Part shown: positions 1 to 34,718 of the stretch, piece after piece
Numbering within the stretch: position 1 is the stretch's first letter
Layout of the letters: each line of letters begins with the position of its first letter
Origin: Nitrospirota bacterium
GTDB lineage: Bacteria; Nitrospirota; Thermodesulfovibrionia; Thermodesulfovibrionales; Dissulfurispiraceae
Assembly: GCA_040754455.1 (NCBI GenBank)
Contig: JBFMCP010000034.1
Coordinates: 1 to 34,718, forward strand
Length of the DNA: 34,718 nucleotides
Direction: 5' to 3'
Notes under the pieces: model-generated
Database searches by the model: none
The model's input: only the letters and a program-made list of their open reading frames with translations
What the model was told of the DNA's origin: nothing
Position numbers and translations under genes: made by a program

Positions 1-126
1 CTAAGGATCATCCTTGGCGGAAGTTCAACATCAACCGCGACAAGCGAAAAGCCCCGCAGACGGCGGCGGCATAAACCGGACATTTCTATTTTGGTAAAAA
101 CAGGACATTTCTAAATTGGCTTGACA
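1..126 (+). mobile_element. Right end of an IS1202/ISNCY-like insertion sequence (transposase C-terminus plus right terminal repeat), truncated by the window edge
   Basis: The frame from position 3 reads KDHPWRKFNINRDKRKAPQTAAA* (stop 72-74); an HPWR tail is typical of IS1202-type DDE transposases. Two sub-terminal direct repeats GGACATTTCTA (78-88, 103-113) follow, and the element ends in ...TTGACA (TGTCAA on the other strand). Confidence 0.7.
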
Positions 127-142
127 ATGTGCAGGAGGCAGG

Positions 143-170
143 TTGACTTCGTGGTCTCATACGATAGAAT
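143..170 (+). promoter_or_regulatory. Candidate sigma70-type promoter of hsp20
   Basis: TTGACT (143-148), 16-nt spacer, TAGAAT (165-170), ~40 nt upstream of the start codon. Confidence 0.5.
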
Positions 171-211
171 TTAAGTATAAAGTATGCATTACTCTATCAA
201 GGAGGTGCACT

Positions 212-721
212 ATGGCTGAAAAAGAAAAGAAGGGCAAAAAAGAATCAAAGGAATTGATGAAGGTCGAACCAGCGCGGCTGCTTTCGCCGTTTGAGCAGAT
301 GGAACGGCAGTTCGAAGAGTTCTTCAGGAGGCCATTCTCCCTGCTTAGCCAGCCGACCTGGTGGCCGGCACGCAGGATATTCGGCGCAGAGGAGTTTGCC
401 CCTTCCGTCGATATCTACGAGGAGGACGGGGATGTGGTCGTGAAGGCAGAGCTGCCGGGCATGAAAAAAGAGGACATCTCCATTGACCTCACTGATCACA
501 CGATCACCATCTCCGGCGAGAAAAAGGAAGAGGAGAAGGTCGAGGAGAAGAATTTCTACAGACACGAGCGCTTCTACGGCTCTTTTGTCCGTTCCTTTGA
601 CATCCCGACCGATGTCAAAGCTGATGAGGCGAAAGCGAAATTCAAGGACGGTGTCCTCGAAGTACGTCTCCCAAAAACCGAAGAGGCGAAACAGAAGGTA
701 AAAAAAGTCGCGATCGAATAG
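212..721 (+). CDS. hsp20: Hsp20/alpha-crystallin small heat-shock protein
   Basis: PSVDIYE, AELPG, ERFYGSFVRSF and FKDGVLEVRLPK motifs. ATG at 212 follows SD AAGGAGGTG; the ORF-track start at 143 is the TTG of the -35 box. Confidence 0.95.
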   Translation: MAEKEKKGKKESKELMKVEPARLLSPFEQMERQFEEFFRRPFSLLSQPTWWPARRIFGAEEFAPSVDIYEEDGDVVVKAELPGMKKEDISIDLTDHTITISGEKKEEEKVEEKNFYRHERFYGSFVRSFDIPTDVKADEAKAKFKDGVLEVRLPKTEEAKQKVKKVAIE

Positions 722-742
722 TGCCGACCGACCGATTCAGAG

Positions 743-789
743 AGGCGATACCCCTCCTATTGGATATATTCCCCGGGTATCGCCTTTTT
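743..789 (+). terminator. Probable intrinsic terminator after hsp20
   Basis: 11-bp stem AGGCGATACCC/GGGTATCGCCT with a large loop, followed by a T-rich tract. Confidence 0.55.
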
Positions 790-828
790 ATATTTTCATT
801 CTGGCACCCTCAAAAGGATACATGCAAA

Positions 829-933
829 AGCAATCCAGAGCCGGTCGCCACCATCAGGCGCATACTCGGTGAGACCGGCCTGTCGCAGGACTGCCTGGAT
901 ATAGAGCTCACCAGAAGCATAGCGAGGGGCAAC
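829..933 (+). pseudogene. Short relic of an EAL (c-di-GMP phosphodiesterase) domain
   Basis: Translation VATIRRILGETGLSQDCLDIELTRSIA resembles the EAL segment V..I..IL.ETGL.P..LELEITES; flanking sequence is not EAL-like. Confidence 0.55.
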
Positions 934-1064
934 TCCCCTTCGGGCCTTTGTGCATATCATCCGCTCAGAGCACACCCTGCGCTGCACATTTGCTTTAATC
1001 CTTATGCATGTTTTAGAATTTTCGGCATAATAGTGCATTATGTTTTTACGAATGACCTTCTGTT

Positions 1065-1919
1065 ATGCCGAACACTAAAAGCTTCATCAAAAGCTGGCCG
1101 AAATATATTCTGTTTCCCCTTTCAGCGATGCTCCTGAGCATCGGCTATTATTTCTTTTTCCCGGATGTCGGGGCACTGAAAAAAACGAACATCAAAAAGA
1201 CCTCGTTTATGGAGTACCGGGAAGATGAATGGAGGCGCGATGACAAGAAAACAAAACTGCGCCAGATATGGGTACCGCTCTCACGGATTTCACCCTATCT
1301 GGTGAAGGCGGTGCTCATCGCCGAGGACGACAAGTTCTGGAAGCATGATGGCTTCGATTTCGAGGCGATACAGAAGGCGGTCGAGAAAGACATCAAGGAA
1401 AAGAAATTCAAGGTCGGCGCCAGCACGATCACCCAGCAGCTTGCGAAAAACCTCTTTCTGACGCCATCAAAAAATCCCATCAGGAAGATAAAAGAGGCGA
1501 TCCTTACCTGGAGAATCGAAAAGAAACTTTCGAAGAGAAGAATCCTCGAGATCTATCTGAATGTGGCGGAATGGGGGGAAGGCATCTTCGGCATTGAGGC
1601 TGCCGCACGCCATTATTATGGCAAGCCTGCATCGGCCCTCGGTCCTGAAGAAGCAGCACGACTGGCGTCGGTGCTCCCCAATCCGAGGAGGTTCAATCCC
1701 CTCGGCAACTCCCGCTATGTCGAGAACCGTTCGAGGATCATCTATAACATCATGGTACGGCGGGGCATTGTGATCCCGGCGTATGAGGAAGTGATGGAGC
1801 CCCCGAAGCAAGAGAGCACGGAGACGCCGCCTGCTGCCCTGCCCTCTGAAAGCGGACCAAGCGAGACTGCCTTTTCCGCTCCCGCTGCGCCGACCGCGTC
1901 ACCGCCTCCCAGCGATTAG
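1065..1919 (+). CDS. mtgA: Monofunctional biosynthetic peptidoglycan transglycosylase
   Basis: GT51 motifs AEDDKFWKHDGFD, GASTITQQLAKNLFL, RKIKEA, KRRILEIYLN; N-terminal TM; Pro/Ala-rich tail. Confidence 0.95.
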   Translation: MPNTKSFIKSWPKYILFPLSAMLLSIGYYFFFPDVGALKKTNIKKTSFMEYREDEWRRDDKKTKLRQIWVPLSRISPYLVKAVLIAEDDKFWKHDGFDFEAIQKAVEKDIKEKKFKVGASTITQQLAKNLFLTPSKNPIRKIKEAILTWRIEKKLSKRRILEIYLNVAEWGEGIFGIEAAARHYYGKPASALGPEEAARLASVLPNPRRFNPLGNSRYVENRSRIIYNIMVRRGIVIPAYEEVMEPPKQESTETPPAALPSESGPSETAFSAPAAPTASPPPSD

Positions 1920-1985
1920 CCTCTCTAGCATATTGTGCAATGGGCAGGAACTATTCGTGTGCCACGCTCCTGTGGTGCATTCTGC

Positions 1986-2240
1986 TTATTCATCATCTTC
2001 CAGCAGCTGCCACTCGGCATGTCCCTCTTTCCGGCTGGAGAGCCGTATACCGCTCAGATGCACCTTGTCGAGTGTGGGATGGGTCTTGATAGCGACATAC
2101 GCCCTGACGAGGTTCGCAATGGTGGCCTCTTGCAGGACGAGCTCCGTGCCGTCATTGAGCAGTATGGAGGTTCACAGATGCCGATGACCTTCGGGCACCT
2201 CCATGCGGACGCTTTTGATATCCTCATTTCGTATAATCAT
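1986..2240 (-). pseudogene. 84-codon hypothetical gene interrupted by an in-frame TGA at codon 23 (absent from the ORF track)
   Basis: SD AAGGAAGG then ATG at 2240, just after the dgkA stop. Reads MIIRNEDIKSVRMEVPEGHRHL*TSILLNDGTELVLQEATIANLVRAYVAIKTHPTLDKVHLSGIRLSSRKEGHAEWQLLEDDE. TGA at 2172-2174, TAA at 1986-1988. Confidence 0.75.
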
Positions 2241-2251
2241 GGCATCCTTCC

Positions 2252-2950
2252 TTACATAAAGATCAGGAACAGCAGAAAGGTGATGCCAGCACCGAGCACG
2301 GCGCCGACGACAACTTCGAGAGGGTGGTGCGCGCCTTCTGAAACCCTGCTCTGGGCGATGACCGCAGCGAGGAGGAACGAAAGCAGCGAGGCCATGAAAT
2401 TTTTGGTGCTGTACGTAACGGCAGCCCAGACCGCAAACGCCATGGCAGTATGACCGCTGGGCATCCCACCGCGGAGCGGGTGGCCCTTTCCGTAGTAGGC
2501 CTTCAGCACAATCACCAAAATCATGATGAGGATTACGGCAATGAGGGTAATCTCTTCTTTCGAATGTTTTGCAATCCTGACGCCGACATCAAACACCTCT
2601 TTAACATACGGAAAGAGAATGATGTATCCCAGGATCGCTGCACCAAAGGCGGTGATCAGCACCGCTCCTGCTCCCACGTCTTTGGCGATCCGCGCCTTCT
2701 CGCTGTACTCGGGCGAAACCATGTCCACGATATACTCGATTGCGGTATTGAGCATCTCGGCGAGGAGGACGAGGATCACTGCAACGGAGAGTACAAGAAA
2801 ATCGATCCGTGCCACACCGAGAATGTAACTGAGGAGCAGCACTGCAGAGGCGGTATAAAGGTGGTAGCGCACATGCCGCTGCGTGCGCGCGGCTTGCAGG
2901 ATACCCTCAATGGCGTTGTTTGCGCTCTTTATTAAGCGGCGGAACCCCAT
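2252..2950 (-). CDS. dgkA: Diacylglycerol/undecaprenol kinase fused to a PAP2-like phosphatase domain
   Basis: AEMLNTAIEYIVD and AKDVGAGAVL (DAGK); C-terminal GMPSGH and SRV..AH (PAP2); phoH-HD-ybeY-dgkA synteny. Confidence 0.92.
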   Translation of the reverse strand: MGFRRLIKSANNAIEGILQAARTQRHVRYHLYTASAVLLLSYILGVARIDFLVLSVAVILVLLAEMLNTAIEYIVDMVSPEYSEKARIAKDVGAGAVLITAFGAAILGYIILFPYVKEVFDVGVRIAKHSKEEITLIAVILIMILVIVLKAYYGKGHPLRGGMPSGHTAMAFAVWAAVTYSTKNFMASLLSFLLAAVIAQSRVSEGAHHPLEVVVGAVLGAGITFLLFLIFM

Positions 2951-3468
2951 AGATCCCTCAGCATCTCCGATTCCAGGGTTCTCATCTTTCGCGCCTGGTA
3001 AGCGTTCCTTTCATGATCATAGCCGGTAAGATGGAGGAGGCCGTGGACGAGGAGCCGCGCAAGCTCCTCATAGAGGGGCGCACCGTACGCTGCTGCCTGC
3101 CGCTGTGCCTGCGGCAGGCTGATGACGATATCACCGAGAGGGGTTGAGCGTTGCGCGTTCATGGCGTTATAGCGCCCTGCGCGTAACGCAGTACGGTCTT
3201 GCTGCGGAAAGGAGAGCACATCGGTGGTCCTGTCCTTGCCGCGATAGAGGCGGTTGAGTTCTCTCATGCGTTTGTCGTTGACGAAAAGCACACTCACCTC
3301 AACCGGCAGGAGGAAGTCTTTCTTTCCTTTGTCCGACCCGTCACGCATCACAGATAACGCGTTACGGTCTTTACGTGCCAGAAGGGTGAGGGCTTTCCTG
3401 AGGATTCTCTCGATCCGTTGGGGACTTATCCTTATCAGTCTTTGCGTGTTCTTTATGGTGATTTCCAT
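2932..3468 (-). CDS. ybeY: rRNA maturation endoribonuclease YbeY
   Basis: LNRLYRGKDRTTDVLSFP, LGDIVIS and HGLLHLTGYDH motifs; likely start MEITIKN at 3468. Confidence 0.95.
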   Translation of the reverse strand: MEITIKNTQRLIRISPQRIERILRKALTLLARKDRNALSVMRDGSDKGKKDFLLPVEVSVLFVNDKRMRELNRLYRGKDRTTDVLSFPQQDRTALRAGRYNAMNAQRSTPLGDIVISLPQAQRQAAAYGAPLYEELARLLVHGLLHLTGYDHERNAYQARKMRTLESEMLRDLWGSAA

Positions 3469-5032
3469 TGCCGTTGGGGAGTGTTCCTGAAAGTGCCCTG
3501 TCGGCAGCGCCTTTGGAGGCGACGGCCTCCGCTGCTTTCTCGGCCTTATGCGGAGCACTTTTGGTATCGAGATCGGGATAGGCGATCCTTCTGTGGAAGA
3601 TACTCGTCAGGACATAGGTAAAACGCCGTTTGATCTCGGAGATATCCTTCAGGGTAAGTTCGCACTCGTCGATCTGGCCGTCGAGGAAGATGTGATTGAT
3701 GATCTTCTCCACAAGGGCGGAGATCCGCGCAGGGGTCGGCTCGGTAAGCGTCCGCGACGCTGCCTCGACCGCGTCGGCCATCATAACGAGTGCGGCAACC
3801 CTGGTCTGCGGTTTCGGTCCGGGGTAGCGGTAATCCTCCTGCAGCGGCAGGCTGTCCTGGGCGAGCTCTATCGCCTTCTGATAAAAATAGACGATGAGGC
3901 TCGTCCCGTGGTGCTGCTGGATGATATCGGTAACAGTCTTCGGGAGCTTGTACTGCTTTGCGAGCTCGATGCCCTCTTTGACATGGGAAATGAGGATCAT
4001 GCTGCTCATGTGCGGGGTGAGCTTCTCATGCTTGTTGATGGTGCTCGTCTGGTTTTCAACGAAATACTCGGGCATTTTGATCTTGCCGATATCATGGTAA
4101 TACGCGCTCACCCGTGCGAGGAGCGGGTTGGCGCCGACCGCTTCCGCCGCGGATTCAGCGAGGTTACCCACGATAATGCTGTGGTGATAGGTGCCCGGCG
4201 CAGCGATCATGAGATTGCGCATGAGCGGCTGCTCGATGTCCAGCAGTTCGATGAGGCTGATATCGGTGGTAATACTGAAGGCGTATTCGAGACCGGGGAG
4301 GACAAAGGTCACAATCGCGGCAACCGTGATTCCCGACATTGCGGCAAAAATGAGAGAGGCAGGCGCTGCATGAGAAAAGAGATCGCCGTTATAGAGCAGA
4401 AAGATACTGGTGGTAATGATATTGACCGCACTCACATAGATACCCGCCTTTATCAGAGCGGAACGCTTTTTACAGCGGATGACGCTGAACGCGGCGATCA
4501 AACTGCCGATGAAGGCATACACCGTAAAGAAGGGATTGCCGAGCCATATTCCCGTGAGCAGGCTGATGATAAAGGAGAAGATCATGGCAGTATGGAAATC
4601 GAAGATGAGCGTCACCAGCATCGCTCCCATAGGGATGGGGAGCCCGAAGATAAAGGAATCACCGCCGGGGAGGCTCAGCCCCCGCTGAAGGCCCGAAAGC
4701 AGGTACTCGAAAACCCTTCCCGTGGTGAGTGTGCCCGCAACGAGGATCCCCAGGAGCACCAGCATTTTATAGTCATTGATATACGCAGGCTTGTAGCGTC
4801 GTATATCCCTGTAGAAGATATACAGGAGTACGACGGTGATCAGAAAGCTGCCGGAAAAGTGGTGGATATCGAATTGCCGGGGGATGGCGAGGGCAGCGAC
4901 CAGAGAGAGGGCCATGAGCACATACAGCTTTGACAGCTCGTCCCCGTGTTTCTGACGATACTCTTTGAGGCGCTCGGTAAAGGATTTCGGAGTTTTCGTC
5001 GTGCTACTTTTCGCCGGGTTGCCGTTTTTCAT
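3371..5032 (-). CDS. 7TM-HD (HDIG) membrane phosphohydrolase, PgpH-like cyclic-dinucleotide phosphodiesterase family
   Basis: Multiple TM helices, then APGTYHHS, YYHDIGK, QHHGT, YPGPKPQ, MADAVEAASR; likely start MKNGNP at 5032. Confidence 0.9.
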   Translation of the reverse strand: MKNGNPAKSSTTKTPKSFTERLKEYRQKHGDELSKLYVLMALSLVAALAIPRQFDIHHFSGSFLITVVLLYIFYRDIRRYKPAYINDYKMLVLLGILVAGTLTTGRVFEYLLSGLQRGLSLPGGDSFIFGLPIPMGAMLVTLIFDFHTAMIFSFIISLLTGIWLGNPFFTVYAFIGSLIAAFSVIRCKKRSALIKAGIYVSAVNIITTSIFLLYNGDLFSHAAPASLIFAAMSGITVAAIVTFVLPGLEYAFSITTDISLIELLDIEQPLMRNLMIAAPGTYHHSIIVGNLAESAAEAVGANPLLARVSAYYHDIGKIKMPEYFVENQTSTINKHEKLTPHMSSMILISHVKEGIELAKQYKLPKTVTDIIQQHHGTSLIVYFYQKAIELAQDSLPLQEDYRYPGPKPQTRVAALVMMADAVEAASRTLTEPTPARISALVEKIINHIFLDGQIDECELTLKDISEIKRRFTYVLTSIFHRRIAYPDLDTKSAPHKAEKAAEAVASKGAADRALSGTLPNGNGNHHKEHAKTDKDKSPTDRENPQESPHPSGT

Positions 5033-5972
5033 ATTTTTCGTACGCCCTGATGATCGCCTGGACCAGTCGGTGCCGCACCACATCCCGCTCGGAGAAGTGG
5101 ATGATCCTGATCTCCTCGACGTTCTTGAGGATCCGAATAGCTTCTACCAACCCCGACGTCTTGTCCACCGGGAGGTCGATCTGGGTAATGTCGCCGGTAA
5201 CGACGGTCTTGGATCCGAACCCGAGTCTCGTCAGGTACATCTTCATCTGTTCAGGGGTCGTATTCTGCGCCTCGTCAAGAATGACAAACGAGTCGTTCAG
5301 GGTTCTCCCCCGCATAAAGGCGAGGGGAGCGATCTCGATGATGCCCCGCTCGATAAGCTTTGTTGCCTTCTCGATTTCCATCATATCAAAAAGGGCGTCG
5401 TAGAGCGGCCTCAGATAAGGACTTACCTTCTCCGCAATGTCGCCGGGGAGGAACCCGAGCTTTTCGCCTGCCTCGACCGCAGGCCTGACGAGCACGATTC
5501 TCGACACCTGCTTGGTGAGGAACGCGCTGATCGCCATTGCCATCGCAAGATAGGTTTTGCCCGTGCCTGCAGGACCGATGCCAAAGACGATATCATAGGT
5601 GCGTATCGCATCGATGTACCGCCGCTGCATCTCGGTCTTGGGGATAATGAATCTTCTCTTGGATGAGACAGGAATATTATAGGAAAAGAGATCCTTTACC
5701 GAGAGCTCCTCGCCCTCTGATACCAACCTCACTGCATAACTGATATCCTCGGGTCTCAGGGCGTAGCCGCTCCGGTTCACCGCCCGGATCTCCTGGATCA
5801 GCTTCTCCGCCTTGTCGGTGAGCCCGTCATCCCCCTGGATCAGGAGCCGGTTGCCGCGTATGGTAATAGCGACCCCGAGCGACTCCTCGATCACCTTCAA
5901 TGTCTTATCAATGCCCCCGTGAAGAAAGGGATACTCTCTCTCCTCATCGAGTTCGAGTTCTATAGTCTTCGT
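5004..5972 (-). CDS. phoH: PhoH-like ATPase; probable ACG start at 5972 (ORF-track start is TTG at 5900)
   Basis: GPAGTGKT, RPAVEAGEKLGFLPG, MRGRTL, LDEAQN and GDITQIDLP motifs. The frame extends 24 codons upstream to an ACG preceded by GGAGG at 6-nt spacing. Confidence 0.93.
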   Translation of the reverse strand, partial: TKTIELELDEEREYPFLHGGIDKTLKVIEESLGVAITIRGNRLLIQGDDGLTDKAEKLIQEIRAVNRSGYALRPEDISYAVRLVSEGEELSVKDLFSYNIPVSSKRRFIIPKTEMQRRYIDAIRTYDIVFGIGPAGTGKTYLAMAMAISAFLTKQVSRIVLVRPAVEAGEKLGFLPGDIAEKVSPYLRPLYDALFDMMEIEKATKLIERGIIEIAPLAFMRGRTLNDSFVILDEAQNTTPEQMKMYLTRLGFGSKTVVTGDITQIDLPVDKTSGLVEAIRILKNVEEIRIIHFSERDVVRHRLVQAIIRAYEKYEKRQPGEK

Positions 5973-6012
5973 AGCGTTCCTCCGCGTCTATCGGTGCCGG
6001 GCGCAATTCCGT

Positions 6013-6816
6013 TTAGTCTACAGCAGTGACAAAGCTTTCGATGCCTGTCTTTTTATGAAGCGCTGCAGCGGCGCGCCCTGCCTCCTCTTTGCCGGCATAC
6101 TCCCCTACCCTCACTTTGAAATAGGTAGTGCCTTTACCGGCATCAACAATATAGGGTTTATATCCTTTTACTTTTAAGATCCTCCGCAGTTCCTCCGCTC
6201 CCTCCCTGCTGGGGAATGCCCCCAGTTGGATCGCATAGCGCTTCTGGGCACCACCGGCTTTTGAGGCCTTCTTTTTTGTGGTCCCTTTCACTGCCTTTGC
6301 CGTCTTGCGCTGGGCGCCTGCCTTTTTCACGCTCCGGGCCGCATCCTTGCCGTTCACCTTTTTCTGCACTTGTGAAGACTGGCGTTCCGGGCCTTTCCCC
6401 TCGCTCGATTTATCGAGCCCTTCCACCGCATTCTGTTGCTTTTGCGGCAGAGGAGATGCTGTTGCAACCGATTCCTTTGGCAAGTGAGATTTCGATGTAT
6501 CCTCTACGATGCCCGGCGAAGAACTCTCGGGCGCCCTTGCCGGAGCAGGGAAAGAAAGAACACGCTCCGGAGCAGAAGCAGCCGGCGGCTCCTTAACCGG
6601 CGGTGCCTCCAGCACCCTCTTTTCTCCGAACGGTACGGACTCGTTTCCCTTTTCATTCTCGACAGCCTGCTGTTCTGCTGCAGAGCCGTCGCCGCCTTTG
6701 TACCCGAAGAAGTAACCAAGACCAAAGCTTACAACAGTAATGGCGATGATACCGATCACGACGGTAGTGCGGCTGAGGAGAAGGATCGAGGAGCGTTCCG
6801 TTAGTCTGTCCCTCAT
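6013..6816 (-). CDS. SPOR-domain peptidoglycan-binding protein (FtsN/DedD-like architecture)
   Basis: N-terminal TM, low-complexity linker, C-terminal YAIQLGAF...YFKVRVGEY. Confidence 0.88.
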   Translation of the reverse strand: MRDRLTERSSILLLSRTTVVIGIIAITVVSFGLGYFFGYKGGDGSAAEQQAVENEKGNESVPFGEKRVLEAPPVKEPPAASAPERVLSFPAPARAPESSSPGIVEDTSKSHLPKESVATASPLPQKQQNAVEGLDKSSEGKGPERQSSQVQKKVNGKDAARSVKKAGAQRKTAKAVKGTTKKKASKAGGAQKRYAIQLGAFPSREGAEELRRILKVKGYKPYIVDAGKGTTYFKVRVGEYAGKEEAGRAAAALHKKTGIESFVTAVD

Positions 6817-7886
6817 AAAATTAGCATAGCATCCCCATAGGAGAAAAATCTATAACCCTTTGAGATTGCTTCTTCATAGGATTTTAATAGGTTTTTCAGG
6901 CCTGAAAACGCCGCCGCGAGCATCAGGGGGGTGGAACAGGGGAGGTGGAAATTGGTGATCAGGCCATCCACCGCCCTAAAGGTATACCCCGGATGGATGA
7001 AGATGTCGGTCGAGCCCCTTATGCATCCGTTTGCTGAGCTCAATCTCTTGAAGCGTTCTCCCATCACGCTCTCTATCGCTCTCGTCGCTGTAGTCCCCAC
7101 CGTGATAAGCCGGTTCCCTTTCTCTCTGACCTGACAGATTTCTTCAAGGAGGTGCGGCTTTACTTCGAAATCCTCGGCATCCATCGTATGTCCTGCCACG
7201 TGTTCAGCCTTGACCGGCTTGAACGTACCCGGTCCGACATGGAGAGTAATGGTCCTTACCAGAACTCCCCGGGCGGCAATGCTATCGAGAAGCTCTGGCG
7301 TGAAATGCAGGCCCGCCGTAGGAGCGGCAATCGAGCCCTGCTCTCGGGCGTAGACCGTCTGATACCGGGCTTTGTCCTCCTCTTCCGGCATTCTTCCGAT
7401 ATATGGCGGCAGGGGCATATACCCGTGCTGCCAGAGCATCTCTTTCAGCAGCTGCGGATCGATATCGAAAAACCTCAGAAATCTTTTCGGCAGTTGTTCC
7501 GATGCGCCGGTGTTCTGGGACCCTGCATCATTACACCTCTCGGTCCGCAGTTCAGCTCTGATCCCGTTGAGAACCGTAAGTGCGCCTTCGTACTTACCCT
7601 TGTAGAACACTTCCCATACGCCCTCATCCGCCCGTTCCCTGACAAGCAGGATATCGATACTCCCCCCGGAAGGTTTGGTGCCGATGATACGGGCAGGAAA
7701 GACCTTGGTATCGTTAAGCAGCAGCATGTCTCCTTTTCTCAGATATCCTGCAATATCAAAGAAGCGCCGGTGCTCGATAGCCCCGCTGCGGCGAAGAACG
7801 AGGAGGCGGGAGTGGTCCCTCTTTTCGGCGGGGTACAGTGCGATCAATTCTCTGGGAAGGACGAAATCGAAATCAGCGGTTTTCAT
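6813..7886 (-). CDS. queA: S-adenosylmethionine:tRNA ribosyltransferase-isomerase
   Basis: MPLPPYI, YQTVYA, GSIAAPTAGLHFT, TLHVGPGTF, TNFHLPCSTPLML, YRFFSYGDAM. Confidence 0.97.
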   Translation of the reverse strand: MKTADFDFVLPRELIALYPAEKRDHSRLLVLRRSGAIEHRRFFDIAGYLRKGDMLLLNDTKVFPARIIGTKPSGGSIDILLVRERADEGVWEVFYKGKYEGALTVLNGIRAELRTERCNDAGSQNTGASEQLPKRFLRFFDIDPQLLKEMLWQHGYMPLPPYIGRMPEEEDKARYQTVYAREQGSIAAPTAGLHFTPELLDSIAARGVLVRTITLHVGPGTFKPVKAEHVAGHTMDAEDFEVKPHLLEEICQVREKGNRLITVGTTATRAIESVMGERFKRLSSANGCIRGSTDIFIHPGYTFRAVDGLITNFHLPCSTPLMLAAAFSGLKNLLKSYEEAISKGYRFFSYGDAMLIL

Positions 7887-8931
7887 AAACGCTCAGGACA
7901 GCACCAGGGTAAAACGTCGCAAGGATTTCCTTGTACCCTTTCCCTGACTGGGCCATCTCGAGGGCAGTCCACTGGCACATGCCCACACCGTGGCCGTATC
8001 CCTTACCCTCGAAAATAACTATGTTCCCGTCCTTGATAAGGTTGGTGATCAGGGTGCTCGGAAGCTTGTCCCATCCCAGGCTCTTCCTGAAATCCTTACC
8101 GAGTAGTTTCTGCTCGCCGGCTTCGGTAATAATGCGTATATCCCTCACACGGTTCGACTCGGTGTAGGAATCGATGACAATGTCCTTGATGCCGCTCACA
8201 TTGATCGCCCGCTCGATCTCGGACAGGGGGATTCTCTTTTCCCACATATAGTAAGGAGAGAGCTCGCAGTTCGTCTCCACGGACTTCAGATAGGGATAGC
8301 TCTTGCCGAAGACTTCAATCGGATCTTCGGTCATGCCGCCACTCGTCGAGTGATAGAAAGCAACAATGGGTTTTCCCTCGTACATGAGCACCTCTCCCCG
8401 TGTAGCGTCCACTGCTTTCGCAACATTTTCGGGAATGGCGCTTCCTTTATAGACCTGATGCAGTACTGACGACGAGAGGTGATAGGGGACCGTGGAGGTG
8501 CCGTTGTTCAGTTTCTGATAGAGCGCATAGGTGCGCGCCACTACCGCCTGTGCCTTGAGCGCCTCCAGGTTCCAGTTGTTCCCCACCTCGGCGGCAACTA
8601 CGCCCTTGATATAATCCTCGAGGGGAAGGTCGTTGATAATATACATTCCCTTTTCACCTTTCCACACTTCGAGATTACCTGAATACTTCAATCCGTTTAC
8701 CGCTACTTCGCCCGTCGTATGACCGAGTTGTTCCACTTTTTCATCCTTCTGCGGCAGGACGGGATTTTTTGCATCGATGAGAAGCACCCGGATATTGGAA
8801 TCAGCAAAAACGGCAGGAGTCAGAACCCAGAATCCAGGAATCAGAAGACAACATAAAAAAGCAAATACAAGAAATATTTCACTCCTCTTTATATTCTGAC
8901 TTCTGACTCCTGACTTCCGGATTCTTTTCAT
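7873..8931 (-). CDS. SpoIID/LytB-domain peptidoglycan hydrolase
   Basis: LEDYIKGVVAAE, EALKAQAVVARTYA, FYHSTSGG, GYGHGVGMCQW; start uncertain. Confidence 0.92.
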   Translation of the reverse strand: MKRIRKSGVRSQNIKRSEIFLVFAFLCCLLIPGFWVLTPAVFADSNIRVLLIDAKNPVLPQKDEKVEQLGHTTGEVAVNGLKYSGNLEVWKGEKGMYIINDLPLEDYIKGVVAAEVGNNWNLEALKAQAVVARTYALYQKLNNGTSTVPYHLSSSVLHQVYKGSAIPENVAKAVDATRGEVLMYEGKPIVAFYHSTSGGMTEDPIEVFGKSYPYLKSVETNCELSPYYMWEKRIPLSEIERAINVSGIKDIVIDSYTESNRVRDIRIITEAGEQKLLGKDFRKSLGWDKLPSTLITNLIKDGNIVIFEGKGYGHGVGMCQWTALEMAQSGKGYKEILATFYPGAVLSVYENR

Positions 8932-9156
8932 TTACCTTCTCCCTATCAGCCAAAAAATAAGTGTCAGAATGATACTGATTATTATGCTTGTTGACAGGGG
9001 AAAATAGAAAGTGAAATTCTTCCTCTGTATAACGATATCGCCGGGCAGCCTGCCGAGCCAGGGGATCCTTCCCGAGAGCATGACCAGCCCGCCGACAACC
9101 AGCAGGATGATGCCGATAATAACCAGAACTTTCCCTATGTGCTGAAACCCATCCAT
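8932..9156 (-). CDS. DUF2905 small membrane protein
   Basis: LGRLPGDI...FYFPLSTSIIIS signature; usual neighbour of ruvB/queA. Confidence 0.9.
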   Translation of the reverse strand: MDGFQHIGKVLVIIGIILLVVGGLVMLSGRIPWLGRLPGDIVIQRKNFTFYFPLSTSIIISIILTLIFWLIGRR

Positions 9157-9159
9157 ATT

Positions 9160-9750
9160 TCAGATTGCTGTCCTTGTCTTCTGTGCTCTGTCTTCCGGAT
9201 TCTGACTCCCGGCTCCTGAATTCTTTTTACAGAACCGCTCCATCTCGGAATAGATGCAGCCGCAGTATTTCTGCCGATACAGCTCGAGTGCCTTTGCCAT
9301 GCGCCTGCCCTCGTTGAATCCGGGTCTGAAATCTTCGGCATAGAATTCAATGTCATACTTTTCCTGCATTCTTTTTCCGATATCAATAATCATATCGAAT
9401 TTCTGATAGGGACTCACCAGGAGCGAGGTGGTAAAAGCATCGGCATCCGCCCCCTTCGCCCTCTGTGCCGTTTCCTCCAAACGAACGGTGTAGCAGTATT
9501 CGCAGCGGTGCTCTTCATTGCCGACAACATGACGCAGGTATTCCTTCAATCCATAATAATCCACATAGTCGATATCGAGTTTCCATAACTCCTGGAGCTG
9601 TCTGAGCGCATCCAGCCTGGCCTTGTATTCCATAGAGGGATGTATATTGGGATTGAACCAGAGGCCGCGCACCGTGACACCCTTGTGCTTGAGCGCGGTA
9701 ATCGGATAGGTAGCGCAGTTGGAACAGCATATATGCATCAGAAGCTTCAT
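9160..9750 (-). CDS. queH: Epoxyqueuosine reductase QueH (DUF208)
   Basis: LLMHICCSNC, FNPNIHP, RCEYCY, FTTSLLVSPYQ, LYRQKYCGCIYS. Confidence 0.93.
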   Translation of the reverse strand: MKLLMHICCSNCATYPITALKHKGVTVRGLWFNPNIHPSMEYKARLDALRQLQELWKLDIDYVDYYGLKEYLRHVVGNEEHRCEYCYTVRLEETAQRAKGADADAFTTSLLVSPYQKFDMIIDIGKRMQEKYDIEFYAEDFRPGFNEGRRMAKALELYRQKYCGCIYSEMERFCKKNSGAGSQNPEDRAQKTRTAI

Positions 9751-9881
9751 CGTAGCAAATCGGAAATCCTACTATCGAAATCCTGAATTATTTTGCATTC
9801 TAAGCATTCGCACTTTTTAAGCCCCTGTTAGGCTCTCGCACTTCGCACTTAGAATTTATACCCGGCTGCTCTTGAACATGC

Positions 9882-10910
9882 TCAGAACAAGCTTTGCGGC
9901 AGCCTCTTCCCGAGGTGCTCATAGGCACGCTTCGTCGCCAGCCTTCCCCGGGAGGTCCGCTCGAGCAGGCCTTCCTGCAGGAGATAGGGTTCATAGACAT
10001 CTTCGATGGTCTCCCGGTCTTCCCTCATTGAAGCAGCGATGGCTTCAACTCCTGCGGGCCCGCCGCTGAACTTTTCGATGATGGTGCGCAGCAACTTGCG
10101 GTCGCTCTCGTCGAGACCGAGGTCGTCCACGTCAAGTGCGGTCAACGCATCTTTGGTAATATGCATATTGATAATGCCGTCGCCTTTCACCTGGGCAAAG
10201 TCCCTCACGCGCCTCAGGAGCCTGTTGGCGATGCGGGGGGTGCCGCGCGACCGCTTGGCGATCTCCATGGCAGCATCGTCCTTTATCTCTACTTCGAGGA
10301 GATGGGCTGAACGGGTGACGATCTCCTTCAACTCCTCTGAATGGTAAAACTCGAGCCTGCAGATAACGCCGAACCTGTCCCGCAAGGGAGAGGTAAGCAG
10401 TCCTGTTCTGGTCGTTGCACCGATCAATGTAAAGCGCGGCAGGTTGAGCTTCAGCGTCCGTGCATTGGGTCCCTGGCCGATGATGATGTCGAGATTGTAA
10501 TCTTCCATGGCAGGATAGAGGACCTCTTCAACGATCCTCGGCAGACGGTGGATTTCATCTATAAAAAGGATATCCCTGTCCGAGAGATTGGTCAATATCG
10601 CCGCCAGATCCCCGGGGCGTTCCATCACCGGGCCTGAAGTTGTCTTGATGTTGACGCCCAGCTCATTGGAGATGATCGTGGCGAGGGTCGTCTTACCGAG
10701 ACCGGGAGGGCCGAAAAAGAGCGCATGGTCCAGCGGCTCTTTCCTCATCCCTGCTGCAGCAATAAAGACCTTAAGGTTTTCCTTTATCTTCTGCTGCCCG
10801 ATAAACTCGTTGAGCGAGCGGGGCCTGAGGCTTATCTCATAGGTAAGCTCGTCCTGATCCGCTTCAGGAGAGAGCGGGCCGGTATCGATGCCTTGGTCTT
10901 CAATTCTCAT
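9882..10910 (-). CDS. ruvB: Holliday junction branch migration helicase RuvB
   Basis: [46 protein letters not shown]. Confidence 0.98.
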
Positions 10911-10927
10911 TTGTTACTTCCTGTTCT

Positions 10928-11503
10928 TTACTTTGATTCTTTTGTAAGGTATTTTAAGGATTCCCTGATCAAACTTTCAATGTCGTTCAGACCGCTGCTC
11001 TGCGCCTTGTCAAGGGCAATCTGGGCGATGTTCTTCTTGTACCCGAGATTGACCAGCGCCGAAAGAGCGTCTTCGTAGACAGAACTTTTCGCCTCCTTGA
11101 TCGAAGGGAGTTTTTCCCGCAGTTCGAGGATCAACCGGTGCGCTGTCTTCTTCCCAAGGCCGGGGACTTTGCAGAGGACATCCACATCTTCTGAATTGAT
11201 CGCATTGTAGAACTTGTCAGGTGGAATCGTGGAGAGCAGGTTCAATGCCGTCTTCGGCCCTATCCCGGATATGCCGATCAGGGTCGTAAATATCCGCTTC
11301 TCGTCATCCGTCTGAAAGCCGTAGAGCTGAATGGCGTCTTCACGAACATGGGTATGGATATGGAGAAACACATCGGCATGCTCTTCAGGGAGCGCTGAGA
11401 GGAGCGTCAACGGCACCTGCACACTGTACCCGACCCCGTGGACATCGACAATCACATTGTCGGGCCGTTTCGATATAAGCTTTCCCCGTAACGACGCAAT
11501 CAT
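10928..11503 (-). CDS. ruvA: Holliday junction DNA-binding protein RuvA
   Basis: MIASLRG start at 11503; DVHGVGY, HVREDAIQLYGF, SGIGPKTA, PGLGKKTA, ALVNLGY. Confidence 0.97.
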   Translation of the reverse strand: MIASLRGKLISKRPDNVIVDVHGVGYSVQVPLTLLSALPEEHADVFLHIHTHVREDAIQLYGFQTDDEKRIFTTLIGISGIGPKTALNLLSTIPPDKFYNAINSEDVDVLCKVPGLGKKTAHRLILELREKLPSIKEAKSSVYEDALSALVNLGYKKNIAQIALDKAQSSGLNDIESLIRESLKYLTKESK

Positions 11504-11586
11504 AATTCTCTGTATTTTAGCATGTTTGGAGAGGTAAAAGGGGGATTCGATTGTCACGTCGTTCTACGCATCAAAGCAGGAAGTAC

Positions 11587-11754
11587 GCGTTCGAGGTAAA
11601 GACAGGAACAGGCACTCCAAGAAGCTTTCTCATGCGCATTTATTTGGAGCGGATAAGCCACAGCACTTCATTAAAAGAGCTGTTGTACGAGAATTTTAAT
11701 CCTTTGTGGAAGCTAAGGAAGCGTTATCCGCACCCATTCCTGCCTTCTTCACGC
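11587..11754 (-). repeat. Copy A of an unidentified ~165-nt structured intergenic element
   Basis: Shares GGCACTCCARGAAGCTTTCTCATGCGCATT (29/30 identical) and TTTGTGGRAKCTAAGGARGCG..TCCGCACCCAT with 18390-18557. 14-bp closing stem with three G-U pairs on the minus strand. Confidence 0.8.
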
Positions 11755-11824
11755 AAGTCCTGATTTGATGCGTTTATCCTACTGCCCAAAAGAAATATTG
11801 CGGGAGTGTTTTAGTGTTTCGTCT

Positions 11825-13000
11825 TTATACATATCGCCCCGCAGCATAGCCTGATGCCCACGCCCAGTGTAGGTTGTATCCTCCAAGCTGCCCGGTCACA
11901 TCGATGACCTCGCCTGCGAAAAAGAGGCCCGGAACGTTCTTTGACTCCATCGTTTTGGACGACAGCTCGTTCGTGTCGATCCCTCCGCGGGTCACCTCTG
12001 CGGTGACGTATCCCTCGGTCCCACCCGGTGTGATCTCCCAATGGTGGAGTTTGCGGGCAATATCGTTCAGCGCTTTATCGGTATATTGATGCATCGGCTT
12101 TACCGCCTCCTGCTGAAGAAAAAGCTCGCACCATTTCTCGACGAAGCGTCTTGGAAGATGTCCTGAGAGCACATTATGGAGCTCCGCCCTGCTCCGGCGT
12201 TTTTCTGCAAACAGTTCGTGAGCATCGACATCGGGAAGCGGATTGATCACAATGCGTTCGCCCGGATTCCAGTATAAGGAAATCTGGAGCACGGCAGGTC
12301 CGCTCAGCCCGCGATGGGTAAAAAGGATGTTGCCCCTGAACCTCCTCTTACCGCAGCTGACTTCCGCATCGATGGTAATGCCGCTCAGCTCTTTCAATGC
12401 ATGCAAGTCCTTCTGATGAAACGTGAAGGGGACAAGCGCAGGCTGCAGCGGTGTGATGGCGAGACCGAAGTGGCGGGCCAGGCGGTGGCCGATGTCCGTT
12501 GCGCCGATCTTGGGATATGACAAGCCTCCGGTGGCGATCACCATCGATGCTGACTCCAGCACACCCTGATTCGTCGATACATAAAAATGCCCTCTCTTTT
12601 CCGCTCCTTCTACACGGCAGTGCAGCCGAAAGTCCACACCCGCAGCATCGCACTCCTTCCTGAGCATTTCGATGATCTCTATGGAGCTTCCTTTGCAGAA
12701 CAGCTGGCCGGCTTCCTTTTCGTAGTACGCGATGCCGTGCTTCTCGACCATAGCAATAAAATCCTGCGGTCCAAAACGGGCGAGCGCCGATTTGCAGAAA
12801 TGGGGATTGTGGGATTCATAGTTCTCGTGGCTCACTTTCAGGTTAGTAAAATTGCAGCGCCCGCCGCCGGAGATGCCTATCTTCTTCCCTATCTTTTCGG
12901 CGTGGTCGATGACAAGTACCGAACGGTTCCGCTTCCCCGCCGTGAGCGCACACATCAGGCCTGCTGCACCCGCACCGATAATGATGACATCTTTTTTCAT
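11825..13000 (-). CDS. HI0933/YhiN-family NAD(P)/FAD-dependent flavoprotein
   Basis: IIGAGAAG, GKKIGISGGGRCNFTN, ATGGLSYP, LFTHRGLSGPAVL, VTRGG, GQLGGYNLHWAWASG. Confidence 0.93.
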   Translation of the reverse strand: MKKDVIIIGAGAAGLMCALTAGKRNRSVLVIDHAEKIGKKIGISGGGRCNFTNLKVSHENYESHNPHFCKSALARFGPQDFIAMVEKHGIAYYEKEAGQLFCKGSSIEIIEMLRKECDAAGVDFRLHCRVEGAEKRGHFYVSTNQGVLESASMVIATGGLSYPKIGATDIGHRLARHFGLAITPLQPALVPFTFHQKDLHALKELSGITIDAEVSCGKRRFRGNILFTHRGLSGPAVLQISLYWNPGERIVINPLPDVDAHELFAEKRRSRAELHNVLSGHLPRRFVEKWCELFLQQEAVKPMHQYTDKALNDIARKLHHWEITPGGTEGYVTAEVTRGGIDTNELSSKTMESKNVPGLFFAGEVIDVTGQLGGYNLHWAWASGYAAGRYV

Positions 13001-13155
13001 AGTATATACGTATTATACAGGACATAACCATGTATCTATTATTTTGGAATTCATGGTTACACGAATTTTCCCGCTCTTAAGCCCGATTTCAATCGGATAG
13101 TTCTCTGCTATAATTTTATTATCCGCTATTCATGTCGTGCCCCAAGGAGCCTGCT

Positions 13156-14127
13156 ATGAAAAGAAATGCACTTCTCATTGTTCTTTGCCTGTTGTTCCTG
13201 TCAGGATGCGCCTTTGCCAACGTATCGTTGTTGTCCAAAACCAAGCCGCTCGAGGAAGAGGTGCTCGAGGGAGAAGGCACGCCCAAGATACTGCTTGTCG
13301 ACCTGGACGGCATGATCTCCCTCAAGGAAGATAAAGGCGGCCTGCAGCTCAGGGAGAAGCCCTCGAAGGTCGCTGTGTTCAGAGAAGTGCTTCGCAAAGC
13401 TGAAAAAGACTCAGACATCGTGGGTGTTATCGTGAGGATCAACTCGCCCGGCGGCAGCGTCACGGCAAGCGACCTGATCCATCATGAGATCGTGAGCTTC
13501 AAACAGAAGAGAAAGATACCTGTTTACGCTTACATCATGGAGGTAGGTGCCTCAGGCGGCTACTACATCGCCACCGCCACCGACCGTATCTTTGCAAGTC
13601 CTACCGCAGTTACGGGGAGCATCGGCGTCGTTGCCATGAGGTTCAACGCCGAAGGGCTCTTTTCGAAGATCGGGGTCGCCAATGAAACCTACAAATCAGG
13701 CCCGAAAAAAGACTTCTGGTCGCCTTTCCGTCCGAGCACCCCTGAAGAACAGAAGATGCTCCAGGATATCATCGATCGGCTCTACGCGCGCTTTGTCGGG
13801 GTGGTCGCCGCAAACAGGGAGAAGCTCCTGAGCGAGCAGGAGATCGGGGCCCTTGCCGATGGACGTATACTGACCTCAAGTGAAGCGCTTCGGGCAAAGC
13901 TCATCGACCAAATAGCCTACCTTGATGAGACGGTCGAAGTTATGAAAAAAACGCTTACCATCGACAAGGCCAGAGTAATCACCTATGCACGTCCCGGCGA
14001 TTATAAATCGAACATTTATTCCGGGATGCCGCTGCCCGGCCCGCACACCATAAATCTTATCTCGATCAACGCCGAGGACCTCCCGCCTTTTTCAGGGGTG
14101 CAGTTCATGTATCTCTGGAATCCTTAG
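13156..14127 (+). CDS. sppA: Signal peptide peptidase SppA (S49, short type), probable lipoprotein
   Basis: RINSPGGSV, ASGGYYIA, TGSIGV, KSGPKKD; lipobox LSGC; likely start MKRN at 13156 after AAGGAG. Confidence 0.92.
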   Translation: MKRNALLIVLCLLFLSGCAFANVSLLSKTKPLEEEVLEGEGTPKILLVDLDGMISLKEDKGGLQLREKPSKVAVFREVLRKAEKDSDIVGVIVRINSPGGSVTASDLIHHEIVSFKQKRKIPVYAYIMEVGASGGYYIATATDRIFASPTAVTGSIGVVAMRFNAEGLFSKIGVANETYKSGPKKDFWSPFRPSTPEEQKMLQDIIDRLYARFVGVVAANREKLLSEQEIGALADGRILTSSEALRAKLIDQIAYLDETVEVMKKTLTIDKARVITYARPGDYKSNIYSGMPLPGPHTINLISINAEDLPPFSGVQFMYLWNP

Positions 14128-14194
14128 AAAGCAGGTGAAACCATCCATTTCTATGCACACTGCTACTGATTAAACGAAAATCCGAAAGAGATGG

Positions 14195-14695
14195 CTACCT
14201 CCCCCGCGGGCAATCCTTCAAATCATGATTTCCTTGATATTTATTGCACAGGGATTCGATAAACGCCTGCAGCTCATCTGGTGGCAGCAGCTTGTCGGGT
14301 ACAGCATCCGGCAGCGCACAGGCCTTGACGATTTTTTTCAGAAAATGCACCACAGCGTAATTGATGATCTCTTCAAGAAATGACTCAGGAGCATGTTCTA
14401 TCAGCAGCCGCTCTGAATACCATCCTCCCTTTGTAGGAGCAAACTGTGAGCACTCTCCCTTGAGCGACGTTATCGTGACTCCTTTTGCAAGCGCCATATC
14501 CCGGATCGCCAGGTTCACCAGTTGGAGTCCCCGCAGGGTGGAATTCGAAGCCAGGCCATGCCGCCCTCTGGTAATGGGGAGAAAACGGAACATATCAGCC
14601 CCCGAGCAATAGATATACGCCCCCTTCCCTCTGCTCTCATCGGGCTGGATGACAAAATACATGAATTCGTTGATGTACTCGTAGGTATGCGGCAT
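14195..14695 (-). CDS. Hypothetical protein
   Basis: Protein-like ORF filling the gap; likely start MPHTYEY at 14695 after GGAGGGG; no family recognised. Confidence 0.7.
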   Translation of the reverse strand: MPHTYEYINEFMYFVIQPDESRGKGAYIYCSGADMFRFLPITRGRHGLASNSTLRGLQLVNLAIRDMALAKGVTITSLKGECSQFAPTKGGWYSERLLIEHAPESFLEEIINYAVVHFLKKIVKACALPDAVPDKLLPPDELQAFIESLCNKYQGNHDLKDCPRGR

Positions 14696-15030
14696 ATCGA
14701 TGTCCCCTCCCTGCTTTTGCCTGCCCTGTATCATTATACAAAATATTCCTGACGTTCAGCCGGCCACGACACAACAAAAGGCCTGTTCAGCAACGGACAG
14801 GCTTTCCCCATGGAAAGAATGGATAATCTTAATGTGTTTGTAGCCCTGAGGGTCTCCTCTTTATCTTCTCCATGGCAAGCACCACCGAGGTCGTTTCGAG
14901 CGCATACCGGACAATCTCTCTCCATCATCATCGGAGTTATTATTGGAGTTATCGGTAGTTCCCAGGTGATGACGAGGCAAGTTCCCACAACCTATCTCTT
15001 CACTATCAATAACCCGATTACAGAAAATCG

Positions 15031-16191
15031 CTATGAAGAACTTTTATCCTTCTTGCTCCCTTCGTACAGTTCGTACTCGAGGAGCCTGCATTCTATGCCG
15101 CCGTTGAAAAAGAGCATCTTCCGTTTTGTTCTCAGCCCCACCTTCTTTGCAAGGTCTAGATTCCCGGTGAAAATGTATCCGGTGTATCCCCTGCACTTCT
15201 GTTTGAAGAAATCACCGATCCCCTTGTACACGCCCTCGAGCTGCTTGATCTTTCCCATGCGCTCTCCGTATTCGGGGTTGAGAATGACGATTCCTTCCCC
15301 CTCAGGAACACTTGTCACGGCATAATCGCAGACCGCGAATTCGATCAGATGCTCCACGCCGGCAATAGCGGCATTCTTTCTGGCCGCCTCGACCGCCTCT
15401 CTTCTGATGTCAGTGGCAATGATTCTGTGCTTCAGGGCCTTCTTTGATTCTTTCTTTGCCTGTGCTCGCAGATCGTCCCACACCGATTTTCTAAAACCCT
15501 TCAGGTGCATGAACCCGAAGTTTTCCCTTAGAAGTCCCGGAGCCCTGTTCACCCCCATCAAAGCAGCCTCTATGGCGAGTGTGCCGCTGCCGCACATGGG
15601 ATTTACGAAGTTGCCGTTGCCGCGCCATGTCGTTGCCATAATAACAGCGGCCGCAAGCGTCTCCTGCATGGGCGCGTTCATCGGGATCCTGCGGTACCCG
15701 CGGCGGGAGAGCGGCTCTCCCGAGGTGTCGAAATAGAGGGCGCAGCGCGTACCCTTCCAATAGAGATTGACCACCACATTGGTCTGATCAGGTCCCGAAT
15801 CAGGACGCCGTCCGCGCTGTTCCCTGATCCTGTCCACAATGGCATCCTTGCACTTCACATTAGCATAGCGCGTGTCCCTGATCGTCGGATTGTCTACACG
15901 TGAGGTAATGCAGAGATATTCGTTCTCGTCGATGTAGTCCTCCCAGGAGATCCCTGATGTAACTCGGTAGAGATCATCGGCATCATCGGCGACAAATTCC
16001 TTAATAAGAAAAAGGACCCGGTGCGCAGTGCGAAGATGCAGGTTGAGGCGATAGGTATCCTCAAGTGTTCCCTCAGTCTCGACTCCCGCAACGGTTTCGT
16101 CCAGTACAGGGAAACCCATCTGAGCAAGCTCTTCGACCAGATATGGCGCAACACCTTTTGAGCAGGTAATCAGGATGCGACTTTTTCTCAC
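15031..16191 (-). CDS. THUMP-domain RNA methyltransferase, RlmL-like (UPF0020)
   Basis: NLHLRTAHRV, DTSGEPLSRRGYR, APMQETLAAA, NPMCGSGTLAIEAA, NPEYGERM. Confidence 0.92.
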   Translation of the reverse strand: MRKSRILITCSKGVAPYLVEELAQMGFPVLDETVAGVETEGTLEDTYRLNLHLRTAHRVLFLIKEFVADDADDLYRVTSGISWEDYIDENEYLCITSRVDNPTIRDTRYANVKCKDAIVDRIREQRGRRPDSGPDQTNVVVNLYWKGTRCALYFDTSGEPLSRRGYRRIPMNAPMQETLAAAVIMATTWRGNGNFVNPMCGSGTLAIEAALMGVNRAPGLLRENFGFMHLKGFRKSVWDDLRAQAKKESKKALKHRIIATDIRREAVEAARKNAAIAGVEHLIEFAVCDYAVTSVPEGEGIVILNPEYGERMGKIKQLEGVYKGIGDFFKQKCRGYTGYIFTGNLDLAKKVGLRTKRKMLFFNGGIECRLLEYELYEGSKKDKSSS

Positions 16192-16195
16192 TCTC

Positions 16196-16384
16196 TTATC
16201 TTCTGTCTTTCCGAGCCGAAACAGTGATGATGAAGTTCTCGGGCTTCAGATCAGGGTCCTTCTCGAGCTCCTCGACAAAGACCTCGATCGCCTTTTTCAT
16301 GAAGTTCGCGAATTTCACTCCCTTCGGCAGGGCGAGGATCCTCTGCCGCAGATCTTCGTCGATAGGTGCGGTGTACTTTGCCAT
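16196..16384 (-). CDS. Small hypothetical protein, possibly ribbon-helix-helix
   Basis: SD AAGGAG before ATG; ends 4 nt before the methyltransferase start; short strand followed by two amphipathic helices. Confidence 0.7.
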   Translation of the reverse strand: MAKYTAPIDEDLRQRILALPKGVKFANFMKKAIEVFVEELEKDPDLKPENFIITVSARKDRR

Positions 16385-16630
16385 GTTTACTCCTTAGCTA
16401 TTTGATTTACTCATAAACTGTAACACAAAGTTTATCTGCCGGGGCATAGGACTGCTGTTTTTCTGCAGCGAGCGCCTGGGTTCTCTCGAGTAGGTAGGTA
16501 ACGCCCTGCCTACAGGTCTTCAACTGGAACAATAGCCACTCTTCAGTAGAACCAATGAACTGAGACAAAGGACTATTCGATCGCAAAGAAAAACAGTAGT
16601 TCTATGACCCTTATTTACTTAAATAAATCC

Positions 16631-18331
16631 TCACCTTCTCCGGTACGTACCCGTTACCACCAGTTCCTTCTGCCGCTCCTTCTTTCTCATATCCTTTTCC
16701 ACAAAAAGCTTCTCTCCGGTGAAAGGATCGCGCTCCGTATAGTACATCAGCGTGGACCAAGTGGAAGGCAGGGGCGTAAAAATCTGCACCTGCTCCGGGC
16801 TGATCTTCAGCTCCCGTGCGGAAAAATTCCTGAGCCTCTCCATTGCCCTTTCATCGCTGCCCGGATGCGCCGCAATGAGATAGTACGTCAGGAACTGCTT
16901 TTTGCCGAGCTTGGTATTCAGTGTGTCGAAGGCCTCCTTGAACGCCTGCAAATAATTCTTTCCCGGCTTTCCCATCCTCTTTAGCACCGTTTCTTCGGTA
17001 TGCTCCGGCGCAATCTTGAGCTGCCCCGACACATGATGCTCCACGATATCCTTCAAATACGCCTGCCCGCAGACCGGGTCGTCCAGAATCATATCGTACC
17101 TGATGCCCGACGCGATAAAGACCTTCTTTATCCCCGTGATCTTCCTGATCTGCCTCAGGAGCTCCCGCTGCCGCGTATGGTCTACTTTCAGCTGTTTGCA
17201 GGGCGAGGGATACAGACAGCGTTTGCCGGTGCAGCTCCCCTTTTTCAGCTTCTTAGCGCATTCGACAGCGTACATGTTGGCCGTAGGGCCGCCCACATCC
17301 GTTATGTAACCTTTGAACCCGGGGAGCTTTGTCAGTGCCTCCGCTTCTCTCAGGATCGACGCTGCGCTGCGCGAGCAGATCGTCCTTCCCTGGTGCACGG
17401 CGATAGCGCAGAAATTACACTCCCCGTAACAGCCCCGATGCGTCGTGATGGAGAACTTTATAGTATCCAATGCCCGCACTGCACCCTGCTTCTTGTAGTA
17501 GGGATGCACCTCCCGCTCGAAATACATATCGTGAATTGCATCGAGCTCCTCTGCGGTAGGACAGGTGGCTGGCGGGTTCTGAATGAGATAACGGGTATCC
17601 TGCTGCTGGCAGAGCCCCTTTGCTGTAAGGGGATCATTGTTTATATAGAAAAGCCGGAACATCTCGGTAAACTTCGTTTTGTTCTGTTTTACGTTTTCAT
17701 ACGACGGCAACAGGATATATCCCTCGATCGGCTCCTTCGCGCTGTAACAGATGCCCCGTATGTCCCGCGGGTCCTCCCCATTCGCCAGCTTCCGGGCAAT
17801 TTCGAGCACCGCCTTCTCTCCCATGCCGTAGACCAGGATATCGGCCTTCGCATCAAAGAGCACGGATCTTCGTATCGCATCATCCCAGTAGTCGTAATGG
17901 GCAATCCTCCGCAGGCTTGCCTCGATGCCTCCCAGGACTAATGGTTTGGTATGTTTGAAGTAGCGCCGGACCAGGTTGGCATAGGCGATGGTAGCACGGT
18001 CAGGCCTGCGGGTGTTCTCTCCTCCGGGAGTAAAATCATCGCTGTGCCGCCGCTTTTTCAAAGCGGTGTAGTTCGCCACCATGGAATCCACAGAACCCGC
18101 CGTAATCCCCCAGAAAAGATTCGGCTCACCAAGCCGCGTGATGTCCTGATCGCTTTTCATGTCAGGCTGCGCAATAATCCCCACCTTGTACCCGGCCATC
18201 GCAAGGACATTGCCAATCACCGCAACACCAATGTACGGGCTGTCGATATAGGTATCACCTGTCACCAGGATAATATCCAGGCTCTCCCATCCGCGCTTTC
18301 TCATCTCTTCCCGGGTTGTCGGCAAAAACAT
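16631..18331 (-). CDS. YgiQ-family (UPF0313) radical SAM protein
   Basis: MFLPTTREEM, GGIEASLRRIAHYDYW, HRGCYGECNFCAI (CxxxCxxC), SGQLKIAPEH, QVQIFTPLP. Confidence 0.95.
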   Translation of the reverse strand: MFLPTTREEMRKRGWESLDIILVTGDTYIDSPYIGVAVIGNVLAMAGYKVGIIAQPDMKSDQDITRLGEPNLFWGITAGSVDSMVANYTALKKRRHSDDFTPGGENTRRPDRATIAYANLVRRYFKHTKPLVLGGIEASLRRIAHYDYWDDAIRRSVLFDAKADILVYGMGEKAVLEIARKLANGEDPRDIRGICYSAKEPIEGYILLPSYENVKQNKTKFTEMFRLFYINNDPLTAKGLCQQQDTRYLIQNPPATCPTAEELDAIHDMYFEREVHPYYKKQGAVRALDTIKFSITTHRGCYGECNFCAIAVHQGRTICSRSAASILREAEALTKLPGFKGYITDVGGPTANMYAVECAKKLKKGSCTGKRCLYPSPCKQLKVDHTRQRELLRQIRKITGIKKVFIASGIRYDMILDDPVCGQAYLKDIVEHHVSGQLKIAPEHTEETVLKRMGKPGKNYLQAFKEAFDTLNTKLGKKQFLTYYLIAAHPGSDERAMERLRNFSARELKISPEQVQIFTPLPSTWSTLMYYTERDPFTGEKLFVEKDMRKKERQKELVVTGTYRRR

Positions 18332-18389
18332 ATTATTCTCCTTCTTTATTGTGATGTGCAGAGGAACGATATTGCAAGAAGCAGTTTAC

Positions 18390-18557
18390 GAGAAAAGGCA
18401 GAGATGGGCACTCCAGGAAGCTTTCTCATGCGCATTAATTATATATAGATATGCAACACTTCTCTATCAAATGAAGCTGGCATCGGAGTTTGATTTGTTT
18501 GTGGGATCTAAGGAGGCGCGATTAAGCTCCTTTCCGCACCCATCTCTGCCTTTTCTC
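18390..18557 (-). repeat. Copy B of the unidentified ~165-nt structured intergenic element
   Basis: Perfect 19-bp terminal inverted repeat GAGAAAAGGCAGAGATGGG (18390-18408) / CCCATCTCTGCCTTTTCTC (18539-18557); conserved blocks shared with 11587-11754. Confidence 0.8.
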
Positions 18558-18673
18558 ATTGTCAGAACAGTAAGTACGAAACCTGTTATAATAAAACAGA
18601 CGTTCATCTCAACAGCTGTTCTTCTCTGTGCTGTATCAATTGCAGCGTAGCATGACCTGAACGCAGTACTCCT

Positions 18674-19309
18674 ATGATTGAATGGACCGGATACATTAAG
18701 ATATTCACCACTTTGCTGGCGATCGTCAACCCGATCGGGATAATTCCCGTTTTCGTCAGCCTCACCAGCAGCTCTCCTGACCCTGAGCGCAACCATATCG
18801 CCCGCACCACAAGCATTTCTGTTGCAGTGATATTGATCGTAGCGACGCTGATCGGCAAACCGCTCCTGAATTTTTTCGGCGTCAGCATCGCCTCATTCAG
18901 GGTCGGCGGCGGTATTCTCCTGCTGCTCATGGCAATCGCCATGATGCAGGCAAGGGGCTCACACAGCAAGCAGACTCCTGAAGAGGCGGCGGAAGCCGGA
19001 GAAAAGGAAAGTATAGCTGTCGTACCAATCGCTATGCCGCTGCTGGCAGGGCCCGGCGCCATATCGACCGTGATCATCTACGCGGACAGGTCATTCGAAC
19101 CGGTGCATCTGGGTCTGATCATTCTGAGCAGCCTGCTGGTAGCGCTGTTGACATGGGGGGCACTGAAGGTGGCATGCCCGGTCAGCAGGGTACTGAGCAA
19201 GACCGGGATCAATATCGCAACACGCCTCATGGGCTTGCTCCTGGCAGCTATCGCTATAGAGTTCATTACCGAAGGCCTGGGCAGATTACTTCCGGGACTA
19301 GGGATGTAA
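18674..19309 (+). CDS. MarC-family integral membrane protein
   Basis: IVNPIGIIPVF, SFRVGGGILL, VVPIAMPLLAGPGAIS, TRLMGLLLAAIA. Confidence 0.95.
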   Translation: MIEWTGYIKIFTTLLAIVNPIGIIPVFVSLTSSSPDPERNHIARTTSISVAVILIVATLIGKPLLNFFGVSIASFRVGGGILLLLMAIAMMQARGSHSKQTPEEAAEAGEKESIAVVPIAMPLLAGPGAISTVIIYADRSFEPVHLGLIILSSLLVALLTWGALKVACPVSRVLSKTGINIATRLMGLLLAAIAIEFITEGLGRLLPGLGM

Positions 19310-19445
19310 AAAAGGCAGCCGCCGTCCCCATCACCTTCATCTTGAACAGCGGGGCAAACTTTGATACAGTCTAACAAGTACCCCCCTTTGTCCAAATGAA
19401 GCGGCATCGCCGTTATAAGAAACCAGAACGAAAAGGAGAGGCATC

Positions 19446-19664
19446 ATGTCTGATGGGAGCGTTTACAAGGTAATCGAGCTGGTCGGAACAAGCACGGAGT
19501 CCTGGGAGAAAGCAGCAACGACGGCTGTCGAGACAGCGGCAAAGAGTCTGCAAGACCTTCGGATCGCGGAGGTCGTCGAGATGGATATGCATATAGAAAA
19601 CGGCAAAGTGCTCGCGTACAGGACAAAAGTGAAAGTGTCGTTCAAGTATCACCCGAAGGCATAA
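19446..19664 (+). CDS. Dodecin-family flavin-binding protein
   Basis: VYKVIELVGTSTESWEKA...YRTKVKVSFKY. Confidence 0.93.
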   Translation: MSDGSVYKVIELVGTSTESWEKAATTAVETAAKSLQDLRIAEVVEMDMHIENGKVLAYRTKVKVSFKYHPKA

Positions 19665-19738
19665 CACTGAGGGCTATAACAACGAAAACCCGGCGATGCA
19701 GAGCAGCCGTTTCGAATCATGCACGCCGCTCACCACCA

Positions 19739-19763
19739 AAGGGGCCTGTTCAACAGGCCCCTT
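19739..19763. terminator. Hairpin after dodecin (probable terminator)
   Basis: AAGGGGCCTGT-TCA-ACAGGCCCCTT, perfect 11-bp stem; weak U tract. Confidence 0.5.
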
Positions 19764-20024
19764 CTCCCCCGCATAGGATCGTGCCATAACAATGAATCAT
19801 ATTGAAATAAAAAAGATAAAGCTGAATATTACCAGTTACAATTAACAAATCCCCTATTCGAACCATCAACCCCAGCCCTATTTAGTTACAAAAGGTAACA
19901 CTTTTTAGCTTTTTTCGGTTATACTTAGCAATAATGGCTCGCATCCAGCCGGAACAAAGGAACGAACCTTTGCAAGGACTTTATAAGAAAGAGCGTTAAA
20001 CGCCTTATCAGGAAGGAGGAATTT

Positions 20025-21350
20025 ATGAGTAAGAGAGGATGGATTGTTACGTTCGCAGGGATGGGGCTGAATCTGGCCCTCGGTATTCTGTATGCATGGA
20101 GCATGTTCAGCAAGCAGCTCACTGAAGCGGTGGAGAAGGGAGGCTTCGGATGGACAAAAACACAAGCTACGCTTCCTTATACGCTCTCCATCATCTGCTT
20201 CGCGATCATGATGGTGCCTGCTGGCCGTCTGCAGGACCGCTTCGGTCCCCGCATCATCGCCACCATTGGTGCGCTCCTCTGCGGCACCGGCCTTGTCGTC
20301 GCCAGCTTCGGCAGCCCTGAATCGATCGTCCCCGCACTCATCGGCTTCGGCATACTGGCGGGAACAGGCATCGGCCTCGGATATGCTGCGGCAACCCCTG
20401 CAGCAGTAAAATGGTTCCCGCCCGAAAAGAAGGGCCTCATTACCGGCCTCGTTGTCGCGGGCTTCGGCCTTGCACCCGTGTATATCGCTCCTCTTTCGAA
20501 ATATCTTTTGGCCACCTACGGCATCAATAATTCCTTCAGGATACTAGGGATTGCTTTCATCGTTGCCGCAGGCATCGTAACGCAGTTCATCAAGAACCCG
20601 GGCGCATCGCCGGCGCTCTACAAAGTGAAGTCTACAGCTGCGAACACCGCAGCACTTGTCACCCAGAACGCCAGCTGGCGCGATATGCTCAAGACACCGT
20701 CGTTCTACACCCTCTGGTTGCAGTATGCGTGCGCAGCCACTGCGGGTCTTATGATCATCGGCCACCTGGCAAAGATCGTTGCGGTGCAGTCCGGCAACAG
20801 CATCACCATCGGCTTCTTCTTCGTCGCTCTTCTTGCTGTCTTCAATGCCGGCGGACGTGTGATAGCGGGCATTGCTTCTGACTATATCGGCAGGGCCGTG
20901 ACCCTCACCTTCGTCTTTATCATGCAGGCCCTGGTCATGGCATTCTTCCCGCAGTTCAGCACGGTTACCGGTTTCATGGTCGGCTCTGCGCTGGTCGGGT
21001 TTAACTACGGCGCATGCCTCTCCCTCTTCCCTGCCACAACGGCCGACTACTGGGGCACGAAAAATCTCGGCATGAACTACGGTGTGCTCTTCACTGCATG
21101 GGGCGTGGGCGGCGTCTTCGGCCCGATACTGGCAGGTTACATCGCTGACGCGACCGGCTCTTACGCAATGGCCAACTATATCGCAAGCGGGCTCCTGATC
21201 TTTGCTGCCTTCCTGGCGATGTTCAACTATATTAATATCTCGATCAGCCTGGAGAGAAAGCAGATCGTCATCACCTTCGGAAAACAGATTAAAGCAAAAG
21301 AGATCATCGACGAGAGAACCGCGGCAGGAGAGCTTGCTCCTGTGAAGTAA
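20025..21350 (+). CDS. OFA (oxalate/formate antiporter-like) family MFS transporter
   Basis: ~12 TM; LGILYAWSMF, GRLQDRFGPR, KWFPPEKKGL, DYWGTKNLGMNYG; SD AGGAGG. Confidence 0.92.
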   Translation: MSKRGWIVTFAGMGLNLALGILYAWSMFSKQLTEAVEKGGFGWTKTQATLPYTLSIICFAIMMVPAGRLQDRFGPRIIATIGALLCGTGLVVASFGSPESIVPALIGFGILAGTGIGLGYAAATPAAVKWFPPEKKGLITGLVVAGFGLAPVYIAPLSKYLLATYGINNSFRILGIAFIVAAGIVTQFIKNPGASPALYKVKSTAANTAALVTQNASWRDMLKTPSFYTLWLQYACAATAGLMIIGHLAKIVAVQSGNSITIGFFFVALLAVFNAGGRVIAGIASDYIGRAVTLTFVFIMQALVMAFFPQFSTVTGFMVGSALVGFNYGACLSLFPATTADYWGTKNLGMNYGVLFTAWGVGGVFGPILAGYIADATGSYAMANYIASGLLIFAAFLAMFNYINISISLERKQIVITFGKQIKAKEIIDERTAAGELAPVK

Positions 21351-21360
21351 CCCAACGAAT

Positions 21361-21392
21361 AAACGGGACGGCTGAAGGACCGTCCCGTTTTT
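21361..21392 (+). terminator. Intrinsic (likely bidirectional) terminator of the MFS gene
   Basis: AAACGGGACGG/CCGTCCCGTTT stem followed by TT, 10 nt after the stop. Confidence 0.85.
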
Positions 21393-21397
21393 CATAT

Positions 21398-21436
21398 CAA
21401 AGAGAAAGGCTGTCCGGGATCGGACAGGCTTTCTCT
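21398..21436 (-). terminator. Terminator directly after riboswitch copy 1
   Basis: Minus strand AGAGAAAG-C-CTGTCCG loop CGGACAG-C-CTTTCTCTTT. Confidence 0.75.
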
Positions 21437-21443
21437 ATTGAGG

Positions 21444-21538
21444 CTGCCACCTCAGCAACCCCTCGATCCTGTGGTTAGCAGGATAGGTGGCTTTGTGCCA
21501 TACGGTTACCCGTATTTTACCTTGGTTTGGGGTGGCAG
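21444..21538 (-). ncRNA. c-di-GMP-I (GEMM) riboswitch aptamer, copy 1
   Basis: Minus strand P1 CUGCCACC/GGUGGCAG; GGUAAA-AUACGG-GUAA(GNRA)-CCGUAU-GGCACAAAGCC; P3 hairpin AUCCUG/CAGGAU; GGGGUUGCUGA. Matches the GEMM layout, with G at the position equivalent to Vc2 G20. Confidence 0.85.
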
Positions 21539-21555
21539 TTCGCCATCTTAACTAA

Positions 21556-21584
21556 TTCATACCACGCGAGCCATGTGCTGTCAA
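21556..21584 (-). promoter_or_regulatory. Sigma70-type promoter for riboswitch copy 1
   Basis: TTGACA, 17-nt spacer, TATGAA with extended TG; conserved with copy 2. Confidence 0.6.
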
Positions 21585-21614
21585 CATTTTTTTATCGTGA
21601 TAGCAGCCTGCGGC

Positions 21615-22022
21615 TTACGTACCACCCATGCCCGAAAAGGCCGCCTTCTGCTCGGCGCTCAACAGCGCACGTATATCCTCGGGAAGCCGCGCAATAGCGT
21701 CCCGTGCCTTATCGAGATCGATTGCATCCGTGAGCACGGAAAATACCGCACGGATATGTTTTTCCGCCTCAGCAGGCCCGATCTCCTCTCTGTCGGCGAC
21801 CCGCCGGATAAATTCATCCAGGCCGAATGAGCTGGCGACGTTATTCGTCATAATCGCATCCCTGATATGTGTCGGCAGCTGCCGGGCAATGCTGATTGCC
21901 TGCTCTTCGCTAAGATGCTCGCCGAGCACCTCCAGCACCGCACTCACTGCGCGCTCGGCCACACCGAACTGTTCGATTCTCCCGAACTGCTGAATGAGCG
22001 TTATAAACTCTTCATATTCCAT
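21615..22022 (-). CDS. DUF2267-family protein
   Basis: MEYEEFI...AVLEVLGEHL...ARQLP, repeated as EFIRRVADRE...AVFSVL...ARLPEDI; SD AAGGAGG. Confidence 0.8.
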   Translation of the reverse strand: MEYEEFITLIQQFGRIEQFGVAERAVSAVLEVLGEHLSEEQAISIARQLPTHIRDAIMTNNVASSFGLDEFIRRVADREEIGPAEAEKHIRAVFSVLTDAIDLDKARDAIARLPEDIRALLSAEQKAAFSGMGGT

Positions 22023-22076
22023 CTGCTTCCTCCTTGCAGCACCCCATCCTCACCTGCATTATCACCCTCTTACGGA

Positions 22077-22433
22077 TCATCCGCCGGTCTCGCCGAGTCT
22101 CCCAAACTCGTGGTACGCAACGGCTCTGCCCCCTTTGCAGAAAAATCCGGCCGGACCATCTGCTGCCAGGTCATACTCCTCATTGAAGATCGAGCAGGTG
22201 CCGCAGATGCAGGCGTTTCTGTAGTTGAGATCCCCGCACAAGGAGATACCGCTTGAGCAGTACAGGCCGGGAATCTCCTGGGGCTGTATCGATTCTTTTT
22301 TAAGGGTGTTCTGTATATTCAAAATCAACTTCTTCGCGCACTGACTATTGCCCTGGACCGGGCACTTCGGACACTGGCACTTCACCACATTATCTACGGT
22401 GAACGGGACCTTGCTTTCGACTGCTACCGCCAT
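22077..22433 (-). CDS. DUF2769-like Cys-rich small protein
   Basis: CxCxxCP, LYCSSG, CICGTCSI, FFCxxG pattern; SD AAGGAGGTGA. Confidence 0.7.
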   Translation of the reverse strand: MAVAVESKVPFTVDNVVKCQCPKCPVQGNSQCAKKLILNIQNTLKKESIQPQEIPGLYCSSGISLCGDLNYRNACICGTCSIFNEEYDLAADGPAGFFCKGGRAVAYHEFGRLGETGG

Positions 22434-22698
22434 AGATCACCTCCTTGGCTGTATTTTTCAATCTCCCTTTAATCATCCATATACTTCCAGTTTATAGGCA
22501 ATCCTATGTACCCTCAAGAAGTTAAAATGATTTCACCGTGCAGCAACAAATCTGTTCATCCTCGCATGCAGCCTCTACTTCACCGCTCCATTACTCCAGA
22601 GCACCGCACCGCAAACGGCATCCGGCGCTGCACCTCGGCATCTCATGTGTCGCGTAATTCCATAAACCGCCTCCCAGGATCTCACAAGACCAAAGACC

Positions 22699-22739
22699 AA
22701 AAGAAAAAGCCTGTCCGTTATCAGACAGGCTTTTTCTTT
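22699..22739 (-). terminator. Terminator directly after riboswitch copy 2
   Basis: Minus strand AAAGAAAAAGCCTGTCTG loop CGGACAGGCTTTTTCTTTT. Confidence 0.85.
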
Positions 22740-22746
22740 ATAGAGG

Positions 22747-22839
22747 CTGTCACCTCAGCAACCCCTCCTTCCAACTTTCATTGGAAAGGTAGCTTTGTGC
22801 CATACGGTTACCCGTATTTTACCTTTTATGGGGTGACAG
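22747..22839 (-). ncRNA. c-di-GMP-I (GEMM) riboswitch aptamer, copy 2
   Basis: P1 CUGUCACC/GGUGACAG (compensatory change versus copy 1); identical 34-nt P2 core; P3 hairpin UUCCAAU-GAAA-GUUGGAA; GGGGUUGCUGA. Confidence 0.87.
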
Positions 22840-22856
22840 TTCGTATTCTTGATTAA

Positions 22857-22885
22857 AACTTATCACGCGAGCCATGTGCTGTCAA
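22857..22885 (-). promoter_or_regulatory. Sigma70-type promoter for riboswitch copy 2
   Basis: TTGACA, 17-nt spacer, TAAGTT with extended TG; a 24-bp block is identical to copy 1. Confidence 0.65.
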
Positions 22886-23074
22886 CACCTTTTTTGCGCA
22901 AACGATTTTCTCATTGAAACCAATGGCAAAACAGCTTGAAATCCAGCCGATGAAAGAGATAACATAGGTACACCGCTTTCCTCTCTCCTTGGAGGAAGGG
23001 CGATGACCGCTGTTACCGGAAGATTGAGGCACACCTCTACACTATGAAATCGGCATCATGAAGGAGGGTTCGGT

Positions 23075-24184
23075 ATGCCTGTAAACGACCAAGCAACATC
23101 CGACCGCCAACGAATAATCGCATTACTGCTCCGAAAAATACAACTTTTGACTTTGTTGGCACTGCTGGCAGGTGCCATATGGTTTATTCTGAATACTGTC
23201 CTTGCCTATGCCGGGGAGTGTGACGGTACCGTTACACCCTGTGGTGGTTTTGTTCCGAAAAACCGGACGAAAGAGGTAATCTGCAGGGGGGTGAAATATA
23301 AGTGTGTCGGGTGCGGCGGTTGTGTTCCGGTATCCACCGGTTCGACGCCTTCAACTCGCAGCAGCGGTCGCAGTCCAAAGAGTTTCAGCCAGGGTTTGAT
23401 GATGGGGTTAATGCAAAGCTTCATGGATGGCTTTACACGTGGACTGCAAAATGGCAGCGCTGCGCAACGTCCCGGCGACGACGAGGAGGAAAGGCTCAGA
23501 AAGATCGAGGAAGAAAAACGGCTGGCCGAGTGGAAGGCAAAGGTTCAGGAGCAGATGCAGGATATGCAAAAACAATATACCCTGATGAAGGAGGAAGAGT
23601 TTAAAGAGAGCAGGCGGCGGCTTCTTCCAAAATTAAAAGGGGTGGACACCACAGCAGGCCGGCATCCTTCCAGCGGCTCATTGAGGAACCTCGCCTGCAG
23701 CCATTACTGGAGCACGAGGGCATCAGAGGAGACCGATGATGAAAGAGCAAGGCTCTACAGTGAGTATGCGGCACAGGCAATGGCAGGCGAGACGGCACGC
23801 TGCCCCAATGACCTCAATGTGCCCTTACCATCCGGAACCCCTTCATATGACCAGCAATTCAAAACAGAATTTTACGAGGTATTTGTGCAGGAGTTAAACG
23901 AGAGAGTGAGCAGTGCACTCAGACTCCGCCGGGATGTGGAAGCATCATCACAGAAGATTGAACAGGTCAGAGGGCATATCAAGCAGCTCGAGGCGAAGAA
24001 AGCGACGGCTCAGGAAAATGAGAAGCAGTACATAGATACTCTGTTGGCTGAGGCCAACGCACTGCTGCGGGAAGCGACTGAACAGGATAAGAAAGCCAAA
24101 GAGACGCTTGATATCGTCAATAAAGAAATCATAGCGCTAAAGGAAATCGACAAAACATTAGTGGGTATGGAGGCAAAAAGATGA
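23075..24184 (+). CDS. Hypothetical exported/membrane-anchored protein with a Cys-rich N-domain and coiled coils
   Basis: SD AAGGAGG; hydrophobic segment ending AYA; six Cys in ~40 aa; long heptad-rich regions. Confidence 0.8.
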   Translation: MPVNDQATSDRQRIIALLLRKIQLLTLLALLAGAIWFILNTVLAYAGECDGTVTPCGGFVPKNRTKEVICRGVKYKCVGCGGCVPVSTGSTPSTRSSGRSPKSFSQGLMMGLMQSFMDGFTRGLQNGSAAQRPGDDEEERLRKIEEEKRLAEWKAKVQEQMQDMQKQYTLMKEEEFKESRRRLLPKLKGVDTTAGRHPSSGSLRNLACSHYWSTRASEETDDERARLYSEYAAQAMAGETARCPNDLNVPLPSGTPSYDQQFKTEFYEVFVQELNERVSSALRLRRDVEASSQKIEQVRGHIKQLEAKKATAQENEKQYIDTLLAEANALLREATEQDKKAKETLDIVNKEIIALKEIDKTLVGMEAKR

Positions 24185-25560
24185 GAAGGCTCGCAGTTGT
24201 GGTTCTGCTTTGCATCATCGTTGGGATGATCGCTGGAATGGTTCCAAACGCTTCCGGTCAGCACGTGCCTGAGGAGGCCAAGCAGCACATTCTTCAGGGG
24301 AAGAATATCATTGAACAGGCGAGAGGGCCCCTTGACTATTTGAAAGCACAGGAGGAATTCGAAAAAGCGATCGGGATAGCCCCGGAGTGGCCGGATGCGC
24401 ACTATAATCTTGCCTTAATCTCCGAAGAACTCGGACAAGAGATAAAAGCCATGAAATCCTACGAGAAATATTTGCAGCTTGCAAATACCCCGGCAGATAA
24501 AAACGAGGTACTGGCCGATATAGAGAGACTCAAAAGAGCACGTGAGACCAAGAAGAAGATAGGCATGCCGGGGGTAGCCCTGACTGCGCTCAAGGACGGT
24601 ATTTACTTGAGAAGTTTTGGGCGGTTCTCAAAACTCCATCAGGCAGGCTTCAACATCGGCGATAAGATCGTCAAGGTGAATGAAAGAGATGCCGTCGGCA
24701 TTAAGCTTGAGGAGTTCTACAGGCTCTTGGAGACATCTTTTGACGGTCAGTCGCTTGGCGAAACGGTTCAAGCTCATTCCAGAGATAAAGATAGTAAGAA
24801 AAGTGTATCTATCAGCATAATCCGGGGAGGCAGTCCCAAGGTCATCATTGCACCGCATGACGCTTTTAAGAGTATCTTTTTCGAGATCGAAGACGACGAA
24901 GTCGAGGAAGAGGTCATACGGTCTCCCCGTCCGGTTTTCGTGGTCTTTTGGGCGGACTGGTGCCAACGATGCGGAACGTACCTGGCCATGCTGGAAAGTC
25001 AGGCAGAGAAACATAAGGATGAGGCGAAGTTCGTGAGCATCAACGCCACCTATAACAAGAAGGTTGCTGAAAGATTCGGCATCAGGCAACTCCCGACGGT
25101 GCTCTACTTTAAGAACGGCAGCCAGATCAGTGCATTCAGGGAGTTGTCCGGCGATCCGATAGGAGAACTCTTGGCAACCGGAAGTATTTCCGGCAAAGGC
25201 GAAAACAAAAACCACGTGGCCGAGGACATCTTGAAGGGTCTTCCGGGGATACAGCCCAGCGCCGCTCGGTACCAAGAAAAAACCGGAAAGGAGGAACTCG
25301 GCGCTACGCTGAAGGCTGTTCCTGTTTTGAAGGACGCATCGCGAGAGAAACTGGGAATGGCGGTCCAGCGGGAACAAGGAGGATTCCGGATCATGCGCGT
25401 TTTGCCGGGCTCACTGGCTGAACGTTCGGGCTTGAAGGTGGGCGATAAGATCGTACGGATAAACAGCAAGGAGTTAGGAAGTTTCTCGGAATTGGAGTTC
25501 CTCAATAGTTTGGAAAGTGAACAGAACATTATCCTCTATATCCAGAGGAGAGGCGAATGA
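24181..25560 (+). CDS. Exported TPR + PDZ-like + thioredoxin + PDZ protein
   Basis: Signal peptide; TPR (FEKAIGIAPEWPDAHYNLA); two G..GDKIV..N PDZ motifs; Trx VFWADWCQRC...FGIRQLPTVLYFKNG; ATGA overlap with the upstream gene. Confidence 0.85.
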   Translation: MRRLAVVVLLCIIVGMIAGMVPNASGQHVPEEAKQHILQGKNIIEQARGPLDYLKAQEEFEKAIGIAPEWPDAHYNLALISEELGQEIKAMKSYEKYLQLANTPADKNEVLADIERLKRARETKKKIGMPGVALTALKDGIYLRSFGRFSKLHQAGFNIGDKIVKVNERDAVGIKLEEFYRLLETSFDGQSLGETVQAHSRDKDSKKSVSISIIRGGSPKVIIAPHDAFKSIFFEIEDDEVEEEVIRSPRPVFVVFWADWCQRCGTYLAMLESQAEKHKDEAKFVSINATYNKKVAERFGIRQLPTVLYFKNGSQISAFRELSGDPIGELLATGSISGKGENKNHVAEDILKGLPGIQPSAARYQEKTGKEELGATLKAVPVLKDASREKLGMAVQREQGGFRIMRVLPGSLAERSGLKVGDKIVRINSKELGSFSELEFLNSLESEQNIILYIQRRGE

Positions 25561-26534
25561 GCAGGCCGTCCGCACCGGTCACACCTACCTGGATTGGGGG
25601 GAAGATCGTCAGAAAACTCTTGACGATAAGCCTGACGGCATTCGGTATGGCGGTCACCCTGCTTTTTTCATGGTGGGCGGTCGCCGGTGCTGGGGAGGCA
25701 GCAGGCCATGGCGAGTTCATCTCTTCCGCACTGATTAAGGCACAGGAGTTGCAAGACAACGTCCACAAGGAGATCGGGAAGCTGACAGCAGAGATCAGAA
25801 AGAACGAAGAGATCTTACGCAGGTCAGAAGAGCTTGCCGGACGCGCCCGGCAGCAGGGGAATATGAAAGCACAGATGATCGCACAAGATGCCCTGACAAA
25901 GGCCGGGGAAGCGATAAGGAAGAACAAGGTGAGCCTCAGCAGAGCAAACAATAAAGCAGAAGCTCTCAATAGAGCGATAGAGATGCTAAAGACCAGGACA
26001 GCGCACGATAGTCCGCCTGATACCATAGAGGAGCACTATACGGTTCACCGCTCAACCGGGACGTATAAAAATGGTAACAGCTTGATCATAATTAATCAGA
26101 CAAAAGAAAAAACCGAAGAGACGCCAGAGCCGCCCCCCTCTACGGAGCCTGGCATAGCCGCAATAGATTGTAAGGAGGCCCTCAAATATCTTAAGAGGAA
26201 CGACTGCTATTGCACACAGTCAAACAGGCCCCCCCTCTGCGGTGGCGCTGATGCCCACAAAGGAGACGCTCAAGAAAAAACATACGTCTTTTACTGGCAG
26301 GCGGAAACCGGACCGAGTATAAACGAGAAACTGAGCAAGAAAGAACTGAAGATGTATCGCACGTCAGGTTTTAAAGGTCACAAGATAACAGATGGTACCT
26401 ATTTCGGACGCCATTCATCATACGATGAGGCGTTCAATGCCTGCAGGCAGGCGGCAAAAAACGCAATAGCGGAGGACGCCGTGACAAATGTGCTGTGCAC
26501 CCCCACGTTCGCAGGCGGCCAGAGTATCTTTTGA
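25557..26534 (+). CDS. Hypothetical exported protein with coiled coil and Cys-rich C-terminal domain
   Basis: ATGA overlap with the upstream gene; N-terminal hydrophobic segment; six Cys in the C-terminal half. Confidence 0.78.
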   Translation: MSRPSAPVTPTWIGGKIVRKLLTISLTAFGMAVTLLFSWWAVAGAGEAAGHGEFISSALIKAQELQDNVHKEIGKLTAEIRKNEEILRRSEELAGRARQQGNMKAQMIAQDALTKAGEAIRKNKVSLSRANNKAEALNRAIEMLKTRTAHDSPPDTIEEHYTVHRSTGTYKNGNSLIIINQTKEKTEETPEPPPSTEPGIAAIDCKEALKYLKRNDCYCTQSNRPPLCGGADAHKGDAQEKTYVFYWQAETGPSINEKLSKKELKMYRTSGFKGHKITDGTYFGRHSSYDEAFNACRQAAKNAIAEDAVTNVLCTPTFAGGQSIF

Positions 26535-26589
26535 AAAAGATTAACAGAGCCGGGTCAGCGGGAAAAGTCGACCCGGCGGGTACCTGTGC

Positions 26590-27273
26590 CTAAAAGAGCC
26601 CCTGCTTCAAGGTGCCATCTTCCATTACATACGTCGGCACTCCCTGTATTCCGGCTCTCTTGGCCTCCATTATATCCTCTTCCACAATTCTTTGTGCCTC
26701 TTTGAGTGCGTCCGCGCCCTTTCCGGTCTTCTTCAGCCACTCTGTCTGCTCGCTGATGGCTTTTTTCTTTGCTTCCGGATGGATCTGCTCAAGAGGGAAA
26801 TGTTTCACAACGATGCGGTATTCTCCGGTGTAGGACCGTATCTTCTCCATCGCTTTTTTGCAATAGGGGCAATCCGGATCAGTGAACATGAAGATGGTTT
26901 TTGTACCTGAGGGGTTATAAACGATCCTGTCCGTTTCCGCAGGCCTGAAATCAAGGCGGCCGAGTTCGGGTTCGAGGCGTCTCTCGAAGACCGGCTTGTT
27001 GTTCACAAAGATCATCGAGTTCGGTACGACGGACTTACCGTCTTTCGATATGAAGAATACAACCGGCATCTTTGCCGTGCCCTGCTTCACATAGACGATG
27101 ACGGCTTTCCAATCGGCTGAATTCGTATCCGCCACTTCCCTGATCTCAAACTCCTTGAGAGGAGTGGCGCTCGTTATGAAGTCATTTGCGACCTTTTTAT
27201 AATCGGGCTTGGCACACGACACGTTGACCAGAACGATAACAAACGCACACACGCACACGACGATCTTTTTCAC
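26590..27273 (-). CDS. DsbC/DsbG-like thioredoxin-fold lipoprotein
   Basis: FTDPDCPYC, KHFPL, GIQGVPT; signal peptide ending VSC; GTG start after AAGGAG. Confidence 0.85.
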   Translation of the reverse strand: MKKIVVCVCAFVIVLVNVSCAKPDYKKVANDFITSATPLKEFEIREVADTNSADWKAVIVYVKQGTAKMPVVFFISKDGKSVVPNSMIFVNNKPVFERRLEPELGRLDFRPAETDRIVYNPSGTKTIFMFTDPDCPYCKKAMEKIRSYTGEYRIVVKHFPLEQIHPEAKKKAISEQTEWLKKTGKGADALKEAQRIVEEDIMEAKRAGIQGVPTYVMEDGTLKQGLF

Positions 27274-27393
27274 GTACTTTCTCCTTCGTGCAATAGATTG
27301 CCTTTTAAGAGAAAGAGTAGCACGGGGAACAATGCTTTTTCAATGCAACGCCGTACACTGCTGCATTGTGGTGATGCTGCCGGGCAGTGTGTG

Positions 27394-27424
27394 AAAGGGA
27401 TGGGCCGCGATGCCCATCCCTTTT
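27394..27424. terminator. Bidirectional terminator-like hairpin after the substrate-binding gene
   Basis: AAAGGGATGGGC/GCCCATCCCTTT, 12-bp stem. Confidence 0.75.
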
Positions 27425-27455
27425 CGATTCCATGACTGCCGACACCGTGTGGGAT

Positions 27456-28211
27456 TTATTTTATATATTTCTGACCCTCGCCTTTAAGGTAGTCGATGAG
27501 CTTCTGTGCGGCGGGAGAGGGGGTGCCTTTGGTGACCAATACCAACGGCCTCAACATTTTGGAACTGGCCACCAACGTAACCTGGGGCGGGAGCTTGTCG
27601 ACGTTTGCCACCGCAATCGACTCAGGCGTTATCACTACAGCATCAGGCGTATCGCCTATGGTATTCACATCGAACACCTCTTTCATGACAGGCTCGCCGC
27701 CCATTATTGTTTTTCTGAACGCATCAAGTCCTCCGCTCGACATTTTGGGCCACACAACAATGATAGGGGCATCTTTTCCACCCACCTCTTTCCAGTTCGT
27801 AATCTTGCCCGAAAAGATGGCCTTGATCTGCTCCCTGGTCAGATTCGATGCGGTGTTTGCGCTGTTGATAATGACACCTGTTTCCTCCTGCGCAACAGTG
27901 AAAGGCACCAGCGATGCTTTATCTTTAACCTGATAGTTGCTTTTCTCCGCCAGCTTCAGCCAGTCTTCCAGGGAAAGACTAGCGCCGGCTATTTCGGCAC
28001 TTCCCGCTTCAAGATTTTTCAATGCATCGACAGGGCTTGCAGGGACAATGCTTACCAAGAGATTTGCATTTTTGAGATGATCCTTCAGCGGAGTGAATAC
28101 CTTGTCCATAAAGGTTTTCCCTGTCGAAACCACGATCTCCTCTGCAAAAACAGGCATACCGCTTCCCAGCAGAAACAGAACAACGAAAGCAACAGACAGT
28201 AATGTTCTCAT
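27456..28211 (-). CDS. PstS-like periplasmic substrate-binding-domain protein
   Basis: Signal peptide; LTREQIKAIFSGKITNWKEVGGKDAPI and RPLVLVT motifs. Confidence 0.85.
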   Translation of the reverse strand: MRTLLSVAFVVLFLLGSGMPVFAEEIVVSTGKTFMDKVFTPLKDHLKNANLLVSIVPASPVDALKNLEAGSAEIAGASLSLEDWLKLAEKSNYQVKDKASLVPFTVAQEETGVIINSANTASNLTREQIKAIFSGKITNWKEVGGKDAPIIVVWPKMSSGGLDAFRKTIMGGEPVMKEVFDVNTIGDTPDAVVITPESIAVANVDKLPPQVTLVASSKMLRPLVLVTKGTPSPAAQKLIDYLKGEGQKYIK

Positions 28212-28330
28212 CCTTTCTCCCTTTCAATAGTAAATATGCTTAAGGTTTAGAAAGCCGGAGGGCCACGATACTGCAGAAGATGGTACAGCCCTCTTCCCCT
28301 GCTGAAATCAATGACATATGGAAGCGAAAA

Positions 28331-28360
28331 AGTATATACGGATGACATTGTGGATGTCAA
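28331..28360 (-). promoter_or_regulatory. Candidate promoter with overlapping inverted repeat
   Basis: Minus strand TTGACA, 18-nt spacer, TATACT; palindrome TGACAT-N5-ATGTCA at 28343-28359. Confidence 0.5.
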
Positions 28361-28483
28361 TAGAATTCCTTCTCGATTTCGTTTCTCCTGCCCGCGCATG
28401 CTATAATAATCAGTCGTTAGTCGTTGAAAAAAGCCGCGTTGCATGAATCATCGGCAGCGTAGGTTATAGATTTTCAAAAGCAG

Positions 28484-29407
28484 TTGGTCATTCGCTCTAT
28501 GTTTTCTTTTCTTCGTATCCGTGCTGCATTCATCGGTGTTCTGTCATTCCTTTGGCTCGCACCGCTTCACGCCATCGCCTCTTCGACCGCTGAAAACGTA
28601 TTGCTCGACAAATACCGGGCGATCGAATCGCAACTGGTCCAGAACCACTTCGGTATGCCCCTCTCCATTGAGTCGACGGAGGGCAAGGACTTTCTGCACG
28701 TCGAGGTCTATAGCATTATCGATCATCCTTTTGCGACCGTACAATCGGCCCTCGGGACGCCTGCACACTGGTGCGATATCGTACCGCTCCATACCAGCAT
28801 CGGCGTCTGCACCTATGCGAAGGCCGACGACGCTCCGCTTCTGATCTTTTACGCAGGGAAAAAAGCTGTCAGCCGCCCTGACAAGGCGCATCAATTGAAG
28901 TACCGCTACCATATACGGTCGAACCGGCCCGGTTACTTCTCCCTGTTGCTCGCTGCGGATGAGGGGCCGCTGGACACCAGGGACCACCGCATTGAGCTTG
29001 AAGCAATGCCCCTATCTGATGGGAAAACTTTTATACACTTCAGCTGCAGCTACCGCCATGGACGGCTCGTCAAGGTGGCCATGAAGGGGTACTTTGCAAC
29101 AGCCGGCAGACACAAGATAGGGTTCAGTCCCGTGGGTACCGACAAGCAGGGCAATCCCGTCTATGTGCGCGGCGTGAAAGGGGCTATTGAGCGCAATGCA
29201 ATGCGGTCGTATCTGGCGATAGTGTCGTATATGGACACGCTTGAGCTTTCAGGCGAGCAGCGGCTGGAACAGCGGCTGAATCGATGGTACGACCTGACCG
29301 AGCGCTATCGGGAACAGTTGCATGAAGTCGAGAAAGGCGAGTATATTGCCGGCAAGAAACAGGGATACAGGACACAGCTTCTGCTTCAGAGCAGACTGTC
29401 CTCCTGA
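28484..29407 (+). CDS. Hypothetical exported protein
   Basis: 307-aa ORF with signal-peptide-like N-terminus; start uncertain (ATG at 28499 possible). Confidence 0.78.
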   Translation: MVIRSMFSFLRIRAAFIGVLSFLWLAPLHAIASSTAENVLLDKYRAIESQLVQNHFGMPLSIESTEGKDFLHVEVYSIIDHPFATVQSALGTPAHWCDIVPLHTSIGVCTYAKADDAPLLIFYAGKKAVSRPDKAHQLKYRYHIRSNRPGYFSLLLAADEGPLDTRDHRIELEAMPLSDGKTFIHFSCSYRHGRLVKVAMKGYFATAGRHKIGFSPVGTDKQGNPVYVRGVKGAIERNAMRSYLAIVSYMDTLELSGEQRLEQRLNRWYDLTERYREQLHEVEKGEYIAGKKQGYRTQLLLQSRLSS

Positions 29408-30018
29408 GAGGCGTGCTGCTCCTCTTTAGGGGTGTCCTGTTCTTTCTCCTCTTCCCATCCCTCGCCGAAAATATACTTCTTGCCGTCGATCTCCACCTCG
29501 ATGCGTCCGGAACCGTTCTTAGGGCGGTCAGCAACCGGCTTCTCCGGGTTCTCGAAAATGAAGCTACCCTTCGGGATCAACCGTATGACCTTGTAATCCT
29601 CGTCGATGAAATAGCTGTAGTTCTCGAAGAAAGGAGCGCCCAGAAGATTTTCAGTGGACGAAGGGATGTAGGCAACGTCATAATACCTCTTCAGGATATT
29701 CCCGGCCTTGATGGAATTGAGCGTAATGATATAGCCTTCGACAACGCCGCCTGCGGTATGCGAATTGAGCCTCCGGCTGGCGTTGAACTCCATGATCCCG
29801 AGGCGCTGTAGTGCGGCACTGTTGAGAACAACGCTGTTGGCCCCGGTATCAAAGACGAGCTCCATGGGCACGCCGTTGATATGCACGGTGACATACTTGA
29901 GACCGCTCCGCTCGGTAAACGGGAGGGCCTCATCAGCCAGGACATTCCCATGGACGAACAGAACGGTCAATAGCGAGGCAAAAAGAGAGAAGGCAGCCAC
30001 GGATAATCTGGCGGTCAT
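29386..30018 (-). CDS. Retropepsin-like (clan AA) aspartic protease, exported
   Basis: VHINGVPMELVFDTGANSVVL, HTAGG, NLLGAPFF; likely start MTARLS at 30018. Confidence 0.88.
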   Translation of the reverse strand: MTARLSVAAFSLFASLLTVLFVHGNVLADEALPFTERSGLKYVTVHINGVPMELVFDTGANSVVLNSAALQRLGIMEFNASRRLNSHTAGGVVEGYIITLNSIKAGNILKRYYDVAYIPSSTENLLGAPFFENYSYFIDEDYKVIRLIPKGSFIFENPEKPVADRPKNGSGRIEVEIDGKKYIFGEGWEEEKEQDTPKEEQHASQEDSLL

Positions 30019-30233
30019 AGCATCCCCCGAATCAAGACCGAAATGGTATATGCATTTTACCATGTCCGGGGAATAATAAAAAGTACACTCAAGAGGGGGA
30101 ACGGTTTTGTTGCAAGCGAGGAAAGCATCAAGCTCTTCACATGGTGTATAATAAAAACGTTGTGTCGAAACTAGTACAAACGTTGGAGCTGCCTCTCCCC
30201 GGAGTTATTTCTCCCCTGCACAGGACCAGGTAG

Positions 30234-31154
30234 ATGCCAGCAGTTCTATTATCAATCGTCCTCCTGGTAAGCACCTTTTATTCGACAATTGGGATCCGCG
30301 ACCGGATGCCGCAGAGGGCCCCCGTCGTGCTCGGACCGCAGGATGTCTGCACCGACCGGTGGACCTGTTACGATCCTCCCGATATCGCAGCTGTGTGGGA
30401 TGCAGTTGCACAGGGGAAACGCCCGCTGAAAATCGCCTCGTACAACGTCCATAAGTGTACCGGTATGGACTTCAAAAGAGACCCCGAACGGGTTGCCGCA
30501 GTCATACGCTCGCTCGATGCTGACATCATTTCACTCCAGGAGGTCCTGTCCGATCCTGGGGACGTTGCCTCCGCACAGGTACGCTACCTTGCAGAGAAGA
30601 CCGGGATGTACATGGCCGTTGCCGGCCCTACAAAACAAAAAAAGGACGGCAGATACGGCAACGCGCTGCTGAGCCGTTTTCCTATTACCGAAGTGAGGCT
30701 CCACGATATCAGCCTCGGCACATTCGAGCCCCGGGGGGTAATCGATGCGGATATCATGGTCGGAGATCTACCCGTGCGTGTGATCTCCACGCACCTCGGC
30801 TTATTGCCGATGGAGCGGTATCGTCAGGTGGATCGACTGATGGAGATACTGCCCAAGCGGTTCGGGTCTCCCCTGATCGTAATGGGCGATATGAATGGCT
30901 GGATACCGGGAAGCCCGGTGCTGCGGCGCCTGCAGGAGCGGTTGGGAGAGCCTGTAACAATGGCGTCCTATCCCGCGGCGCTCCCCCTTCTGCCGCTGGA
31001 CCGGATATGGGTCCTGCCCTCCGAACACGTGCGAAAGGCCGAGACGCGCCTCTCCAGGTTGACCAAGGTCGCCTCAGACCATTTGCCCCTCGTCACCTCG
31101 GTCTATCTTCGCGGCAAGCCGCCACAGGCGCCCTCCGCCGATCTCTCTCAATGA
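30234..31154 (+). CDS. Endonuclease/exonuclease/phosphatase (EEP) family protein
   Basis: ASYNVH, DIISLQEV, YGNALLSR, STHLG, MGDMN, LDRI, ASDHLPL. Confidence 0.92.
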   Translation: MPAVLLSIVLLVSTFYSTIGIRDRMPQRAPVVLGPQDVCTDRWTCYDPPDIAAVWDAVAQGKRPLKIASYNVHKCTGMDFKRDPERVAAVIRSLDADIISLQEVLSDPGDVASAQVRYLAEKTGMYMAVAGPTKQKKDGRYGNALLSRFPITEVRLHDISLGTFEPRGVIDADIMVGDLPVRVISTHLGLLPMERYRQVDRLMEILPKRFGSPLIVMGDMNGWIPGSPVLRRLQERLGEPVTMASYPAALPLLPLDRIWVLPSEHVRKAETRLSRLTKVASDHLPLVTSVYLRGKPPQAPSADLSQ

Positions 31155-31181
31155 GAGACAGGAGAAGAAGACAGATATTTT

Positions 31182-32048
31182 TCAGAACTTGAACTTGTGG
31201 AGTATCTTCGCTTTGTCCGGTCTCTTCAGCTTGATCCCGTCCTCGCGCAGGTCAATGAACCCTTCTTTATAGAGCCCGCCGATGGCCTTTTTGAATGTCT
31301 TCTTGCTCATCTGGAGTGCTGCCCGTATTTCTTCCGGAGGGCTATTGTCGGTGAGCGGCAGGAAGCGCTTGCCGGCTTCCAACTTTTCCAAAATCACTCT
31401 CTTTGCTTCCTCGATGTCCTCGATGCCGCCCTTTTTGAGCATGACATCGATCTTTTTGTCTTCCCGTATTCTCTTCACGAAGCCTTTGACCCTGTCGCCG
31501 ATGTGCAGCTCCTGGAACACCTCGTTTTTATAGAGCATCCCGAAATAGCAGTCATTAATGATGACTTTTATCCCGATATCGGTAAACTGGTAGACCAGAA
31601 GATCGACCGCATCCCCTTCGCGCAGCCGTATTTCATTCCTTTCGATGAACCGGTCGATCTTTGTGCTGCCGGTGATCCGATCCGTCCGCTCATCCAGAAA
31701 AATCCGTACAATGTACCTTCTGCCCGCCGCCATTTTCTGCTGCTGCTCTTTATAGGGCACGAGCAGGTCTTTTTCAAGGCCCCAGTCGAGAAAGGCACCG
31801 ACGTTGGTTATTTCCTTTACTTTCAGATAAGCGAATTCCCCGACGGATGCCTTGGGAACGAGGGTCGTCGCAATTAACCTGTTCTCGGGGTCTTTGTAGA
31901 TGAACACCTCCAGGATGTCACCGACTTCAGTCCCCTGAGGCACATATTTACGGGGCAGCAAGATATCCCCGGCTTCGGAATCGAGATAGACGCCGAAGTC
32001 CACTGCTCTGATGACCTTCAAACGATGACGTCTGCCTATTTTTAACAT
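31182..32048 (-). CDS. CvfB-like S1 RNA-binding protein
   Basis: DFGVYLD, GAFLDWGLEKDLLVP, MSKKTFKKAIGGLYKE. Confidence 0.92.
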   Translation of the reverse strand: MLKIGRRHRLKVIRAVDFGVYLDSEAGDILLPRKYVPQGTEVGDILEVFIYKDPENRLIATTLVPKASVGEFAYLKVKEITNVGAFLDWGLEKDLLVPYKEQQQKMAAGRRYIVRIFLDERTDRITGSTKIDRFIERNEIRLREGDAVDLLVYQFTDIGIKVIINDCYFGMLYKNEVFQELHIGDRVKGFVKRIREDKKIDVMLKKGGIEDIEEAKRVILEKLEAGKRFLPLTDNSPPEEIRAALQMSKKTFKKAIGGLYKEGFIDLREDGIKLKRPDKAKILHKFKF

Positions 32049-32278
32049 GATTATCCCGTGCGCGAGTGCACTCTATTCTCATTGTAACACCGGGTAAAAG
32101 TCAATGAAAAGAAAATGGGAGTGAGAGGGAGAGAGCCACTGCCCCCGGATTACGCTTCAAAAATTTGACATTCAGTTGCATTGCCGTACCATTAGAGTTA
32201 AGAGGTGATTTCCCCGGACAATAATAAAAGCGTCCCGACCGGTTTCAGAAACAGCAATCTGACAAGGAGGTCATATCG

Positions 32279-32602
32279 ATGAGAACGTATGGTGTCATTG
32301 CAATCTTTGTTATGATCTTTGCCTTGATTACGGCGGCCGGCTGCAAAAAGGCTGAAGAGCCGACATCCCCTCCACCTGTGCCTAAAGCAGAGCCTGCAAC
32401 ACCGCCTACTCCCGCTCCCAGTCTGACGCCAGCGCCGGGACCGGAGAGGTCCGTTCCCGCTCCGCCCACGCAAACACCACCGACCCCCGCGCCGGGGCTT
32501 ACTCCGACCCCGGGGCCTGAAAAACGACAAAGGGGGGGGAGTCCTCAAGAGGACGCAGCAGCCAGAACGCCTCAGCAAAAGAGAGGGACCGGAGGATATT
32601 AG
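32279..32602 (+). CDS. Small Pro/Thr-rich lipoprotein
   Basis: SD AAGGAGGT; lipobox AAGC; internal repeat PTPAPSLTPAPGPE / PTPAPGLTPTPGPE; upstream TTGACA-16-TACCAT at 32165-32192. Confidence 0.75.
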   Translation: MRTYGVIAIFVMIFALITAAGCKKAEEPTSPPPVPKAEPATPPTPAPSLTPAPGPERSVPAPPTQTPPTPAPGLTPTPGPEKRQRGGSPQEDAAARTPQQKRGTGGY

Positions 32603-32654
32603 GTTGAGCGTTAGACCGCCTACAGGAACTGTCAGGGAGGAGAATACCCAGATC

Positions 32655-34472
32655 CTACACACCGAGGTGGCGCCGTATCTCCCCGATGAACTCTTGTCCG
32701 TATCGTTCGAGCTTGGTATCGCCGACGCCGCTGATCATTCTCATGGCGGATTCGGTAGTAGGGAAGCGGCGGCACATCTCCTGCAGGGTCTTGTCTGAAA
32801 ATATGATGTACGGCGGAACGTGCTGTGCGTCCGCCAGTTTTTTTCTGATACTGCGCAGCCGCTCGAAGAGGGCCTGGTTGTATTCACCCGATTCTTCGGT
32901 CTTTTCTTTCACTACCCCGGCCCTGACCTCTTCCCTTCGTAGGGCGGTGATCGTTGCCCTGCCGAACAGGATATCGGAGCCTTTTTTCGTGATCTTCAGC
33001 ACCGGGTACGAGTCGCCTTCCTGCACAAGCGCTTCCTGCGCAATGAGTTCACCGGCAATGGAACGCCAGTAGCGTTTGTCCTTGCCTTTGCCTGCACCGT
33101 AGGTCTTGATCTCGTTATGCTTGAGCTCGCGGATGCGCCTGGTCTCCGCGCCGGTTACGATGTCGACAATGTGGCCTGTCCCGAACCGCTGTCCTGTCCT
33201 CGATACCGCCGACATGAGAATCTGCGCCTCGATGGTTATGTCGACCTGTTCGACCTTGCCGGTGCAGATGTCACAGGCAGCGCAGTTGTCGCGGGGATAC
33301 CCCTCGCCGAAAAAACCGAGGAGCTGTTTTCTCCTGCAGACGTTGTGCGAGGCATAGCCCGCCATCTGGTTCAGCTTTTCGAGCGCGATGGTACGCTCTT
33401 TGTCATCCGCTATGCTGTCGATGAAGTAACGGATCCTGGGAATATCTCCCCTTCCGAAAAAAAGCAGGCAGCGGGCCGTGCCGCCGTCACGCCCTGCCCT
33501 GCCGGTTTCCTGGTAATAACCTTCGATATTTTTGGGAAGGTCGGCGTGGATGACAAAGCGCACGTTCGATTTATCGATGCCCATGCCGAACGCAACGGTA
33601 GCAACGATCACCTGGACCTCGTCCCTGTTGAATGCTTCCTGGTTCTGTTTCCGTTCTTCGGCCGACAACCCCGCATGGTAGGGCAGTGCCGCAACACCTT
33701 TTGATTGCAGAAGCACCGTTGTCTCCATCACCGAATCACGGGTCGTCCGGTAAACGATCCCAGATTCTCCGGGATGCTCCTTGAGAAACTCGAGTATCTG
33801 CACTCCCACTTTCGCTTTCGGCTTCACCTCATAGAAGAGGTTCGGGCGGTTGAAGGAAGCGCGCACGATATGCGGCTTTTTGAGACCGAGCTTGGTGATA
33901 ATGTCCTCCTGGACCTTTTTGGTTGCCGTCGCCGTAAAGGCGGCAACCGGAATCTCAGAGAACACCTCTTTGATAAGCGAGAGGCCGAGATAGTCGGGAC
34001 GGAAATCATGTCCCCATTCTGAAATGCAGTGCGCCTCGTCTATGGCAAAGAGTGATATCGCACAGGCCTTCAACCTTTCGAGGAAGTGCTGCATGGCAAA
34101 GCGCTCGGGCGCGATATAGAGCAGCTTAAGCTTGTTGTACTGCAGCATGCGATAGACGTCGGCGATTTCATCGCCGGTCATCGAGCTGTTCATGAAGGCA
34201 GCTGAAATCCCGTTCTCGACCGCTGCATCCACCTGGTCTTTCATCAGCGAGATAAGCGGGCTGATGACGACTGCGGTACCCTGCATCATCGTCGCCGGGA
34301 GCTGATAGCACAGCGATTTCCCGCCGCCGGTAGGCATGACCGCAAAGACGTCCTTGCCGTCGAGAATGCTCCTGATAATGGATTCCTGATTCGGACGAAA
34401 CTCCTCGAACCCGAAGACTGTCTTCAGGGTATCGGTTATCGCGGGTTCATGATATCCGTTGTATCCGTGCAT
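32655..34472 (-). CDS. recQ: ATP-dependent DNA helicase RecQ
   Basis: MPTGGGKSLCYQ, DEAHCISEWGHDFRPDY, ATVAFGMGIDK, QETGRAGRDG; Zn-binding, RQC and HRDC domains. Confidence 0.98.
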   Translation of the reverse strand: MHGYNGYHEPAITDTLKTVFGFEEFRPNQESIIRSILDGKDVFAVMPTGGGKSLCYQLPATMMQGTAVVISPLISLMKDQVDAAVENGISAAFMNSSMTGDEIADVYRMLQYNKLKLLYIAPERFAMQHFLERLKACAISLFAIDEAHCISEWGHDFRPDYLGLSLIKEVFSEIPVAAFTATATKKVQEDIITKLGLKKPHIVRASFNRPNLFYEVKPKAKVGVQILEFLKEHPGESGIVYRTTRDSVMETTVLLQSKGVAALPYHAGLSAEERKQNQEAFNRDEVQVIVATVAFGMGIDKSNVRFVIHADLPKNIEGYYQETGRAGRDGGTARCLLFFGRGDIPRIRYFIDSIADDKERTIALEKLNQMAGYASHNVCRRKQLLGFFGEGYPRDNCAACDICTGKVEQVDITIEAQILMSAVSRTGQRFGTGHIVDIVTGAETRRIRELKHNEIKTYGAGKGKDKRYWRSIAGELIAQEALVQEGDSYPVLKITKKGSDILFGRATITALRREEVRAGVVKEKTEESGEYNQALFERLRSIRKKLADAQHVPPYIIFSDKTLQEMCRRFPTTESAMRMISGVGDTKLERYGQEFIGEIRRHLGV

Positions 34473-34718
34473 GGCTCATTTTTTAACATGGAGGGAATAC
34501 GTGGTTTATATCGTGCAGTTGACACATAAGCAGGGCATTCTCGCCCCTTCATGAATTTGAAACAATGCCGAACGAATAAGTCGTGATTATTCTAGGTTGT
34601 GTTTGCAAACTCTATTTCAGCCATAGGAATATGGCAGCGATGATCCACAGTGCCTTATAGCTGTCTGCTCTTTTATCATATCGAGTAGCCAGTCCTCTGA
34701 AGTGCTTATAGAGATTCA

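Follow-up and report, generated by a model that had tools for sequence, protein, structure and literature searches.

The locus examined here raises the question of whether an imperfect hairpin found upstream of both ruvA and a ygiQ-family radical SAM gene in a Nitrospirota genome is a cis-regulatory RNA or a piece of mobile DNA. The window (the whole stretch of DNA analysed, 34,718 nt) contains two copies of it (Table 1). Much of what the initial annotation reported about them was reproduced: the copies are related (68% identity across 161 nt, blastn E=1e-8), the closing stem of copy B is perfect over 19 bp, with 18390-18408 pairing with 18539-18557, the 14-bp stem of copy A includes three G-U pairs on the minus strand, and a minus-strand start codon lies 59-95 nt past the end of each copy (~60-85 nt in the annotation). 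The folding z-score of copy A is -3.3 on the minus strand versus -1.8 on the plus strand. Neither copy overlaps an Rfam match at E<=5, in keeping with the annotation, which could match the element to no known riboswitch, ribozyme, 6S, SRP or tmRNA. Other claims had to be revised. The limits proposed for copy A were too narrow, as outer inverted arms reach beyond them on both sides, and the blocks described as highly conserved and largely unpaired are mostly paired, corresponding across the family to helices 2 and 3 of a closing stem of about 34 bp. Their pairing was overlooked because copy A is missing 12 nt from the 5' strand of helix 2 in the alignment.

Table 1. Coordinates of the element copies, their outer arms and the adjoining host genes in the window.
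Feature	Coordinates	Strand	Evidence
Copy A, hairpin core	11598..11747	-	Family-profile nhmmer E=5e-35; alignment; weak with a foreign-only model (15.8 bits)
Copy A, 5'-side outer arm, decayed ISAs1-type terminal repeat	11753..11780	-	Arm profile E=9e-8, self-seeded
Copy A, 3'-side outer arm, inverted relative to the 5' arm, terminus lost	11566..11590	-	Arm profile E=6e-5; flank alignment
Copy B, hairpin core whose 19-bp outer stem is perfect	18390..18557	-	50.1 bits, E=5e-9, model from other genomes only
ruvA, host gene outside the element	10928..11503	-	TIGR00084 above cut-off
ygiQ-family radical SAM gene, host gene outside the element	16631..18331	-	TIGR03904 above cut-off

The element is not confined to two copies, since a profile nhmmer search of the same genome recovered 28 near-full and 13 partial copies, 28 being a lower bound for the family. 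The near-full copies are gene-less, dispersed and all located between called genes, and their neighbours are functionally unrelated. Judged by their mean identity of 73%, these copies are old. Relative to the neighbouring genes, 14 are antisense, 9 sense, 4 divergent and 1 convergent. At three loci picked for conserved flanks, the orthologous intergenic sites in a genome of the same genus (G001) were all empty, with gaps of 61, 7 and 68 nt versus 298, 197 and 315 nt. Copies in both orientations together with empty orthologous sites support the non-autonomous mobile element that had been listed among the candidates, and this was the combination by which the initial annotation proposed to recognise a MITE. 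The G001 orthologues of ruvA and ygiQ both lack the upstream element as well; these two sites are unclean empty-site tests, because the genes further upstream differ. In sequencing runs, copy A is also present in related strains, and in one diverged relative 239 nt that do not align lie where the 214 nt of copy B would be. Searches for target-site duplications around the 28 copies gave two weak candidates, neither convincing, and words shared between flanks showed no excess.

Homologous cores were identified in 16 other Nitrospirota genomes. They were reached by covariance models only, as blastn with copy B gave no match in 30 relatives. The homology is not circular, because a model built without any sequence from the genome under study (R2) recovers its copies in the same polarity, 13 of them in a genome-wide search. 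An exact pattern of the type seen in genome G068 occurs in 11 Nitrospirota records; the other exact-pattern scans of genome, metagenome and viral contigs returned no matches, and plasmids and phages gave none either. Models run over about 60 autonomous IS loci found no core inside any of them. No published description of the element was found in the literature searched, and a 2026 preprint that mined genomes for non-coding elements mentions neither Nitrospirota nor MITEs in its main text.

Young relatives of the core lie within miniature transposons that have terminal repeats and are flanked by target duplications of 5-8 bp. In G026, exact duplications of 5-8 bp flank 18 of the 29 elements with both ends located; among the full-core copies the figure is 4/7, with two more matching at 5 of 6 positions. 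Exact 6-bp duplications were found in 3/10 cases in G297. Over 17 bases, the ends in both genomes show 1-3 differences to the right end of an IS1380 element in G093, which itself shows no duplication. IS1380-family members ISArsp10, whose repeat begins CC (PMC6305408), and IS1247 (PMC3281130 Table 2) are listed with 5-bp duplications, and other readable IS1380 elements mostly have 4-5 bp, whereas those in G026 are mostly 6 bp; moreover, the IS1380-type shell was not found on copies in the genome under study. A generic end-plus-duplication script missed copies in G026, where an indel between the two ends is the probable reason, and its counts for foreign genomes are thus not a fair rate. The shell in G440 has perfect ends starting with GTAA, and 8-bp duplications in two of three copies. 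It is a candidate IS66-type shell, GTAA ends being expected of that family. A duplication of 8 bp is given for IS66 (PMC3281130 Table 2).

Some copies in the genome under study point to yet another shell. Their outer arms begin CAGGG and correspond to the first 14 bases of an end that, in G138, follows fragments of an ISAs1 transposase at a distance of about 108 bp. MITEs in G010 and G324 are bounded by this end too, with 9-10 bp duplications in 6/21, which resembles the ISAs1-family element ISArsp11 with its CAGGG repeat start and 10-bp duplication (PMC6305408 Table 3). With a matrix built from foreign ISAs1-type ends only, the 5'-side arm of copy A scores 11.1 versus a control 99th percentile of 0.9, while its 3'-side arm falls below the threshold for the terminal motif; ISAs1-type end scoring recognised no shell end at copy B. 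Such ends exceed the control beside five of the 28 full copies (three clearly) and three of the 13 partial matches, and decayed ones were noted at copy A and five other loci. As they are detectable on a minority, most copies are naked. Unlike the ISAs1 family, the assembly shows no readable duplication; neither an ISAs1 nor an IS1380 transposase was found in it, although it is a draft of 92 contigs from which repeats may be absent. The same shell types hold REP-like cargo, other cargo or none elsewhere, and cargo and shell are therefore separable.

Taken together, the element is probably a gene-less imperfect hairpin of about 160 bp, present in at least 28 copies, that was dispersed as a passenger, forming the core of MITEs on which DDE transposases acted in trans, and it is likely to be hitch-hiking mobile DNA instead of a riboswitch. 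Against this reading count, for the genome under study, the lack of a convincing duplication, of shell ends on most copies and of a matching transposase, and also the IS loci without a core and the 6-bp length of most G026 duplications. The best reading is that the conserved core rides MITE shells and that the shell family has changed, presumably through nested insertion into new shells and subsequent loss of the inner ends. In the genome under study the shells would have mostly decayed and been outlasted by the long stem, which template-switch repair between the arms may have helped to persist. Any core lying within a read-through host mRNA is predicted to form a duplex of 35-45 bp that could alter its stability or processing.

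As a MITE family this would be ordinary. MITEs are usually regarded as having arisen by deletion from one parent IS. In the present case a single homologous structured core occurs in the ends of different IS families, and those ends bear other cargo elsewhere, so that shell and core have separate histories. Bacterial MITEs such as Correia/NEMIS, QMITE2 of Coxiella and Chunjie of Geobacter uraniireducens are similarly small, gene-less, intergenic and numerous; their young copies show terminal repeats and target duplications, which fade as copies age, transcripts of them would form stable stem-loops, and truncated derivatives exist (PMC10969869). The present element differs in that its core is shared among ends of several IS families and that the copies in the genome under study have mostly lost their ends. 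By description instead of sequence, the element also resembles bcr1 of the Bacillus cereus group, which is about 155 bp long with non-conserved positions and compensatory changes that keep a large fold; bcr1 differs in having 5-bp direct repeats and is known to be transcribed (PMC3184786), any transcription of the present element being putative.

The fold itself is conserved. The core consists of a helix, purine mismatches, a second helix, a 3-nt bulge, a third helix and a conserved unpaired ACC. Covariation exceeds that of shuffles, with 25/32 covarying pairs across genomes and 12/38 within the genome under study, and the earlier proposal of a conserved structure not listed in Rfam holds; over 12 loci with members from this and other genomes, Rfam gave a single sub-threshold match to a plant miRNA hairpin. 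The covariation of the stem is real, though it may be owed in part to template switching. In two copies of the genome under study the conserved 3x3 internal loop has turned into perfect pairs, and one of these is the 5' arm folded back on itself, an outcome predicted by template switching (PMC5941160). Of 26 copies, 18 have the better fold on the strand read in the initial annotation; the annotation's wobble argument for one RNA strand fails family-wide, as non-consensus G-T and A-C pairs number 31 versus 24 (p=0.42). Unpaired bases are among the positions invariant across genomes (19 sequences, 50% mean column identity). Between co-directional genes, antisense and sense copies number 14 versus 9 in this genome and 30 versus 8 in the others, the latter bias having p=5e-4 by a crude ORF method applied to copies that are not independent. 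Passive hitch-hiking leaves the invariant unpaired bases and the orientation bias unexplained.

It is possible, although unlikely, that the core moves independently, as a hairpin of the REP/REPIN or attC type that a putative enzyme recognises by its structure and inserts into intergenic DNA and MITE shells. Its occurrence in shells that are assigned to two IS families or have ends of a third type, the REP-like cargo or emptiness of such shells elsewhere, the lack of a shell on most copies in the genome under study, the invariant unpaired positions, the polarity against host transcription and the placement of the core strand opposite the G-rich strand in 19/28 copies would all fit. However, no enzyme gene adjoins the core in loci with listed ORFs, wobble shows no strand bias, and the youngest copies examined (G026, G297 and G440) carry shell ends, many with target duplications. 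The sole Y1 transposase of the genome has a different flanking hairpin, and its locus has no core match. REP/REPIN sequences associated with RAYTs are likewise palindromes that pair imperfectly, with mismatches that are conserved, and they too occur nested among other mobile DNA (PMC3184786). The core is much longer than their 20-65 bp and lies between convergent genes in 1/28 cases only; the GTAG tag was not seen in core alignments, and no flanked RAYT gene was found. A doubtful extension makes the core a self-standing module of Nitrospirota and a parasite of parasites: the putative enzyme would read its bulged helix together with the unpaired bases that are invariant, and carry it among MITEs of unrelated IS families, and heptamer-repeat cassettes would use this site as their landing pad as well. 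A core with an enzyme of its own, or one that aids the spread of shells, would offer a testable handle on how repeats lacking genes move, among them the heptamer cassettes found in these genomes.

Less probable still is a small RNA made from the core's own strand and either copied around by reverse transcription or retained because it works as an RNA. The covariation and the better fold of the strand first read could be cited for it, as could several G068 copies consisting of the 3' part alone and a repeat in the genome under study that presumably resembles a group II intron end. Nevertheless, copies with the 5' part alone and copies with internal deletions exist, G-T pairs do not predominate significantly over A-C pairs, members from this and other genomes have no Rfam match, and terminal repeats with short duplications matching DDE transposons account for the young copies without RNA. 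Resemblances of the core to retrons, 6S, attC and bridge RNA are presumed ones, with comparison made through Rfam only.

A riboswitch role is unlikely, and a riboswitch or other cis-regulatory leader for ruvA, ygiQ and other downstream genes is very improbable: a same-strand start codon does follow both window copies, yet 15 of the 28 copies have no same-strand gene downstream (13 have one), the neighbours are unrelated and the strand is usually antisense, neither copy has a terminator-like site, and the element-free G001 orthologues of ruvA and ygiQ share promoter-like hexamers (by eye) with the DNA between element and gene. In practice, the preferred reading of a core carried by MITEs serves as a warning: a hairpin that lies upstream of genes may covary strongly, have no Rfam match and still be mobile DNA.

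Two further origins were considered for the shell and core. IS1634, guessed as a partner from the 5-6 bp duplications, had matching ends in 0/30 loci. Derivation of the core from an IS1380 left-end leader, suggested by eye, was supported by neither model, and the one core match close to an IS1634 (L186) seems to have been inserted separately. The promoter-like site of ruvA was not called by a consensus scan. A promoter-like site within copy B (18466-18438, minus) could place the 3' part of copy B in the ygiQ leader, which would speak for a leader role.

The two stretches, upstream of ruvA (copy A) and of a ygiQ-family radical SAM gene (copy B), are homologous as the initial annotation claimed, with 68% identity over 161 nt (E=1e-8) and the described stems present in both. 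The claim of an unrecognised element also agrees with an Rfam scan of the window, in which no family covered either copy and two c-di-GMP-I riboswitch matches were obtained elsewhere (see the table). These matches bracket two small genes, the second match lying downstream of both genes and not before a same-strand start.

c-di-GMP-I type riboswitch matches in the window
Feature	Position	Strand	Score
c-di-GMP-I type riboswitch match	22754-22833	minus	60 bits, above cut-off
c-di-GMP-I type riboswitch match	21450-21530	minus	58.9 bits, below UAU-variant cut-off

The element is a dispersed repeat, with 28 near-full and 13 partial matches identified by an iterated profile search of the 3.27-Mb host assembly, an additional diverged copy at C1:139384 from a later search, and a mean pairwise identity of 73% (range 63-93%) among 26 aligned copies. 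Some partial copies have internal deletions and retain the closing stem, and one is a fold-back of the 5' arm. Another copy (C9:50600-50809) is split by a hairpin repeat, short and GC-rich, similar to one beside the sole Y1 (IS200-like) transposase, at C46:14982-15281. Several other small repeat families are present in this genome, including an intergenic short-period inverted repeat array at 8787-8944 of the window. Immediately upstream of one core copy (L007, C22:12249-12390) lies a 130-200 bp repeat, found at seven other places at 96-98% identity, which resembles a group II intron 3' end.

In the same-genus genome G001, the element is absent at all three tested loci, which were picked for conserved flanks and have intergenic gaps of 61, 7 and 68 nt versus 298, 197 and 315 nt in the host; two of these gene pairs, recognised from translations, are presumably dxs-tlyA and TRAM-ispD. 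The G001 orthologues of ruvA and ygiQ also lack the element, these sites being weaker tests because their upstream genes differ in G001.

No homologue was found by blastn among 30 relatives. Of 150 other genomes in the class, 8 had matches to a covariance model of the core, R1, and additional weak matches came from G001 and G297. A second model, R2, based on 15 copies that were all foreign, retrieved the host copies in unchanged polarity (copy B at 50 bits, copy A at just 16) and had matches in 9 of 150 other genomes of the phylum, plus one locus in G282. Core homologues were thus identified in a total of 16 other genomes, with copy numbers that are lower bounds because just 17-18 candidates per genome were scored. 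The sequence records with a related element carry the label Nitrospirota or Nitrospirae. Copies in three genomes (L044 in G151, L045 in G068 and L043 in G045) are 87-95% identical across two families, which suggests recent horizontal spread; the G151 copy is located within what appears to us to be an arsenic-resistance cluster.

The family fold is a closing stem of ~34 bp around a variable AT-rich interior. In this stem, a 17-bp helix is separated by a 3x3 purine loop from one of 12-13 bp, which is followed by a short 3' bulge and then by a helix of 4 bp (helix 3). Two-sided changes occur at 12 of 38 pairs within the host genome, more than in shuffles, and at 25 of 32 pairs across genomes, in an alignment where helix 3 is just 68% paired. 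In two host copies the three-base loop is now perfectly complementary. Template switching between hairpin arms is a route to such pairing described in PMC5941160, so covariation alone is no proof of an RNA. The purine loop, together with two wobbles in the consensus, sets the polarity; the initial annotation's one-strand wobble argument fails across the family, as the other departures from pairing (31 G-T vs 24 A-C, p=0.42) give no evidence for selection on one strand. Among 19 sequences, four positions are invariant, some of them unpaired and located just after helix 3.

In several relatives, and at some host copies, the core lies within miniature-transposon ends, or shells, two types of which match transposon families. 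The young family in G026 has 79 end-motif matches and seven near-identical full-core copies with sharp ends; the target duplications are exact (5-6 bp) at four of these and match at 5 of 6 bases at another two. Exact duplications of 5-8 bp flank 18 of the 29 G026 elements in which both ends were located, and in many of these 29 the interior has been replaced. In G297 the core is enclosed by a shell of this kind (exact duplications in 3 of 10). Compared with the right end of an IS1380 element in G093 (243 bits, cut-off 180), the CC...GG ends of both genomes show 1-3 base differences; none of the other 29 IS1380 loci has ends like these. An IS1380 example in Table 3 of PMC6305408 has the same kind of start and a 5-bp duplication. 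At G026 loci L115-L144 and L195-L214, heptamer-repeat arrays, of which there are at least three word types, often take the place of the core interior. Each array begins no more than a few bases from the conserved unpaired motif that follows helix 3, and this motif may be a preferred landing site. Elsewhere, IS1380-type shells are nearly empty (G008, G145) or carry cargo that we regard as REP-like (G071). The IS1380 left end at L374 (G093:C60:50-175) folds into a stem that, on read-through transcription, is predicted to mask the ribosome-binding site of the transposase gene. By eye this left end resembles the core, but neither R1 nor R2 matches it.

The outer arm in the host genome is unlike IS1380-type ends. 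It starts with CAGGG and is identical, over 14 bases, to the beginning of ends that lie ~108 bp behind ISAs1 transposase fragments in G138. The same type of end bounds MITEs with presumably REP-like cargo in G010 and G324 (9-10 bp duplications in 6 of 21). A foreign-end matrix scored above control beside 5 of 28 full and 3 of 13 partial host copies, and ISAs1-type ends are clear at three full ones (copy A, C1:245304 and C9:84558). An ISAs1 example in the same Table 3 of PMC6305408 has this kind of start and a 10-bp duplication. A second common 3' flank, unlike the ISAs1-type arm, occurs beside the host copies at C3:119471, C4:24792, C33:4894 and a few more and is possibly a remnant of another shell. 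G440 has a third shell, whose ends are perfect and start with GTAA and which has 8-bp duplications in two of three copies; our guess is IS66.

The dispersal, the empty G001 sites and the shells with duplications in relatives support the non-autonomous mobile element among the options initially offered, and on present evidence the core family behaves like a MITE rather than a riboswitch. It is likely that shell and core were moved together by transposases acting in trans, that the core changed shell family via nesting with subsequent loss of inner ends, and that the host shells decayed after the spread; nesting of elements is rife in these genomes. Independent mobility of the core is unlikely, and is kept alive by several points against the shell mechanism: no convincing target duplications at host copies and no cognate transposase in the host assembly were found, many host copies are naked, the core was not found in ~60 autonomous IS loci, some invariant bases are unpaired, and orientation is biased. 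By our own gene calls, the 28 host copies comprise 14 antisense and 9 sense between co-directional genes, 4 divergent and 1 convergent. Those of 74 foreign copies between co-directional genes are antisense in 30 and sense in 8 cases by a longest-ORF method giving 12 vs 8 for host copies, the copies being non-independent. The repeat family is real and, with no published description found in the literature, apparently undescribed; it stands apart from ordinary MITEs in that its core and shell have had different histories.

By likeness to Correia and ERIC elements, as treated in PMC10969869, the element may affect host mRNA. Promoter-like hexamers common to the host and G001 were seen by eye between element and start codon, the one at ruvA not being called by a consensus promoter scan. 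The same scan placed a candidate site within copy B, which could therefore contribute to the ygiQ leader.
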